In this document: piece by piece, positions 1 through 64,000 of the stretch
Layout of the letters: each line of letters opens with the position of its first letter
How positions within the stretch are numbered: the first letter of the stretch is position 1
NCBI GenBank assembly: GCA_038153405.1
Contig: JAYOYH010000011.1
Span: forward strand, 23,050-87,049
DNA length: 64,000 bases
Origin: Gemmatimonadota bacterium
Lineage (GTDB): Bacteria > Latescibacterota > UBA2968 > UBA8231
Direction: 5' to 3'
Position numbers and translations under genes: made by a program
The notes under the pieces: model-generated
What the model saw: only the letters and a program-made list of their open reading frames with translations
Told to the model about the DNA's origin: nothing
Database searches by the model: none

Positions 1-35
1 TTGTCGTTGGGGGGGCGCGCCGCGCGGCCGACTTC

Positions 36-632
36 CTATAAACATATTTTGGGGGTTTTTTTGGGGTGGCGCCCCGGGGGGGGGTCCCCCGCGCCCCGCG
101 CCTCTTTGGGCGCGCCCCAAACCAAGGCATTGTAGCGTCGCTCGATATGGCGCTCCTGCAGTTGCTCGGCCAGGCTCCGATGCGCCGCATCCGACTTGGC
201 GACCACCATAAGACCGCTGGTATCCTTATCGAGGCGGTGAACAATGCCCGGGCGCAGCACGCCGTTAATTCCAGATAGATCGGTGCAGTAGTGCAGCAGC
301 GCATTGACCAGCGTGCCCGCACGCGCTCCGGGCGCCGGATGCACCGTCATACCCGGTGCCTTATTGACGACCAGCAGGTCGGCGTCTTCGTAGACTATAT
401 CGAGGGGAATGGACTCGGGTTCCGCTTCCAAGGGCTGCGGCTCTGGCACCTCCACCGCAATGCGATCACCTGCCTGCACCAAATACGCCGGACGCACCGC
501 CGCGCCGTTTACCTGCACGCAGCCATCCTTTACGAGCGCCTGAATGCGGCTGCGCGACAGTGCGGGACAGTGCACTCGCAAAAAGAGGTCGAGACGCTGA
601 TCGACCTCGACCTCTCCTACTTCGATTTTCAT
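36..632 (-). CDS. rluD: RluA-family pseudouridine synthase (RluD-like), 3' end truncated or corrupted at the window/contig edge
   Basis: S4-like N-terminus (RLDLFL...SRSRIQALVKDG), LVVNKAPGMTVHP, catalytic GIVHRLDKDTSGL motif. ATG at 632 preferred over the ORF-track start. C-terminus degenerates into homopolymer-rich sequence. Confidence 0.85.
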   Translation of the reverse strand: MKIEVGEVEVDQRLDLFLRVHCPALSRSRIQALVKDGCVQVNGAAVRPAYLVQAGDRIAVEVPEPQPLEAEPESIPLDIVYEDADLLVVNKAPGMTVHPAPGARAGTLVNALLHYCTDLSGINGVLRPGIVHRLDKDTSGLMVVAKSDAAHRSLAEQLQERHIERRYNALVWGAPKEARGAGDPPPGRHPKKTPKICL

Positions 633-645
633 AGGAACAGCCAAC

Positions 646-1140
646 CTATCCGTGGGCCGCATCACTTTCGGGCGGAGCGGAATTCTGCCTTTCTTCCCGC
701 TCTTTGCGGGAATAGCCAAAAAACAGCAGAAAAACGCCCACCGTGACGAATGAATCGGCGAAGTTAAAGATGGGCCATCGCAGCTGACCAAAACCGAAGT
801 CGAAGAAATCGACGACCTCATGCAGATAGATTCGGTCGATTATATTGCCAACGGCTCCCCCCAGCACCAAGCTCAACCCATAGCGCAGTAATTGCTCACC
901 GGGCTCCAGTGTGCGATACAGGTACACCAGCACGCCAAGTGCCGCAATCGAGACGATCGTATGCAGCAGCGGACTGCCCAGGTTGAGGCCGAAGGCAGCC
1001 CCGGGGTTGTGAATGTAGGTAAGGCGAAAAAAATCGCCGATTACCTCTAACGGCACGCCGCGCGTCATCGCATTCTGGACCACAAACTTGGTCGACTGAT
1101 CAATGGCAATGGTCGCGGGCACCAGCCACAGAGGATTCAC
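646..1140 (-). CDS. lspA: Lipoprotein signal peptidase II
   Basis: DQSTK, NPGAAFG, GAVGNIIDR, VVDF and FNFAD motifs; downstream of ileS. Confidence 0.95.
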   Translation of the reverse strand: MNPLWLVPATIAIDQSTKFVVQNAMTRGVPLEVIGDFFRLTYIHNPGAAFGLNLGSPLLHTIVSIAALGVLVYLYRTLEPGEQLLRYGLSLVLGGAVGNIIDRIYLHEVVDFFDFGFGQLRWPIFNFADSFVTVGVFLLFFGYSRKEREERQNSAPPESDAAHG

Positions 1141-1520
1141 GCGTCGTGTGACTCCTTTTCGCGCTTTGACTTACAGGCAATGCACTGCGTAGCCGTCGGC
1201 ACCGCTTCTAGACGCGCGCGACCAATCTCGCCGCTGCAGGTGCGGCATACGCCAAATGTGCCGTTCTCAACGCGCTCAAGGGCCTCGTTCAAATAGTCGA
1301 GATAGTCGCCGCCGCGCTGGGCCAGCAGCAGCGATTTTTCGCGCTCCATCGCATCGGTGCCATGATCGGCCATGTGCAGCGAATAGGTAGAGCGGTCTTC
1401 CGACGTGCCATCGCTGCCATCGTTGCGCGAATTTTTCTCGATGGCGGCCACGTTCTCATTCGTCAAATTAATTTTTTCTGCAATAAGCTTTCTAAAGAAA
1501 GCCAGATCGTCTTGATTCAT
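1137..1520 (-). CDS. TraR/DksA family C4 zinc-finger protein
   Basis: Coiled-coil tip HMADHGTD, then FGVCRTCSGEIGRARLEAVPTATQCIAC. Confidence 0.9.
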   Translation of the reverse strand: MNQDDLAFFRKLIAEKINLTNENVAAIEKNSRNDGSDGTSEDRSTYSLHMADHGTDAMEREKSLLLAQRGGDYLDYLNEALERVENGTFGVCRTCSGEIGRARLEAVPTATQCIACKSKREKESHDA

Positions 1521-1590
1521 TCACTCGTCTCCACTTCAATAGCTATGGGTCGGCGCATATATACCCATAGTGCGCTGCAATCGCGAACCC

Positions 1591-4500
1591 TCAGTTATGT
1601 GCGCGGGCAATGCCTATCGTGCCCGCGTAGTTGTTTACCTGCCATTCCTGTTGCAATACGCTGGAAGAGGGCATTCCTCCCATTTCGATATCCAATGCCA
1701 GCGTCTCGGCGGCTATATAGTCGCGGTGCTGTGCAACCGCTTCCTGCAGTTCGGACTGACCGACGACGCCGATGCGAATGCGATCGGCCACATCGAGGCC
1801 AGCATCTTTGCGCATATTTTGCACGCGATTGACGAACTCGCGCGCCGTGCACTCCGATATGAGCTCATCGTCTAGCTGCACGTCGATGCCAACGCCTAAG
1901 TTGTTGTCAATGGCTACGACAACGCCCTCCTTTTCCTGGCGCTGCACGTCGATGTCGTCTATGCTGATCTGCCCGTCGGCCACGTCGATCACGCCCCCGG
2001 CGCGCAGCGCACCGATTTGCTCTTCGTCGAGTCCGGCAATAAACGCGCCCACTTCTTTCATGCGCTTGCCAAAGCGCGGTCCAAGCGCGCGAAAGTTGGG
2101 GCGATAGCTGACCTGGCTGAACTCGGTCTCATCCTCGACTAGGACTACTTCCTTGACGTTGAGCTCGTCGGCCAGCAGCGGCACCATGTCCTGCAAATCG
2201 CGGTGCGCCTGCTCGTCCGGCGGCAATAGGAACAGACGCCGCAGCGGCTGGCGCGTCTTCAGGTTATGCTTGGCGCGCAGCGAGCGGCCGAGGACCACGG
2301 CGCGCGTGGCCAATGCCATCTGCGCTTCTAGCTGGGCATCGCGCAGCGACTCATCGGCCTGCGGCATGGAGCACAGGTGCACGCTGACCGGAGCCCGCTC
2401 ATCGTGCGAACGCACTAGGTTTTGGTAAATGCTCTCCGTTATAAAGGGGAGCACGGGAGCCAGCGCCTTGCTAAATGTGACTAGCACCTGGTAGAGCGTG
2501 GCGTAGGCAGCCCCCTTATCGGCGTCGTCCTCCGACTTCCAGAAGCGACGGCGACTGCGACGGATATACCAGTTGGTCAGCTTATCGACAAAGCTGACCA
2601 TGGCCGGCACGGTCTTGTAGAGGCGATAGGCCTCCATCTCGGTGTTGAGATCGCGCAGCAGCGTCTGCAATTCGGAGAGAATCCAGCGGTCGAGGCGATT
2701 TTCCGAGCGGATCCTTTCGCCGGTCTGCGGCTGCCAATTATCCGTCCGCGCATACATCGCGAAAAAGTAGTACGAGCTCCACAGCGGTATAATCACCGAG
2801 CGCAGGCTCTCTTTGATGCCGTCTTCTGTCAAACGCAGTTCTTCGGCCTTGAGCGCCGGCGAGTTGAGCAGGTAAAGACGGAGCGCATCGGCCCCGTATT
2901 TATCGATCATCTCCGTCGGCTCGGGATAGTTCTTGAGCCGCTTGCTCATCTTGCGCCCGTCTTCGGCCAGCAGCATACCCGAGACGATGCAGTTCTTAAA
3001 CGCCGGCTTGTCGAAAAGGGCGGCGGCCAACACCGTCAGCGTGTAGAACCACCCGCGCGTCTGGTCGAGTCCCTCCGAGATAAACTCGGCGGGGAAATTG
3101 GCGTCAACCTGTTCCTTATTATCGAACGGATAGTGGTTCTGCGCATAGGGCATGGACCCAGACTCAAACCAACAGTCGAGCACCTCTGGCACACGACGCA
3201 GCGTCCCCTCTTTGCCGGCAATTTCAATATCGTCGATGACGTGTTTGTGCAAATCATCGATTTTGCGACCGCTGAGTTCTTGCAACTCTTCACGGCTACC
3301 GATGCACACCGTCTCGCCGGTTTCCTCGTTGCGCCAAATCGGCAGCGGCGTGCCCCAATAGCGATTGCGGCTTATTGCCCAATCGCGCGCCCCCTCCAGC
3401 CAGCGCCCAAAACGGCCGTCTTTTATGTGTTCGGGCACCCACCAAATCTGCGCATTGGCCTTGAGCATCTTGTCTTTGATCGATTCTACACTGACGTACC
3501 AAGTGGACACGGCGCGATAGATCAGCGGTGAGTCGCAGCGCCAGCAAAACGGGTAGCTGTGCTCGATCGTGCTTTCGATCAATAGCTTGCCACTTTCGCG
3601 CAGCGCGCGAATGATATCGCGATCAACCTCTTTCACAAAGCGGCCCTGATAGTCAGGCACTTCGTCCGTGAAGCAACAGTCTTCGTCGATTGGCGCCACC
3701 GTTGGCAAGCCTTCGCGCTGGCCTAGTTGGTAGTCGTCCTCGCCAAACCCGGGCGCGATGTGTACGATACCCGTGCCGTCTTCGGTCGATACGAAATCGG
3801 CCTGCACGACGCGGAAGGCCCCCTCGTCTGCCTGTTCGGCAAAGTAGGGAAATAGCGGCTCGTAGTGAAGACCGATTAACTCTTGCACCGGCTGTGCCTC
3901 GACCCGCTCGATATCGCTCTCGTTGCGCTTGAACACTTCCTTGAGACGCGCCTTGGCCAGGATTAGTTGCTCGCCGTCTTGCAGGTGCACGCGCACGTAT
4001 TCAATATCGCCGCCGACGGCCAGTCCCATATTCGAAGGAAGTGTCCACGGGGTTGTCGTCCACGCCAGAATGGACAGCCGCTCGGCGTCGCGCACGGCAA
4101 AACGCACGGTGACCGACGGATCCTGCGTCTGCTGATAGCCCTGATTAACTTCGAAGTTGGAAAGCGGCGTAGCGCAGCGCGGGCAGTAGGCCAGCGACTT
4201 ATAGCCCTCGTAAATCAGCCCCTTGTCCCACAGCGTCTTAAAAACCCACCACACCGACTCCATGAATTCGACATCCATGGTGCGGTACTGGTTGGACCAG
4301 TCGACCCAGCGACCGACGCGGGTGATAAAGCGCTCCCACTCGCCGGCGTAGCGCAGGACGACGTCGCGACAGGCTTCGTTAAAATGGTCGACGCCGTACT
4401 CCAGGATGTCCGGGCGCGATTTTAGATTGAGCTGCTGCTCGACTTCGTTTTCGACCGGCAGTCCGTGGCAGTCCCAGCCAAAGCGCCGCTCGACGCGATA

Positions 4501-4755
4501 GCCGCGCATCGTCCAATAGCGCGGAACGACGTCCTTGATTATGGACGCCAATAGATGGCCGTAGTGCGGTAGGCCGCTGGCAAAGGGCGGACCGTCGTAG
4601 AACGTGAAGCGCTTCTCTTCGGCCCGTTCGTCAACGGAGCGCGCAAAGACGTCTTCCTCTTGCCAGAACGCCAACAGCTGCTCTTCCTGAACTGGGAAAT
4701 TGGCCTGGCTTGGCACTTCGCTAAAACGCCCTTGGGCTGTATTGTTATCTGCCAT
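1591..4755 (-). CDS. ileS: Isoleucine--tRNA ligase (type 2, eukaryote/archaea-like)
   Basis: YDGPPFASGLPHYGH (HIGH motif), GWDCHGLP, WTTTPWTLP, KMSKR; 1054 aa; C-terminus lacks the type-1 Zn finger. Confidence 0.97.
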   Translation of the reverse strand: MADNNTAQGRFSEVPSQANFPVQEEQLLAFWQEEDVFARSVDERAEEKRFTFYDGPPFASGLPHYGHLLASIIKDVVPRYWTMRGYRVERRFGWDCHGLPVENEVEQQLNLKSRPDILEYGVDHFNEACRDVVLRYAGEWERFITRVGRWVDWSNQYRTMDVEFMESVWWVFKTLWDKGLIYEGYKSLAYCPRCATPLSNFEVNQGYQQTQDPSVTVRFAVRDAERLSILAWTTTPWTLPSNMGLAVGGDIEYVRVHLQDGEQLILAKARLKEVFKRNESDIERVEAQPVQELIGLHYEPLFPYFAEQADEGAFRVVQADFVSTEDGTGIVHIAPGFGEDDYQLGQREGLPTVAPIDEDCCFTDEVPDYQGRFVKEVDRDIIRALRESGKLLIESTIEHSYPFCWRCDSPLIYRAVSTWYVSVESIKDKMLKANAQIWWVPEHIKDGRFGRWLEGARDWAISRNRYWGTPLPIWRNEETGETVCIGSREELQELSGRKIDDLHKHVIDDIEIAGKEGTLRRVPEVLDCWFESGSMPYAQNHYPFDNKEQVDANFPAEFISEGLDQTRGWFYTLTVLAAALFDKPAFKNCIVSGMLLAEDGRKMSKRLKNYPEPTEMIDKYGADALRLYLLNSPALKAEELRLTEDGIKESLRSVIIPLWSSYYFFAMYARTDNWQPQTGERIRSENRLDRWILSELQTLLRDLNTEMEAYRLYKTVPAMVSFVDKLTNWYIRRSRRRFWKSEDDADKGAAYATLYQVLVTFSKALAPVLPFITESIYQNLVRSHDERAPVSVHLCSMPQADESLRDAQLEAQMALATRAVVLGRSLRAKHNLKTRQPLRRLFLLPPDEQAHRDLQDMVPLLADELNVKEVVLVEDETEFSQVSYRPNFRALGPRFGKRMKEVGAFIAGLDEEQIGALRAGGVIDVADGQISIDDIDVQRQEKEGVVVAIDNNLGVGIDVQLDDELISECTAREFVNRVQNMRKDAGLDVADRIRIGVVGQSELQEAVAQHRDYIAAETLALDIEMGGMPSSSVLQQEWQVNNYAGTIGIARAHN

Positions 4756-4758
4756 AGT

Positions 4759-5043
4759 TCAGATGCGAATATTCTGGAGAAAAAGCATGATGACTTGCAG
4801 AAATACGATGAGCAAGAGCGGCGTAAAATCCAACCCTGTCGACCAGAGGAAGCTCGGCACGATGCGGCGCACTGCCTCAATGGCCGGATCGGTCAAACCG
4901 CGCAGAAACTGCACAATCGGATTGTAGGGATCGGGATTGATCCACGAAATCAATACGCGAATGATCACGAGCCACATGTAGATATTTATCAGGGAGACCA
5001 GTATACCGATTATCCCGTGGGAAAAGCCACTGTAGTCGAACAC
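4759..5043 (-). CDS. yggT: YggT family membrane protein
   Basis: RVLISWINPDPYNPIVQFL..LTDP and GLDFTP motifs; next to yggS. Confidence 0.9.
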   Translation of the reverse strand: MFDYSGFSHGIIGILVSLINIYMWLVIIRVLISWINPDPYNPIVQFLRGLTDPAIEAVRRIVPSFLWSTGLDFTPLLLIVFLQVIMLFLQNIRI

Positions 5044-5095
5044 GTCGTTCTCCGTCGTCTAGTTTTTACAGATCGGCACTCTGGGCAACGAGCAG

Positions 5096-5785
5096 TCAGC
5101 TGCGCGCGCCAAAGAGCGCAGTCCCTAAGCGGAGCAAGTTGGATCCCTCGGCGATTGCCCACTCGAAATCGCCGCTCATTCCCATCGACAGATGCCGCAT
5201 CTGCACGCCTGCTAACCCCGCGGCCTCGACCTCTTCTCCGAGCTGTCGCAGCCGGGCAAAGCTGGCGCGCACCATGCGTTCGTCTGTGCTGTGAGCGCCA
5301 ATTGTCATCAGTCCACAGATGCGCAGCCCCGACAGCGCGACTACCTGCTCGGCCAACTCGAGCACCCGGTCCGGATCGGCACCCGACTGACTCGCACTGC
5401 CCGCCGTGTTGACCTGCAGCAAGATGTCCAGGCTGCGCCCTGCCCCTTCGGCCCTGCGCGCCAGCGCCTGCGCCAGACTCAGGCGATCGACCGATTGCAC
5501 AAGATCGAAGAGTTCTACGACCTTGCCCACTTTGTTGCTCTGCAGGTGGCCTATCATATGCCAAGAGACAGCTGATTCGACCGCCGCCTTTTTGCCTTCG
5601 GCCTCCTGGACGCGATTCTCTCCGACCATGCGCAAACCGCAGGCGCAGGCAACATCAATCTCTGCCGCGCTGCGCGTTTTGCTGACGGCGACCACTGCAA
5701 TATCGCTGCTCTGCCGCCCTACCGCATCGGCGGCCCGGGCAATCCGCTCGCGCAAAACGAGCCAATTTTCGCGTATGGAATCCAT
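5096..5785 (-). CDS. yggS: YggS family PLP-homeostasis protein
   Basis: VAVSKT, GENRVQE, WHMIGHLQSNK, GLMTI, LSMGMSGDF; ATG at 5785 preferred. Confidence 0.95.
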   Translation of the reverse strand: MDSIRENWLVLRERIARAADAVGRQSSDIAVVAVSKTRSAAEIDVACACGLRMVGENRVQEAEGKKAAVESAVSWHMIGHLQSNKVGKVVELFDLVQSVDRLSLAQALARRAEGAGRSLDILLQVNTAGSASQSGADPDRVLELAEQVVALSGLRICGLMTIGAHSTDERMVRASFARLRQLGEEVEAAGLAGVQMRHLSMGMSGDFEWAIAEGSNLLRLGTALFGARS

Positions 5786-5847
5786 AAAATAGAATCTTAG
5801 AATATAAAGAAAGGCTAGTAAATCCACAATTTTAGACCGACTGGCGC

Positions 5848-7089
5848 TCACGCTGAACGCGGCCTCCTTCTGGAATGCACGCGCTCGGAAATATACTGTG
5901 CCGCGCGCGCCAACATCACGTATAGTAGGGTCGAAACCAGTATGTCACTCAGGACAAAATGGCGCAGCAATACCGCGTGTTCGCCGGACAATCCATCCAA
6001 TAGGGCAAACGTCGGCGCGTAGCACAATTCGAATACCAGCACGCCGCGCGGCAGCAATTGCCAGCCTAAATCGCGCTGCGCCCGACCCGTAGAAAAACGC
6101 AAATAAACAGCCGGAACCACGCCGCGCAAGACGAGCAACGCGCTGATAGAGATGAGCATAACAAGCGGCAGACCCGGTGCGGGTAGGGCCAGTGCGCGAA
6201 CGTCTAATTGGGCACCCAATAGGGAAAAATACAGCAGCAGCGGGATCGGGCCGACGCGAAACAGCACGTAGCGCAGGCGGCGACCCACTTTCGACTGACG
6301 CGCCAATACCGCACCGGCCGCAAAACCAAAGGGCAACGGATGCAGCTGCAGCGTTGAAAAAAGGGCCGCCAGCACAAAGCAGGAAAAGAACAGGCTGAAC
6401 AGCAAACCGCGAATGGACCCGGGCAAGAGAGAAAAGAAGCGCACCGCACCTGCGCTTGCCGCCCCCAGGGCACACGACAGCCAGAAGCGCGCGACAAAAC
6501 TCGCCGTAGCCGCCGATAGCGCGCCCTCTAACTGCAACCACAGCAAGACGGCGCTGAGCACAACTGTGCTGAAGGCGACACCGACAAGGCCCACTTGCAG
6601 GGCCTGGCGTCGGCGCGTTGTCGGCGCGCCCGTAAAGGGCCCCCACGCGCAGGATAGAGCGCCCAGCAGCAGCGCTACCAACCAGGGCAGCGACAAAAAG
6701 AATCCCACGCCCGCAGTCACCGTCGCACATACGCCCAGCGTAGAGGCCAGCAACACGCCGGCGCGTTTCCAATCCAACCAGGCTAACGGCCACACCTGCA
6801 GGCCCACTTGAAAGGCAATCCACAGCACCGCGGCGTCGCGAACAAGGCGCAGCATATCGCTCGCCTGTGGAACGACCAGGCCTAAACCACCGCTGCCCAT
6901 CACTAGGCCGGCACCGATCCAACCCACCATCGAAGGTAGGCGCAGCCCGCGCGCCATCTGACCGAACGAATAGGCGACCAGCACGACCATACCCAACAGC
7001 CAAAGCGGATCAAATGGGCTTGGCTGATATCTCTGGGGACCTAAGTGCCCCAGCAAAAGGGCCATTACGGCAACGACTAGATCTTTCAT
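5848..7089 (-). CDS. Polytopic membrane protein, divergent cation:proton antiporter-like
   Basis: Many hydrophobic helices; RLPSMVGWIGAGLVMG and LLPRG motifs resemble CPA2-type exchangers. Confidence 0.55.
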   Translation of the reverse strand: MKDLVVAVMALLLGHLGPQRYQPSPFDPLWLLGMVVLVAYSFGQMARGLRLPSMVGWIGAGLVMGSGGLGLVVPQASDMLRLVRDAAVLWIAFQVGLQVWPLAWLDWKRAGVLLASTLGVCATVTAGVGFFLSLPWLVALLLGALSCAWGPFTGAPTTRRRQALQVGLVGVAFSTVVLSAVLLWLQLEGALSAATASFVARFWLSCALGAASAGAVRFFSLLPGSIRGLLFSLFFSCFVLAALFSTLQLHPLPFGFAAGAVLARQSKVGRRLRYVLFRVGPIPLLLYFSLLGAQLDVRALALPAPGLPLVMLISISALLVLRGVVPAVYLRFSTGRAQRDLGWQLLPRGVLVFELCYAPTFALLDGLSGEHAVLLRHFVLSDILVSTLLYVMLARAAQYISERVHSRRRPRSA

Positions 7090-7096
7090 AGGCCAT

Positions 7097-7131
7097 AAAA
7101 AAAGAGGGGTAGCCGCACTCGACTACCCCTC
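7097..7131 (-). terminator. Rho-independent terminator after secDF
   Basis: GAGGGGTAG / CTACCCCTC inverted repeat; the adjacent A-run reads as a U-tract on the minus strand. Confidence 0.75.
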
Positions 7132-7159
7132 CATACGCTTGCGGCTGCGGCTGTTCCGC

Positions 7160-9724
7160 TCAGCTCTTCTTTTTCTCGCCGGCTTCGGCGCGCTGCTGGC
7201 CCATGTAGAGGACCGGGCTGGCGATAAAGACCGAGGAATAGGTACCAACCAACACGCCAATAATAAGCGTGATCGTGAAGTCTCGGTTTACCTCACCGCC
7301 AAATAGCATCAGCACGATGACCGCTACCAGCGTCGTCAGCGAGGTAATCAGGGTTCGGCTCAAGCACTCGTTGATGCTCAAGTTGATCGTGCCGGCTAAC
7401 CCCTCGCGGCGCACGATGGGCAGGTTTTCGCGAATGCGGTCAAATACCACAATCGTGTCGTTGAGCGAGTATCCCACTATGGCCAGCAGGCCGGCCACTA
7501 CGGCCAGCGAAATCTCCACGCCCAGCAGCGAGAGCAAACCAATCGTAATGAGCACGTCGTGAAAGAGCGCGGCCACGGCGGCAATGCCGTAGAGAAAGCG
7601 ATGGAAGCGCCAGGCCATATATACGAGGATCAGCGCCAGCGCTACCAGCACGGCTTCCACAGCAGCCGCGCTGAGTTCTTCGCCAATTTTGGGTCCGACC
7701 TTCTCCTGGCGACGAATCCAGTCGAGACTCTGCGTGCTGTTGGGAAAGCTCGACTTTATCGACGCCATGATACCCGTGGCAACTTCTGTGCCCGCCTCGC
7801 TCTCGCTGACGCGAATGAGGATGTCGTTGGGCGAGCCAAACTGTTTTATCTCGCTCTTGCTAAAATCCATATTCTTGTCGCCCACCCCGACCTGCCCCAA
7901 CGCACCGCGCACATCTTCCACTTTTAGCGCTGGCTCAAAGTGCAGTTCCAACAGCGTGCCGCCGGCAAAGTCGATGCCTGGACGCAGTCCATTGACAGCG
8001 ACGACCGACACCAAGCCCGCTACGAGCAAAGCGCCTGAGGCAAAGAACCCAAGCTGGCGCTTGCTCAAAAACGCGATGCGAGAATTGGCGAGAAAACCGA
8101 TGGGGCCAATGCTCAAGGACTGCGATCCGCTGCCGCGCGTCAGCAAGTCAAAGACCGCCCGGGTGACAAAGAAGGCCGTGAACAAGCTCGAAATGATGCC
8201 GATGCACAGCGTAAGGGCAAAACCGCGTATCGGACCCGTGCCAAACTGGTAGAGCACGATGCCAACCAGAAAGGTCGTCACGTTGGCGTCGATAATGGCC
8301 GATAGGGCATTGTTGTAGCCACTGTCTATGGCCGCTCTCACCGTCTTGCCCGCGCGCAGTTCCTCTCGGATGCGCTCAAAAATGAGCACGTTGGCATCGA
8401 CCGCCATGCCGATGGTGAGGATGATACCAGCGATACCTGGCAGCGTCAACGTGGCGTGAAAGCCGGCCAGAATTGCCATGACAAAACCCATATTGAGCAC
8501 CAGCGCGATGTCGGCGATAACGCCGGCAGAGCGATAGTAGACAACCATGAAAAAGACCACGAGGATCATGCTGTAGAGCGCCGCCGTCTTGCCCTGCTCA
8601 ATGGAGTCCCTCCCCAGCGACGGGCCCACCGTGCGGTCTTCGATAATCTCCACTTCGGCGGGCAGCGCGCCGGCGCGCAGTACGATGGCCAGATCTTTCG
8701 CCTCGTCCTGCGATCCGCTACCGGTGATAATTCCGCGCCCCTCGGTAATTTTCGTTTGAATGGTCGGCGCCGAGTAAACGGCTTCGTCTAGAACGATGGC
8801 CATGCGCTCGCCAATGTGCGCCCCGGTGACGCGCGAGAACTGACGCACGCCCTCGTCGGTCGTGGCAAAGTTGACAATCGGCTGACCCAAGTATTCGACG
8901 TTCTGGCCGACGGAGACATAAGCATCTTGCAGCATATCGCCGGTCATTTCTGGCCGCGAACGCACCAAGTAGACGATGTAATACTGGTTTCCAGCCATGC
9001 CCTCAGCCTTGCTGGAAAAAACGAACTCCACGTCCTTGGGCATCGCGCCGCGCGCAGTCGGCGAGTTGAGGATGCCCTTGACGCGCGGCAGGTCGCGCGC
9101 GCTCACGGCAATATCGCCGGTAGCCAACGGCACCAGCAGCGAAACCAGACTGCGCTCACCGCCGTCCGCTTCGGGCTGTGCGTCGCTCTCCTCAAAGAGA
9201 CTCATCTCTTCCACAGGTTCCGACTCCGCCGTATCGGCCTTGGCCGGTGCGGTCAGCGTATTAATGCGCTGCAGCAGGCGGTTGCGCTCGTCATCGGGCT
9301 CCAAGAGCTGAAATTCGAGCAGCGCTGTTTGTCCGACCAAGTCCTTGGCGCGCTGCACGTCCTGCACGCCGGGAAGCTCTATGATGATGCGGTTGTCACC
9401 TTGGCGCTGAATCGTCGGTTCGGCCACGCCGAACTGATCGATTCGATTGCGAATGATTTCCTGCGCACGCGCTACTGCATCCTGCGCTTCTTCCAGGGCG
9501 AGCCCTTCGGTTTGCACCTCTAGCACGAGGTGAATTCCACCCTGTAAATCGAGTCCCAAATTGAGGGAGCGCTTGTGCAAATCAGCCAGCGCTTCCGGCG
9601 CACTCAGGTCCATCGCCGAGCGCTCCTCTGCCGACATGCCGTAGTACTTGATGCTCGGAAGCAGGTAGTAGACCCCAGCGGCGATCAGCGCCAGAATCAG
9701 TATGAGTTTCCAATTGCGTTTCAT
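7160..9724 (-). CDS. secDF: Fused protein translocase subunit SecDF
   Basis: LGLDLQGG, RNRIDQFGVAEP, GPSLG, GMAVDANVLIFERIREE (SecD) followed by GIDFAGG and GYSLNDTIVVFDRIREN (SecF). Confidence 0.96.
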   Translation of the reverse strand: MKRNWKLILILALIAAGVYYLLPSIKYYGMSAEERSAMDLSAPEALADLHKRSLNLGLDLQGGIHLVLEVQTEGLALEEAQDAVARAQEIIRNRIDQFGVAEPTIQRQGDNRIIIELPGVQDVQRAKDLVGQTALLEFQLLEPDDERNRLLQRINTLTAPAKADTAESEPVEEMSLFEESDAQPEADGGERSLVSLLVPLATGDIAVSARDLPRVKGILNSPTARGAMPKDVEFVFSSKAEGMAGNQYYIVYLVRSRPEMTGDMLQDAYVSVGQNVEYLGQPIVNFATTDEGVRQFSRVTGAHIGERMAIVLDEAVYSAPTIQTKITEGRGIITGSGSQDEAKDLAIVLRAGALPAEVEIIEDRTVGPSLGRDSIEQGKTAALYSMILVVFFMVVYYRSAGVIADIALVLNMGFVMAILAGFHATLTLPGIAGIILTIGMAVDANVLIFERIREELRAGKTVRAAIDSGYNNALSAIIDANVTTFLVGIVLYQFGTGPIRGFALTLCIGIISSLFTAFFVTRAVFDLLTRGSGSQSLSIGPIGFLANSRIAFLSKRQLGFFASGALLVAGLVSVVAVNGLRPGIDFAGGTLLELHFEPALKVEDVRGALGQVGVGDKNMDFSKSEIKQFGSPNDILIRVSESEAGTEVATGIMASIKSSFPNSTQSLDWIRRQEKVGPKIGEELSAAAVEAVLVALALILVYMAWRFHRFLYGIAAVAALFHDVLITIGLLSLLGVEISLAVVAGLLAIVGYSLNDTIVVFDRIRENLPIVRREGLAGTINLSINECLSRTLITSLTTLVAVIVLMLFGGEVNRDFTITLIIGVLVGTYSSVFIASPVLYMGQQRAEAGEKKKS

Positions 9725-9800
9725 GGCTCGTCCTTACTGTACCGTATAAGCCCCGACCGGGCATAAAAATCCAAAAGGGACAACATTTTAAAATAGTTCG

Positions 9801-10811
9801 CTAATCGACAAAGCGAAAGCGACCCTGCACTCCGCTGGTCGCGCGGCTGTGCAGCCCATCGCCATCCTCGCTGAAAACCAGCGCCTCGACCTGCGGCCAT
9901 TGTTCGACCAACTGCAGGCCGCGCTCTGCCCCCAACACGAAGATGGCCGTCGACAGAATATCGGCGTCCATCGCCGTCTGCGCCCACACGGTTGCGCTGA
10001 TCAAACCGCGGGCGGGCCAGCCGCTGTGCGGGTCGAGAATATGGTGGTAGCGCCGCCCGCCGCTTTCGAGATACTGCTCGTAATCGCCAGACGTGGCGAT
10101 GGCCGCCAGCCCGATATCTTCCACTTCGAAATAGCGTCCGGGGTCTCGCGGATGCTGTATCCCGAAATGCCAAGGACTGCCGTCTGGCTTTTCACCCCAG
10201 TAGCGGATATCACCGCCCGCCTCGATCAATCCAGCCGCCGCGCCCCCTTCGCGCAGACGCGCAACGGCGCGGTCAACCGCGTAGCCTTTGGCTGCCGCGC
10301 CCAGATCGAGCCGCATGCCCTGGCGCTCCAACATTACGCCCATCTCTTCGACGCGAAGAGCCCGATAGTCGACCAGCGCACGCGCCGAATCGACGGCAGC
10401 CGAATCGGGCACAGCGAGCGCATCGGGGAAATTCCACAGGCGCGTCAGCGGACCGATCGTCGGATCAAAGGCGCCGTCGCAGGCGCGCGCCCAGTGGAGC
10501 GAACGCTCCAGCACCTCCTGCGTGGCCGGCGAGCAGCGAACGAGGCGGCCCGGCGCTGCTTCTATGGCGGCCACTTCCCCATCGACGCGATAGCGACTCA
10601 TCAGCGAGTCGACGCGCTCAAATTCCACAAAGGCCGGTGCGAAAAGTGGCTTCATCAACGACTCTTCGCCGTAGAGCTTAATCGTCACCAGCGTGCCCAG
10701 CGCCAAGCGATCCTCGCGCACCGGCGGCTGTGGGTCGGGCGACGGTGCCAACCACAGAACGAGCGCCAGCGCTGCAAGGGCAAAGAGCACCCTTTTGACT
10801 ATGTCAACCAC
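9801..10811 (-). CDS. apbE: FAD:protein FMN transferase (ApbE family)
   Basis: GAFDPTIGPL, DLGAAAKGYAVD, GGDIR, ATSGDYE, YHHILDP; N-terminal anchor/signal. Confidence 0.93.
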   Translation of the reverse strand: MVDIVKRVLFALAALALVLWLAPSPDPQPPVREDRLALGTLVTIKLYGEESLMKPLFAPAFVEFERVDSLMSRYRVDGEVAAIEAAPGRLVRCSPATQEVLERSLHWARACDGAFDPTIGPLTRLWNFPDALAVPDSAAVDSARALVDYRALRVEEMGVMLERQGMRLDLGAAAKGYAVDRAVARLREGGAAAGLIEAGGDIRYWGEKPDGSPWHFGIQHPRDPGRYFEVEDIGLAAIATSGDYEQYLESGGRRYHHILDPHSGWPARGLISATVWAQTAMDADILSTAIFVLGAERGLQLVEQWPQVEALVFSEDGDGLHSRATSGVQGRFRFVD

Positions 10812-10825
10812 GTCGTCCGCGCTGG

Positions 10826-11797
10826 CTAGTTACTGCGCTCGACGACTAGGCGCACGGCCAGTTCCAACGCCTGGCGCGCCGGCGTCTCTGGCAATATGCT
10901 CAAGCATTCGTGTGCCTGTGCACTGTATTCGCGCGCCGTATCGGCGGCGGCGGCAACGCCGTCGTACTCATCGACAAAAGCGACGATCACACTCCACTCC
11001 GCCTCGTCCTTGTCGGACCGGGCGAGCAGGCCTTCCATCTGCTGGCGCGCTGCATCCGGCGCTTTCTGTAGTGCGCGTATGAGCGGCAGCGTGATTTTTC
11101 CCTCGCGCAAATCGTGGCCCACGGGCTTGCCCATCGTCGTGGCATCGCCGGTGAAGTCCAGAATATCGTCAGCGATTTGAAAGGCCTTGCCGAGCAGTTC
11201 GCCATAGCGCCCGAGCGCATCGATTACGCGCTGATCCGCTCCGGCAAATATGGGTCCCAGTCGCGCAGCAGCCGAGATGAGCGAAGCCGTCTTGTCGCTC
11301 ACCATGGCGAAGTACGACGCCTCGCGCACATCGCGCTGCTCGCCGATTTGAATTTCAAAAATTTCGCCCATGCTGAGGCGCTCCGTCGCGCGCGACACCA
11401 CGCCCAGCGCAGATAGATTGCCCAGTTCCACCAGCATGCACAGCGCACGCGCCAGCAGGAAGTCGCCCATTAGGACGGCGACCTGACCGCTCCACACCTC
11501 GTTGACCGACTTGCTACCTCGTCGCATCGTCGCCGAGTCGACGACGTCGTCGTGCACCATGGTCGCGGCGTGAATCATTTCAACCGCTACGGCAGCCTCG
11601 ATCACCTCTTTGCTGCCCGCCGCACCCGTGGCCTGCGCACTGAGCAGCGCCAGCGCCGGACGAAGCCGCTTTCCCTTGAGCGTCGACATGTAGCGCGCGA
11701 TGTCGTGCACCAGCTCGACGTCGGCGTTGAGCACTTCGTCCAAACGCTCCTCAAAGCGCTCTAACTCTGCGTCTATCAGGCCTTTAAAGGGGTCCAT
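10826..11797 (-). CDS. Polyprenyl diphosphate synthase
   Basis: GKRLRP, HDDVVD..RRG (FARM), FQIADDILD (SARM), DLREGKITLP; ATG at 11797 preferred. Confidence 0.92.
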   Translation of the reverse strand: MDPFKGLIDAELERFEERLDEVLNADVELVHDIARYMSTLKGKRLRPALALLSAQATGAAGSKEVIEAAVAVEMIHAATMVHDDVVDSATMRRGSKSVNEVWSGQVAVLMGDFLLARALCMLVELGNLSALGVVSRATERLSMGEIFEIQIGEQRDVREASYFAMVSDKTASLISAAARLGPIFAGADQRVIDALGRYGELLGKAFQIADDILDFTGDATTMGKPVGHDLREGKITLPLIRALQKAPDAARQQMEGLLARSDKDEAEWSVIVAFVDEYDGVAAAADTAREYSAQAHECLSILPETPARQALELAVRLVVERSN

Positions 11798-11939
11798 GCA
11801 CAGATTCTCTAAATAGTTAAAAGGCAAGAAATTAAGCATTGTACAGGGGGCTGTCAAACGCGCCAATTGCCCATTCGCTACACCATTTCCTATACTCTTT
11901 GCCAAAACGGTTGAAACCTCTAGCAACGGAGCGCGCTGC

Positions 11940-13151
11940 GTGAAAATAACCGAAATCAAAACCTATCTGATGGACGCCGGCTGGCCCCAGTATAACCGCG
12001 AGACAAACAAAGCCGAGAAGGGCGGTTGGTCGGCACGCAACTGGCTCTTCGTCAAAGTCTGCACCGACGAGGGCATCTACGGGATTGGCGAGGCATCGGG
12101 CTGGCCGCGCGTCGTCGAGACGGCGATACGCGATCTGACGCCGCTGTTAGTCGGCGAAGACCCCAACCACATCGAGCGCCTGTGGCATAAAATGCTGGCC
12201 GCTCTCATGGGACACGGCATGACCGGCGTAGTGGGCCACGGCGCCATGACTGGTATCGAAATGGCGCTGTGGGATCTGAAGGGTAAAGCGCTGGGACAGC
12301 CCGTGTGGAATTTGCTCGGCGGCAAGATGCGCGACGAAATTCGCATCTATGCGCACGCTCATTCGCGCGAACAGGCGCGCCAGCTCGTGGACGAGGGCTA
12401 TACGGCCATCAAAACAGGCGGCACGCAAAACTGTCTGGAGAGCGTGCACGCCATCCGCGACGAAGTGGGACTAGCGATTGATCTAATGGTTGACGTGCAC
12501 GGTCCGCCCTGGCTGAGCACGCGCGACGCCATCGCCTTGGGCCAGCGCCTCGAAGAGTACGACCTGCTCTTCTACGAGGACCCCGTCGCCCCCGAACACA
12601 TCGAATCCATCGCCCGCGTAGCCGCAGCGGTAAATCTTCCCATAGCCGCAGGCGAGCGCCACGCATCGATCTGGGGCGTACGCGAGCTAATCGAGCGCGA
12701 AATTATTGACGTGGTGCAGCCGGACACGGGGCGGGCGGGCGGTCTCATGCAAATGAAAAAAATGGCCGCACTGGCCGAAGCGCACTACTGCGCGATGGCA
12801 CCGCACGACGGTTCGCTGGGACCGGTGGCCGAAATGGCGGCCGTGCACCTGATGGCGACGATACCGAATTTCTTAATTCTCGAACATCTGGCCGTCGACG
12901 TGCCGCAGCGCTACACCGTGATGACCGGACAACCCGAAATTGCCGATAGCCATATCAAGGTGCCCAACGCACCAGGCTTAGGCATCGATATCGTCGAGGA
13001 GGAAATCGCCAAACATCCGTCACAGGGCAATATCAGCGTGCCGGACGACCGCTTTGACTACCAGTATTTCATGCCCAAACAGCAGCGCGCGCTGTGGCTG
13101 AGCGACGAAGAAACGCCACCGCCCGAGTACCGCGCGGGGCAGATATTTTAG
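11940..13151 (+). CDS. Mandelate racemase/muconate lactonizing family enzyme (galactonate dehydratase-like)
   Basis: NWLFVKVCTDEGIYGIGE, IEMALWDLKGK, MVDVH, EDP, AGER, QPD motifs. Confidence 0.88.
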   Translation: MKITEIKTYLMDAGWPQYNRETNKAEKGGWSARNWLFVKVCTDEGIYGIGEASGWPRVVETAIRDLTPLLVGEDPNHIERLWHKMLAALMGHGMTGVVGHGAMTGIEMALWDLKGKALGQPVWNLLGGKMRDEIRIYAHAHSREQARQLVDEGYTAIKTGGTQNCLESVHAIRDEVGLAIDLMVDVHGPPWLSTRDAIALGQRLEEYDLLFYEDPVAPEHIESIARVAAAVNLPIAAGERHASIWGVRELIEREIIDVVQPDTGRAGGLMQMKKMAALAEAHYCAMAPHDGSLGPVAEMAAVHLMATIPNFLILEHLAVDVPQRYTVMTGQPEIADSHIKVPNAPGLGIDIVEEEIAKHPSQGNISVPDDRFDYQYFMPKQQRALWLSDEETPPPEYRAGQIF

Positions 13152-13184
13152 CGCGGCAACACTAGCGGCTCACTCTGGGTAGCT

Positions 13185-14315
13185 CTATTCGCTGCGATCG
13201 TGGATCGACCCTGAGCGCAGGCGCAGCGAACCGCCGCTACGGCCAAGCAGCGCCGCTTGAATCTCGCTGACCATCGCCAGGGCGATTTCCTCGGGCGTCT
13301 CCGCGCCTATGTCGAGACCTACGGGACTGAACAGCACAGAGCCCGCATCGGCGACAATGCCCTCGCAAGCTAGCTCCTCGAGTAGGCGCTGCGTGCGCTG
13401 ATGCGGTCCCAGTAAACCGAGATACATTAGTTCGCGCGGCAGCAGGTAGCGCAGCATCGCCCCGTCTTGCAGGTAGTTGTGCGTCATTACCACCGCCGCC
13501 ATTCCCGCGCTTACTTCCACTTCGTCTGGCCACTGGCCGGGCACGGCCAGCGCCACGCGCTGCGCGCCGGGAAAGCGCTCGGGGCGCGCGTAGGAGGGGC
13601 GGTGGTCGACGACGCTAACGCGCCAGCCCAGTTGGCGGGCAAAGTGCACGACCGGTTGTGCATCGCAGCCCGCACCGCACACGACCAATTCCAGAGGCGG
13701 CCGTAGCGTTTCGACCAGCACAGACGCTCGTCCACGCCCGATTTCGGCGTGACGCGTCACGGCACGCCGGCCTCCCATATCCCGCTGGTGATCGAGCTCT
13801 GCCCGGACCCACTCGCTCAGATCGCCATGGGCTATGTCGTTGCGCACGGGCAAGTCATCGGCCACTGCAACGCACTGACCGGGTTGCACTCCTGCAATGC
13901 CGTCGCATGCAAATACGGTGGCCAATGCCGCATTAGACGTGCCCAACGCACTGGCGCGCAAATATTCGAGCGGAAGAGATGGGTCTGCCGCAGATAGACG
14001 CTGAAAAAAAACGCGCACTAGGCCGCTGCATCCCAGCCCGGTCCCGAACACGACGTCGTCTTCGGTATGGGCATCGTAGCATACTATGCGGGGCTGTCCA
14101 TCCTCCAACACACCTACGGCCTGCTCGCGCACATCGCCTTCAAGGCAGCCACCATTAATTACCCCCGTGCTCTTTTCCAGCGACTCGATCAACATGCGGG
14201 TTCCCGCACCGCGATAGACCGAGCCTTGGGCTTCCACGACGGTTGCCAGCACACACGGTGAGCCCGCAGACTCTAGCTCGGCGATCCGCTCGAGGATCTG
14301 TTGTAGGTCTCTCAC
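13185..14315 (-). CDS. xdhC: XdhC/CoxI family molybdenum-cofactor insertion chaperone
   Basis: ATVV...GSVYRGAG, GGCLE, GLGCSG, VMTHNY, YLGLLG, PVGLDIGAETPEEIALA. Confidence 0.92.
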   Translation of the reverse strand: MRDLQQILERIAELESAGSPCVLATVVEAQGSVYRGAGTRMLIESLEKSTGVINGGCLEGDVREQAVGVLEDGQPRIVCYDAHTEDDVVFGTGLGCSGLVRVFFQRLSAADPSLPLEYLRASALGTSNAALATVFACDGIAGVQPGQCVAVADDLPVRNDIAHGDLSEWVRAELDHQRDMGGRRAVTRHAEIGRGRASVLVETLRPPLELVVCGAGCDAQPVVHFARQLGWRVSVVDHRPSYARPERFPGAQRVALAVPGQWPDEVEVSAGMAAVVMTHNYLQDGAMLRYLLPRELMYLGLLGPHQRTQRLLEELACEGIVADAGSVLFSPVGLDIGAETPEEIALAMVSEIQAALLGRSGGSLRLRSGSIHDRSE

Positions 14316-14399
14316 CTGTTTATCACCTCACTAGAATGCACACTGTCATTGACGCGCACGGGACGGTGGACAGACGCATGCTCGTTGACAGAGGCGCTC

Positions 14400-15539
14400 C
14401 TAGTCGAGCGCGTACATCTTGCCCGGATTAAAGATGCCCTGGGGATCCAGCGCCTTTTTTAGCATTTGATTCATGTGAAAAACGCCGGCGTTAGGCGGTG
14501 TAAAGGCCTCTTCGTTGCGCCCTCCAGGCTGCGCCGAAAAGCGCCAAGCCAACGCTTGGTGGCGCGCTGCCGTGCGGTGCACCAAGCCGACTTCTGCATC
14601 GACCGGCAGCACGGCCCACAGCAGTCCCCCCGCCCAGTCTATTCCCCACCGGCTCAGTCCCTCGGCCTTGAGCGCCTCCATCAGACGCACCATGCGCGTC
14701 GGCGGCCCGGAAAAGCGCCAGCGCTGCTGACCGACACTAACCTGAAGCCACTCCAACTCGCGCCACTGCCTCCAGAAGGTGCGCGAGGCATCGACATCGA
14801 GAACATCGCCATCGCCGCATTCGGCGCGCAGGAACTCGACCTGCCGATCTACCGCCGGACCGGGCCCCTCGATGCGCGCCATCAGACGCCCCTCGGCACC
14901 GCCGTAGGCCAGGCCAGTAATTTCCAACGGCCTGCCCGCCCACTCTAGCATCTTATCCAGCGCCGCTGGCGGAGCAAAACCTTCAATGCACAGCGTCTGT
15001 TCCCGTTCGGGACGCGGCCAAACCTTCAGGCAGACTTCTGTGAGCACGCCCAGCGTGCCGAACGATCCAGCCAGCACTTTGGGCAGATCGTACCCCGTGA
15101 CATTCTTGACCACTTTGCCGCCGCCGCGAACCAATTCACCGCAGCCGTCGACGATCTCGATCCCCAGCAGGTGGTCGCGCAACGCGCCCATTTTAAAGCG
15201 CCGCGGCCCCGATAAATTACACGCCACCGTGCCGCCCAAAGTAGCGCCCGTACCCCAGGCAGGTGGCTCAAAGGCAAAGTGCTGATTTTCGCTTTCCAGC
15301 ACGCGCTCGACCTCGTCCAGTGGCGTGCCCGGCCGGGCGACCAGCACCAATTCACCCGGCTCGTAGCTGACAATGCCGCGCAGAGCGGAGACGTCGCACG
15401 GCGATCCGACGACCTGGCGGCCCAGCGCCCCCTTGGTCGCACCGGCGTAGATATCCAACGCCTCGCCGTCGGCTAGCGCCTGGCGCACGCGTGCCTGTAC
15501 GGCAATCGACGAGTCCAACGGTATAACCTGTTCACTCAT
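14400..15539 (-). CDS. glcE: Glycolate oxidase FAD-binding subunit GlcE
   Basis: GIVSYEPGELV, FEPP, ATLGGTVACNLSGPRR, GGKVVKNVTGYDL, DPQGIFNPGK. Confidence 0.9.
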   Translation of the reverse strand: MSEQVIPLDSSIAVQARVRQALADGEALDIYAGATKGALGRQVVGSPCDVSALRGIVSYEPGELVLVARPGTPLDEVERVLESENQHFAFEPPAWGTGATLGGTVACNLSGPRRFKMGALRDHLLGIEIVDGCGELVRGGGKVVKNVTGYDLPKVLAGSFGTLGVLTEVCLKVWPRPEREQTLCIEGFAPPAALDKMLEWAGRPLEITGLAYGGAEGRLMARIEGPGPAVDRQVEFLRAECGDGDVLDVDASRTFWRQWRELEWLQVSVGQQRWRFSGPPTRMVRLMEALKAEGLSRWGIDWAGGLLWAVLPVDAEVGLVHRTAARHQALAWRFSAQPGGRNEEAFTPPNAGVFHMNQMLKKALDPQGIFNPGKMYALD

Positions 15540-15598
15540 AGGGCAACGCCCTCTCTAAACGAAATCGCACGCACTAGGATTCTGCGCGGTCCACGAGG

Positions 15599-17086
15599 CT
15601 AAAAGCGCTCCAGATCGGGGAACGTCTCCGCACCGGCATGCACGTGCATCGCCCCGCCCTCCACGCAGCGGCGCAGCACCGGGAAGACCTTGCCCGGATT
15701 GAGCAACTGCTGCGGATCAAAGCTGGCTTTAATCCGCTCCTGCGCGTCGAGGTCGGCGTCGTTGAACATACACGGCATCAGGTCGCGTTTCTCAAGGCCT
15801 ATGCCGTGCTCGCCGCTGAGCACGCCTCCCACTTCGACGCACAGCTTGAGGATTTCAGCGCCCAGCGCCTCGGCCTGCTCGAGATCGCCCTCCCGGTTGC
15901 TATCGTAGAGAACGAGCGGATGCAGGTTGCCATCGCCGGCGTGAAAAACGTTAGCCACGGACAATCCAAACTGCTGCGAAAACTCGCCGATGCGCTTGAG
16001 CACGAAGGGCAGCTGGCCGCGCGGAATCGTGCCGTCCATGCAGTAGTAGTCCGGACTGATGCGCCCCATGGCGGGAAAGGCCGCTTTGCGACCAGCCCAC
16101 AGTTTAAGGCGCTGCTGCTCGTCTTGGGCGACGCGGATTTGGCTGGCGCCGGCCCGTTTCAGCAAAACCTGCAAACGCTCCATATGGCATTCAACTTCGC
16201 TGGCTGGCCCGTCCAATTCGACGAGCAGCAGCGCCTCGACGCCCAGCGGGTAGCCGGCCCCGACAAAGCCTTCTACCGCTTCGATGGATAGCCGGTCCAT
16301 GATTTCCATGCCGGCCGGCACCATACCCGCACCGATCACTTGGGCCACCGCTTCGCCAGCCGCCTCGATCGAAGCAAATACTGCCATCAGCGCCTGAGCG
16401 CGCTCGGGGCGGGGCAGGATGCGCAGCGTCGCTTCCGTGGTAATGGCCAGCAGACCTTCCGACCCGGTCAGCAATCCGAGTAAATCACAGCCAGCCTGAT
16501 CCATGCCCTTGCCGCCGACGCGGACGATTTGACCGTCGGCCAGCACGACTTCCAAGCCTAGCAAGTTGTTGGTCGTCGTACCGTATTTGAGGCAGTGCAC
16601 GCCGCCGGAATTTTCAGCGATATTGCCGCCGATTGAACAGGCGATCTGACTGGATGGATCGGGGGCATAGTAAAAGCCGTGCGCCGCAACCGCATCGCTG
16701 ACGGACTTATTAGTCACGCCTGGCTGCACCGTTATCGTCCTGTTTTGCAGATCGATGTCGAGCACCTTGTTCATGCGCGCCGTGCTCAGCACGATGCCGT
16801 CAGCGCGCGGTAGCGCCCCACCCGATAGCCCAGTGCCAGCGCCCCACGGCACGATGGGAATATCGAGTTTAGCGCATGCGTTGAGCACGGCTGACACCTC
16901 GTCGCCGCTTTCGGGCAGCGCCACGCACAGCGGTCGCTGGCGATAGGCCGAAACCGCATCGCATTCGTAGGCGACCAGATCTTCTTCGCGGTGAATCAGC
17001 TGATCGGTTCGCAGCGCGGCGCGCAGCGCATCGATCAGCGCGTCGCGGCGCTTCAACCGCTCAGGTACGGGCTCGGGTACGTTCAT
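15599..17086 (-). CDS. glcD: Glycolate oxidase subunit GlcD (FAD-linked oxidase)
   Basis: GAGTGLSGGA, YAPDPSSQIACSIGGNIAENSGG, FHAGDGNLHP, GEHGIG. Confidence 0.92.
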   Translation of the reverse strand: MNVPEPVPERLKRRDALIDALRAALRTDQLIHREEDLVAYECDAVSAYRQRPLCVALPESGDEVSAVLNACAKLDIPIVPWGAGTGLSGGALPRADGIVLSTARMNKVLDIDLQNRTITVQPGVTNKSVSDAVAAHGFYYAPDPSSQIACSIGGNIAENSGGVHCLKYGTTTNNLLGLEVVLADGQIVRVGGKGMDQAGCDLLGLLTGSEGLLAITTEATLRILPRPERAQALMAVFASIEAAGEAVAQVIGAGMVPAGMEIMDRLSIEAVEGFVGAGYPLGVEALLLVELDGPASEVECHMERLQVLLKRAGASQIRVAQDEQQRLKLWAGRKAAFPAMGRISPDYYCMDGTIPRGQLPFVLKRIGEFSQQFGLSVANVFHAGDGNLHPLVLYDSNREGDLEQAEALGAEILKLCVEVGGVLSGEHGIGLEKRDLMPCMFNDADLDAQERIKASFDPQQLLNPGKVFPVLRRCVEGGAMHVHAGAETFPDLERF

Positions 17087-17176
17087 ATTCTATCCACTAT
17101 GGGCTTGGTTTGGATCCGTCGGTGGAGGCGCCAGCCAACGGCCAGATGCCTCCGCACAAAATCGATGCACATGCGG

Positions 17177-18181
17177 CTAGAGCAGCTCGTCGGCATAGGC
17201 AAATAGCGCGGGCGTTCCGCCCGTGTGGACGAAAATAAGCGTCTGCCCGCGATGCCACCAGCCCGCCTGCACGTGAGCCAGCAGACCCACCATCGCCTTG
17301 CCGGTATACGACGGATCGAGCAACAAGCCCTCCGTGCGCGCCACGCGCTGAATGGCGTCGCGGCTGGCGTCGGTCAGCACGCCGTAGTCCGGACCGACAA
17401 ATTCGGCATAGCTCTCAAAGTCGCCAGGGACAAAGTCCAGTTCCAGCTCCATGATTCGTGCGCATTCGCGCGCTAGTTCGGCATGCGCCCGCGCCGTTTG
17501 GCCATCGTCGCGCGGCGACGGGCTGATACCGACAATGCGCACGGCGATTCCCAGCGCCTTGAACGCGACGGCCAACCCCACATGCGTATAGGCGCCCGAG
17601 CACAGGTAGAGCGCATCCGGCCGCAGCCCTTGCACCTGCAGCTGCTCTGCCAACTCCACCCCCCCCTCGATATAGGCGATAGCGCGGTAGGCGCGCGCGT
17701 CCGTGCTGGTGTGAAACGGCCGGTGCCCAGCCGCGCGCAATGCGTCCATTTTTTCTGCTACCGCCGCCCCTTGCAAATCCACTTCGGGCAGGTAGACCTC
17801 TGCGCCGAATAAGTGGGTCAACAGCAAATTGCCCTGGCGCTGCGCGTGGGCATCGCGACGCCCTACAATGACGGCCTTGATCCCCAGTTTGGCCGCCACG
17901 GCCGCCGTCACCCTCGACTGGTTGGACTGTGCGCCAGCCGAGTGCACGAGCACATCACACCCCTGCTCCACCGCCTGGGCAATTTGATATTCAAACTCGC
18001 GAATTTTATTGCCGCCCATCGCCATCCCCGTGAGATCCTCTCTCTTCACGTAGATGGCGGGGCCGCCGACGGCTTCACTCAAACGACCCAGTTTATGCAG
18101 CGGCGTGGGCAGCACGGCTAGGTGCAGGCGCGGCAGCAGCCCTAAACGCGCACGCAGCATTTCAGACGTGTATGTAGACAA
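17177..18181 (-). CDS. D-cysteine desulfhydrase / ACC deaminase family PLP enzyme
   Basis: PTPL, YVKREDLTG..GGNKIR, QSNQ, EGLLLDPSYTGKA, FVHTGG; start uncertain (TTG 18181 or ATG 18160). Confidence 0.88.
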   Translation of the reverse strand: MSTYTSEMLRARLGLLPRLHLAVLPTPLHKLGRLSEAVGGPAIYVKREDLTGMAMGGNKIREFEYQIAQAVEQGCDVLVHSAGAQSNQSRVTAAVAAKLGIKAVIVGRRDAHAQRQGNLLLTHLFGAEVYLPEVDLQGAAVAEKMDALRAAGHRPFHTSTDARAYRAIAYIEGGVELAEQLQVQGLRPDALYLCSGAYTHVGLAVAFKALGIAVRIVGISPSPRDDGQTARAHAELARECARIMELELDFVPGDFESYAEFVGPDYGVLTDASRDAIQRVARTEGLLLDPSYTGKAMVGLLAHVQAGWWHRGQTLIFVHTGGTPALFAYADELL

Positions 18182-18394
18182 TTTCTACTCTTTTCACAAG
18201 ATGTTATTAAAAAACGACTTATGGCATATTTAATTGTTTGTAAAGAGCGTCCAATGCGCAAATGGATTGCCCTCATAAAAAAAGATATTAGTTTAGATAT
18301 AACAGCTATTTATGGCATATCCAATCTACCAAATCTCTCTTTTATTGCCGCCGATTCTTCGCAAGATAATTATTAACAAAAAGATAGGAAGTTT

Positions 18395-20704
18395 GTGGAC
18401 TTAGTAGAATCCATCCCGGAAAGGCTTGCCCCACACATACGCGGCGAGCTTAAACACGGCGAATTGCTGATGATCCTGCTGGCCGCCGATATACGCGCCG
18501 ATGGACAGTACGGCGATTCGTGGTTTGCCCTCACAGACGAGCGCCTAATCGTCTTTCAACCAAACGACGACGGGGTGGATATCTCGCATATTCCCCTTGC
18601 TCAGGTCGAGCACATTCAAGTGCGAAACTACGTGGGCAGCGGCGCGCTGCTGGTCGAGCTAGCGGACGAAACAGTAGAGTTGGTGCGCTTCTCACCCAGC
18701 GCCTACTTCAAGTTCTCCAGCATCCCTCGCGCCGTCGAGGCCGCCGGCATCGCCGAGGAAGAGGAAGATCAGCGACCGGCCGAAGAGCCAGCGGCCGTCA
18801 GCATTGTCGAGCACTGCCCCACCTGCGGACGCGCCTTCCGTCCGGGCACCAAAATATGCCCTAACTGCTTGGAGAAAAGCGAGACGTTCTGGCGGCTGTT
18901 TTCCTACATCAAACCTTATAAGAGCAAGGCTCTAATCGGCTTTGCGCTGACGATTGTCCTGACCATAATAGGCCTATTGCCGCCGCAGCTCAACCTGATT
19001 CTAATTGACGAAGTTATCCTGCCGGCCATCGCCCCCTACATGCAGACGGTCGACGGCATTCCACAGCAGGTGCTAACGCCGGATGCTCCACAGCAGCCGC
19101 CCACTCGCGCGCTGGCTATGCTCGTCTGGGTCGTATTCGGCCTGCTCGGCGTCTACGTCGCGCGCGCGCTGACTAATGTAGCCCGCACCCATGTGCTGGG
19201 CTGGCTAGGGCAGCACATCGTCTACGATCTGCAAATTGAGTTGTTCAAGCACCTGCAGCTGCTGTCGCTAAATTTCTACAACACCCTGAGCACCGGTCGC
19301 ATCATGACGCGCGTGACCAGCGATACCGAACGCATGCGCAACTTTATCACATCCGGCTTTCAGGACATCGTCATCAATGTGCTGACGCTATTCGGCATTT
19401 TCCTGCTCATGCTGTGGATGAACTGGGAACTAACGCTGTTGGCGATGATTCCCATCCCTTTTATGATCGCCGGTACGCTGTTTTACCGCACGCGCATCCA
19501 CTGGGTCTACCACCGCATCTGGCGGCGCATATCGACGCTGAACGCCATGCTGGCCGACAGCATCCCCGGCGTCAAGGTCGTCAAGGCCTTCGCTCAAGAA
19601 AACCGCGAATTGGAGCGCTTTGACGCGCGCAACACCGACCTGCGCGAATCGCAGATGGCCTCGATCAAAATGCGCGCCGTCTTCTTGCCGGCCATCGCCT
19701 TTACTACCTCGGTTGGCTCGATCATCCTCTGGTGGTTCGGCGGCCATCGCGTGCTGTCCAACACGCTGACGCTGGGCGAGCTGCAGGCCTTCATATCCTA
19801 TATGATGATGTTTTACGCGCCCGTGCGCGCCCTGTGCACGCTGACCGAGCAGTTGGAGAGCGCCGCGACGACGGCCGAGCGCGTCTTTGAAATTCTCGAC
19901 ACAGAGGCCGAAGTGGAAGACGGGCCCGATGCCATCGATCCCGGCCAGCTCAGCGGCGCCGTCGAGTTCCGCAACGTATCCTTTACCTACGACGGTTCGG
20001 CGCGCATCCTCGATCGGATCGACTTTAAGATCGAGCCAGGGGAGATGATCGGCATCGTCGGCCATTCGGGCTCGGGTAAATCGACGCTCGTCAACTTGAT
20101 CTCGCGCTTCTACGACGTCAACGAGGGCCAAATCTACATAGACGACCACCCGATCACCGCCATTCAGCAGCAAAAGCTGCGGGCGCAGATCGGCGTCGTG
20201 CTGCAGGAGCCCCTGCTATTCCAAGGATCTATCGCCAAAAACATCGCCTACGGATATCCGCGGGCGACCCGTGAAGAAATCATCGAATCGGCGCGCGCGG
20301 CCAACGCGCATAGGTTCATCATGAACTTTCCCGATGGATATGATACGCAGGTCGGCGAGCGCGGCGGTCGCCTATCCGGCGGAGAGCGCCAGCGCATCTC
20401 CATCGCCCGCGCGCTCATTGGCAATCCGCGCATTCTCATCCTAGACGAGGCTACGGCCTCCGTCGACACGCAGACGGAATACGAAATTCAGGAGGCGCTG
20501 GAGCGCTTGGTCGCCGGGCGCACGACCTTTGCCATCGCCCACCGCCTATCGACATTAAAGAATGCCGATAGGCTGCTCGTGCTCGATCGCGGTCGCATCG
20601 TAGAGGTCGGCACGCACGAAGAGTTGCTGTGCAAAGAGGAAGGCGTCTACCGCAACCTGGTCAATATGCAAACGGAAATGGCGAAAGTAAGGGCGATATT
20701 ATGA
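18395..20704 (+). CDS. ABC exporter (TMD+NBD) with N-terminal PH-like domain and CxxC/CxxC zinc ribbon
   Basis: WFALTDERL, CPTC..CPNC, transmembrane domain, GHSGSGKS, LSGGERQR, LILDEAT, AHR. Confidence 0.9.
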   Translation: MDLVESIPERLAPHIRGELKHGELLMILLAADIRADGQYGDSWFALTDERLIVFQPNDDGVDISHIPLAQVEHIQVRNYVGSGALLVELADETVELVRFSPSAYFKFSSIPRAVEAAGIAEEEEDQRPAEEPAAVSIVEHCPTCGRAFRPGTKICPNCLEKSETFWRLFSYIKPYKSKALIGFALTIVLTIIGLLPPQLNLILIDEVILPAIAPYMQTVDGIPQQVLTPDAPQQPPTRALAMLVWVVFGLLGVYVARALTNVARTHVLGWLGQHIVYDLQIELFKHLQLLSLNFYNTLSTGRIMTRVTSDTERMRNFITSGFQDIVINVLTLFGIFLLMLWMNWELTLLAMIPIPFMIAGTLFYRTRIHWVYHRIWRRISTLNAMLADSIPGVKVVKAFAQENRELERFDARNTDLRESQMASIKMRAVFLPAIAFTTSVGSIILWWFGGHRVLSNTLTLGELQAFISYMMMFYAPVRALCTLTEQLESAATTAERVFEILDTEAEVEDGPDAIDPGQLSGAVEFRNVSFTYDGSARILDRIDFKIEPGEMIGIVGHSGSGKSTLVNLISRFYDVNEGQIYIDDHPITAIQQQKLRAQIGVVLQEPLLFQGSIAKNIAYGYPRATREEIIESARAANAHRFIMNFPDGYDTQVGERGGRLSGGERQRISIARALIGNPRILILDEATASVDTQTEYEIQEALERLVAGRTTFAIAHRLSTLKNADRLLVLDRGRIVEVGTHEELLCKEEGVYRNLVNMQTEMAKVRAIL

Positions 20705-21216
20705 GCGAAGAAACGGACGCATCCAAGGGCTATTCCTACGCCGACTTTCTGCTGGACCCCAATCAACTGCGCTGCAGCCGCTCGCCGCACGGCAGCCTCA
20801 TTCTGCACATCGGCGACGAGGAATACCACGACCTAAACATTCGCCGCGCCTTTCCGCTTGAAGAGAGTAACCGCTATATCGGTTTCTTCCAGCACGACGG
20901 CACGGAACTGGGCCTGCTCGAAGATCCGTCTCTGCTGGAGCAGGCGAGCCGAGACGCTCTGCTAGCCGAGCTGGACAAGATATACTTTCAACCGCACATA
21001 ACCGCCTTCAACAGTCTCGACGAAGAGTTCGGCGTGCTGCGCGGTCATATAGAAACCACTAGCGGGCCACGCCCGCTGGAAATTCGCGGCTACCGCCAAA
21101 ACGTGCGCATGCTGTCGGGCGAGCGCGCCATTGTCGAAGACGTCGATGGCAATCGCTACTTGATCGATGACTGGCCGGCCCTGCCCAAGCGCATCCGCGA
21201 GATTCTCGGCCTTTGA
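20701..21216 (+). CDS. DUF1854-like protein
   Basis: ATGA overlap with the ABC stop; RRAFPL...YIGF...ELG, ELDKIYFQP.I, EEFG...ETTSG, DVDGNRY pattern. Confidence 0.8.
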   Translation: MSEETDASKGYSYADFLLDPNQLRCSRSPHGSLILHIGDEEYHDLNIRRAFPLEESNRYIGFFQHDGTELGLLEDPSLLEQASRDALLAELDKIYFQPHITAFNSLDEEFGVLRGHIETTSGPRPLEIRGYRQNVRMLSGERAIVEDVDGNRYLIDDWPALPKRIREILGL

Positions 21217-21461
21217 CCGCGCTGCTGATCGGCCTGATCGTCTTTGCGATCAATCTGCCCTTTGGCTACTGGCGAGCCGGTTTGCGCACGCTGTCCCCCC
21301 AGTGGTTTCTCGCCATCCACCTGCCCGTGCCGCTGGTCGTCGCCCTGCGCTTTGTCGCCGACCTCGACTGGACCTTTATTCCCTTTTCTGTCACCTTCTT
21401 TTTCGCGGGCCAACTGCTCGGCGTTCGCCTAGGCCGCCGGAGCGGCCGCACGCCCGCTTAG
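21213..21461 (+). CDS. Small conserved membrane protein (NLPFGYWR...[10 protein letters not shown] type)
   Basis: 82 aa, about three hydrophobic segments; TTG start overlaps the DUF1854 stop (TTGA). Confidence 0.7.
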
Positions 21462-21985
21462 AACGGGTCTTGCAGCACCGCAAAGGCGCGCTGATATGCG
21501 CTCAGATAATCCGCGGAAAACAGTGCAAATATTACGCGCTGTAGAGCAGCATGTTCGGCCAGAACGTCGGCCGCTGCGCGGAGGGCAATCGGAGCCGCCG
21601 CCGCCACTGGATATCCGTAAACGCCACAGCTAATCGCCGGAAAAGCCACGCTCTGCGCGCCGCACTCCAGCGCCCGCTGCAGGCTGTTGACGTGGCAGGC
21701 GCGCAGCAGCTCAGCATCGCCGGCGGCCCCGCTGTACACCGGACCTACGGTGTGAATAACCCAGCGTGCCGGCAGGCTATAGCCGGCGGTAATTTTGGCC
21801 TGGCCCGTCGGACAGCCGCCCAGCGTCTTGCACTCGGCCAACAGCTGTGGACCGGCGGCTCGGTGAATCGCCCCATCGACGCCGCCACCGCCTAGCAGCG
21901 TGCGGTTGGCCGCATTGACGATCGCATCGACGCGCAGCTGCGTTATATCGCCTTCCACCAGCTCTATGCGCGCTAGAACATCCAT
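21458..21985 (-). CDS. Macro domain protein (O-acetyl-ADP-ribose deacetylase, YmdB-like)
   Basis: [45 protein letters not shown]. Confidence 0.93.
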
Positions 21986-21996
21986 GCGATACCGAC

Positions 21997-22026
21997 TTGA
22001 CACGGGCCGTGCTGCGCGCCCATCTT
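21997..22026 (+). promoter_or_regulatory. Putative sigma-70 promoter for the zinc-finger microprotein
   Basis: TTGACA-N18-CATCTT upstream of an AAAGGT RBS-like sequence and ATG 22073. Confidence 0.4.
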
Positions 22027-22072
22027 ACGACGCGCGGAAGCCCATTGTCGACTCCACTGCAAAGGTCTCATC

Positions 22073-22249
22073 ATGCAGGACAAACCTCTTTTTCACCGCT
22101 GTCCCGAGTGCAAGGGATCCGGCTGTGCCCAATCGCTGCACGCACCCGATGAGAGCGTCTTCCTCTTTCCGCGCTGCGAGGCGTGCAAGGGCAAGGGACG
22201 GCTAGACCAGCGGCAGTACGAGACCTATATGCGGGCGCAAAAAGCCTAG
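22073..22249 (+). CDS. 58-aa DnaJ-type (CxxCxGxG)x2 zinc-finger microprotein, absent from the ORF track
   Basis: Translated by hand: MQDKPLFHRCPECKGSGCAQSLHAPDESVFLFPRCEACKGKGRLDQRQYETYMRAQKA*; fills an intergenic gap. Confidence 0.8.
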   Translation: MQDKPLFHRCPECKGSGCAQSLHAPDESVFLFPRCEACKGKGRLDQRQYETYMRAQKA

Positions 22250-22273
22250 CAGTCCGCGGCGACTGAGGCGGCA

Positions 22274-22900
22274 CTATGCGCAGACCCGCGCAACCGTCTT
22301 ACAGATCGACGCGATGGCCTCTTCGCGCTCGCACCCGTCGGCCATGCCACCGGGAATCACCCAGTCGGCATAAGCGCGGGTCGGCGCGTTGTACTGCTCG
22401 TGCTGCCAGCGCACCGATTCCAGATAGTAATTGGCGATAAACTCGCCGTCTTCTAGTTTCTTCATATTGCGGCGAATGCGGCGCACAATGCGCTCATCCG
22501 CGGCGGCTTCGACGTAGAGTTTGAGATCCATTAGCGCGCGCAGTTCTTCGAACCACAGCACGAGAATCCCCTCCAAGATCACCGCGTCGCATTCAGCTGA
22601 CTGCATGGCGCGGCACGCCTCAACCATCTCCGCCTGTTTAAACGAATCGGGCTCGTTGTAGGCCGGGTGGTACAGGCCGTCGATCTGAGAGTAATACGTG
22701 GGCATATCCTCGGGCTTTTTGAAAAAGCGATCTTGGCCAACGACCTCTACGCGCAGCGGCGCCAAGCGCTCGGCCATCTGCGCAGCCAGCGTGCTCTTGC
22801 CCGAGGCGCTGCCGCCGCCCATGCCTATGTAAAACGGAAGGCGGTTTCCCGCTGCCTGCCACCGCTCGACGACATCGCGCAAGGCCGCATCAATCGACAA
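22274..22900 (-). CDS. Uridine kinase family protein
   Basis: IGMGGGSASGKST P-loop, QDRFFK, VILEGILV, DERIVRRIRR, ADWVIP. Confidence 0.82.
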   Translation of the reverse strand: MSIDAALRDVVERWQAAGNRLPFYIGMGGGSASGKSTLAAQMAERLAPLRVEVVGQDRFFKKPEDMPTYYSQIDGLYHPAYNEPDSFKQAEMVEACRAMQSAECDAVILEGILVLWFEELRALMDLKLYVEAAADERIVRRIRRNMKKLEDGEFIANYYLESVRWQHEQYNAPTRAYADWVIPGGMADGCEREEAIASICKTVARVCA

Positions 22901-23702
22901 AATACGCCTGCATTTTTTCCATGCCGATCTTGGCTACTTCCATTGGGTCGCGCGTCCACAGTTCGGGATTAAACAATTCCAACGACACGTAGCCTTCGTA
23001 TTCCTGTGCCAGCGCCAAGCGCTCGATGTCGCGCAGGGGGCCAACGCCGTCGCCTGGCAGCACGCGATCGGCATCCGACTGTTCGGCAAAGGGCTTGCCG
23101 CCCGGCACATCGTTCCAGTGCCAGATGGCGACTTTGTCACCCGGCACTTTGGCAATGCTCTCTATGGGACCGCCGCCGCGCAAAATGTGAAAGGGATCCA
23201 TGATCAGAGACGAATCCGGATGGTCGGCATCTTCGACGATCTGCCAAGCTTGGTCAATGGTGTAGACGCTCTTCATGAAACCGAGATATTCCATCGCTGG
23301 CTTGACGCCCATTTCGGCACCAATTTCCAGCAGCTCTCTGTAGTCAGAGCCACCGCGATTCAGGTCAAACGGCTCCATAGGTGGACTGGCAATAACGTAT
23401 TCTGCTCCCACCGCCGCCGCCTGCCCCATGCGCCGCTTGGCCTCATCCAATGCGCTGGCGTGCGCCGAGCCGGTCGAACCGAGCCAGCCGTGCACTGCGA
23501 TGCAGGTCGGCACGGCAAGTCCTTGGTCGGCTAGCGCTTTCACCACATCTTCTAGCGCACCGCCACCCTCCTGATGCGCCGTCAAATCGTCGTTCCACAA
23601 TTCGATTGCTCCAAATCCGGCCGCGCCGGCGATGCGAATCTTTTCCATGAGGCTAGCCGGGCGAATCGTCGAGCTGTTGAGACAGTACTCTATGCTGGCC
23701 AT
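22890..23702 (-). CDS. Sugar phosphate isomerase/epimerase (xylose isomerase-like TIM barrel)
   Basis: AGFGAIELW, AMEYLGF, DPFH, HWND, DRVLPGDG, SLELFN. Confidence 0.88.
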   Translation of the reverse strand: MASIEYCLNSSTIRPASLMEKIRIAGAAGFGAIELWNDDLTAHQEGGGALEDVVKALADQGLAVPTCIAVHGWLGSTGSAHASALDEAKRRMGQAAAVGAEYVIASPPMEPFDLNRGGSDYRELLEIGAEMGVKPAMEYLGFMKSVYTIDQAWQIVEDADHPDSSLIMDPFHILRGGGPIESIAKVPGDKVAIWHWNDVPGGKPFAEQSDADRVLPGDGVGPLRDIERLALAQEYEGYVSLELFNPELWTRDPMEVAKIGMEKMQAYFVD

Positions 23703-23715
23703 TGCGTTCCTTCCT

Positions 23716-23743
23716 CCGTTAATATCCTACCGTTAATATCCTA
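23716..23743. repeat. Perfect 14-nt tandem duplication (CCGTTAATATCCTA x2)
   Basis: Seen directly, immediately upstream of the RBS of the TIM-barrel gene. Confidence 0.85.
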
Positions 23744-23771
23744 CCAAACATACGTCGACGAGCCGGTTTTT

Positions 23772-24809
23772 TCAGGCCACGCACCAATAGTCGACACCCT
23801 CTTCGAGATTCCATGCACCTAACTGGGCGCGTATCAATTCGCGCGCGCCGCGCGATGCCACGGCGGCCAATAGCACGGGGTTGGCAAAGCGATGCCACCA
23901 GGCCATCACCTCGTCGGGCCCCACGACCGGTGCGCCGCGCAGCGTGCCGCCGATTTTCTTCGGCGTTATGTCGACAAATACGTCGGGCTGGGCACCGCCG
24001 CGCTGCAGATGCTTTGTCAAACGGCGCCCCGTTTTTCCCGCACCCCAGACGATGAGACCGTCGCGCTGGCGCAGCGGTCCCTCGATCAGATAGTGCGCCT
24101 TGGTGCGCAGAAAATTCTCCACCGAATAGCGGCTGTCTGTATGCGTTGCGCGGCGCGCATGCTCGCGCCAGTAGAAGAGTACTTCCGGCACTTTGGCAAA
24201 GCGCTTGCCGGCCAAATAGTAGCGCAACCACAGGTCATAGTCCTCCGGCCAGCCGCGCTCCTGATAGCCATCCATCTCCAGCAGTTCAGTGCGGCGCAGC
24301 ATGGCCGTCGGGTTGGCAATGGGGCTTTCGATAAAGATTTCGCGGATAATATCGCGCTGTTCGACCAATCCGTTGAGCCACTCCTCGTAAATGCGCATCC
24401 CCTCGCCCACTTGCCCTTCGGCAAAGGTCTCAACGAGGCAGCTGGCCACGCTTAATTCCGCGTCAGCCTCAAATAATTCAACTTGTTTCTTCAGGCGATC
24501 GCGGTGCATTCGGTCGTCGGCGTCCATCCGCGCGACAAACTCGCCGCGGCAGTGCTGCAATCCCCTATTGGGCGCCGCAACCACGCCGGCGTGCTCGGCA
24601 AAGAACGGCCGCACGCGCGCGTCGCGCCGAGACCAGACGCGAAGAATATCGGCGCTGCGATCTTCCGAGCCATCGTCAACCGCTACGATTTCAAAGTCTT
24701 CTAAGCTCTGTGCCAGCGTGCTCTCCAGCGCTTCGTCGAGCGTTTCTGCGGCGTTGTACAGCGGCATCAGCACCGACACGAGCGGCACATTTTCCGTGGT
24801 CTTTATCAT
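23772..24809 (-). CDS. Glycosyltransferase family 2
   Basis: VSVLMPLYN, VDDGSED, ARMDADD, EDYDLWLR; C-terminal WGAGKTG Rossmann-like extension. Confidence 0.9.
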   Translation of the reverse strand: MIKTTENVPLVSVLMPLYNAAETLDEALESTLAQSLEDFEIVAVDDGSEDRSADILRVWSRRDARVRPFFAEHAGVVAAPNRGLQHCRGEFVARMDADDRMHRDRLKKQVELFEADAELSVASCLVETFAEGQVGEGMRIYEEWLNGLVEQRDIIREIFIESPIANPTAMLRRTELLEMDGYQERGWPEDYDLWLRYYLAGKRFAKVPEVLFYWREHARRATHTDSRYSVENFLRTKAHYLIEGPLRQRDGLIVWGAGKTGRRLTKHLQRGGAQPDVFVDITPKKIGGTLRGAPVVGPDEVMAWWHRFANPVLLAAVASRGARELIRAQLGAWNLEEGVDYWCVA

Positions 24810-24868
24810 AGGGCCACTTAGTATAACACCTTGACAGATTGGAAAACAAATAGCGTTCTTCTGCCCCT

Positions 24869-25630
24869 ATGTTACACTTGAAGTCCGATGGCGATATAGA
24901 GAAAATTCGCGCGGCCGGACGCATCGCCGCCGAAGCCCTACTGCGCGTGCAGGAAGCCCTACAAATCGGCGTTACCACCGGCCAGCTAGATGCCATAGCT
25001 GACCGCTACATTCGCTCTCAGGGAGCCCAAGCCAGCGCGTTGGGCTACCGCGGCTATCCCAAGAGTATCTGCATTTCGGTCAACGACGAAATCGTGCACG
25101 GCATTCCCGGCGCGCGCGCGCTCAACGACGGCGATATTTTGGCGGTGGATATCGCCGTAAAAAAGGACGGCTTCCACGGCGATATGAACGCCACCATGGT
25201 GCTCGGCAACGCGTCGGCCGAAGCGCGCCATCTCGTAGAGACAACGCGCGAATGCCTGGAGCGCGCACTGGCGTGTGCCACGGTCGATCATCGCCTTGGC
25301 GACATTGGCCATGCGATTCAGGCGCACGCCGAGGGCGAGGGGTTTTCCGTAGTCCGCGAATACTGCGGTCACGGTATCGGCCGCGACTTTCACGAAGAGC
25401 CACAGCTGCTACACTACGGCATCGCCGGCACGGGCAGGAGGCTGCAGTTGGGCATGGTCTTCACCATCGAACCCATGATCAATCAGGGCGTGGCCGAGAC
25501 GCGCCTGCTCGACGACGACTGGACGGCCGTCACCGCAGACGGCAAGCTGTCGGCCCAGTTTGAACACACGGTGGCAATCACTGCAGCAGGCCCCGATATC
25601 CTCACGCGATTTGACGACTTGCCGTTCTAA
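24869..25630 (+). CDS. map: Methionine aminopeptidase type I
   Basis: CISVNDEIVHGIP, GFHGD, GHGIG..FHEEP, FTIEPM, SAQFEHT. Confidence 0.96.
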   Translation: MLHLKSDGDIEKIRAAGRIAAEALLRVQEALQIGVTTGQLDAIADRYIRSQGAQASALGYRGYPKSICISVNDEIVHGIPGARALNDGDILAVDIAVKKDGFHGDMNATMVLGNASAEARHLVETTRECLERALACATVDHRLGDIGHAIQAHAEGEGFSVVREYCGHGIGRDFHEEPQLLHYGIAGTGRRLQLGMVFTIEPMINQGVAETRLLDDDWTAVTADGKLSAQFEHTVAITAAGPDILTRFDDLPF

Positions 25631-25704
25631 TCCTTGCTACGAACCCGACACTAGCTATATTTATAGGTTGATTTCACTTACAGCGGTTTTACAGGAGCGC
25701 TACT

Positions 25705-26001
25705 ATGTCGAATAAAACTTCAGGCGAAGAGGGCGGCGAAGAGGAAGTGGCCGATTTTTCCTTTGACCCCGGCTCGCAGATTGAGCTCGAGTTAGAAGGT
25801 ACCTGCTGCGTCACGGGCGAGCCCGTCAGCGGAGGATTTTGTCGCTTTCCCGACTACGTCAACGGCACGCTGATGGTCATGTCCAAAAAGGCTATGATCG
25901 AACAACTGCGCAACAGCACTTCCATTGAGACGTTTAAGAAGATTCTGGTCAAGCGCCACGGCAAGGCCATCCTCGAAAACGAGTACTACGCCAACTACTA
26001 G
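25705..26001 (+). CDS. Hypothetical 98-aa protein
   Basis: AGGAG RBS, putative promoter TTGCTA-N16-TATATT, downstream terminator; acidic N-terminus and CCVTGEPV...C motif. Confidence 0.7.
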   Translation: MSNKTSGEEGGEEEVADFSFDPGSQIELELEGTCCVTGEPVSGGFCRFPDYVNGTLMVMSKKAMIEQLRNSTSIETFKKILVKRHGKAILENEYYANY

Positions 26002-26013
26002 TCGAGCGCGCTG

Positions 26014-26058
26014 AAAAAAGAGGCGGGGACGGCCATCGCGCGCCGTCCCCGCCTCTTT
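26014..26058. terminator. Bidirectional intrinsic terminator
   Basis: Perfect 17-bp stem AAAGAGGCGGGGACGGC / GCCGTCCCCGCCTCTTT between convergent genes. Confidence 0.85.
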
Positions 26059-26078
26059 GCGTTCTATACTGCACGCGC

Positions 26079-26660
26079 TCACGAACGCGATAGCAGAGCG
26101 TCGATGTCTTCGCTGAGGGCGCCGCGCGGATTGAGCTTGCCCTTGCTGTCGTGCGGCACGCCGATATGTTCTTTATAGATGCGACCTTCGCGATCGATGA
26201 CAAACGTCATCGGCACCGCCATCGACGCCAAATTGCGGCGCAAAAACTGGCGCACCAAGTCGCCGCGACCGTCGTGCACTATCGGATAGTTGATGTCGTA
26301 GCGCTCGATGAACTTGCTCAGCAGCGGCCTCACCTGCTCGGCCGAACCTTGGTCGAGCGAGACGCCAATGATGGCCACTTTCTCCGGGTCGTAATCGTCG
26401 CGCATCTTAACCAAGTCGGGAATCTCGTAGCGACACGGGCCACACCAAGTCGCCCAAAAATTGAGCAACACCACGCGTCCCTTATAGTCGCGCAGGTCGA
26501 CAATTTCTCCCTCGTGGTCTTCTATCTCGTAAAACTGAGTAGGCGGAAAGGCGATCTCGCCCCGTTGGCTTTCGGCCGCTTCTGGCTCCTCGCCGGCACA
26601 CCCCACACCCGCAGTCCAAACCAGATAACAGAGCAATACCGTTCGCATCAACAAGCGCAT
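26079..26660 (-). CDS. TlpA family thiol-disulfide oxidoreductase (probably exported)
   Basis: LLNFWATWCGPCRYEIP, VPMTFVIDREG; signal-like N-terminus; ATG at 26660 preferred. Confidence 0.9.
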   Translation of the reverse strand: MRLLMRTVLLCYLVWTAGVGCAGEEPEAAESQRGEIAFPPTQFYEIEDHEGEIVDLRDYKGRVVLLNFWATWCGPCRYEIPDLVKMRDDYDPEKVAIIGVSLDQGSAEQVRPLLSKFIERYDINYPIVHDGRGDLVRQFLRRNLASMAVPMTFVIDREGRIYKEHIGVPHDSKGKLNPRGALSEDIDALLSRS

Positions 26661-26742
26661 AATACCCCCTACGAGTTCATTGGCCGAATGCATGGGGAAT
26701 ATAGAATGCGCCCTGAACCTGTCAACGCCGGACCGCATCCGA

Positions 26743-29700
26743 TTAGGCGCGATGGCGCCAGCGCTCCTCGCGCACCTGGACGGTCGGCGGCTGGATCTGC
26801 GCCGTCAGCGACGTGCGCGCAGCACCCAAAATCTCGTCGAGACCCTGCAGCAGGTCGTCACAGGGTTTGACCCGAACCGTGCGCGAGCGAATCACGGCGT
26901 CTTTCTCTCCACCATTGCGCACGTGCAGCAGCAGTTCGCAGTCGCCCGCATAGCGATCGCAGTGCGCTTTGAGATGGCCTAGTAGCTGGTCGTTAACCTC
27001 CTCGTGTAGCAGCTGCACGTTAACGGCCTTGGTCAGCTTCTCGCGCGCTTCGTCAAGCGGCATGGCCTTTTCCGCCTGCAGGCTCAGGCGTCCGTTGCGC
27101 TCGGAGACGCGCCCCTCGACCATGATTACCGAATCCTCCTCCAGCAGCGACTCGCAGCTGGCAAAAACTTCGGAGAAAAACGCCACGTCGCCCTTGCCTC
27201 CCATATCTTCCAGCGTTACAAAGGCAAAGGCCTGACCGCGTTTGTCGTAAAGCTTGCGCACCTGCGACACCAGACCGCCAACGCGCATGGAGTAGCCATC
27301 GCGCTGTTTGTCCATATCGCTCAGCGGGGTGGCAAAGCTGCGCAGATCGCGCACGTGCGACTTGAGCGGATGGCTCGACACGTAAAAACCGAGCAGCTCG
27401 CGCTCTTTGGCGAGCATTTCTCGCTCGCTCCACACCTCGACCTCGGGCAGCTCGTGCTGCTCTAGTTCAACGGGCGCATCACCACCGCCGCCAAACAGGC
27501 TAATCTGGCCTTTCTCGCGCTGCTCCTGCTCCTTCTGCGCCACGCGCAGGGCCAGATCCAGCGCCTCCAGCTTTTGCGCCCGGTGACCTTCCAATCCGTC
27601 CAGCGCACCGGCGGCAATCAGGCTTTCAATAACGCGTCGGTTAACCGCCTTGAGGTCAATGCGCTCGCAAAATTCGAACAGAGTGCCGTATGCACCATCC
27701 TGCATGCGCGTATCGATGATACTCTGCACCGCGCCCTCGCCGACGTTTTTGATCGCCGCCATCCCGTAGCGAATCCCCTCGTCGGTCGGCGTGAAGTAGA
27801 GCGTGCTCTCATTGACGTCGGGCGGCAGAACCGGAATATCCATGCGGCGGCAGTCGTCGAGCAGAATCGTAATGCGCTCGGTGTTGTTGCGGTCCATCGT
27901 CAAGCTCGCCGACATGTATTCCTTGGGGTAGTTAGCCTTGAGATAGGCATTCTTATAGGCCACTTCGGAATAGCAGGCAGCATGCGATTTGTTGAATGCA
28001 TAGCCAGCAAAGACCTCGATATCGGCAAAGAGCTTTTCGGCGATTTTCTTTTCAACGCCATTCTCTACGCAGCCGTCGACGAAATCCTTTTTCATCTTGG
28101 CCATTTCCTCGGGCTTCTTCTTGCCCATAGCCTTGCGCAATATATCGGCCTGGCCCATGCTGAAACCGGCCAGATCGCGCGCAATGCGCATCACCTGTTC
28201 CTGGTAGACCATGATCCCGTAGGTCGCCTCGAGAATGGGCTCCAACTTGGGGTGGTCGTATATCACTTCGATTTCGCCGTGCTTACGCCCGATAAAAGTG
28301 GGTATGTTCTCCATCGGACCCGGTCGATAGAGCGCATTCATGGCAATGATGTCTTCGATATTGTCCGGCTTGAGCTTGCTCAAGTACTCGCGCATGCCGC
28401 CCGACTCGAACTGAAATACGCCAATGGTTTCACCGCGGCCGAACAGTTCAAAGGTCGGGCGATCTTCCCAAGATATGACGTCGAGGTTGAAGTCGGGTTG
28501 ATACAGGCGGATCAGGCGCACCGCCTCGTCCATCAGCGACAGCTCCTTGAGGCCGAGAAAATCCATCTTGAGCAAGCCGACTTCTTCGCAGGTTGGCCCG
28601 TCGAACTGCGTGGTCACGCGACCGTCTTTTGGCGCTTTGTAGAGCGGCACGTAGTCGGTCAGATCAGACGGCGCAATAATCACCGCACAGGCGTGCACCG
28701 AGGCATGGCGAGCCAGCCCTTCTAGACGACGCGCATAGTCGATGAGCTGCCCCTGTTCGTCGCGCGCCTCGGCCATCTGCTGCAGTTCCGGAACGCGATC
28801 GATCGCTTTGTCGATGGTCATTTTGAGCTCGGCCGGCACCAGTTTGGCGATGCGGTCGACCTCGCCGAAGGGCATTCCGAGCACGCGCCCCACGTCGCGC
28901 ACCACCGCCTTGGCGCCCATAGTCCCAAAGGTGATGACCTGCGAGACGTTTTTCTCGCCGTACTTATCGACGACGTATCTGAGCACCTTGTCGCGATCGA
29001 CATCGGCAAAGTCGATATCGATATCCGGCATGGATATGCGCTCGGGATTGAGAAAGCGCTCAAAGAGCAGATCGTATTTGATCGGATCGGTATCGGTGAT
29101 GCCCAAACAGTAGGACACGAGGCTACCGGCAGCCGACCCGCGGCCCGGCCCAACGGAAATACCGCTCTGACGAGCGTAGTTGACAAAATCCCATACGATG
29201 AGGAAGTAGCCGGAAAACCCCATATTGGTGATCACGTCCAACTCATAGTCGAGGCGCTCACGCACCTCATTCTCTATCGCGCTATAGCGCCGCTCTAAGC
29301 CCTCCTTGGCCAAGTTGACCAGGTAGTTTTCGCTGCTCTCATAGCCTTGGGGTATGGGGAACTCTGGCATGTGCATGGTGCCAAATTCCAGCTCCACGTC
29401 GCATTTTTCGGCGATTTCCAGCGTGCGTTCAGCAACGCCGGGGAGATCGCTAAAGAGCGCGTGCATCTCGTCGGGCGACTTCATATAGAGCCCTTCGGGA
29501 TAGCACATGCGATTTTCATCGCCGATGTTCTTGCCCGTCTGTATGCAGATCAGCGCATCGTGCGCAGCGTGATCGTCGGAGCGTAGAAAGTGAAAGTCGT
29601 TGGTGGCGACCAGGGGCACGCCGAGCTTCTTGTGCAGGCGCAGCAGACCGTCGTTGACCTTTCCTTCAATGTCTATGCCGTGGCGTTGAATCTCCAGGTA

Positions 29701-30222
29701 ATAATCGTCGCCAAAGATCTCCATAAACTCGCGGGCGACCTTCTCCGCTTCGGCAACGCCTTCGCGCTGAATCATATGCGGCACTTCGCCGCCAACGCAG
29801 GCAGACAGGCAGATGAGGCCCTCGCTGTATTCGCGCAGCAGTTCCTTGTCGATGCGCGGATTGTAGTAGTAGCCCTCTGTATAGCCCTTGGAAACCAGTT
29901 TGGTGAGGTTGCGGTAGCCGGTGGCGTTTTTGGCCAACAATACCAAGTGGTTGGAGGCATGTGCCAAGCCGCGTGCTGCCTTGCGCAAATGGCGGCTTTC
30001 GATGGCGACATATACCTCGCAGCCTATGATCGGTTTGATGCCGACTTCTTTGCACGCCTTATAGTGCTCAATGACGCCAAAGAGGTTGCCGTGGTCGGTA
30101 ACAGCCATGGCCGGCATGCCGAGTTCGGCCGCCGTCTCTGCCATTTCCCGTACGCGACAGCCGCCGTCGAGCAGGCTGTACTCGCTGTGACCGTGCAGGT
30201 GCACAAAACCAGCCGATGCCAT
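26743..30222 (-). CDS. dnaE: DNA polymerase III subunit alpha
   Basis: FVHLHGHSEYSLLDG PHP domain, GPGRGSAAGS, FERFLNPER, PDIDIDF, FAGYAFNKSHA; no intein visible; ATG at 30222. Confidence 0.97.
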   Translation of the reverse strand: MASAGFVHLHGHSEYSLLDGGCRVREMAETAAELGMPAMAVTDHGNLFGVIEHYKACKEVGIKPIIGCEVYVAIESRHLRKAARGLAHASNHLVLLAKNATGYRNLTKLVSKGYTEGYYYNPRIDKELLREYSEGLICLSACVGGEVPHMIQREGVAEAEKVAREFMEIFGDDYYLEIQRHGIDIEGKVNDGLLRLHKKLGVPLVATNDFHFLRSDDHAAHDALICIQTGKNIGDENRMCYPEGLYMKSPDEMHALFSDLPGVAERTLEIAEKCDVELEFGTMHMPEFPIPQGYESSENYLVNLAKEGLERRYSAIENEVRERLDYELDVITNMGFSGYFLIVWDFVNYARQSGISVGPGRGSAAGSLVSYCLGITDTDPIKYDLLFERFLNPERISMPDIDIDFADVDRDKVLRYVVDKYGEKNVSQVITFGTMGAKAVVRDVGRVLGMPFGEVDRIAKLVPAELKMTIDKAIDRVPELQQMAEARDEQGQLIDYARRLEGLARHASVHACAVIIAPSDLTDYVPLYKAPKDGRVTTQFDGPTCEEVGLLKMDFLGLKELSLMDEAVRLIRLYQPDFNLDVISWEDRPTFELFGRGETIGVFQFESGGMREYLSKLKPDNIEDIIAMNALYRPGPMENIPTFIGRKHGEIEVIYDHPKLEPILEATYGIMVYQEQVMRIARDLAGFSMGQADILRKAMGKKKPEEMAKMKKDFVDGCVENGVEKKIAEKLFADIEVFAGYAFNKSHAACYSEVAYKNAYLKANYPKEYMSASLTMDRNNTERITILLDDCRRMDIPVLPPDVNESTLYFTPTDEGIRYGMAAIKNVGEGAVQSIIDTRMQDGAYGTLFEFCERIDLKAVNRRVIESLIAAGALDGLEGHRAQKLEALDLALRVAQKEQEQREKGQISLFGGGGDAPVELEQHELPEVEVWSEREMLAKERELLGFYVSSHPLKSHVRDLRSFATPLSDMDKQRDGYSMRVGGLVSQVRKLYDKRGQAFAFVTLEDMGGKGDVAFFSEVFASCESLLEEDSVIMVEGRVSERNGRLSLQAEKAMPLDEAREKLTKAVNVQLLHEEVNDQLLGHLKAHCDRYAGDCELLLHVRNGGEKDAVIRSRTVRVKPCDDLLQGLDEILGAARTSLTAQIQPPTVQVREERWRHRA

Positions 30223-30392
30223 GCAAATTCTCCAAAATATTGCCCGAGACAGCTCGCTGCAGCCGCCTGTAGGACGGATCCGTATGCGTAGAATAAAACG
30301 ACAAAACCCAGCTAAGGCACGGCCAGGTCGGCAAGGGGAGCACCTCGTCGAATGCGATATCGAAAAGGGGTCGAAAAAGCCCGACACGAACA

Positions 30393-30421
30393 AACATAGC
30401 CAATAGAAAATTGCCTGTCAA
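30393..30421 (-). promoter_or_regulatory. Putative sigma-70 promoter of dnaE
   Basis: Minus strand TTGACA-N17-TATGTT, roughly 170 nt upstream of the dnaE ATG. Confidence 0.5.
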
Positions 30422-30666
30422 TCGACCGACACGGCAAATGAAAAAAATGTTTTTCTTTATTCTAAATAGCTGTTTTTATTTCATTTATTTGTAAAAAAGA
30501 CCAACTTGGTGCGCGCCGTTATAAATGTGCTTGTAGCTTGTTTTTCTAGGCGTTTACGCGCTTCGCAAAAGCGCTTAAAAAAATCTGCGACAAACGGCGG
30601 GGACGGCGCGCTGGCCGTCGATTGTAGACCGGCCTTATATTAGCCCGTAAACCAAACCGGGGGGCC

Positions 30667-31785
30667 ATGGGCAAAAAAATCATCGTCGTCGCTGGCGCGC
30701 GACCCAACTTCATGAAAGTCGCTCCCATTCTGGCGGATCTGCGCAGCGATCCACAGCATTTCGAGCCGCTACTAGTGCATACCGGCCAGCACTACGACTA
30801 CCAGATGTCGGAAGTCTTTTTTGACGAGTTGGAACTGCCGCCCCCCGACGTCTATCTCGATGCCGCACGTGCGCATCCCAGCCAGCAAACAGCCGATATT
30901 ATTGCCAAATTTGACGAGGTGCTCGAGCGCGAACGGCCCGATCTAGTGCTCGTCGTGGGCGACGTCACATCAACCGACTCCTGTGCCATCGCCGCCAGCA
31001 AGCGCGACGTGGCGCTGGCCCACGTCGAAGCCGGTTTGCGCAGCCGCGACCGCCGCATGCCCGAGGAGCGCACTCGCTTGGTCACCGACGCGCTATCCGA
31101 TCTGCTCTTCACCTATTCGGACGACGCCGACGCCAACCTGCGGGCCGAGAACGTGCCGGAAGAGTGCATATTCCAGGTCGGCAACGTCATGATTGACACG
31201 CTCTTCCGCTTCCGCACAAAAGCGGCTCAGTCAAATATCCTCAGTGAAATAGGCGTGCGTCCCAAAGAGTACGCGCTGGCGACGATGCACCGCCCATCCA
31301 ACGTCGACGATCCGCATGCACTGGCCGAACTGCTCGGCGCCTTTGCCGAAATTGGTCAAGACATAGCGATCGTCTTTCAACTGCATCCGCGCACGAAGGA
31401 ACGCATTGAGCGCTTCGGATTGCAGGACGCGCTCAGCGCCATACCCAACCTCCACCTGATTGGACCGCAGGGCTATCTGGATATCGTAAAATTGGAGGAG
31501 AACGCGCGCTTGGCCTTGACGGATTCGGCGGGCATAGCAGAAGAGACGACCGCGCTGCAGGTGCCCTGCCTGACGCTTAGAGAGAACACCGAGCGCCCCG
31601 TCACCATCGATCAGGGCAGCAATCAATTGGTCGGCTGTCAGAGGGAACGCGTCGTGCAACAAGCGCGCGCGGCGCTGGCCGAGCAACGCAAAACGTACCC
31701 GGTCCCACCGCTGTGGGACGGACGCAGCGCCGAGCGCCTAGTGGAGGTGCTGCGCAAGGGAATTGTGCGGCGATTGCACTACTGA
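30667..31785 (+). CDS. wecB: UDP-N-acetylglucosamine 2-epimerase (non-hydrolysing)
   Basis: GARPNFMK, VHTGQHYD, HVEAGLRS, LRENTERP, LWDG. Confidence 0.9.
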   Translation: MGKKIIVVAGARPNFMKVAPILADLRSDPQHFEPLLVHTGQHYDYQMSEVFFDELELPPPDVYLDAARAHPSQQTADIIAKFDEVLERERPDLVLVVGDVTSTDSCAIAASKRDVALAHVEAGLRSRDRRMPEERTRLVTDALSDLLFTYSDDADANLRAENVPEECIFQVGNVMIDTLFRFRTKAAQSNILSEIGVRPKEYALATMHRPSNVDDPHALAELLGAFAEIGQDIAIVFQLHPRTKERIERFGLQDALSAIPNLHLIGPQGYLDIVKLEENARLALTDSAGIAEETTALQVPCLTLRENTERPVTIDQGSNQLVGCQRERVVQQARAALAEQRKTYPVPPLWDGRSAERLVEVLRKGIVRRLHY

Positions 31786-33467
31786 GCGCTATCTTGCTCT
31801 TTGGCGCGCTGCGCCTTGAGCTGCATTGCCTGCGCTAGGAGTTCATCGAGCACCGCGTTGCTCTCAAATGGCTTCTGACGAACGAAATCGAACGGTTCAC
31901 AGCGCGGATCGCCCTGGTCCAAATACCAACCCGTCAGCAGAATTGTCGCAACCGACGATATGCTTCGCTTCACTTCGACTGCCACTAAGTCTCCCGACAT
32001 ATCCGGCAAGCCCAAGTCGATAATCGCAACGTCAAAGTCCACCTGTCCATCGCTCAGGGCGCGCAGCGCCGACGCGCCGTCGTAGAAAACAGTCGCCTCG
32101 TGGTTGCGACCAACGAGGCGGGACAGGGTGAGCGCAAATACCTTGTTGTCTTCGACGATGAGCACGCGCCCCGGACCCGCAACAGATGCCGCCAGCTTCT
32201 CAGGCGCAGGCCGTTCCGCTGGCGCCTCTTCCTCTACTGCCGGATTTTGGACGGGCAGCGCAATCGTAAAACGCGCTCCTTCACCCACCCTGCTTTCAAC
32301 CTCTATATCGCCACCCGCTCCAACAATCGCATTATATACTGTCGTCATGCCGATGCCCGTGCCAACGGTGGACTTAGTAGAGAAAAAGGGCTCGAAAATG
32401 CGCAGGCGCGTCTCCTCGTCCATACCGTGGCCAGTGTCCGAATACTCGATGGTCGCCCAGCCATTTGCGCTGCGCGAAACAATGCGAATGTCGCCTTCTC
32501 GCCCTTCTATAGCCTCAATCGAGTTGGTTATCAGGTTGATGAATACGTCCAGAAGTTTGCCCTCTACGGCGCGCACGCACACGCCGGGGGCCAACTCGCG
32601 GTGTACACCTATCGTGCAGTTGCGCGCGCGCGCCTGATCGTGCCACAAATAGCGGGTATGGCTTATTGCCTGATCTATGACGTCGTTGAGTGAGACGGCG
32701 CTATAGCGGTCATGCGATTCCCTCTTGTACAGCGAATTCATATCGCGAATCAGGTCGCGAGCGCGCATAGCGGCCTTCACGATTTCCTCGACGTCCTGCA
32801 TTTGACTAGAGTCGCTAATCTTTGTTCCCAGCAGAAAGGCTGGGCCCGTAATACAGGCGAGAATATTGTTCAAATTGTGGCTCATACCCGCGCACAGTTC
32901 CCCGGTGGCCCGCAGGCGCTGCGTGCGCACCAGCAGTTCTTCCGCTTCCTTCTGTCCTGATATATCGACGAACGTATTGATGACATCCAGACCAGTGCTC
33001 GTTTTTGAAGCGATGCTCTGTAAATACACCCACGTATTCTTCTCGTCACCTAGGCAGAGCTGACACTCTTTCCTTTCCCCCAATTTTGCCACTGAGCGCA
33101 AATGGAGGTCAATCTGACCTTGAAAATCGTCAGCGATCCAGTCGCGTAGGTTAGTACCGACAATCGATTGCTGCGCTGTACCCAGCATCGCACACGCCGT
33201 ACCGTTGGCTTCTGTAATCACACCGTCCCTATCGCTGCCAACAATGCCAACGGGGGCACTGTTGAAAAGCCGGTCGTAGCGCGCGTTAAACAGTTCGAGA
33301 TCGCGCTGGTTGGCGCGCAGCTGCTCATCTAGCGCTTTGCGTTCTACTTGGTGCGTAGATAGCTCACGTATGACCTCCTCTACGGCTTCTCTTACAGGCC
33401 GCTCGACGCCTTCCAGTCCAGCCTCTATAAACCTCTTTTGTTTCTCAAGTTCGTCGTTCGCTGACAT
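31779..33467 (-). CDS. Hybrid PAS sensor histidine kinase / response regulator
   Basis: PAS-like region, H-box SHNLNNIL, N box NLITNS, DTGHGM, FEPFFSTK, GTGIG, C-terminal receiver (IVEDN, IIDLGLP); ATG at 33467 preferred. Confidence 0.9.
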   Translation of the reverse strand: MSANDELEKQKRFIEAGLEGVERPVREAVEEVIRELSTHQVERKALDEQLRANQRDLELFNARYDRLFNSAPVGIVGSDRDGVITEANGTACAMLGTAQQSIVGTNLRDWIADDFQGQIDLHLRSVAKLGERKECQLCLGDEKNTWVYLQSIASKTSTGLDVINTFVDISGQKEAEELLVRTQRLRATGELCAGMSHNLNNILACITGPAFLLGTKISDSSQMQDVEEIVKAAMRARDLIRDMNSLYKRESHDRYSAVSLNDVIDQAISHTRYLWHDQARARNCTIGVHRELAPGVCVRAVEGKLLDVFINLITNSIEAIEGREGDIRIVSRSANGWATIEYSDTGHGMDEETRLRIFEPFFSTKSTVGTGIGMTTVYNAIVGAGGDIEVESRVGEGARFTIALPVQNPAVEEEAPAERPAPEKLAASVAGPGRVLIVEDNKVFALTLSRLVGRNHEATVFYDGASALRALSDGQVDFDVAIIDLGLPDMSGDLVAVEVKRSISSVATILLTGWYLDQGDPRCEPFDFVRQKPFESNAVLDELLAQAMQLKAQRAKEQDSAQ

Positions 33468-33879
33468 GGGCTCTTTCACAATCTCTTCGTTTACACGGGC
33501 AAAGTGCGTTGAGGTGCAGCTTGTAGAAAAGGTCATTCACTCTATTTCGGCTGTTCATCTACAGCATCGCGCAATATGCCGGTCGCGAATTAGGTCGCGG
33601 GTGCGCATAGTCGATGACACCATTTTCTCAGAGCTTCTGCGGGCCTCCGGGCGATTGTTAATTCGGATGCCCAAGATAAAAAATCAAGTGGAGATATCGA
33701 AAAAAGGCTGAACAGCTTAGATTGACGCAAGTACAACCATCTACGTATCTGCTGCACAGCATGAATATTGTCATATTTATAAACATACTGAATTAGAAAT
33801 GATAACTCAATTAGGCGTAGACGCCTGCGCACACCGCAGTCCATAGGCTAAGTAGATTAACTGAGATGAATGGAATAAC

Positions 33880-34743
33880 ATGGATAAGCTAACGCTAAAC
33901 AAAAACATACTCGGTTTTGAAGTGCTCTACGACGACCGCGCACCTCTGACTCTCTACCGAGTTGCGGAAGAACTCCCGCGCACGGATTCGCCCAAACCCT
34001 GCTTTGCCCCTATTTACACGCCAAACGGCACGCTCGTTACGGAGTATCGACCAGCCGATCACACCTGGCATACGGGACTCTACTTCGGCTGGGTACATGC
34101 CAATGATGCCAATCTGTGGGGAGGCCCTTGGTACGTGCCGGAAAAGAATACATACGAATACGTGGCCAACACGCACGGCGCGCAGCGCCACGACGACTTT
34201 CTCCGCGTTGAATCGGGCGACGCGATCCGCGTTGAAGAGGCGCTGTCTTGGCTAGCCGCCGATGACACCGTCTTCGCACGCGAAACGCGCACCTACCGCA
34301 TTGAGCGAATCGAAGGCGGCACGCGTTGGCGCATCGATACGCACATAGAGCCGACCGGCGACGCGTTGGTCCTTGGCGCCAGTCGCGCTGCCCGCTACAG
34401 CGGTCTAGAACTGCGCATGGGACCGCCCTTTGCCGATGCGTTCCACTACGACAGCGAGGGCCGCCAGCAGCACGAGCACATTATGGGACAACGAGCACGC
34501 TGGGTCGTTGCGCGCGGCGCGGCGGGCGGCTGCGTCGCCATGATGGACCATCCGGACAATCCGCGCTATCCCGTAACGTGGTTCGTACGAAAGAACTTAC
34601 TGGGTGCCGGACTGCTGATGGAAGGCGATCTAGAGATCGCGCGCGGCCAGACCCTGGATCTGTCTTATGCCTTTTTCGTGCTCGATGCCGACCCTGGCCC
34701 GGCGCGCTGGGAACGGCATTTCGAAGCGTTTATTGCCGCGTAG
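33880..34743 (+). CDS. DUF6807 / 'PmoA'-like family protein (not true particulate methane monooxygenase)
   Basis: KPCFAPIYTPNG, PADHTWHTGL, YSGLELR, DHPDNP..P..WFVR. Confidence 0.75.
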   Translation: MDKLTLNKNILGFEVLYDDRAPLTLYRVAEELPRTDSPKPCFAPIYTPNGTLVTEYRPADHTWHTGLYFGWVHANDANLWGGPWYVPEKNTYEYVANTHGAQRHDDFLRVESGDAIRVEEALSWLAADDTVFARETRTYRIERIEGGTRWRIDTHIEPTGDALVLGASRAARYSGLELRMGPPFADAFHYDSEGRQQHEHIMGQRARWVVARGAAGGCVAMMDHPDNPRYPVTWFVRKNLLGAGLLMEGDLEIARGQTLDLSYAFFVLDADPGPARWERHFEAFIAA

Positions 34744-34825
34744 TCGGCCGGCCGCCACGCGCTTGACATCCGGCGCAGTGCCGATACTATCCCCCCTGAG
34801 CAATGCTCATCGCTGGGCCAATCTA

Positions 34826-34871
34826 TTGACTGGGCTCTTCGTTGGCATATATTTCAAACATACGTTTAAAT
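34826..34871 (+). promoter_or_regulatory. Sigma-70 promoter with overlapping PsrA-type palindromic operator
   Basis: TTGACT-N16-TATATT followed by TTTCAAAC-ATAC-GTTTAAAT. Confidence 0.6.
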
Positions 34872-35574
34872 GAAATGCATAATTGAGACCATGACCGCCT
34901 TTTCCAGAACGCCCACTGCCGATGGAGAGCAGGCCAGCGCAACCCGCACGCGTCTGCTCGACGTGGCCGAACAACTCTTTGCCGAACGGGGCATCGATGC
35001 CACCTCGCTGCGCGCCATAACGGCAACCGCCGGTGCCAATTTGGCCTCCGTCAACTACCACTTCGGATCAAAAGATGCCCTCTTCCGCGAAGTTGTGGCC
35101 CGGCGCCTTGGTCCGATCAACGCCGAGCGCCTGCGCCTGCTCGAAGAGGCCAAGTGCCAGGCGGCCGACGGCAATCCCCCGCTTGAAAGTGTGCTCAGCG
35201 CCTTTCTGGCTCCGGCCTTGCACCTGCAATCGCAGAGGCCGCAGGAAGGCAAAAACATCATGAACCTGATGGGACGCCTCTACAGCGATCCGCGCGCCGA
35301 CGAGCTAAAAAAGCTCTTTTACGGCGAGTTTAAAGAGGTGTTCCAGCGCTTCACATCTGCACTCAAGCACGCCGCACCCGACGTGGCTGACGACGAGATC
35401 ATCTGGCGCTTTTTTTTCGTCGTCGGCGCCATGGCGCACCTTATGAGCGCTGGCGATGTGCTCAACCACGCCTCAAATGGACTGTGCGATCTCGAAGACG
35501 TCGAAGCCAACATCGGGCGCCTCGTGGCCTTTAGTGCTGCCGGTTTTCGCGCGCCGAACTCACCCACCTCCTAA
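34870..35574 (+). CDS. TetR/AcrR family regulator (PsrA-like)
   Basis: RLLDVAEQLFAERG..TSLRAIT..AGANLASVNYHFGSK; true start may be ATG 34891. Confidence 0.9.
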   Translation: MKCIIETMTAFSRTPTADGEQASATRTRLLDVAEQLFAERGIDATSLRAITATAGANLASVNYHFGSKDALFREVVARRLGPINAERLRLLEEAKCQAADGNPPLESVLSAFLAPALHLQSQRPQEGKNIMNLMGRLYSDPRADELKKLFYGEFKEVFQRFTSALKHAAPDVADDEIIWRFFFVVGAMAHLMSAGDVLNHASNGLCDLEDVEANIGRLVAFSAAGFRAPNSPTS

Positions 35575-35604
35575 TGTCAAGTTAATGCAGTTGAGGAAAA
35601 CACC

Positions 35605-37026
35605 ATGAAGTGGATCATCTCGTTAATCACCCTAGCGCTGGGTGCCTGCGCCTCCGCTCCCCCCGCACGGCATCCCGACTTAGCAGTGGCCGTGCCATCC
35701 GAGTGGGCAGGCGACGGCGCTACCCCGCTCGAGCACTGGTGGAACCAACTCGGCGATGCGCATCTCGATAGCTTGGTGCGGCAAGCGCTGAGCAGCAACT
35801 TCGACCTACAGAGTGCTGCAGCGCGCCTAGAGCAGGCGCAGGCACAAGCGCGCATTGCCGGTGCACCACTCCAGCCGGGCATCGCCCTCGGCGGCTCGGG
35901 CGCAAAGCGCAAACAAAACTTTGTTGGCTTCCCCATTCCCGGAAGCCAAGGGCAGGTACTCAGCACGACCACCTATAGCTACGGCATCAACCTCAGCGCG
36001 AGCTGGGAGCTAGATCTGTGGGGTAGCCTGCGCGCCGGAGCGCGTGCAGCTCTCGCCGACGCAGAGGCGGCGCACGCCGAATACAGCGGCGCGCGCCTGT
36101 CGCTGGTCGCACAGACGGCGCGCGCCTACTTCGCCGCCGTCGAGGCCGAACGCCAAGTCGAACTGGCCCGCGCCACCGTCGATAATTACCGCCTGTCCAA
36201 CGAACAGATCGACCGCCGCTACCAGCGCGGGCTGAGCGCTTCGCTGGAACTCCGACTCGGGCGCGCCAACCTCGCTGCGGCCGAAGCAACCCTCGAACAG
36301 CGGCGCCAGCAGTTGGACCGCAGCCGGCGCCAGTTAGAGCTGCTGCTGGGGCGCTATCCCAGCGGTCGCATTGCCACCGGCAGCGCATTGCCCACCATAG
36401 CGACGGCAGTGCCGACCGGTCTACCCGCCGACTTAGTTAGTCGACGACCCGATCTAGCCGCGGCCGAGCGCCGCCTGGCAGCGGCGCAAAATCGCCTGAC
36501 GCAGGCGCGCGGCCAGCTGCTGCCGCGCATTAGCTTAACCGCATCGACGGGCACTTCTTCTAATGAGCTAAAGAACCTGCTAAACGGCGATTTTTCCGTG
36601 TGGAACTTGCTGACCAATATCAGCCAACCACTGCTACAAGGTGGGCGCCTGCGCGCCGGAGTCGACCTAGCCAAAGCCGGCAGCGAAAGCGCCTTAGCCG
36701 CCTATGCACAGAGCGCGCTGCGCGCCTATGCCGAAGTGGAGCAGGCGCTCGCAGCAGAACAGTTTCTCGCCCGCCAGGAGAGTGCGCTACAAACGGCCAG
36801 CGTCGAAGCGCGCGCCGCGCGCACGCTGGCCGAAGACCGCTACACCAAAGGCCTGTCTGACCTCATCACCCTGCTCGATGCCCAGCGGCGCGCGTTCGAC
36901 GCGGAAAGCCGCCTGCTCTCCGTGCAGCGCCAGCGCCTCGACACGCGCATCGATCTACACCTCGCCCTCGGCGGCGATTTCAGCGACGCACCGCTCGTCT
37001 TTCAACACGCGGAGATCACGCGATGA
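35605..37026 (+). CDS. Efflux outer membrane factor (NodT/OprM family lipoprotein)
   Basis: Lipobox LGAC, WELDLWG, LVSRRPDL.AAE, LHLALGG. Confidence 0.92.
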   Translation: MKWIISLITLALGACASAPPARHPDLAVAVPSEWAGDGATPLEHWWNQLGDAHLDSLVRQALSSNFDLQSAAARLEQAQAQARIAGAPLQPGIALGGSGAKRKQNFVGFPIPGSQGQVLSTTTYSYGINLSASWELDLWGSLRAGARAALADAEAAHAEYSGARLSLVAQTARAYFAAVEAERQVELARATVDNYRLSNEQIDRRYQRGLSASLELRLGRANLAAAEATLEQRRQQLDRSRRQLELLLGRYPSGRIATGSALPTIATAVPTGLPADLVSRRPDLAAAERRLAAAQNRLTQARGQLLPRISLTASTGTSSNELKNLLNGDFSVWNLLTNISQPLLQGGRLRAGVDLAKAGSESALAAYAQSALRAYAEVEQALAAEQFLARQESALQTASVEARAARTLAEDRYTKGLSDLITLLDAQRRAFDAESRLLSVQRQRLDTRIDLHLALGGDFSDAPLVFQHAEITR

Positions 37027-38270
37027 AAACAGTTTTTAAAACTATACTACCCATACTCATCCTCGCCGTTGGCGCCGGTGCATTTGTCATGCTGGTATCG
37101 ATGCAGACGCAACCAGAGCGCATCGAGCGGCCCTATATAGGGCCCTTAGTCGAAGTCGTGTCGGCTCCGGCTCAGCGCGTGCAAGTCGTAGTCGAAGGCC
37201 AGGGCACGGTGCGACCCGATGCGCAGATCAGCTTAGTCCCACAGGTATCTGGCATCGTCGTCTGGAAGGACGAGAACTTCAAGCCGGGCGGCTCCTTTGC
37301 CAAGGGCGACGTCCTCTTCCACATCGACCCGCGCGACTACGAACTGGCCATCCGCCAGGCAAGGGCACAGGTCGAACAGGCGCGCTACCAGCGCGATCTG
37401 GCGCAGCAGGAATCGGGTGTGGCGCTCCAGGAGTGGCAGCGTTTACGCGGCGACGAAAGCGCTCCCTCTGCGCTGGTAGCGCGCCTTCCGCAGCTGCGAG
37501 CTGCGGAAGCCAACCTAGCCGCTGCTCAGGCGCGGCTAGAAGAGTTTGAGCTGCGCCTCGAGCGCACCCGCTTAACGGCGCCCTTTAACGGGCGCGTGCG
37601 CACTGCCCAAGTAGACGTTGGCCAGCACGTCAATGCTGGCCAACCTATTGCACAGCTCTACAGTATCGAGCGGGCCGAAATCGTCGTGCCGGTACCCGAC
37701 GAGGAACTCGCCTGGTTCACGCTCCCCGCACCGGTAGACGACCGATCGAACGAATTCGCCGCATTACCCGTCGCCGGCACCGGCGATGAAGAGTCGAACG
37801 CTCCCTTTATCTATGCTCGCAGCGGTGCAACGACCTTTGTGCAGGGCTCCTTTGCCGGACAGCGCCACCAGTGGCAGGGCCGCGTGGTGCGCACCGAAGG
37901 CGAACTGGACCCGCAAAGCCGCATGGTGCGACTCGTCGTTGAAGTGGACGATCCCTACGGCGCCATTGCCGACGGCACGCCCCCGCTCACCGTGGGCATG
38001 TTCGTCGATGTGGCCATCGCCGGACGCTACGTCGACGGCGTGCGCGTGGTGCCGCGCGCCGCACTGCGCCAGGGCGATGCCGTTTGGGCCGTGGGCCGCG
38101 ACGGAGTACTGCGCATGTGCCAAGCCAACGTGCTCAGGCGCATGCGGGAAGACGTGATCGCGCGTATCGAACTGCGCGACGACGAGCGCATTATCACCTC
38201 GCAGATCAGCGGCGTAACCGATGGTATGAAAGTGCGCATTAGCGATAGAGAAAAGGAGGCTGGATCGTGA
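37023..38270 (+). CDS. RND efflux periplasmic adaptor (MFP)
   Basis: N-terminal TM, PQVSG, IDPRDYE, APFNGRV, GMFV, GMKVR. Confidence 0.9.
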   Translation: MKTVFKTILPILILAVGAGAFVMLVSMQTQPERIERPYIGPLVEVVSAPAQRVQVVVEGQGTVRPDAQISLVPQVSGIVVWKDENFKPGGSFAKGDVLFHIDPRDYELAIRQARAQVEQARYQRDLAQQESGVALQEWQRLRGDESAPSALVARLPQLRAAEANLAAAQARLEEFELRLERTRLTAPFNGRVRTAQVDVGQHVNAGQPIAQLYSIERAEIVVPVPDEELAWFTLPAPVDDRSNEFAALPVAGTGDEESNAPFIYARSGATTFVQGSFAGQRHQWQGRVVRTEGELDPQSRMVRLVVEVDDPYGAIADGTPPLTVGMFVDVAIAGRYVDGVRVVPRAALRQGDAVWAVGRDGVLRMCQANVLRRMREDVIARIELRDDERIITSQISGVTDGMKVRISDREKEAGS

Positions 38271-41200
38271 AGTCACCCATCACCTGGATGGCGAATAACC
38301 ACGTCGCCGCCAACTTGCTCATGGGCTTTATCATGCTCAGCGGTCTGTTTGCCATGCTGCAGACCAAGAAAGAGACGTTTCCGGAAATGTCGCTCGACCA
38401 GGTGCAGATCCAAGTACCTTATCGAGGTGCGGCACCGGCCGAAGTTGAAGAAGCGGTCTGCAAGCGCATCGAAGAGCGCGTGCGCGGCCTCGAAGGGGTG
38501 CGCCGGGTGCGTTCAACGGCCGCTGAGGGCATGGGCGTCGTCAGCGTCGAGATGGAGCGCGGCGTCGATATGAGTCAGATGCTAGACGACATAAAAAACG
38601 AAGTCGATCGCATTTCTACCTTTCCGGCAGAGACCGAGAAGGCCGTTATCAAGGAGCTGACGCGGCGTTCGCAGGTCATTGATGTCGTCCTCTACGGAGA
38701 CGTGCGCGAAAAGGCGTTGAAAGTGGCCGCCGAGCGCGTGCGCGACGACCTGCGCAACAGCGGCGTCATATCGCAGGCCGAACTCAGCGGCGTGCGCGTC
38801 GACGAAATATCGATCGAGGTTTCCGAGGAAGCTCTGCGCCGCTACAGCCTGACGTTTGATCAGGTGAGCGCCGCCGTGCGCCGCACCAGCCTCGATCTGC
38901 CGGCCGGCAGCGTCGAAAGCGAAGACGGCGAAATTCTCCTGCGCACGCAGGGGCTCATGCGCAGCGGCCGCGAGTATGAGGACGTCGTCGTCCTTACCCG
39001 TCCCGACGGAACTTCGCTCAAGCTGGGCGATATCGCCGAGGTGCGCGATGGGTTTGAGGACAATGACCTCATTTCGCGCTTCAACGGCAAGCCGGCGGCC
39101 GTGGTGCAAGTCTATCGCACGGGCGACCAGAGCGCACTCGACATTTCCTCCTACGTGCACGAGTATGTAGAGGACAAGCGCTCCACCATGCCCAACGGTA
39201 TCTCCATCGACTATGCGCGCGACGATGCGCGCATTCTGCGCGGCCGCATGGATCTGCTCATCAGCAACGCTCGCCTCGGTCTGGTGCTGGTCTTTATCTG
39301 CCTGAGTTTTTTCCTCGATTTGCGCCTGGCCTTCTGGGTGATGATGGGCATCCCCATCTCCTTTCTCGGCGCCTTCGTGCTGATGGAGCCATTTGATGCC
39401 TCCATCAACATGCTATCGCTATTCGCATTTATCGTCGCGCTGGGCATTGTCGTCGACGACGCCATTATCGTCGGCGAAAACGTCTTCGCGCATAGAGAAA
39501 AGGGTAAGGGTTTCCTGCGCGCAGCCATCGACGGCGCCCTCGAAGTGGGCAAACCCGTGATTTTTTCCGTGTTGACTTCCGTAGCCGCCTTTATGCCGCT
39601 GTTTTTTGTCGATGGGATGATGGGCAAATTCATGTCGATCATTCCCGTTATCGTCATCTCGGTGCTGCTGCTGTCGCTGGTCGAGAGCCTGTTGATTCTG
39701 CCGGCACACCTCTCTTCAAAGGGCGACGGCCTGTTGAACCGCGTCTTTGGCCGCCTCTTTCGCCACCCCCTCGACTTTCACGACCGCGTCGCCCGCTCCT
39801 TTGACCAAGGCCTCAAGCGCTTTGTGCAATCGGTATACCAGCCGGTGCTGCGCATCGCTCTGGCCAACCCAATCTCCAGCACGGCTATAGCCATTGCCCT
39901 TATGATGCTGACTTTTGGCATGGTCGCCGGCGGACACGTCAAGTTCGTCTTCATGCCCAAAATCGAATCGGACTGGCTCACGGTTTCAGTCAATATGCCG
40001 CAGGGCACGACGGTCGATCAGACCTCTAGGGTCGTTGAGTTCATCGAGAAAAAAGCGCTGGAACTGCGCGCGCAGGTCGATGAGGAAAATCCGGCCGAAT
40101 ATTCTATTTACCGCAACGTGTTCACTTACATAGGCGATCAGCCAATGGGCCGGCGTTCGTCTATGACTGCGGCGGGCGGAGCGAGCGGCCGCGGCCATCT
40201 GGGCGAGGTGACGATTGAGCTAAAGCCGGCCGAGGAGCGCGACATCGGCAGCACGGAGTTGGAGGCCCGCCTGCGCCAGCTCGTCGGCGAAGTGCCCGGC
40301 CCAGAGTCGATGGTATTCTCCTCGTCGCTGTTCTCGGCGGGCAACGCCATCGAAATCGAACTGGCCTCAGACAACTTTGAACAACTGCCGCAAGCCGTCG
40401 AGCGGCTCAAGGAACAGATTGCCCAGTACTCGGGTACCGGCGATATCCAAGACAGCTTTGAAGAGGGCAAGCTGGAGATGAAGCTGCAGCTCAAACCGCA
40501 GGCGCGGACGCTGGGCATTGCGCTGGCCGACCTAGCGCGTCAGGTGCGCCAGGGCTTTTTTGGCGACCAGGTACTGCGCTTTCAGCGCGGCTCCGACGAC
40601 GTGCGCGTCATGGTGCGCTACCCAGAAGGCGAGCGGCGCACGATTGACGATGTGCGCTCTATGCGCATTCGCACGTCGAGCGGTGCCGAGGTTCCTTTCG
40701 ACGAAGTAGCATTGGTCGAGGTCGGACACGGCTTCTCCACCATACAGCGCACCGATGGTCAGCGCGTCGTCACCGTCAGCGCCAGCGTAGATGAAAAAGT
40801 AGCCAATGCCGACGAGATCAACGCCGATTTGGCGGTGCGCTTCCTGCCGGCACTCGTGCAGGACTACGCGGGACTGCGCTACAGCTTTGGCGGCGAACAG
40901 CGCGAGCGCAACGACTCGCTGCAGAGCATGGTTTTCAACTTCACCATTGCGCTATTTGTCATCTACGTGCTGCTTGCTGTGCCCTTTAAGTCCTACATGC
41001 AGCCCTTTGTCGTTATGAGCGCCATTCCCTTTGGCATTATCGGCGCCGTCTGGGGACACGTATTTATGGGCATCGACCTAGCCATGCTGAGCCTGTTTGG
41101 CATCATCGCTCTGTCCGGCGTGGTCGTCAACGACTCGCTAGTGCTGCTCTCTTTTTACAACCAATTGTGCGACGAGGGCATGGGGCACGAGGCGGCACTG

Positions 41201-41473
41201 CTCGAGGCGGGCGCACAGCGCTTTCGCCCCATTTTGCTCACTTCGTTGACGACCTTTTTCGGACTGCTGCCAATGATTCTCGAAAAGAGCGTGCAGGCAC
41301 AGTTTCTCATTCCAATGGCCGTCAGCCTGGCCTTTGGCATACTCTTTGCCACGTTCATCATTCTCATTGGCGTGCCAGTCGGCACGATGCTGCTGGAAAA
41401 AACGCTGGCCATCCTCGGCCGACTGTCGCAGAGCGAAGGCGTGGGCGACATCGCACCCGAAACGGCCGGATAG
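38267..41473 (+). CDS. RND efflux permease (AcrB/AcrD/AcrF family)
   Basis: GIVVDDAIIVGEN, GVVVNDS, RFRPILLTSLTT; 1068 aa. Confidence 0.95.
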   Translation: MKSPITWMANNHVAANLLMGFIMLSGLFAMLQTKKETFPEMSLDQVQIQVPYRGAAPAEVEEAVCKRIEERVRGLEGVRRVRSTAAEGMGVVSVEMERGVDMSQMLDDIKNEVDRISTFPAETEKAVIKELTRRSQVIDVVLYGDVREKALKVAAERVRDDLRNSGVISQAELSGVRVDEISIEVSEEALRRYSLTFDQVSAAVRRTSLDLPAGSVESEDGEILLRTQGLMRSGREYEDVVVLTRPDGTSLKLGDIAEVRDGFEDNDLISRFNGKPAAVVQVYRTGDQSALDISSYVHEYVEDKRSTMPNGISIDYARDDARILRGRMDLLISNARLGLVLVFICLSFFLDLRLAFWVMMGIPISFLGAFVLMEPFDASINMLSLFAFIVALGIVVDDAIIVGENVFAHREKGKGFLRAAIDGALEVGKPVIFSVLTSVAAFMPLFFVDGMMGKFMSIIPVIVISVLLLSLVESLLILPAHLSSKGDGLLNRVFGRLFRHPLDFHDRVARSFDQGLKRFVQSVYQPVLRIALANPISSTAIAIALMMLTFGMVAGGHVKFVFMPKIESDWLTVSVNMPQGTTVDQTSRVVEFIEKKALELRAQVDEENPAEYSIYRNVFTYIGDQPMGRRSSMTAAGGASGRGHLGEVTIELKPAEERDIGSTELEARLRQLVGEVPGPESMVFSSSLFSAGNAIEIELASDNFEQLPQAVERLKEQIAQYSGTGDIQDSFEEGKLEMKLQLKPQARTLGIALADLARQVRQGFFGDQVLRFQRGSDDVRVMVRYPEGERRTIDDVRSMRIRTSSGAEVPFDEVALVEVGHGFSTIQRTDGQRVVTVSASVDEKVANADEINADLAVRFLPALVQDYAGLRYSFGGEQRERNDSLQSMVFNFTIALFVIYVLLAVPFKSYMQPFVVMSAIPFGIIGAVWGHVFMGIDLAMLSLFGIIALSGVVVNDSLVLLSFYNQLCDEGMGHEAALLEAGAQRFRPILLTSLTTFFGLLPMILEKSVQAQFLIPMAVSLAFGILFATFIILIGVPVGTMLLEKTLAILGRLSQSEGVGDIAPETAG

Positions 41474-41482
41474 ACTCACGCG

Positions 41483-41535
41483 CAGAGAGGGGTACTCCGC
41501 TTGGCCAAGCACCGCGAGCGGAATGCCCCTCTTTG
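41483..41535. terminator. Long imperfect hairpin between convergent RND and MATE genes
   Basis: CAGAGAGGGGTACTCCGCTTG pairs with CGAGCGGAATGCCCCTCTTTG. Confidence 0.6.
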
Positions 41536-41543
41536 TCGACGCG

Positions 41544-42956
41544 TTAGTGCGCGGCTTCGGGCGCAGCGGTTAGGCGATTCAGTTCCCAGCGAATCCAGGC
41601 GAGGGAAACCGTTGAAGTGATTCCACCGCCCAGCGCGAGTGCCAACCACACCGACTCCAACCCCATGGATAGCACGCGCACGAATAGAAAGGCCAGCGCC
41701 CCGCTGACCAACACGACGCGCATTGCCGTCAGCAGCAGGCTGGGGATGCCTAGGCCCAATCCCTGAAAAACGCGTCCGCTTATTACGCCGACCGTGATAA
41801 AGGGGAAGGCAAAGACCATCGTGCGGATATATTGCACAGCCATGTCAACGATGACCACATCATCGGTGAAGATGGCGTATATGTAGGGGGCGGATACGTA
41901 GAAAAATACCCCAAATCCCACTGCCAGAATTTGTCCGCGCAGCAGGACGTAGTTGACCGTTTTGCGGATTAGATCGATGCGGCCGGCTCCGTAAAACATA
42001 CCGGTTAGCGTGACCATGCTGGATGCCAGGGCAAAGGTGGGCAAAAAGTAGACCGCATCGAGGCGACCACCAATCCCATAGGCGGCCACCGCGTCGGCGC
42101 CGAAAGTGGCGATCAGGCGGTTGAAAAACATACCGCCCGTCGACATGACGACCATCGATAGCGAAGCCGGTAAACCGATTTGCAAAATGCTCCGCACCAC
42201 GTTCGACGAGTAGACAAACGAGCGTATGGGCGGTTGCAAATAGGTGCCCTTGCGAATGAAGAAGTAGTAGAAAAAGACGATAAACACCGTCGCCTGGCTA
42301 ATTATCGTCGCCCACGCTGCCCCGGCAATGCCCCAACCGGCGGTAAATATTAGCAGCGGATCGAGGACGAGATTGAGCAGCGTGCCGCCGATTTGGAAGG
42401 CGATCGGCGTGCGCGTATCGCCCTCGCCTGTGAGGATGGAGCGAAACTGCACGTTGAGATTGGAAAAGACAAAGCTGGGGGCAGTGATGCTAAAGTAGAC
42501 GAGCGCACCCTGCAGCACAGCGGAGGGCACGCCCAGCGCGGTGAATATTTCCCGTCGGAAGAGCAGACCTAACGCGGGAATGAGTATCCCAACCAGCGCG
42601 CCTACCAGCAAGGCATGGCTGGCGGCATTGTCGGCACCGGCCTTGTCTTTAGCACCCAGCAGGCGAGCAATGGCGCTAGTCGCCCCCACGCCGAGACCAA
42701 AGGTAATGCCGATGGAGAAAAAGCCCAGCGGCATATTAAAGGTCAGCGCAGCAATGGCATCGCTTCCCAACTGGCCGACAAAAATCATATCGGTGAAACT
42801 ATAGGCCGTCTGCACGGCCATGCCCAGGATGACGGGAACCGATAATTCCCATACGGCTTTGCGCGGTTCGGCAATAAACCGCTCCACCCGATTGTGCCCC
42901 CTGCCACCGGCCCCGAGCGGGTCGGCGTCTTCCCCTCTGGTCTGTTCTGCGGCCAT
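41544..42956 (-). CDS. MATE family efflux transporter
   Basis: DMIFVGQLG, GEGDTRTP, NLVLDPLLI, GIAGAAWAT; ATG 42956 has a GAGGA RBS. Confidence 0.92.
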   Translation of the reverse strand: MAAEQTRGEDADPLGAGGRGHNRVERFIAEPRKAVWELSVPVILGMAVQTAYSFTDMIFVGQLGSDAIAALTFNMPLGFFSIGITFGLGVGATSAIARLLGAKDKAGADNAASHALLVGALVGILIPALGLLFRREIFTALGVPSAVLQGALVYFSITAPSFVFSNLNVQFRSILTGEGDTRTPIAFQIGGTLLNLVLDPLLIFTAGWGIAGAAWATIISQATVFIVFFYYFFIRKGTYLQPPIRSFVYSSNVVRSILQIGLPASLSMVVMSTGGMFFNRLIATFGADAVAAYGIGGRLDAVYFLPTFALASSMVTLTGMFYGAGRIDLIRKTVNYVLLRGQILAVGFGVFFYVSAPYIYAIFTDDVVIVDMAVQYIRTMVFAFPFITVGVISGRVFQGLGLGIPSLLLTAMRVVLVSGALAFLFVRVLSMGLESVWLALALGGGITSTVSLAWIRWELNRLTAAPEAAH

Positions 42957-43096
42957 TTCCTCTGCCCTGTCCCCATTCGCCATGGGGCAAGCATGCGCTC
43001 GCAAAACCCTTCCAGCTGGTGGGAATGAGTGGATCAAACTGACTGGTCAGTCAAAAACAAAGGTACGACCGTTTTTACTGGCGGCAAGACCGAGTC

Positions 43097-43125
43097 TTGA
43101 CACGACTCCAACGCCGCATCATACT
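43097..43125 (+). promoter_or_regulatory. Putative sigma-70 promoter of the CoxM/CoxS-like operon
   Basis: TTGACA-N17-CATACT; GAGGAGG RBS before TTG 43178. Confidence 0.6.
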
Positions 43126-43177
43126 TATGCGCCAGTGCCTTTGATACGTTCGTGACCCCTATGAGGAGGATGCTCCC

Positions 43178-44086
43178 TTGAAGGACTTCGAATACTGCAC
43201 GCCCAAAACGCTGCGCGAGGCCGTATCGCTGCTGGCGGAGAAGGGCGAGGATGCCCGCGTCATGGCCGGCGGAACGGACTTGATCGTGCAGCTGCGCGGC
43301 AAGCGGTTCCAGCCCCAGCGCATCATTGACGTGAAAAACATACCGGAACTCAACGAATTGTCCTTTGGCAGCCGCAAGGGCTTGGTCATCGGCGCGTCGG
43401 TACCCTGCTGGCGCATGTACAACCATGCCGAAGTCGCCCAGCGCTACCCCGGACTCATCGACTCGGCCTCCATCATCGGGGGAATTCAAATCCAGGGACG
43501 CGCCACCTTCGGCGGCAATCTGTGCAACGCCTCACCCAGCGCCGACTCGACGCCGATCCTAATTGCTCACTCCGCGGTGTGCAACGTCATCGGCCCCGAG
43601 GGCAAGCGCAGCATACCCGCCGGAGAATTTTGTATAGCTCCGGGCAAAAATGCCCTCAAAGCCGGCGAATTGCTCGTTTCCATGCAGATGCCGGCCAATA
43701 AGAAAAACCAAGGATCTCACTACCAGCGTTTTATTCCGCGCAACGAAATGGACATCGCCGTAGTAGGCGTGGGCTCGTGGGTCGAATTGGCCAACCGCGG
43801 CAAGGAATTCAAAAGTGCGCATATTGCTCTGGGCGCCGTCGGGCCGACGCCGATTGTCGCCCGCGCAGCCAGCGAAGCGCTGGTCGGTCAGGCCGTCAGC
43901 GACGAGGCCATAGCCGCCGCCGCCGAAGCAGCCAAGGCCGCGGCGAGTCCGATATCCGATATGCGCGGCCCGGCTGAGTTTCGCACCCATCTGGTCGGCG
44001 TGCTGGTCAAGCGCACCCTGCAGGGAGCTATCGCCCGCGCTAAAGGACACTTCGTCGCCAATGCCGTGCAGGAAGCCGCCGGCTAA
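43178..44086 (+). CDS. Xanthine dehydrogenase/CO dehydrogenase family FAD-binding (medium) subunit
   Basis: AGGTDL, QIQGRATFGGNLCNASPSADS, PISDMRG. Confidence 0.92.
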   Translation: MKDFEYCTPKTLREAVSLLAEKGEDARVMAGGTDLIVQLRGKRFQPQRIIDVKNIPELNELSFGSRKGLVIGASVPCWRMYNHAEVAQRYPGLIDSASIIGGIQIQGRATFGGNLCNASPSADSTPILIAHSAVCNVIGPEGKRSIPAGEFCIAPGKNALKAGELLVSMQMPANKKNQGSHYQRFIPRNEMDIAVVGVGSWVELANRGKEFKSAHIALGAVGPTPIVARAASEALVGQAVSDEAIAAAAEAAKAAASPISDMRGPAEFRTHLVGVLVKRTLQGAIARAKGHFVANAVQEAAG

Positions 44087-44235
44087 GCAGACTGCGCTGA
44101 GCGGCCGGCAAATGGGTCAACGGATTCGGCATAGACCCTTCTTCGGTCGACCGTGACCACGGCACCTACGCGGTTATCGTCTGCGGCTGAGACGAGACCT
44201 ACACGGAAAAATAAACGAGCTTAACGGAGCTAAAC

Positions 44236-44712
44236 ATGAGCAAAATACACGTTCATACGAAGATCAACGGCGAAGACACCGAATTCCTCTGCGAATCGCG
44301 TCAGAGCCTGCTCGAAGTCCTGCGCGAAACGCTGGGCTTTACCGGCACCAAAGAGGGCTGCAACGACGGCAACTGTGGATCCTGTTCGGTCATGCTCGAC
44401 GGCGTGCTGGTCAATTCCTGCCTGGTGCTGGCCGTCGAAGCCGAGGGCCAGCACGTGACCACCGTAGAGGGGCTCGCTTCGCCCGAGGGCCTGCACCCGG
44501 TGCAGAGAAAGTTTCTCGAACATGCCGCCCTACAGTGCGGCATCTGCACGCCGGGCTTTCTGGTAGCCGCCAAGGCGCTGCTCGACCACAATCCCAATCC
44601 CAGCGAACACGAGGTGCGCCACTGGCTAGCCGGCAATCTCTGTCGCTGTACGGGATACGATAAGATCGTGCGCGCCGTGCTGGATACGGCTCAGGAAATG
44701 CAGAACGCCTAG
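44236..44712 (+). CDS. Xanthine dehydrogenase/CO dehydrogenase family 2Fe-2S (small) subunit
   Basis: GTKEGCNDGNCGSC, NSCL, QCGICTPG, GNLCRCTGY. Confidence 0.95.
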   Translation: MSKIHVHTKINGEDTEFLCESRQSLLEVLRETLGFTGTKEGCNDGNCGSCSVMLDGVLVNSCLVLAVEAEGQHVTTVEGLASPEGLHPVQRKFLEHAALQCGICTPGFLVAAKALLDHNPNPSEHEVRHWLAGNLCRCTGYDKIVRAVLDTAQEMQNA

Positions 44713-44794
44713 ACCGCTATCGACCATCAGTATCGGGAGGGTATATGGCCTGGTTCGGCAACGACCGTAAGCGCGCTGTCGGCAGATTGCTCCA

Positions 44795-45061
44795 ATGCCA
44801 GTAGCATGGATTCCCCCGCTCATGCAGAAACTGACCAACGGGCAAGGCCAGATCGAAGTGGCTGGCGATACGGTGCGTCAGGTGATCGACGATCTCGACG
44901 CGCGCTATCCCGGCTTTAAGGCGCGCATCTGCAATGAGGACGATCGCATCCGCCCCGAAATTGCCGTAGCCGTCGACGGCGAAGTGGTTACTACCGGCCT
45001 TCGCGCCAAGGTGAGCGTCGCCAGCGAAGTACACTTTCTGCCCGCGCTGGCCGGCGGTTAA
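44795..45061 (+). CDS. MoaD/ThiS family sulfur carrier
   Basis: Beta-grasp-sized protein ending FLPALAGG. Confidence 0.88.
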   Translation: MPVAWIPPLMQKLTNGQGQIEVAGDTVRQVIDDLDARYPGFKARICNEDDRIRPEIAVAVDGEVVTTGLRAKVSVASEVHFLPALAGG

Positions 45062-45084
45062 CGCTCCGCAATCCAATCTGTATA

Positions 45085-45120
45085 GACCCGGTTTCTCGTC
45101 CGAGGGACCGGGTCATTTTG
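45085..45120 (+). terminator. Intrinsic terminator after MoaD/ThiS
   Basis: GACCCGGTTTCTCG / CGAGGGACCGGGTC stem followed by ATTTTG. Confidence 0.65.
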
Positions 45121-45252
45121 TATCACCGCCAGAACTGGCGCATGCAATTATTGCATAAAGCGGCATTGCGCCGCTCCTCGCCTGCACCACACCCCGTTTT
45201 GATAAACCCATAAATTATTTTTTAACAATATCTTATAGACTATTTCTGGCGT

Positions 45253-45268
45253 TGGCATAAATCTTGCT
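45253..45268 (+). promoter_or_regulatory. Sigma-54 (-24/-12) promoter
   Basis: TGGCAT-AAATC-TTGCT, exact GG-N10-GC spacing; AT tract and a palindrome upstream. Confidence 0.7.
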
Positions 45269-45455
45269 AATGACTAGGGGAGAGCAGTGCGACAAGGCGT
45301 TTTCCGGGGGGCTCTGTGCCATATATGACGGCGCGTGGCCCGGTATGCGCACCGATTGGCTGCAAAATCTGCATAGGCAATGGGACTGACTCGGTCTTAT
45401 TTGACCCGATGACCTACTGATCATGCAAAAAATGCACGTTTGACGGAGTGTAGCT

Positions 45456-45800
45456 ATGCGTAATGAGTTCGTATCAAGAGAAGAAGAGGCGCTCGTCGAG
45501 CAGCTTGCGACCGGAACGTCCGACGAGGTTATCGATCATCTGGCGAGCAGCCGCGCACTCGACGCCGACGTCCAACAGCCCATGGGAACAGTGGGCGATC
45601 TACTCGGATATCTGAGCGACGTCGAGTTGGAAATAGTCGACAAATACTTTGGCCTGTCCGGCGCCGAGCCGCTCAGCGCGGACGCAATCGGCGACCTGAC
45701 GGGACTGGGCGCGCGCAGAACTATGGAGATCATCGACGGCGCGCTGCGCCAGCTGCGCCAAGTCGAAACGGCAGGTGAACGCGAGCGCAAAGTCGCCTAA
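45456..45800 (+). CDS. Small sigma-70 region-4-like protein (with region 1.2-like N-terminus)
   Basis: LSDVELEIVDKYFGLSGAEPLSADAIGDLTGLGARRTMEIIDGALRQLR resembles sigma region 4; GGAG RBS. Confidence 0.7.
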   Translation: MRNEFVSREEEALVEQLATGTSDEVIDHLASSRALDADVQQPMGTVGDLLGYLSDVELEIVDKYFGLSGAEPLSADAIGDLTGLGARRTMEIIDGALRQLRQVETAGERERKVA

Positions 45801-45821
45801 ACGGAAAAGAGCGATCGCCAT

Positions 45822-45863
45822 AAAAAATGCAGCGGGCCGGTAGCTAATGCTACCGGCCCGCTG
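45822..45863 (-). terminator. Intrinsic terminator after dut (possibly bidirectional)
   Basis: Perfect 15-bp stem CAGCGGGCCGGTAGC / GCTACCGGCCCGCTG with an adjacent A6 run. Confidence 0.8.
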
Positions 45864-45898
45864 TCGCGTACGCCGCACGCCCCTCTTTACCCAGGGCT

Positions 45899-46339
45899 TT
45901 ATTGCACGCCCGTTGACCCGAAGCCGCCGCTGCCGCGCGCCGTTTCTTCCAATTCCTCTACTTCGACCAATTCGCCGCGCGTCACCGGGGCAAAGAGCAG
46001 TTGGGCAATGCGCTCTCCCGGTTCGATACGCTGCACTTCCTGCGACAGGTTGATTAGCACCACGCCGACCTCACCGCGATAGTCGGCGTCGATGGTGCCG
46101 GGTGCGTTGAGCACCGTCAGGCCGCGCTTGAGCGCCAGCCCGCTGCGCGGACGCACCTGCCCCTCGTAGCCTACGGGTATTTCGAGAAACAGTCCCGTCG
46201 GCACCAGCGCCCGCGCTCCGGGCTCCATGACGACGGGCTCGGACACTTCGGCGCGCAGATCCATGCCGGCGCTGTGTTCCGTCTCATATGCGGGCAGCGG
46301 ATGACCGGTCTTACGCACGACGCGCACGCGAATGGCCAT
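45899..46339 (-). CDS. dut: dUTP diphosphatase
   Basis: [41 protein letters not shown]. Confidence 0.97.
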
Positions 46340-46344
46340 CGGGC

Positions 46345-47532
46345 TCAGGCCTGCGCGCGCTGGGCCGACCAGCGCTGGCGCAAGCTGCGCACATAGACGG
46401 CTCCCAGCGTGTAGGAAAGCGAGGCGAATAGGCTCAGCACACCGGCAATAAATACGATGAGCATGCGCTGAGGGCGCGCCTTGACTTCCGGTGGCATAGC
46501 CGGATCGAGCACCTGCACCGTAGCCGTATTGTTGCGCGACTCGATGAGCGATTCGGCTTCCTGCTGTAGGAGGAGCTGCATGAGGGCCTTCTGAACCAGC
46601 ACGTCCTTTTCGAGGATGGCATAGTCCTGGGCCACTTTGGGTATGTCTCGCAGCGGCAAAAAGAGATTTTCCTGCATTTCGAGCTCAAAGGTCTGGCGTC
46701 CCCGCGACTGTCCGCGACTGTCGGCGTGCAGCCCATCGCGCAGAAAAGTCATCGCGTCCTGGCGCAGCAAAATTTCGCGCTCCAGCTTCTTAACCCGGTC
46801 GTGCGACACATCAAGTCCCGAGGCGATCATTCCTTGACGAGTGATTTCCAACTCCATGGCGTCGGTCTGCATGGCGGCCGCAGCACCGATCACGGCGCGC
46901 GCTTGGTCTTCGATCGAGATGGCATTATGCTCCGACTGAAATTGCTGCAGATTGCCCATCACCGAGTCGAGGCGCACCTCGCCTTCCGTGCGCAGAACCT
47001 GTATAAAGTTCATGCGCTCTTTGGCCGATATCTGCCCAATGGCCTTGTTCGTGCTATCCAAAATAACCGCGTAGTGGTTGGCCATCCGCGCAGCCGCTTC
47101 AGGATCGCGATCGAGCACGGAAATGACAATTGTCCCCTCTTCGCTCTTATCGACCGTTGTTTTTTCGGCCAGCATTTCGATGGCGTCGGTCATCGTCTCT
47201 GCCTCGTAGCGATCCCTGAGACCAAAGCGATCGACCATGCTACGCCGCGTCTGCATGCTCTTAAGCGTAGCAATAAAGATGTCGGCCGGCGTGCCCTTTT
47301 CGCCCAGGCGCAGCGTTGGGATGGGCAGCGCTGAGAGCAGGTCGGAAAAGCCAAATCCCTGCTTTTGCTCTTTGGGTGGCAAGAGCTGCGTAGTCGCTTC
47401 ATACTCTTCGGGAATCAAGAAGCTCAAGGCCCCAGCGAGCACGCATATAAACAGCGTGCCGCCAATAATGAGGCCTCGACCAGCGTAGAGCGCGGAGAAT
47501 AGATCGAGGACATCGACCTCTTTTTTTTCCAT
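46345..47532 (-). CDS. Polysaccharide chain-length determinant / Wzz-GumC-like protein
   Basis: Two terminal TM helices, coiled-coil periplasmic region, [16 protein letters not shown]. Confidence 0.8.
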
Positions 47533-47557
47533 GGACTTGATGGCTCCTTTATATCAA

Positions 47558-49336
47558 TCAGAAGGACCGGATGAGAATGATTAAGGTCAGCGTCTCGGCG
47601 ATCGTGCGCATCGTCGACTGAGTAAATTCCCAGACGTTAACGCGCTCCTTTTCCGGCACCCACAGCTCATCGCCCGCCTCGACGATTAGGTCGTTTTCAA
47701 GCTCTTCGCGCACGCCGGTGCGCGCGCGAATCAGGCGTGCCCCAGCGCGATCTGCCCCATAGGAATAGCCGCCGACGCGCTCGATGTAATACTTCACGGT
47801 TCGTCCCTCTTCGAAATCGACCAAACCGGGTTTCTTGATTTGACCACTGGTGCTAACCGTGCGCCTCTCCGTCGGAATGTAAATGACGTCTCCGCTTTCT
47901 AGCAGGATGTTCTGAGACTGATCGTTGGCTATGTATAGACGTTCGAAGTCCATTGCGGCACGCCCTTTTTCCTCGCGGCCTTTTGTCTTTAAGTATGCCT
48001 TATCCTCAGCCGACATATCGGCCAAGCCGCTAACCTGAGACAGCGTGCGCAAACGATCCATTTCAGGGTCAATCTGGTTGCGCAATTTGGAGCGAATCAC
48101 CTTGGATGCGATCAGCGAGGCGTTTTCCGTGAGCCCGCCCGCTGGTCCATCGACGATGTCGCGCACGCGCGTTTGACCTTCTATGATGCGATAGCGCCCG
48201 CGGTACTTTACTTCTCCGTATACCAACACGGTCGGCATTTGCTGCCACAGCGAACGCGAGCGTATGAATACCATATCGTTGGGCTGCAGCGGCACATCGG
48301 CAATATCCGCTAAGTCAAACTCCTGGCCCTCCACCGCATTGTCACCCAAAATAATTTCCTGCGTTTTTTCCGTACCGGTCTCGAAGCGCCACAGTTCGGC
48401 GCGCATAAGTGGCTCGTCAACGCGCACGCCTTTGGCCAGCGTTATTAGATCGCCTACTGTATCGCCTTGGCGATATTCCTGTGGGCCTTCTTGGTTGACC
48501 GCGCCGAATATGTAGAGCGCTTCTTTGCTGAAACCGACGTGCACTACATCGCCCATGCGCACATAGGGATTGTGCTTCAATTCACCTGTGGAAAGAAACA
48601 TACTCAAATCGACGGTTTCTACATCGCCATCTCGATGAATCAGGCGGATCGTGCGCCGGCCGGCCGGCCGGTTCTGTATCTGGCGAACGCGCGTAACCTT
48701 GCGCCCGCCTACTTCTTCCTGAATGGTCGTGCCTGTCAGTTCGTCGAGAAAGCCTCCCGCGCGCTCGATGAGATCGGAGACACGCGTGGCAGGATGGATT
48801 GTAAAACTCCCCTCGCTCAGCACGGCTCCGGTGACGTATGCGGTAAAAAAGCGCATGCTAGCCAGCGAAATAGAGATATCGACGCCAGGGTATTTTTCCT
48901 GCGCAGCGGCGTAAATATGCTCTTTGGCTGCGTTCAGTGTCTTTTCGGACACGTGAAACGCGCCCACCGTGGGAATGAGGACATTGCCTTCGGGGTCGAC
49001 CTGCAGCATGTAGGACAGATCGAACTCACCCCAGATATAGAGTTGCAATACGTCACCCGGGCCAACGAGATACTCTTCGGGGTTGACTTCGCGGTCCTGG
49101 CTAATGCGCAGACGCTCGACTTCTTCGCCCGACGGCATGCGCACTCTACCCGATACGATATCGTTGTTTAAGCCGGGAATATTTGCGCCGGGAATGTTAT
49201 TTAGCTCGGCTTCTTCCTCGGCCCTGTCGTCGATCAAGGACTGTAGTTCGTCATCATCCTGAGCCCATATCTCAGGCACGGACGCCAACCCGGCGAAGAC
49301 CATCCACAGGGTCCCCATCAAGATCCTCATTCTCAT
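47558..49336 (-). CDS. Polysaccharide export protein with multiple SLBB domains (Wza/KpsD-like)
   Basis: Signal peptide, YLVGPGDVL, VDPEG, repeated V.G.V..PG and L..GD...IP units. Confidence 0.85.
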   Translation of the reverse strand: MRMRILMGTLWMVFAGLASVPEIWAQDDDELQSLIDDRAEEEAELNNIPGANIPGLNNDIVSGRVRMPSGEEVERLRISQDREVNPEEYLVGPGDVLQLYIWGEFDLSYMLQVDPEGNVLIPTVGAFHVSEKTLNAAKEHIYAAAQEKYPGVDISISLASMRFFTAYVTGAVLSEGSFTIHPATRVSDLIERAGGFLDELTGTTIQEEVGGRKVTRVRQIQNRPAGRRTIRLIHRDGDVETVDLSMFLSTGELKHNPYVRMGDVVHVGFSKEALYIFGAVNQEGPQEYRQGDTVGDLITLAKGVRVDEPLMRAELWRFETGTEKTQEIILGDNAVEGQEFDLADIADVPLQPNDMVFIRSRSLWQQMPTVLVYGEVKYRGRYRIIEGQTRVRDIVDGPAGGLTENASLIASKVIRSKLRNQIDPEMDRLRTLSQVSGLADMSAEDKAYLKTKGREEKGRAAMDFERLYIANDQSQNILLESGDVIYIPTERRTVSTSGQIKKPGLVDFEEGRTVKYYIERVGGYSYGADRAGARLIRARTGVREELENDLIVEAGDELWVPEKERVNVWEFTQSTMRTIAETLTLIILIRSF

Positions 49337-49349
49337 TGCTCCTCCTGTA

Positions 49350-50354
49350 TTATCGCTTTCCGTAGTTGCGCCGGTAGTATTCGCGGAAATCGTCGCCGCC
49401 TTTGATGGGTCGCCACCACGACTCGTTTTCGACGTACCACTGCACAGTGCGCCGCATCGCCTCTTCGTAGTTGCACTGCGGCCGCCATCCCAGCGCTTTT
49501 AGCTTGCTCGAATCCAGCGCGTAGCGCAGGTCGTGACCCGGCCTATCGGCTACATACTGCATGAGGCTCTCGGGCTTGTCCAACATATCCAAAATCGTTC
49601 GCACGACTTCTATGCCCGTCGCATCGTTGTCACCGCCGACGTTGTAGGCCTCGCCGATACACCCCTCGTGCAGAACCAGATCGATCGCCGTGCAGTGATC
49701 CTCTACGTAGAGATGATCGCGCACTTGAGAGCCGTCTCCGTATACGGGCAGCGGCAGGTCGTCTATGGCATTGGTTACAAAGAGCGGCACGCGCTTTTCC
49801 GGATATTGGTAAGGGCCGATGTTGTTCGAGCAGCGCGTGACGAGCGTGGGCAGCTGATGGGTGACGTGAAAGGCGCGAACCAGCAACTCGGCGCTGGCCT
49901 TGCTCGCCGAATACGGACTGCGCGGCTCCAGCGGCCACTCCTCGGTCCATTCGCCTTCGTCAATGCTGCCGTATACCTCGTCGGTGCTCACCTGCAAGAA
50001 GCGTTCGACTCCGTGTTCCCGCGCGCAGTCGAGCAGCGCATAGGTCCCATTTATATTGGTCTGTACGAATTCGGCGCCGCCCATAATGGAGCGATCGACA
50101 TGCGTCTCTGCGGCGAAGTTGACGACGTAGTCGACTTCGCTTACCAGCGGCTCGACGACCCGAGCGTCGCAGATGTCGCCTTCTACAAAGCGATAGCGAG
50201 GATCGCTTTCGATATCGGCTAAATTGGCCAGATTGCCTGCATAGGTGAGCTTGTCGAGGTTGACGAGGCGGTAGTCCGGATACTTGGCCAGCATATAGCG
50301 GACGAAGTTGCTGCCGATAAAGCCGCATCCTCCTGTCACCAACACTGTCTTCAT
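49350..50354 (-). CDS. rfbB: dTDP-glucose 4,6-dehydratase
   Basis: TGGCGFIGSNF, DKLTYAGN, AAETHVDRSI, STDEVYG, YSASKA, DRPGHDLRY; ATG at 50354. Confidence 0.95.
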   Translation of the reverse strand: MKTVLVTGGCGFIGSNFVRYMLAKYPDYRLVNLDKLTYAGNLANLADIESDPRYRFVEGDICDARVVEPLVSEVDYVVNFAAETHVDRSIMGGAEFVQTNINGTYALLDCAREHGVERFLQVSTDEVYGSIDEGEWTEEWPLEPRSPYSASKASAELLVRAFHVTHQLPTLVTRCSNNIGPYQYPEKRVPLFVTNAIDDLPLPVYGDGSQVRDHLYVEDHCTAIDLVLHEGCIGEAYNVGGDNDATGIEVVRTILDMLDKPESLMQYVADRPGHDLRYALDSSKLKALGWRPQCNYEEAMRRTVQWYVENESWWRPIKGGDDFREYYRRNYGKR

Positions 50355-50567
50355 AAAATACATCCTATCCGCAGGAACGCAGGGCGTGCCGCGGCGCGAT
50401 ATCCGCGAACACCGTCGAAATCGCTGCGCAAAAAACAGGCAATGGAACGCCGGGAACAATGCGTGTACGATAGGCGGAGAGCCTCGGGCAGGATACGCAC
50501 GGCGCGCGCATTACACAGTGATCTTACCATTGAAGAACCACTACAATAGACTAGGCCCCACAAATTG

Positions 50568-51329
50568 TCAAGGTTGGTTGCCGGACAGGAAACGCGCGAA
50601 ATTTGCCGCACTCAAGGCAGCCATTTCCTCTGTTGCCAAACCGCGCAGACGGGCCATGCACTCGACCACCTCGCGCACGCGCTGAGGATGCCCTGCGCGC
50701 CCACCCACCGGCACCGGTGCATCCGTTTCAAAAAGCAGCAGGTCTTCGGCAATTTCGAGTGCGACCTGCTGAGTTTGCTCATCGTACAATACAGTGGGGC
50801 CGACCGACACGTAGAGCCCCTCGTCGTTGCAGATGCGGACCAGTTTCTTGGACTGAGTAAACCAGTGCATCTGCGCATTGAGTCCCGCGCGGCGGCGGAA
50901 GGCAATGGCGCACTCCATAGTCTGGCGCAGACAGCGGCGCGAGTGCAGGTTGATCGGCTTGGCATAGCGGACGGCCAACTGCAACTGGCGCTCCAACACT
51001 TCTTCTTGAAAGATCTGGGCCGAGCGCTCCGTCGCCCATTTGAAGTCTAGGCCAACTTCACCCAACTCATCGGCTTGTGGCAGGGCTTCTTCGAGCCACT
51101 GTAGTGCCTCCTCGACGTGGTCCTCGTGCTGCGTGACCCACGCCGGATGCAAACCGAGCCCGGCCAACACCCGATCGGGGTGCTGGAGTTTTAGCTCCAA
51201 TACGCGCCGCATAGATTGCGGATCTTCTGAAACGGCGACGACGCGCGAAACGCCCTGAGCAGCCGCCTCCTGCAGTGCGGCACGGGCATCGCCCAACTGA
51301 TCGAGGTGGCAGTGCGTATCTGCCAGCAT
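50568..51329 (-). CDS. TatD family hydrolase
   Basis: DTHCHL, GLHP, GEVGLD, LHSR, ETDAP. Confidence 0.9.
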   Translation of the reverse strand: MLADTHCHLDQLGDARAALQEAAAQGVSRVVAVSEDPQSMRRVLELKLQHPDRVLAGLGLHPAWVTQHEDHVEEALQWLEEALPQADELGEVGLDFKWATERSAQIFQEEVLERQLQLAVRYAKPINLHSRRCLRQTMECAIAFRRRAGLNAQMHWFTQSKKLVRICNDEGLYVSVGPTVLYDEQTQQVALEIAEDLLLFETDAPVPVGGRAGHPQRVREVVECMARLRGLATEEMAALSAANFARFLSGNQP

Positions 51330-52297
51330 CAGAGCAGTCCGACAGTCTCTTCAAAACCTAGCATAAGATTGAGGCACTGGACGGCGTTACCCGAAGCACC
51401 CTTGCCCAAATTATCGAGGCGACCGACCAGGACTAAACCGCGCGCATCGCCCCATACGGACAGCTCGACGCAGTTGCCATAGCTGAGTGTGTCCATGTCC
51501 AAAAAAGCACCGCGCAGCGCCTCGTCGGCACACTGAGGATCGACTAGGCGCACCATGGGTGCGCTGTCATAGGCAGCCGCCCACACTGCGTGCACGGCCG
51601 CTGGCTCGATGTCAGCGCGAGAGAAATGCGCGGCGGGTATGGGCATGCTGACGACCATGCCACAGAAGGCATGTGCCACCGACGGAACAAACATCGGGGG
51701 GCGTTCTGCCAAACTAAACTTCCACATCTCCGCCACGTGCTTGTGCTGACCGACCAGGTTATACAGACCAAAGGGCAGGCGCGCATCGCCTTCGCGCGCC
51801 GCCGGTTGTGCCGCATCGTAGCTCTCGACCATCTTGCGCCCTCCGCCCGAATAGCCCGAAACGGCATTGATCGTCAGCGGCGCATCATCGCGTAGCAAAC
51901 CCGCCTCAATCAGCGGGCGCACCGCGAGGATAAAGCTCACTGGGTAGCAGCCGCAGTTGGCCACGCGCGCCGCGCTGCGGATGGCATCGCGGTGCGCGGG
52001 GCTTATTTCGGGCAAACCGTAGACCCACTGCGGATCGACGCGGCGCGCCGTGCTCGTATCGATAACGCGCGTGGTGGGCTCTTGGATAAGGGCCAGCGCC
52101 TCGGCAGCCGCATCGTCGGGCAAACAGAGAATGGCGACGTCGGCTCGATTGAGATAGTCGGCGCGAGCAGCAGCATCCTTGCGATCGGCCTCGGGGATCA
52201 GCAACACGTCCACATCGCTGCGATCGGCCAACATCTGCCGTATCCTCAGGCCGGTTGTGCCCTCTTGGCCATCGATAAATATCCGGGGATTTCCCAT
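51329..52297 (-). CDS. argC: N-acetyl-gamma-glutamyl-phosphate reductase (type 2)
   Basis: IFIDGQEGTTGL, ILCLPD, WVYGLPE, GCYP, NAVSGYSGGG, LDNLGKGASG.AVQ. Confidence 0.93.
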   Translation of the reverse strand: MGNPRIFIDGQEGTTGLRIRQMLADRSDVDVLLIPEADRKDAAARADYLNRADVAILCLPDDAAAEALALIQEPTTRVIDTSTARRVDPQWVYGLPEISPAHRDAIRSAARVANCGCYPVSFILAVRPLIEAGLLRDDAPLTINAVSGYSGGGRKMVESYDAAQPAAREGDARLPFGLYNLVGQHKHVAEMWKFSLAERPPMFVPSVAHAFCGMVVSMPIPAAHFSRADIEPAAVHAVWAAAYDSAPMVRLVDPQCADEALRGAFLDMDTLSYGNCVELSVWGDARGLVLVGRLDNLGKGASGNAVQCLNLMLGFEETVGLL

Positions 52298-52305
52298 GCT
52301 ATTCC

Positions 52306-52325
52306 TTTGTAATTTTTATTACAAA
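52306..52325. promoter_or_regulatory. Perfect palindrome overlapping the argC RBS (candidate operator)
   Basis: TTTGTAAT-TTTT-ATTACAAA, ending 8 nt upstream of the argC ATG. Confidence 0.55.
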
Positions 52326-52466
52326 AAATAACTTTTTCTCAGAAAAAAACAATTCGGCGCACGGGCGTTTATAGCGCTCTGTGCGGCCACAACCGGCGCG
52401 CGCCGTTTGCGTTATCGCCGAACAAAAGAGCGGAGTAAGAACGCGTGGGAAAGGGGGCTGTGCGGG

Positions 52467-53432
52467 CTATTGATCGCCGGTGCGATCGCCGTCGCCCAAC
52501 TCGATTCGACGCACTCGGTTGAGCACCTCTTCCAACAGGCTGCGGTTGGTGGCTATCAAGTCGGCAATGACGCCGGTGAGGAACATTTGGAAACCGGCCA
52601 GCAGAAGAATAGCCGCCAGAATGAGCGATTGGACGTGCAGCATGCCCTGATCGGTCAGAAAGAAGAAGTAGAGAAAGCGCAGGCCGAGCACGAAGCCGGC
52701 GGCAAATGTCAGCGCGCCGAAGAGCGCAAAGATTTTCAGGGCTTTGTAGCGCGCATAGGCGCGCAGGCTGATCGACCCAGAGCGAAAGACGAATTCGCCA
52801 ATGCTGGAAAACAGGCGCGATTCGCGCAACTTGGGATTGGTGCGAATCGGCACCGACACGACGGCCACGCGCTTCTGACCGGATTCGATGACGTGCTCGG
52901 CCGTGTGATCAAAATCGGTGAACGTCGACAAGTGCATGGCCGCGTCGCGGCTAAAGGCGCGAAAACCGCTGGCGACGTCGGGAATGTCCATATCGGCCAG
53001 GCGGCTGATGACGCGACTGCCAACGCTCTGCAGATAGCGCTTAACAAAGGAGAAGTGGGCGATATCGCCCGTCTGCCGATCGCCGATGACCAGATCGGCG
53101 CGACCCTCGATAATCGGCGCAACCAACTTGTCGATATCGCCACCGAAGTACTGGTTGTCCCCGTCGGTGTTGATAATGATATCGGCACCCAGGCGCAGGC
53201 AGGCGTCGAATCCCGCTTTGAATGCGTGGCCCAACCCGCGGTTCTGCGGAAAGCGAATGACGTGATCGGCACCGCACTCGCGCGCCACCTCGCTCGTGCG
53301 ATCCGTCGATCCATCGTCTATGACCAGCACCTCGACCCGGTCGATGCCCGGCACCTGGCGCGGTATATCACCGATGGTCGCCGGCAGCGTGTCCTCTTCG
53401 TTTAAGCAGGGAATCTGTACGATTAACTTCAT
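52467..53432 (-). CDS. Glycosyltransferase family 2 (DPM-like, with C-terminal TM helices)
   Basis: MKLIVQIPCLNEE, IDDGSTD, NTDGDNQY, DVASGFRAFSR; ATG at 53432. Confidence 0.92.
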   Translation of the reverse strand: MKLIVQIPCLNEEDTLPATIGDIPRQVPGIDRVEVLVIDDGSTDRTSEVARECGADHVIRFPQNRGLGHAFKAGFDACLRLGADIIINTDGDNQYFGGDIDKLVAPIIEGRADLVIGDRQTGDIAHFSFVKRYLQSVGSRVISRLADMDIPDVASGFRAFSRDAAMHLSTFTDFDHTAEHVIESGQKRVAVVSVPIRTNPKLRESRLFSSIGEFVFRSGSISLRAYARYKALKIFALFGALTFAAGFVLGLRFLYFFFLTDQGMLHVQSLILAAILLLAGFQMFLTGVIADLIATNRSLLEEVLNRVRRIELGDGDRTGDQ

Positions 53433-53555
53433 GCTCTTTTCCGCTTCGCCATCGCCCCTTCGCCACCCACAACCCCAACGGTCATAGCGCCGCACGTCCG
53501 CGCGCGCTGAGGGCGAGCGAAAAGCGTACATCGACACCACGCTTTAGGCAGCGCG

Positions 53556-53825
53556 TCACTCGCTGCGTTTTTCAATATGCGCCCGCACCAGTTTAATCAT
53601 CTCGCCATCCTCTGCGGCGGCGGCTACCATCGCCTTGAACTCTTCCACTGTGATTTTCACTTCCTCCAGGAAGCGCTGATCAGCCGCTCACGGAAATACG
53701 TAATCGCCAATGCGCCCCTCGTTGACCGCGCGCGCCTTGTCGGTGATGCGCGCCAACCAAGGGATATCGCCGATGACCATGCCGCGCGCGCGCGGCTTGA
53801 AGTCGAGAATGTCCCAATCACTCAT
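53556..53825 (-). CDS. DUF5069-like protein, candidate selenoprotein (Sec at codon 46)
   Basis: MSDWDILDFKPRARGMVIGDIPWLARITDKARAVNEGRIGDYVFP-[TGA 53690-53688]-AADQRFLEEVKITVEEFKAMVAAAAEDGEMIKLVRAHIEKRSE*; frame stays open 43 codons past the TGA; GGAG/GGGA RBS. Confidence 0.78.
53658..53675 (-). promoter_or_regulatory. Candidate bacterial SECIS hairpin
   Basis: CGCUUCC-UGGA-GGAAGUG, a 7-bp stem starting 12 nt 3' of the in-frame UGA. Confidence 0.6.
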
Positions 53826-53847
53826 GATTCCCTTTGCTCCTCGTGCA

Positions 53848-54879
53848 TTAATTCGATGTGAAAGCGGCGCGCATGTGGCATATATCCTCATCATCGCCCA
53901 ACGGCTCGCTCAGCGCGCGCGCAATGGCCTGCAGCCGTTCACACGGGTTCTGCCAGGCGCGCAGCAGCGCGGCATTGGCCGATTCAAGTGGATGCTCGAG
54001 CGCTTCGCACAGGGCCGCCGCCGCGTTGAGCAAGAAGGCAATCTGGTGTCCTTCCAGCGCGCGCACGACGCCTGAGTCACCGGTCAACTCAGCGTAGAAA
54101 CGGGCCGCACGCGCATTCAACACAGAGCGCACGACGCCGTTGCAGCGCCCGCTGCCCATGCTAGTAGTATACTGCACGATGCGGCGTTCCGTCCAGTCCC
54201 AGCTCAATTTAGAAAATTCGAGGAAAAATGCCGCACGCACCGGCGATATGACGATGTTGCGCGCGTTGTAATCGCTGCTGCCCAACACGGGCGGACGCCG
54301 CGCCAACTCGGAGCAGAGTGCGGCGATCAGATCGAGTGCGGCGCCGCTCAGCGGTGGGCACTGCAGATGACGCTGCAGCGCATGGCCCCCCCAGAGGGCT
54401 CGCTCGCTCGCCAACTGCCAGGCAACGAGCAGATCCTGCTGGCTACCGCCCGGCGCGACGCGCTGCGCCCACCGCTCGTCGCACATTAGCACACCGTCAA
54501 TGGAGCGCTGGTTGCGCATCACATCGCATGCCAACGCGGTATGGTCGCCACAACGCTCCTGCACCAGATCGTCTAGAGTTGCATCGCCGACCCACTCGTA
54601 GAAGGCGAAGCACGCCTCTGAGTCAAGGGCTACCATGGCTGGCACGCGGCAACCGGCTCCGCCCAGCGCGCACAGCACATCGCGCTCGACCTCCAATACG
54701 TCGTATGCTTTGCCGCGCGTCAGGGGGGCGAAGATATGATATTTGACAGCGCGCCTTTTGCCGTCGACGCACAGGCACCACACGCCCGAGTCGATCTCTT
54801 CAATGCGCTGGACGATGCCGCCCAATAGTTCGGGGACGCGTCGCCTGAGATAGGCATCCACCTCCCCGTAGGCTTCCAT
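53848..54879 (-). CDS. Aminoglycoside phosphotransferase / protein-kinase-like fold protein (atypical)
   Basis: AVK, VP.M, YEWVG, catalytic-loop-like SSDYNARNIVI, FFLEFS in place of DF. Confidence 0.6.
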   Translation of the reverse strand: MEAYGEVDAYLRRRVPELLGGIVQRIEEIDSGVWCLCVDGKRRAVKYHIFAPLTRGKAYDVLEVERDVLCALGGAGCRVPAMVALDSEACFAFYEWVGDATLDDLVQERCGDHTALACDVMRNQRSIDGVLMCDERWAQRVAPGGSQQDLLVAWQLASERALWGGHALQRHLQCPPLSGAALDLIAALCSELARRPPVLGSSDYNARNIVISPVRAAFFLEFSKLSWDWTERRIVQYTTSMGSGRCNGVVRSVLNARAARFYAELTGDSGVVRALEGHQIAFLLNAAAALCEALEHPLESANAALLRAWQNPCERLQAIARALSEPLGDDEDICHMRAAFTSN

Positions 54880-55259
54880 TAAGCGTCCTCGGCCTCGAAG
54901 ACGATGACCTGTGCGACGAGCTTGCCGGCTTGGTTATTGCGCTCGGGATGCTCGTTCATCGCAAAGAATATGACGCCTTCCTCTTTACAGATAAAATCGC
55001 AGCGCGCGCCGATAGCAAAAGCCTCGCCGCTGCCTATCCGCGCAATGAGCGCACCGACGTTTGCCCCCGGCATGCGATAGCCCTCACCGGCGGGAAAGCG
55101 ATAGAGCCCATCCGCGCCGCACCAGGCAATTTGGTCGCGCATATCGGGCGACCATGTCTCTTCGGCATCGACGACAATCCGCTGTCCTTGCTTCACGCGG
55201 ATCAGCGAGTCCTGCCATTGCGGACTCGGGCGTATTGTGCGCATAATAGTGACGGCCAT
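54879..55259 (-). CDS. LecA/PA-IL-like beta-sandwich (putative lectin)
   Basis: WQDSLIRVKQGQRI, TWS, WCGADG, PGANVGALIARIG, F.IG, G.IFFAMNE, N.AG.L; ATG 55259; TAATG overlap with the kinase gene. Confidence 0.6.
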   Translation of the reverse strand: MAVTIMRTIRPSPQWQDSLIRVKQGQRIVVDAEETWSPDMRDQIAWCGADGLYRFPAGEGYRMPGANVGALIARIGSGEAFAIGARCDFICKEEGVIFFAMNEHPERNNQAGKLVAQVIVFEAEDA

Positions 55260-55392
55260 ACAATCTCCTAAGTGTACACGCGGTGTGCTTCCAATGCAGG
55301 GACAGTGATAATTAAAAGACGGCCTCGAGGATGTCAACAAACGCGTGAACGACCCGCCCCATGCGCTCTGCGCGCAACGAGGTAGAATGCCG

Positions 55393-56469
55393 ATGAGTGG
55401 ATTGGAAACAGACCTAAAGCTGCTGCGCGCCCTGCTGCAAATCCCCTGTCCCTCTGGACGAGAAGAGCGCATGGCCGACTTCGTATGCCAGTATATCGAG
55501 CAGATCGGATTTACGGCCTATAGAGACGCGCAGGGCAATGCCTGGACCCTGGTGCCGGGACGCCACAGCGACGCAGGCGCCGTGGCCATGGCAAGCCATA
55601 TGGATGAAATTGCCATGGTCGTGCACGCCATTGAAGACGATGGCACGCTGCGCGTGCAGCGCAGCGGCGGCTTGCATCCTTGGAAGCTCGGCGAAGGCCC
55701 CGTAGTGCTGGTTGGCGACGGCGATAGCTTAGTACCCGCCCATCTCAGCTTCGGGTCCGGGCACACCAACGATCCAGACGATCCCATCGCACAGTTTGCC
55801 AGCGGCGCGCGCGGCCTGCAGTGGTCGCACTGCCATCTGATTACCGGCCTGACGCCCGACCAACTGCGCGCGCGCGGCGTGCGCGTGGGCACCTGCGCCG
55901 TGCCCGACAGCGCGGTGCGCGGACCCCACTTGCTGGGCCCACCAGAAGACCCGCTAGTCTCGGCGTGGATCCTCGACAATCGCGGCGGCACGCTAACGCT
56001 GCTGCGCCTGCTGGAAAAAATGCAGCGCAGCGGCCTGCAGCCCGCCCGTCCGCTCTACCTGTGCTTTATGGTGCAAGAAGAAGGCGGCCTGCTGGGCGCC
56101 AAGGGTTGGGCGCACCGCAATCCGGTCGAAACTTTTATCGCCGTCGATTCCTCGCCTATTCCGCGCGGCTCACAGCTGGCGCTGGACGGCCGCCCAGCCA
56201 CTTGGTCCAAAGACTCGGGCGCCCACTTTCACCAAGGCCTTATCGGCGAGTTGGCCAGCGCTACGGCACGCGCCGGCAGCGAGCTCCAATACGCCGTCTA
56301 CGGCGCTGCCGCCTCGGACGCCACTGGCGTGCTGCAGGCCGGCCTAGCGCCGCGCGCCGCTACAATCGGCTATCCGCGCGCTAATTCGCACGGCTACGAA
56401 GTATGCCGCCTGAGCGTATTTAGCCACCTCGTAGACACACTCTTCGCTTACCTAGAAGATCTAGCGTGA
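55393..56469 (+). CDS. M42 family metallopeptidase / aminopeptidase
   Basis: PSGREE, SHMDEI, LDNRGG, VQEEGGL, AVD, SDA, HGYE. Confidence 0.85.
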   Translation: MSGLETDLKLLRALLQIPCPSGREERMADFVCQYIEQIGFTAYRDAQGNAWTLVPGRHSDAGAVAMASHMDEIAMVVHAIEDDGTLRVQRSGGLHPWKLGEGPVVLVGDGDSLVPAHLSFGSGHTNDPDDPIAQFASGARGLQWSHCHLITGLTPDQLRARGVRVGTCAVPDSAVRGPHLLGPPEDPLVSAWILDNRGGTLTLLRLLEKMQRSGLQPARPLYLCFMVQEEGGLLGAKGWAHRNPVETFIAVDSSPIPRGSQLALDGRPATWSKDSGAHFHQGLIGELASATARAGSELQYAVYGAAASDATGVLQAGLAPRAATIGYPRANSHGYEVCRLSVFSHLVDTLFAYLEDLA

Positions 56470-57833
56470 CCATCGATGCGCTTGATCAGCGGCGCATCGC
56501 CCTGCTCGGCTTCGGCGTAGAGAACCGCGCCCTAGGCCACTTTCTCAGCGCGCGCGGCATCTCTTTCTCCGTATGCGATGCCCGCCCACCCACTGAAGGC
56601 CTGCTGGCCGACTGGCCGCAGGTGCAGCGCTGGCACACCGGTTCCTCATATCTAGACGAACTATCGCACTACGACCTACTCTTTCGCACGCCAGGCCTCA
56701 GCGCGCTGCATCCGCGCCTGCGCCAGGCCGCAGCGCGCGGTGCCGACGTTTCGAGTCAGATGCAGCTATTTTTCTCCGCCTGCCCCAGCTCTCTGCTCGG
56801 CGTGACGGGAACCAAAGGCAAGGGCACGACGACGACGCTATTGGCCGCTCTGCTCGGAGCAGACCCGGCTCGGCGCGTTTTCGTCGGTGGCAATATCGGC
56901 CAACCACCCATCGCCTTCGTTAACGAACTGGGACCAGACGATCTAGTGCTGCTCGAGCTGTCTAGTTTTCAGCTGCAGGATCTGGCGCAGAGTCCGCACG
57001 TAGCGCTAGTGCTGTCGGTGACGCAGGACCACCTCGACTACCACGCCCACCGCAACGAGTACGTCGATGCCAAGCGCAACATAGCCCGCCACCAACAGCC
57101 AACGGACCTACTTATAACCCACGCCGACTGCCCTACCGCACGCTCTTTTGCCGACGATTCCCCTGCGCAGCACTGGTCTTTTAGCGCCCGAGCGCCCGTA
57201 GAGCCCGGCGCGTGGATTGCGGGCAATCGTCTGTGCGTGCGCCTGCCCGGCCAACCAGCCGTCGAAGTCAGCCGCACCGAAGCGCTGCGGCTTCCGGGTC
57301 GCCACAACGCGGAAAACGCCTGCGCGGCCATCGCCGCGGCTGCGGCCGTCGGCATAGCGCCAGCATCCATGCAGGAGCCATTGGCCGACGTTGGCGGCCT
57401 GCCCCACCGCCTCGAATACCTAGGCGAGAGAGCGGGTATCGCCTACTATAACGACTCGCTAGCAACCACGCCCGATGCGGCCATCGCCGCACTGCGCGCC
57501 CTTGAACGACCCATCGCCCTCATAGCCGGCGGCGCCGGCAAGGGAGCCGATTTTACCGAACTGGGGCACGCCATCGCCGCAAACACCATGCGGGGTGTGC
57601 TGTTGTTGGGAGAAGAGGCACTGCGCCTCGAAAGGGCGTTAGAAGCAGCCGGCTATGCAGGACCACTGCGGCACTGCGCCAGTATGGAAGATGCCGTGGA
57701 GTCGGCGCGCAGGTGGGCGCAGGCCGGCGACGCCGTGCTGCTGTCGCCAGCCTGCGCCAGCTTCGGCATGTTTGCCGACTACCGCGAGCGCGGCGAGCGT
57801 TTCAAGCGAGCGAGCGGCTTTGCCACCGACTAG
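56466..57833 (+). CDS. murD: UDP-N-acetylmuramoyl-L-alanine--glutamate ligase (MurD family)
   Basis: GVTGTKGKGTTT, GGNIG, ELSSFQL, DHLDYH, LPHRLE, YYNDSLAT, LLSPACASF..F.DY.ERG. Confidence 0.9.
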   Translation: MTIDALDQRRIALLGFGVENRALGHFLSARGISFSVCDARPPTEGLLADWPQVQRWHTGSSYLDELSHYDLLFRTPGLSALHPRLRQAAARGADVSSQMQLFFSACPSSLLGVTGTKGKGTTTTLLAALLGADPARRVFVGGNIGQPPIAFVNELGPDDLVLLELSSFQLQDLAQSPHVALVLSVTQDHLDYHAHRNEYVDAKRNIARHQQPTDLLITHADCPTARSFADDSPAQHWSFSARAPVEPGAWIAGNRLCVRLPGQPAVEVSRTEALRLPGRHNAENACAAIAAAAAVGIAPASMQEPLADVGGLPHRLEYLGERAGIAYYNDSLATTPDAAIAALRALERPIALIAGGAGKGADFTELGHAIAANTMRGVLLLGEEALRLERALEAAGYAGPLRHCASMEDAVESARRWAQAGDAVLLSPACASFGMFADYRERGERFKRASGFATD

Positions 57834-57836
57834 GCG

Positions 57837-58628
57837 TCAGATGTTGTAGTGCAGCCCGCACTCTTTATTGTCGTCCACATCGTCCAGCTGATTGAACCAG
57901 CGCCAGCGGCCAGCGCGCTTGTCCTCGCCCGGGCGCACCGGCGTAGCGCAGATAATGCACCCAAATGAAGGGTACCCCTGTTCGTAGAGCGGGTGCGTTG
58001 GCACGTCGTTGTCGCGCACGTAGGCCTCCAAGCGCTCCTCGCTCCAATCGACCAGCGGATTGAGCTTGAGTAGTTTGCGCTGCGTGCCGTATTCGCCAAT
58101 CAGTTCGGCTTTTTTTGCCGTGTCCTTGCGGTGCGCCGACTGATCCCAGCGCTGACCCGAAATCCAGCAATCGGCCGTCTTGAGCATTTCGTTGCGCGGC
58201 TTGGTTTTACGCAAGTCACAGCAATGTTCCTGCTTTTCTTTCGAGTCGAAAAAAAGATATTCGCCAAATCGATCTATCATGCGCCGCAGATGCTCTTCTC
58301 GCGGCTGCCACACTTCTATTTGGCATCCATAGCGCTCCTTGACTAAGTCCATGAAGGCATAGGTTTCAGGGTGTAGACGCAAGGTATCGAATGTGGCCAG
58401 TCGCAGGTCTATTCCACCGCTGACGACCATGTGCAGCATGGCCATTCCCGTATTCTGAAAGCTGGTGGCCAAAACGGCGCGTCCGGGAAAGTTCTCACCG
58501 GCCCAACCCAGCGCGTCGGCGGCGTCCATACCATCCCAATCGACGCAGTCTATATCATTTTTTAGACGCTCGTTGTGCTCTTCCAAATTCTTGTTTTTCA
58601 ATCTTTTACTCGTTCCATTGGCCGCCAT
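57837..58628 (-). CDS. cysH: APS/PAPS reductase (CysH family, [4Fe-4S] APS-reductase type)
   Basis: DTLRLHPETY, CCDLRK, GYPSFGCIICATP, RAGRW, KECGLH; ATG at 58628 preferred. Confidence 0.88.
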   Translation of the reverse strand: MAANGTSKRLKNKNLEEHNERLKNDIDCVDWDGMDAADALGWAGENFPGRAVLATSFQNTGMAMLHMVVSGGIDLRLATFDTLRLHPETYAFMDLVKERYGCQIEVWQPREEHLRRMIDRFGEYLFFDSKEKQEHCCDLRKTKPRNEMLKTADCWISGQRWDQSAHRKDTAKKAELIGEYGTQRKLLKLNPLVDWSEERLEAYVRDNDVPTHPLYEQGYPSFGCIICATPVRPGEDKRAGRWRWFNQLDDVDDNKECGLHYNI

Positions 58629-58716
58629 TTTACCACTTAAAAACGGCCGATCATAGCACATATTGAACAAAGCATATAATATATAGTCAGGCACTCCTTC
58701 GCAAAGACAGACAAGC

Positions 58717-59082
58717 ATGCAATCCTCGACGGCCCCACACGTGTTGTTTTGGGATGGCGACTGTGCGTTTTGCGGGCGCTGCGCCGCTTGGGCCTTGGCG
58801 CGCGGCGGCCGGACACTGCGCGCCGTTCCCTACCAGCAAGCAGCCGATCCGCCGATGGATGACGCACTGCGCCGTGCCTGCCGCCGCGCTGTGCACCTGC
58901 AATTGCCCGACGGCCGACTGGAACGGGCTGGACGCGCCTGTCTAACGATCCTGCATCTGATCGGCTATCGACGCACGGCGTCCGTGCTGCGCCTCCGCCC
59001 TCTGGTCTGGTGTGTCGAGTGCGGCTACTGGGTTGTGGCGCGCTATCGCGCATTCTTTTCCCGCTTGCTGTTTCGCACCTAG
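58717..59082 (+). CDS. DCC1-like thiol-disulfide oxidoreductase (DUF393)
   Basis: VLFWDGDCAFC N-terminal motif; GYWVVARYR C-terminal motif. Confidence 0.82.
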   Translation: MQSSTAPHVLFWDGDCAFCGRCAAWALARGGRTLRAVPYQQAADPPMDDALRRACRRAVHLQLPDGRLERAGRACLTILHLIGYRRTASVLRLRPLVWCVECGYWVVARYRAFFSRLLFRT

Positions 59083-59132
59083 CGCGCAGCACGCCAATAT
59101 ACGCGTGATAGCGAGCACATAAATTGAGCTAA

Positions 59133-61364
59133 ATGAAATACTTAATAGAGCCTGCCAGCGCACAGGTCGAAGCAGCCTTCGCCGCAACCCTCGATGCGGA
59201 CGAAACGCTTCTCGTGCGCGCGGCGTGCGACATCGACGAGAGCGGACGCTTTGGGCGCCGGTGGTTGGCCCTTACACAACGTCGCGTGCTCATCGCTTCG
59301 GACGAGCCAGCACATATCCAGTCCGTGCCCCTTGTCGACATAAGCGACAGCCGCACCGAAACGCTGGTCGGTGGCAGCCGTCTGGAAATCGAGCGCACCC
59401 ATGCACCGACGATCTATATCTACTATAGCCGGTCGCAAGCGGATACGTTTTCAGAAGTAGCGCGCGGCTTAGAGCAGCTCTGCAAAGGGGATGAGCTCCT
59501 CATCAATACAGAGCCCGACTGCCTGCGCTGCCCGCAGTGCAGACGCCTGTTGCCAGAGAAAAATGGCCTCTGCCCAGCCTGTATTAAGAAGGGCGATACC
59601 CTCAAGCGCATCGCCAGCTACCTGATACCCTACAAGAGCAAAGCCTTAACACTGGCGCTATCGTCCGCGGCCATGACAGTAGCCGAATTGGTGCCTCCAC
59701 TCGTAACCAAGCACATCGTCGACGACGTGCTGGTACCCGCTGCCGACAGCGCGGCGACCATCGACGAGCGGCTGTCCTTGCTCGGCTGGCTGGTATTGGC
59801 CCTAGTCGGTCTACGCGTGCTGAGTTGGGGGGCCGAATGGGTGCACGGCTGGATCATGTCGTGGCTCGGCGCCCAAGTGACGGCCGACATTCGCTCGCAG
59901 CTCTACCAGCGACTGGAGATGCTCTCGCTGCAGTTTTACGACAAGCGCAAGGTCGGTGCGCTGATTTCGCGCGCTACGCGCGATGCCGGCATGCTGCAAG
60001 AATTTCTCGTCAACGGACTGCCCTACCTCATCATCAACGGGCTCATGGTGCTGGGCATCTTCGCTTTTCTGCTGTGGATGAGCCCCACTCTGAGCCTGTA
60101 TATCATGCTGCCCGTGCCGGTGCTGATGATTTGGGGCGTCGTGTTCTGGAAACGCATGCGCGGCTACTTCAACCAGTGGGGACAAGTTTGGTCCAACCTG
60201 ACCGACCGCACGGTCGAGGCCCTGACCGGCATTCGCGTCGTCAAGGCCTTTGCCCAAGAGCAGCGCGAGATGGCGGCCTTCGCCAAGCACAATCATCGCC
60301 TGCGCGAAGTGGCGGTTCGCACCGCGCTCAACCGGGGCATTTTTTTTGCGACCATCACTTTTCTAACCGGCCTGGGTATGCTCATGGTCTGGCTATTTGG
60401 CGGTCAGCAGGTTCTCAAAAACGAGATAACCCTCGGCACGCTGCTGGCTTTCTATTCGTATATGTGGCTGTTCTATGGCCCATTGGAGTGGTTTGGCCAA
60501 GTCAACGATTGGATGAGCCGCGCCTTTGCCGGAGCCGAACGCATTTTTGAAGTCATCGACACCGACCCGGAAGCATACGAAAATCCACATGCCGTGCGCA
60601 TGCCGCGCATGGAGGGCGCAATACGCTTTCGCGACGTGCGCTTTGGCTACGACAAGAGCAAGCCCGTTTTGAAGGGCATTGACCTGGAGCTCAAGCCGGG
60701 TGAGATGATCGGCTTAGTCGGCCGCTCCGGCGTGGGTAAAACGACCACCATCAACCTCATCGCCCGGTTCTACGACGCCGACCACGGCGCGATTGAAATT
60801 GATGGAATCGATATTCGCCACATCCACCTGCGCGACCTGCGTTCGCAAATTGGCATCGTCCTGCAGGAACCCGTGCTGTTCTCCGGCACCATCGCCGATA
60901 ATATTGGCTACGGAAAGCCGGGCGCCGCGTTTGCAGAGATTATGGACGCGGCGCGCGCGGCCAACGCACACGACTTTATTATCAACAAAGTGGACGGCTA
61001 CGAAACCCAGGTCGGCGAAAAGGGCGCCGGCCTGTCCGGCGGCGAGCGCCAGCGCATCTCCATTGCGCGCGCTATTTTACACGATCCGCGCATTCTCATA
61101 CTCGACGAGGCCACTGCCTCGGTCGACGTGCAAACGGAAAAGCTGATCCAAGAGGCCATGGGGCGTCTCGCCAGGGGACGCACCACCATTTCCATCGCCC
61201 ACCGCCTCTCCACCCTGCGCGAAGCCGACCGCCTCATCGTGTTGGAAGAGGGCCGCATCGTCGAGCAGGGCAGCCACGCCGAACTCATGCAACGGCGCGG
61301 CCCATTCTACGACCTGGTGCAGCTGCAGCAAGCCGTGGCGCAGATCATCGCCGTCGGAGAATGA
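59133..61364 (+). CDS. ABC exporter with N-terminal PH-like domain and zinc ribbon
   Basis: WLALTQRRV, LVGGSRLE, CPQC..CPAC, TMD, GRSGVGKT, LSGGERQR, LILDEAT, AHR. Confidence 0.9.
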   Translation: MKYLIEPASAQVEAAFAATLDADETLLVRAACDIDESGRFGRRWLALTQRRVLIASDEPAHIQSVPLVDISDSRTETLVGGSRLEIERTHAPTIYIYYSRSQADTFSEVARGLEQLCKGDELLINTEPDCLRCPQCRRLLPEKNGLCPACIKKGDTLKRIASYLIPYKSKALTLALSSAAMTVAELVPPLVTKHIVDDVLVPAADSAATIDERLSLLGWLVLALVGLRVLSWGAEWVHGWIMSWLGAQVTADIRSQLYQRLEMLSLQFYDKRKVGALISRATRDAGMLQEFLVNGLPYLIINGLMVLGIFAFLLWMSPTLSLYIMLPVPVLMIWGVVFWKRMRGYFNQWGQVWSNLTDRTVEALTGIRVVKAFAQEQREMAAFAKHNHRLREVAVRTALNRGIFFATITFLTGLGMLMVWLFGGQQVLKNEITLGTLLAFYSYMWLFYGPLEWFGQVNDWMSRAFAGAERIFEVIDTDPEAYENPHAVRMPRMEGAIRFRDVRFGYDKSKPVLKGIDLELKPGEMIGLVGRSGVGKTTTINLIARFYDADHGAIEIDGIDIRHIHLRDLRSQIGIVLQEPVLFSGTIADNIGYGKPGAAFAEIMDAARAANAHDFIINKVDGYETQVGEKGAGLSGGERQRISIARAILHDPRILILDEATASVDVQTEKLIQEAMGRLARGRTTISIAHRLSTLREADRLIVLEEGRIVEQGSHAELMQRRGPFYDLVQLQQAVAQIIAVGE

Positions 61365-63577
61365 CCGTGTCCCATTTCGTCGAAGAGTTGCCGAAAACAG
61401 CCGCCGATAAGGTAGGTGCAGCCAAGGGGCCGGACGAATGCGTGGTAATCCAGGTGGCCACCGACATGGCCGGGCGCGGACGCTTTTCCGAGCGCTTTCT
61501 CGTGGTCACCTCCCAACGCCTGCTCGTGCTCGGCCCCGACGACAGCGGCGACGACGTGCAGGTGGCCATGAGCCAGATCAAAACAGTGCGCATCGAGGCG
61601 CTAGTCGGCGGTGGCCGACTCGAGGTTGAGCGCAGAGAAAGCGAACCCGTCCACCTCTATTATTCCAACTCGCTGACGCCGAAGTTCGCCGAAGTGGCCG
61701 AGGGCATCAACCTGCTCTTGGAAGGCGAAGATCCCAACCTGCCGCTTCAGCTCGACCGGACGCACTGCGCCGCATGCCAGCGTCTGCTGCCGGAAAAAGG
61801 CGGCATCTGCCCGGCGTGCATCAAAAAGAGCGACACGCTCAAGCGCCTGCTGAGCTATGTGGTGCCCTATAAAGGACGCGCGCTGCTGCTCGTCGCCCTG
61901 ACCCTGTTCACTTCGCTTATCGAATTAGCACCGCCTTATATCGCCAAACACATCATCGACGACGTCCTCACCGCCCAAGGCGGGGTCGACCTACTCTACC
62001 TCTACGTCGGCATGCTCCTTACTCTGGCCATTGTCCGCTGGGTTGGCAACGTAGTGCGGCGCTGGCTCAATACCTGGGTCGGCTTTCGCGCCATTGCCGA
62101 TTTGCGCGCCGATTTGTTTCGCGCCATGCAGTTTCTGCCGCTGCGCTTTTACGACAAGCGCAAGGTCGGCTCGTTGATCTCTCGCATGAACAACGATTCT
62201 GATCTAGTCGAAGTATACCTGATATTCGACGCACCCTTTATTCTGTCGAACGCGACGATGATCGTCGGCATTCTCGCCCTGCTCTTTTACATGGACTGGC
62301 AGTTAACGCTCTACGTGCTGCTGCCGGTACCGCCCATCGTCCTGGGCTCCAGCCTAATCTGGAACCGCATGCAGGGTTATTGGCGCCGCTGGGGTGCGCG
62401 CTGGTCGCGTCTGTCGACTCATCTGAACGAATCGATTGCCGGTATCCGCATCGTCAAAGCCTTCGCCCAAGAATCGCGCGAGAGCGCGCGCTTTGACCGC
62501 CACAACCACGCCCTGCGCAACATCAGCGTCAGCGCCGAACGCTCTTGGCTGGTATTTTTCATGATCACCAACTTTTTCATGAGTTTCGGTGCGTTTTTCG
62601 TGTGGTACTTCGGCGGTGTACAGATTCTCGAAGGCCGGCTGCAGCTCGGCGCGCTAATGGCTTTTATTTCCTACCTATGGATGCTCTACCAGCCGCTCAA
62701 GTGGTTTGGCGATTTTTACAGCTTTATGGTGCGCGCCTTTGCCGGCGCCGAGCGCATCTTCGAGGTGATAGACGCCCGCGCTGAGCCCTTTGGAGACGCC
62801 GACGCACTGCCCATGCCGGACATACGCGGACACGTGCATTTCAAAAAAGCAGCCTTTGCCTACGACCCCGGGAAAATCGTGCTACGCGATATTGACCTCG
62901 AAGTGCAGCCGGGTGAAATGATCGGTTTAGTGGGTCGTTCGGGCGTGGGCAAGAGCACGCTCATCAACCTTATTATGCGCTTTTACGAAGCCAGCCGCGG
63001 CTGCGTGGAAATCGACGGCATCGACATTCGCACGATCCGTTTGGAGAACCTGCGCTCGCAGATTGGCCTGGTCGCCCAACAGTCGTTTTTATTTAACGGC
63101 ACCATCGCCGACAACATCGCCTATGGCAAGCCCGGCGCTTCATTTGAAGAAATCCTGCGCGCCGCGCGCGCAGCCAACGCACACGAATTTATCGTCAATA
63201 AAATTGATGGGTACGACATGATCGTAGGCGAGCAGGGAAACAAGCTATCGGGCGGCGAAAAGCAGCGCATAGCCATAGCGCGCGCCATCCTACACGATCC
63301 CAAAATTCTCATACTCGACGAGGCGACGTCCTCGCTGGACACCCCGACCGAAAAGAAAATTCAGGAGGCTATCGCCCGCCTGATAAAGGGGCGCACGACC
63401 TTTGCCATCGCCCACCGACTATCGACCCTGCGCAGCGCCGACCGACTCGTCGTGCTCGACGCGGGTAAAATCGCCGAAGTCGGCACGCACGAAGAGTTGA
63501 TGGCGCGACGGGGAATCTTTTATAATTTGGTGCAGACCCAGCAGGCCACATCGGCCGTTATGGCTACGGAGAACTGA
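61361..63577 (+). CDS. ABC exporter with N-terminal PH-like domain and zinc ribbon
   Basis: FLVVTSQRL, LVGGGRLE, CAAC..CPAC, TMD, GRSGVGKS, LSGGEKQR, LILDEAT, AHR; ATGA overlap with the previous gene. Confidence 0.9.
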   Translation: MTVSHFVEELPKTAADKVGAAKGPDECVVIQVATDMAGRGRFSERFLVVTSQRLLVLGPDDSGDDVQVAMSQIKTVRIEALVGGGRLEVERRESEPVHLYYSNSLTPKFAEVAEGINLLLEGEDPNLPLQLDRTHCAACQRLLPEKGGICPACIKKSDTLKRLLSYVVPYKGRALLLVALTLFTSLIELAPPYIAKHIIDDVLTAQGGVDLLYLYVGMLLTLAIVRWVGNVVRRWLNTWVGFRAIADLRADLFRAMQFLPLRFYDKRKVGSLISRMNNDSDLVEVYLIFDAPFILSNATMIVGILALLFYMDWQLTLYVLLPVPPIVLGSSLIWNRMQGYWRRWGARWSRLSTHLNESIAGIRIVKAFAQESRESARFDRHNHALRNISVSAERSWLVFFMITNFFMSFGAFFVWYFGGVQILEGRLQLGALMAFISYLWMLYQPLKWFGDFYSFMVRAFAGAERIFEVIDARAEPFGDADALPMPDIRGHVHFKKAAFAYDPGKIVLRDIDLEVQPGEMIGLVGRSGVGKSTLINLIMRFYEASRGCVEIDGIDIRTIRLENLRSQIGLVAQQSFLFNGTIADNIAYGKPGASFEEILRAARAANAHEFIVNKIDGYDMIVGEQGNKLSGGEKQRIAIARAILHDPKILILDEATSSLDTPTEKKIQEAIARLIKGRTTFAIAHRLSTLRSADRLVVLDAGKIAEVGTHEELMARRGIFYNLVQTQQATSAVMATEN

Positions 63578-63580
63578 GCA

Positions 63581-64000
63581 ATGGCTGCAGACAGTGCGGA
63601 TAGTGCGGAGAAGAAAGATCCGGTTATTACACCCATAACGGTGACGCATCCCGAACAGGTAGACGTCGAGACGCTGCGCCTCTTTCGCGAACCAGCGTGG
63701 ACGCTGCGCCTAACTATTGGAGAGGATCGATCGTATACGCGCGTCAAGATCGTGCGCGCCGCGCCGCTCTCGCACCCCGACCAATACATTTCCTTCCTCG
63801 ACGCCAAAGACGAGGAAATCTGCATGGTTGACGACCTCAAGCAAATGGACGACGCGGCGCGCAGCATTATCAAAGAGGAGTTGGATCGGCGCTACCTCAC
63901 CTCGACCGTACAGCGCGTTGAGTCCATACGCAATGAATTTGGCACCTCGTATTGGGACGTGCAGACCGATCGCGGACAGCGCGAGTTTGTAGTGCAGAAC
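63581..64000 (+). CDS. DUF1854-like protein (partial, runs off the window)
   Basis: Translated by hand: MAADSADS...VRAAPLSHPDQYISFLDAKDEEICMVDDL...EELDRRYL...NEFGTSYWDVQTDRGQREFVVQN; paralogous to 20701-21216. Confidence 0.85.
   Translation, partial: MAADSADSAEKKDPVITPITVTHPEQVDVETLRLFREPAWTLRLTIGEDRSYTRVKIVRAAPLSHPDQYISFLDAKDEEICMVDDLKQMDDAARSIIKEELDRRYLTSTVQRVESIRNEFGTSYWDVQTDRGQREFVVQN

Follow-up and report, generated by a model that had tools for sequence, protein, structure and literature searches.

A short DUF5069 gene with an in-frame UGA at a conserved cysteine position: a predicted selenoprotein family in Latescibacterota and Poribacteria

The locus and its read-through frame

The window analysed here is a stretch of 64,000 nucleotides (contig JAYOYH010000011.1, positions 23,050 to 87,049 of the forward strand, assembly GCA_038153405.1) from a bacterium deposited as Gemmatimonadota and placed by GTDB in the Latescibacterota (UBA2968; UBA8231). 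Its reverse strand carries a short DUF5069 gene that is interrupted by an in-frame TGA and preceded by a kinase-like gene (Table 1). The interruption is a confirmed observation. From the ATG at 53825 the frame runs through 45 codons to the TGA at 53690-53688, continues for 43 sense codons and closes at a second TGA at 53558-53556, which reproduces the 89-residue layout proposed in an earlier note on this DNA. That note also held that the frame fills the gap to the GT2 gene; the frame does extend to 53556, but about 120 nt are left before the likely GT2 ATG (53432). The GAGGAG motif lies within the 22-nt gap between the stop codon of the kinase-like gene and the DUF5069 ATG.

Table 1. Features of the short DUF5069 locus in window coordinates
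Feature	Position	Strand	Basis
DUF5069 gene of the short type, 89 codons and a stop; codon 46 is an in-frame TGA predicted to encode selenocysteine	53556..53825	-	
In-frame TGA, conserved Cys column	53688..53690	-	
Predicted bacterial SECIS hairpin, encodes R-F-L-E-E-V	53658..53675	-	
GAGGAG, Shine-Dalgarno-like, 11 nt before ATG	53837..53842	-	sequence; putative function
APH/choline-kinase-like gene, 343 aa, likely partner of short DUF5069	53848..54879	-	

With C substituted for U, the read-through protein scores 56 bits against the Pfam profile PF16798 (DUF5069), with E 6e-15 over positions 4-81 of 133, whereas the upstream half (22.3 bits, positions 4-37) and the downstream half (20.7 bits, positions 42-81) each fall below the curated cut-off of 27 bits; the family match claimed for the sequence beyond the UGA is thereby upheld. 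Compared with the full Pfam domain, the short subfamily is without positions 82-133. Contigs from the public runs X5 (depth 9.8) and X7 (depth 5.2), each belonging to a separate study, span codon 46 with identical letters, a comparison of contigs rather than of raw reads; a TGC or TGT at this codon was sought in both, and all read TGA. RNA runs X16 and X17 were considered as a source of expression data and set aside, as their contigs reach the gene ends only, leave codon 46 uncovered and may be DNA.

The predicted model of the 89-residue protein (pLDDT 77.4, pTM 0.70, alignment of 39 rows) has helices at residues 24-35, 47-55, 60-69 and 73-88, and residue 46, the sole Cys/Sec in the protein, directly precedes helix 47-55. 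A structure search of 48,161 chains based on the predicted model returned 3omd_B at Z 11.0 (rmsd 3.0 over 83 residues) and the next match at Z 4.5; the lack of any other fold above that value among these chains excludes nothing. PDB entry 3omd is the solved structure of an uncharacterised 145-residue protein from Leptospirillum rubarum, and the Cys of its Y-T-Y-N-C motif pairs with U46 (phmmer E 1.9e-6), so that it carries Cys where the short DUF5069 has the predicted Sec. Across 150 distant DUF5069 representatives R12, R26, D29, K30, R32, Y42, D49 and D73 are conserved, and the column of residue 46 is Cys in 102 of the 110 single-domain rows that have a residue there.

Codon 46 and the downstream hairpin across relatives

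Relatives were surveyed in 168 genomes of the phylum, with a strong match defined as E <= 5.1e-19 and nine weaker rows excluded. Strong DUF5069 matches were found in 119 genomes, all belonging to the same Latescibacterota class as the studied genome (132 genomes), and in none of the 36 genomes from the rest of the phylum; 104 of the 119 have one in-frame TGA and 15 have none. In the Poribacteria the short DUF5069 was matched in 168 of 176 genomes and, among the matches listed, 144 of 150 have an in-frame TGA and six do not. A conserved TGA followed by conserved coding sequence, looked for at the suggestion of the earlier note, is present in hundreds of genomes.

When the codon itself was read in fetched orthologous loci of the own group, the same column held TGA in 55 of 65 and TGC or TGT in the other ten, and the TGA is therefore not a product of chance. 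A set of 80 records, largely overlapping those 65 loci, yielded 63 TGA and 17 Cys codons, and 30 fetched Poribacteria loci yielded 27 and three. Throughout the short-type loci examined the column is exclusively TGA or Cys, never TAA or TAG, and every stop-free orthologue examined has Cys, in line with the proposal that the UGA occupies an expected Cys site. Among 80 distinct TGA genes the 30 codons after the TGA are free of stops in all 80, with D49, F52, L53 and F63 invariant.

Public protein entries handle the site differently: six of them (P0040, P0043, P0041, P0048, P0067 and P0072) have Trp at the position or end at the UGA, and searches of protein sets therefore miss the Sec form. In Cys-type short orthologues (alignments A1 and A5) another Cys is often present at about residue 71, one that the mostly Sec-type alignment A2 is without; judging from the alignments, this could be a resolving Cys. 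One Cys-type gene (L176), in a record titled Opitutales, groups inside the Latescibacterota sequences and has the kinase upstream, reflecting either transfer or bin mixing.

The domains of long DUF5069 proteins have 12 Cys vs 14 Ser in the same column. Multi-domain forms are mostly without Cys, and the fold therefore also has a Cys-free role. In the studied genome a 436-residue paralogue (G000:C9:65836-67095, L070) contains three DUF5069 domains, none with Cys (G-D-D-S instead), and triple-domain forms are common in the class. Some multi-domain genes are broken, by a frame change in L087 (genome G015) and by a TAA in L255. Cys-type DUF5069 domains also occur in fusions (P0088, P0127, P0147, P0059, P0138 and P0172) with cupin (three cases), methyltransferase, dienelactone hydrolase or DUF2249.

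The TGA is followed, after 12 nt, by a 7-bp stem with a 4-nt UGGA loop at 19 nt (-14.3 kcal/mol), a hairpin that the earlier note had overlooked. The bacterial SECIS model, as laid out in PMC13188914, calls for a loop of 3-9 nt with a G among its opening two nucleotides, a stem of 4-16 bp, a distance of 16-37 nt from the UGA and an MFE <= -7.5, and the hairpin agrees with it on all four counts. Folding energy was rejected as evidence for the hairpin (z +0.07 to -1.43 vs shuffles, not significant); since its stability is no better than that of shuffles, the support for the hairpin is its conservation. A 6-bp stem with a UGG loop is found in 44 of 45 distinct TGA sequences of the own group vs none of ten Cys sequences, and one stem pair is compensatory, C-G in 35 and G-C in 10 of the 45. 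In the Poribacteria a stem of at least 5 bp is present in 21 of 21 TGA sequences (at least 6 bp in 15 of them) vs none of three Cys sequences, so that the hairpin is absent from all Cys genes examined in the two groups (0/13).

Because the F-L-E-E peptide by itself imposes some of the stem, synonymous codon choice was checked. The 80 distinct TGA genes, which like the Cys genes are kin rather than independent trials, encode L53 as CTG in 80/80, E54 as GAG in 79/79, E55 as GAA in 77/77 and F52 as TTC in 78, whereas the comparison codon L24 uses five codons and F63 is divided 52/28. The 13 Cys genes are relaxed at these positions: F52 is split 7/6, L53 uses four codons and E54/E55 are lost. Genome-wide, a like hairpin follows 95 of 48,658 TGA triplets (0.2%) and TAG and TAA at the same rate, and the pattern by itself was discarded as a selenoprotein finder.

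A further group of TGA loci came from outside these two lineages. A 42-residue protein named Chloroflexota ends at Y-I-Y-P, and four related metagenome loci (L241-243 and L246) have TGA in the same column with an open, conserved frame beyond it and a different predicted hairpin, placed on V-L-G-E codons. The trees group these loci with Cys forms and keep them separate from the Latescibacterota-Poribacteria group. This suggests that the Chloroflexota-like clade may have acquired Sec independently, as a second origin; an AU test does not reject uniting it with the main TGA group in one clade (p 0.162).

Selenium machinery and the reading of the UGA

The earlier note had named selA, selB, selC and selD as genes to be confirmed in the genome. 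Three of them are present (selA, E 1.4e-141; selB, E 1.5e-101; selD, E 2.9e-106), the selD gene having its own in-frame UGA and a 7-bp hairpin, but selC was not found in the 93% complete assembly by Rfam, ARAGORN or a pattern scan; a relaxed ARAGORN match on contig C35 stayed unconfirmed. The gene occurs in four of seven genomes of the genus. The sister genome G002 has selC at a distance of 2.9 kb from sequence that corresponds to contig C27 from its first base on, and nothing in the studied assembly matches this 2.9-kb stretch. A 4,165-nt contig from run X2, which is maybe the source sample, starts from a joint on the selC side, continues into the C27 part and agrees with C27 in indels and one substitution, and X5 shows the same joint. 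On the grounds of this synteny and these joints, selC is probably unassembled, lying in the gap before contig C27, where about 3 kb are missing. In 61 genomes surveyed, selB accompanies the TGA form in 42 of 43 and the Cys form in six of nine; six genomes with selB use Cys, and selenium is thus dispensable for the short DUF5069.

Other genes of the studied genome have an in-frame TGA. An ArsC-family gene (G000:C45:22345, L373; U-x-x-S) and an AhpC/TSA-FlgD protein (G000:C51:30001, L374; U-x-x-C) have it at the active site, and both are known selenoprotein types. A small ORF (G000:C12:23640, L375) running to Y-F-G-V-P-T ends at a TGA beyond which 28 codons stay open and a hairpin with a GGA loop lies at 17 nt; it may be a further selenoprotein or may end at a plain stop.

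The short DUF5069 gene resembles SelB-dependent genes with an intragenic SECIS, as described in PMC13188914, in its UGA on a Cys position, 7-bp stem, 4-nt loop with G second, 19-nt spacing and the presence of selA, selB and selD. By analogy with established SelB biology, SelB would almost certainly bind the UGGA-loop hairpin 19 nt downstream and deliver Sec-tRNA to codon 46, while translation would stop at 45 residues if selenium were absent. In the predicted structure Sec46 would then stand before helix 47-55 of a four-helix DUF5069 core and, being the only Cys/Sec, would act as a lone nucleophile rather than as one of a CxxC pair; the model makes a single reactive selenol at this residue probable. 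We give the combined reading, UGA codon 46 decoded as Sec and Sec46 as a lone reactive residue, a probability of about 0.9. The recoding put forward in the earlier note is supported by the pairing of TGA with Cys, the conserved downstream coding and the presence of selA, selB and selD, and we infer that the conserved Cys/Sec of DUF5069 is redox- or metal-active.

A true stop, whether in a nonsense pseudogene, through an assembly error or between two small genes, is what gene callers assume when they end the gene at the TGA, and it would agree with the truncated public proteins that end in Y-x-Y/F-P (P0041, P0048 and P0180) and with the missing selC. It sits badly, however, with a column that is never TAA or TAG in the short-type loci examined, with 30 open codons and four invariant residues after every TGA, with halves that separately fail the Pfam cut-off and with the agreement of independent contigs, and is very improbable. 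Just as improbable is a non-Sec read-through, in which a reassigned code or a near-cognate tRNA inserts Trp, Cys or Gly. The W found at the site in database proteins P0040 and P0043 would fit such decoding, but most likely stems from the automatic use of another code table; UGA terminates the DUF5069 gene itself and many neighbours, ARAGORN at default settings found 42 tRNAs and none with a UCA anticodon, the genomic orthologues have Cys, not Trp, and the hairpin agrees with the SelB model and is present or absent along with the TGA.

DUF5069, very likely a selenoprotein family in its short form, is absent from the catalogues checked. PF16798 is not among the 119 selenoprotein families in Table 1 of PMC13188914, a table which includes the families of Haft and Tolstoy 2025, and NCBIfam 20.0 has no match to the DUF5069 selenoprotein at E <= 0.1. 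A full-text literature search for DUF5069 and PF16798 found no mention, with the proviso that Deng et al. 2026 (Cell Rep) may have the family among their candidates. The term DUF5069 was likewise not found in the consulted parts of PMC12013277 (four supplements searched) and PMC13326102 (one supplement searched) or in two supplements of PMC13745706; literature matches to '3OMD' were unrelated abbreviations. The remark in the earlier note that DUF5069 is not known as a selenoprotein family agrees with these searches. Set against the known SelB-dependent selenoproteins, the predicted short DUF5069 selenoprotein is all-helical and not thioredoxin-like and has F/Y-P-U-x-x-D in place of CxxU or UxxC.

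The kinase-like neighbour and possible roles

The upstream 343-residue protein itself has no Pfam family match. Nine of 48 homologues match APH (PF01636; best 1.2e-10), the profile of the kinase-like family matches PDB 8agy, a corramycin phosphotransferase, at 3.2e-9, and Atlas features of the gene point to APH clusters. K46, E65, D203 and N208 are invariant in 48/48 homologues, and from kinase motifs we take these to be the catalytic positions. The gene shares the invariant Lys, Glu, Asp and Asn with APH/choline-kinase-like phosphotransferases, whereas its DFG-like motif reads I/L-E-F; it likely encodes an enzyme of this type.

Of 30 family-level loci, 28 have the kinase directly upstream of DUF5069, and one is too short to tell. 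Each of the four Chloroflexota-like TGA loci (28% identity) has it there too, as do the Cys-type loci L244, L245, L247 and L248, of which L245 is in addition beside a gene named Bacillota. Eight of 80 metagenome loci have it upstream, exactly the short-type ones, and it was not found beside the 72 long or multi-domain loci. In families f2-f4, six f1 genomes and the fetched Poribacteria loci it is found elsewhere in the genome. Within the class both genes occur in 115 of 132 genomes and neither in ten (1.4 expected if independent), with 4 + 3 single cases, the four being fragmented assemblies; the corresponding figures for 176 Poribacteria are 164 both, six neither and 4 + 2 single. In 295 of 308 genomes the two genes are either both present or both missing, a count over kin that are not independent and with no control family as yardstick. 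Both are missing from the near-closed genomes G017, G042, G056 and G097. Two other lines of context were dropped: a kinase-DUF5069 fusion (0/27 kinase homologues, 0/20 longer DUF5069 proteins; weak evidence) and a downstream operon, where neighbours differ between lineages.

Directly upstream of the kinase-like gene lies a conserved gene of 125 residues (window 54882-55256, minus strand) with no Pfam match; it is beside the kinase in 15 loci of the f1 type, also where DUF5069 has relocated. Scattered redox genes are found near DUF5069 as well (L275, L277, L316, L085 and L204), encoding Fur-family, CCG-domain, HbpS-like and MarR/ADH proteins and a glutaredoxin-thioredoxin-reductase fusion.

Gene context makes it fairly likely that the short DUF5069 functions with the kinase in some form. 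The nature of this partnership can be proposed tentatively, from gene context only: the protein may be a redox-sensitive partner of the APH-like phosphotransferase and gate the kinase or the turnover of its substrate according to the redox state of Sec46. A selenoprotein acting alone, binding or detoxifying a metal or metalloid and linked to the kinase by shared lineage history, is somewhat less probable than this redox switch. It would explain why the genes are unlinked in f2-f4 and the Poribacteria, amid housekeeping neighbours (RsmD-like, pheA, UPF0182), and is in keeping with longer Cys-type relatives that are fused to cupin, methyltransferase or DUF2249 domains or have Fur, CCG-domain, HbpS-like or MarR genes nearby; the adjacency in three distant lineages, in both Cys and Sec forms, and the joint absence from the four near-closed genomes speak against it. 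Rather unlikely is a catalytic or carrier subunit that works with the kinase and whose Sec46 accepts, carries or removes a phosphoryl or other anionic group. The conserved R12, R26, K30 and R32 with D29, Y42 and D49 would suit an anionic ligand, a resolving Cys is absent and the Sec precedes a helix start, but the protein has no phosphatase-type motif, and the same charged residues are kept in Cys-free repeats and may therefore be structural.

A bolder extension of the redox switch would make DUF5069 and the kinase an undescribed two-protein module, in which a one-selenol switch controls a phosphotransferase and Sec arose on two occasions, each bringing a separate SECIS in the same helix; we consider this doubtful as a whole. 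If true, nearly all Poribacteria and nearly all members of one Latescibacterota class would have the module, and it would also occur in lineages resembling Chloroflexota and Bacillota. The predicted selenoprotein would add a non-thioredoxin, all-helical family to those of bacteria, and annotation currently splits or misreads a gene present in 168/176 Poribacteria and 119/132 genomes of that class. The many switches between Sec and Cys, at which the hairpin appears or disappears accordingly, provide clean natural material for testing SECIS rules. For DUF5069, a domain with a solved structure and no function, Sec would single out the conserved Cys as the residue that probably does the work, and the kinase that recurs next to the gene is the first concrete candidate for a partner.

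Follow-up and report, generated by a model that had tools for sequence, protein, structure and literature searches.

A candidate selenocysteine-insertion hairpin in a DUF5069 gene of a Latescibacterota-type bacterium

In Escherichia coli, the complex of SelB, GTP and selenocysteyl-tRNA (Sec-tRNA) binds the loop and upper stem of the selenocysteine insertion sequence (SECIS), and the SECIS of fdhF has a bulged U in its upper stem. Selenocysteine (Sec) usually marks redox-active, reactive residues, and thiolates are stabilized by helix starts. The model of the bacterial SECIS comprises an apical loop of 3–9 nt on a stem of 4–16 bp, a G within the first two loop positions that is usually followed by G or U, a distance of 16–37 nt from UGA to loop and a free energy of -7.5 kcal/mol or lower (PMC13188914). 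Table 1 of the same source catalogues 119 prokaryotic selenoprotein families. The family DUF5069 (PF16798) is absent from that table, in which two strings reading '5069' are accession numbers. It is likewise not named in the accessible parts of PMC12013277, including four of its supplements, nor in the accessible parts of PMC13326102, whose BSepDB family table possibly lies outside the scope of the search. The literature searched yielded no mention of DUF5069 or PF16798 and nothing connecting selenocysteine with Latescibacterota and Poribacteria, and the listed matches to 3OMD, a solved structure related to this family, were unrelated by title.

The window analysed here is a stretch of 64,000 nt from a Gemmatimonadota bacterium that GTDB places in the Latescibacterota (assembly GCA_038153405.1, contig JAYOYH010000011.1, positions 23,050 to 87,049 of the forward strand). 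A DUF5069 gene on its minus strand carries a TGA within the reading frame, and the features of this locus are as follows.

53848..54879, minus strand: upstream co-oriented APH/kinase-like gene, 343 aa (atlas matches to APH-type clusters, 0.98–0.99)
53837..53842, minus strand: GAGGAG, likely ribosome-binding site, 11 nt ahead of the ATG (from sequence)
53556..53825, minus strand: DUF5069 gene from the ATG at 53825 to the stop TGA at 53558-53556, 89 aa if the internal TGA is read through (Pfam and structure match)
53688..53690, minus strand: in-frame TGA, codon 46, predicted selenocysteine (aligns with the Cys found in Cys-type homologues and in PDB 3omd)
53676..53687, minus strand: spacer of 12 nt between UGA and stem (sequence)
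53658..53675, minus strand: candidate SECIS hairpin, 7-bp stem and UGGA loop, within the coding sequence, codons 51-56 (folding and orthologue comparison)
53675-53669, minus strand: 5' arm of the hairpin (sequence)
53668-53665, minus strand: UGGA loop of the hairpin (sequence)
53664-53658, minus strand: 3' arm of the hairpin (sequence)

Codon 46 is almost certainly decoded as Sec, which would make the product an 89-residue selenoprotein, and the hairpin that follows it is, with a probability of about 0.9, a working bacterial SECIS; both predictions derive from sequence comparison. If the E. coli model applies, SelB carrying Sec-tRNA would bind the G-containing loop and upper stem when the UGA enters the A site, and without selenium the ribosome would stop at the UGA and release a 45-residue piece.

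The geometry described in an earlier note on this DNA, namely a 12-nt spacer, a 7-bp stem with one G-U pair and a UGGA tetraloop, proved exact on the minus strand, both in the sequence and in RNAfold. The 7-bp stem appeared in the centroid for a 33-nt piece and in both the minimum free energy structure and the centroid for a 64-nt piece. The free energy of the hairpin is -8.0 kcal/mol and that of the 33-nt piece -8.7 kcal/mol; in many orthologues the bare hairpin core reaches only about -6 kcal/mol. With a 4-nt loop on 7 bp, the letters UGGA, a loop 19 nt downstream of the UGA as set by the spacer, and -8.0 kcal/mol, the hairpin lies within all four limits of the published model (PMC13188914). 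It also resembles the consensus in lying within the coding sequence just 3' of the UGA and in having G at loop position 2, followed by another G. Unlike the fdhF SECIS, it has no bulged U in the upper stem. A search of Rfam found no family matching the hairpin, the three matches returned (E 1.5–3.4) being without meaning. The element is apparently an ordinary bacterial SECIS, and what it appears to mark is a seemingly uncatalogued selenoprotein family, present in a lineage of Latescibacterota type and in Poribacteria.

Taken alone, the hairpin is weak evidence and barely beyond chance, since the encoded Phe-Leu-Glu-Glu favours a stem. Against dinucleotide shuffles the 33-nt piece had a z-score of -0.08 and was equalled by 86 of 200 shuffles, and the 64-nt piece had a z-score of -0.16 and was equalled by 76 of 200. 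When the same peptide was recoded synonymously with the codon usage of the genome, 39 of 5000 recodings attained the observed energy, and 46% of the 5000 retained at least six in-register pairs. The expectation that the hairpin would be more stable than controls therefore held against synonymous recodings and failed against dinucleotide shuffles. Of 3000 Cys codons and 1095 TGA stops in the same genome, 2003 and 705 were followed by a hairpin fitting a loose model, and 183 and 67 by a model-type hairpin at least as stable as the observed one. Under narrow limits that were fitted after the hairpin was known (at least seven pairs and a loop of at most 5 nt starting 16–22 nt on), these numbers fell to 17 of 3000 and 7 of 1095. 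Model-like hairpins at -5 kcal/mol or lower were found at 7187 of 101,708 TGA triplets genome-wide, and on this count the suggestion that the hairpin by itself gives independent support for Sec decoding was not borne out. A scan of the genome for SECIS elements first was discarded as too noisy for the same reason. The case for the predicted SECIS is the comparative pattern, not the single sequence.

Within the phylum, 168 genomes were searched, of which 119 had an orthologue at E 5e-19 or better; one further genome had a distant match only. One TGA was present in the orthologue of 104 of these 119 genomes, spread over four families, and none in the other 15; families f5–f14 gave no match to the query at E 1e-9 in any of 36 genomes. 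At the codon level, 91 genome loci were read, with TGA at codon 46 in 76 and Cys in 15. Scored as an in-register stem of at least six pairs whose loop begins with UGG, the hairpin was present in 75 of the 76 TGA orthologues and in none of the 15 Cys orthologues. Among 78 metagenome loci, two of which lacked coverage of the site and some of which duplicate genomes already counted, it was present in 34 of 40 TGA loci and 0 of 36 Cys loci; the six misses comprised two loci with five pairs and four with a shifted form like that of locus L055. When both sets were pooled and duplicates removed, the hairpin occurred in 97 of 101 TGA rows and in none of 42 Cys rows. Conservation with TGA and loss with Cys, as expected of a SECIS, thus held in genomes and metagenomes alike, and the earlier note's proposal that the hairpin supports Sec decoding was upheld by this comparison. 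As the hairpin is kept with UGA in nearly all relatives and lost with Cys in all, it is very likely a Sec-insertion signal.

The shifted form is itself a variant SECIS candidate, seen in L055, L150, L151, L154 and L155, in which a Glu to Asp change breaks the closing pair. The fold obtained for L055 has a bulged U in the stem and a loop of 5 nt.

It could be argued that the UGA encodes Sec while the hairpin merely follows from the conserved Phe-Leu-Glu-Glu and is no working SECIS, as the 46% of recodings that retain the pairs and the z-scores near 0 would allow; the codons, however, are frozen only at the hairpin. In the first 41 TGA loci, to which these counts refer, the hairpin Leu is CTG in 41 of 41 (52 of 184 elsewhere in the same genes), the Phe is TTC in 39 of 41 (61 of 111 elsewhere), the first Glu is GAG in 40 of 40 (76 of 186 elsewhere) and the second Glu is GAA in 38 of 38 (110 of 186 elsewhere). 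The choice of TTC, which makes up 34% of Phe codons in this genome, runs against the genome preference. The stem is also broken in Cys rows with the same peptide: each of three Cys rows still encoding Phe-Leu-Glu-Glu has lost part of it, and in L056 and L057, two Cys genes that branch within a TGA clade and encode a near-identical peptide, one synonymous change each breaks a stem pair. A Cys orthologue from a genome without selA and selB (L033) does retain a 7-bp stem, as a by-product would, but with a UACA loop, whereas the letters UGGA are kept in all 116 TGA loci read (76 of 76 in genomes, 40 of 40 in metagenomes) and in only 3 of 15 Cys genome loci. On this evidence a mere by-product is improbable. 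The comparison of L056 and L057 with their TGA sisters offers a natural experiment on the SECIS bases that SelB requires.

Across the orthologues, the hairpin predicted to work as a SECIS is far beyond chance. In TGA rows 94% of the cells are paired, a value reached by none of 500 shuffles and compared with 25–66% in slid controls; in Cys rows the value is 76%, which 55 of 500 shuffles reached. RNAalifold recovered the same six-pair core unaided, departures within the hairpin of TGA rows mostly preserve pairing through G-U, and the spacer has no indels across 41 aligned TGA orthologues. At one stem pair, 64 of the 101 non-redundant TGA rows have C-G, the other 37 have G-C and none is broken, whereas the same position is paired in three of nine Cys rows; the flip is a single event on the tree and is accompanied by amino-acid changes. 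No conserved lower stem was found among the orthologues, and in 9 of 41 TGA orthologues the pairing probability of the hairpin falls below 0.1 in longer context. The trees require four or six switches between TGA and Cys, depending on the tree. Well-supported branches provide two independent TGA/Cys pairs, none contrary to the pattern, and with so few switches the sign test (p 0.5) is unable to reach significance.

The machinery for Sec is largely present in this genome, with selA, selB and selD all above their cut-offs (560, 341 and 356 bits). The gene for tRNA-Sec (selC) was not found in the assembly, which is 93% complete in 93 contigs; a tRNA-Sec with a UCA anticodon was found in two of three same-genus genomes searched, both times at a contig end. 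In a set of 61 genomes, each of the 43 with the TGA form has at least one of selA and selB, and 41 have both. Five of the 61 have neither gene; three of these carry the Cys form and two have no orthologue. Since six of nine Cys carriers retain both selA and selB, the Cys form does not require loss of the machinery.

Reading of the TGA as another residue, whether a reassigned code gave Trp or Gly or leaky read-through gave Cys or Trp, is very improbable. Trp does stand at this site in two database proteins (P0041 and P0118), which are probably artefacts of gene callers run under another code; the aligned residue is Cys, not Trp, and genomes without selA and selB have Cys codons at this position. 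TGA is an ordinary stop in this genome, ending 1095 of 3006 long open reading frames and the DUF5069 gene itself, which rules out a reassigned code. That the TGA is a true stop, whether in a pseudogene with a nonsense mutation, through misassembly or in a split gene, can hardly be entertained: gene callers do end the protein exactly ahead of this column in 12 of the best 150 database representatives, and selC was not found, but the TGA recurs at this position in 104 of 119 genomes of four families (codon read directly in 76), the 167 loci read have only TGA, TGC or TGT there, and both halves of the protein are conserved in frame and modelled as one folded domain.

Decoding of UGA as Sec is further expected for other genes of the genome. 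The selD gene itself has an in-frame TGA followed by a 7-bp stem and a GGUC loop 17 nt on, a layout that agrees with that of the DUF5069 hairpin. A TGA also stands at the catalytic position of genes for a Bcp peroxiredoxin, a redoxin with UxxC, an ArsC and a SelW-like protein. Three of these four have a short stem and a G-containing loop 16–22 nt on, and the ArsC gene has no clear fit to the model. The five predicted loci (L209-L212 and L023) lie at C3:51510(-), C51:30001(+), C45:22345(+), C18:36678(-) and C77:1753(+), in the order Bcp peroxiredoxin, redoxin, ArsC, SelW-like and SelD. The UxxC redoxin is fused to a C-terminal domain of FlgD-Ig/T9SS type. A coding-score filter applied to the TGA scan left 277 candidates, from which members of known selenoprotein families were chosen by eye, so that six selenoprotein genes in this genome is a minimum.

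The 89-residue product matches Pfam DUF5069 with E 6e-15 over residues 11-88, which span both sides of the TGA, and with 56 bits against a gathering cut-off of 27. It differs from the Pfam model in being a short form that covers positions 4-81 of 133, and no NCBIfam model matched it at E up to 0.1. The AlphaFold model (pLDDT 85.5) contains four helices, lacks any strand of at least three residues and places residue 46 immediately ahead of the helix 47-55. The closest structure, PDB 3omd, is an uncharacterized protein from Leptospirillum rubarum; by sequence (E 8e-11) its Cys aligns with codon 46, and by structure 84 residues align with Z 11.7, rmsd 2.7 and TM 0.80. It was the sole clear match in the fold searches, all others having Z of 4.0 or less. 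The two proteins differ in that 3omd has Cys where the DUF5069 gene has TGA and a predicted SECIS, and no function is recorded for either. A natural Cys homologue used as query against the atlas matched DUF5069 clusters and nothing else, and a weak search for longer, fused homologues found none. Longer upstream open frames in genus g14 were considered as fusions; they look like overlap that is non-coding, and the ATG keeps its usual position. One RNA contig from run X2, 157 letters long at a depth of 2.3 and with one unplaced difference, covers the TGA and the hairpin; because RNA contigs carry neither strand nor level, it is not counted as proof of expression.

The predicted Sec46 is the sole Cys or Sec of the chain, with no CxxC or UxxC partner, and stands in the motif Tyr-x-[Phe/Tyr]-Pro-Sec-x-x-Asp. 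The best 150 of the 423 distant relatives gave a sample of 170 domains, in which the codon-46 column is Cys in 111 of 153 covered domains, including 105 of 119 single-domain proteins. Arg26 (164 of 165), Asp29 (162 of 166), Lys30 (164 of 165) and Asp49 (147 of 153) are near-invariant, and the Cys is less conserved. It is replaced in repeat-domain paralogues, including the three-domain DUF5069 protein of the same genome, a 438-aa frame at C9:65836-67095 (L199-L201) with three tandem domains, none of which has the conserved Cys; similar repeat proteins are present in many relatives. The four near-invariant residues may form a putative binding or catalytic site, with the Cys or Sec as the reactive centre in single-domain forms. 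The chances are slightly better than even that Sec46 acts beside them as a reactive selenolate, serving as a redox or nucleophilic centre.

In its pairs of Sec and Cys homologues, its single Sec and its canonical SECIS, the DUF5069 family resembles the catalogued prokaryotic selenoproteins. It differs from thioredoxin-fold selenoproteins in being all-alpha, with no CxxU or UxxC motif and no second Cys. It seems reasonably likely that DUF5069 is an unrecognized all-alpha, non-thioredoxin selenoprotein family, mostly with Sec in an uncultured class and in Poribacteria, that has switched repeatedly between Sec and Cys, uses Sec as its catalytic centre, and represents a novel kind of small selenoenzyme, split in two by gene callers. 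The family is missing from the 2026 catalogue, although its TGA form is found in 104 of the 168 phylum genomes searched and databases store truncated halves. As Sec usually marks a reactive residue, DUF5069, with its solved structure 3omd and many Cys homologues, gains a first testable active-site candidate.

Outside the phylum genomes, 13 metagenome loci form a shorter TGA group whose neighbouring genes cluster with proteins named Candidatus Poribacteria. The names given to Cys homologues, like the cluster to which the upstream gene belongs, point to Candidatus Latescibacterota as the probable phylum of the main lineage, and one Cys group is named Chloroflexota. In one Chloroflexota-named locus (L171:913-1779), two tandem Cys-type DUF5069 genes are followed by a glyoxalase-family gene.

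The genes around the DUF5069 gene indicated no general function, substrate or general redox neighbour. The APH/kinase-like gene had no Pfam match; it is a conserved neighbour in the family, with homologous frames upstream in 54 loci of 12 genera. Together with a 125-aa gene (the two span 53848-55256 of the window, minus strand), it precedes the DUF5069 gene in 11–12 genera of family f1. The 125-aa gene had no Pfam or PDB match, and it is perhaps reminiscent of LecA-type lectin domains. An RsmD-like methyltransferase lies upstream in other families, and an NAD-binding oxidoreductase (PF00175) downstream in three genera, in Sec and Cys carriers alike (L103:599-1534 and 25 other loci). Among the 13 Poribacteria-type loci, a glutaredoxin-thioredoxin reductase fusion lies upstream in four and pheA downstream in 12; in L158, L159, L161 and L162 the Sec-DUF5069 gene stands directly after the fusion and before pheA. 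The fusion is a possible redox partner in those 4 of 13 loci only. In the window itself, the true stop TGA of the DUF5069 gene falls inside the loop of a 6-bp GC-rich inverted repeat (53548-53566), which is terminator-like on the plus strand; 0.6 such sites are expected by chance.
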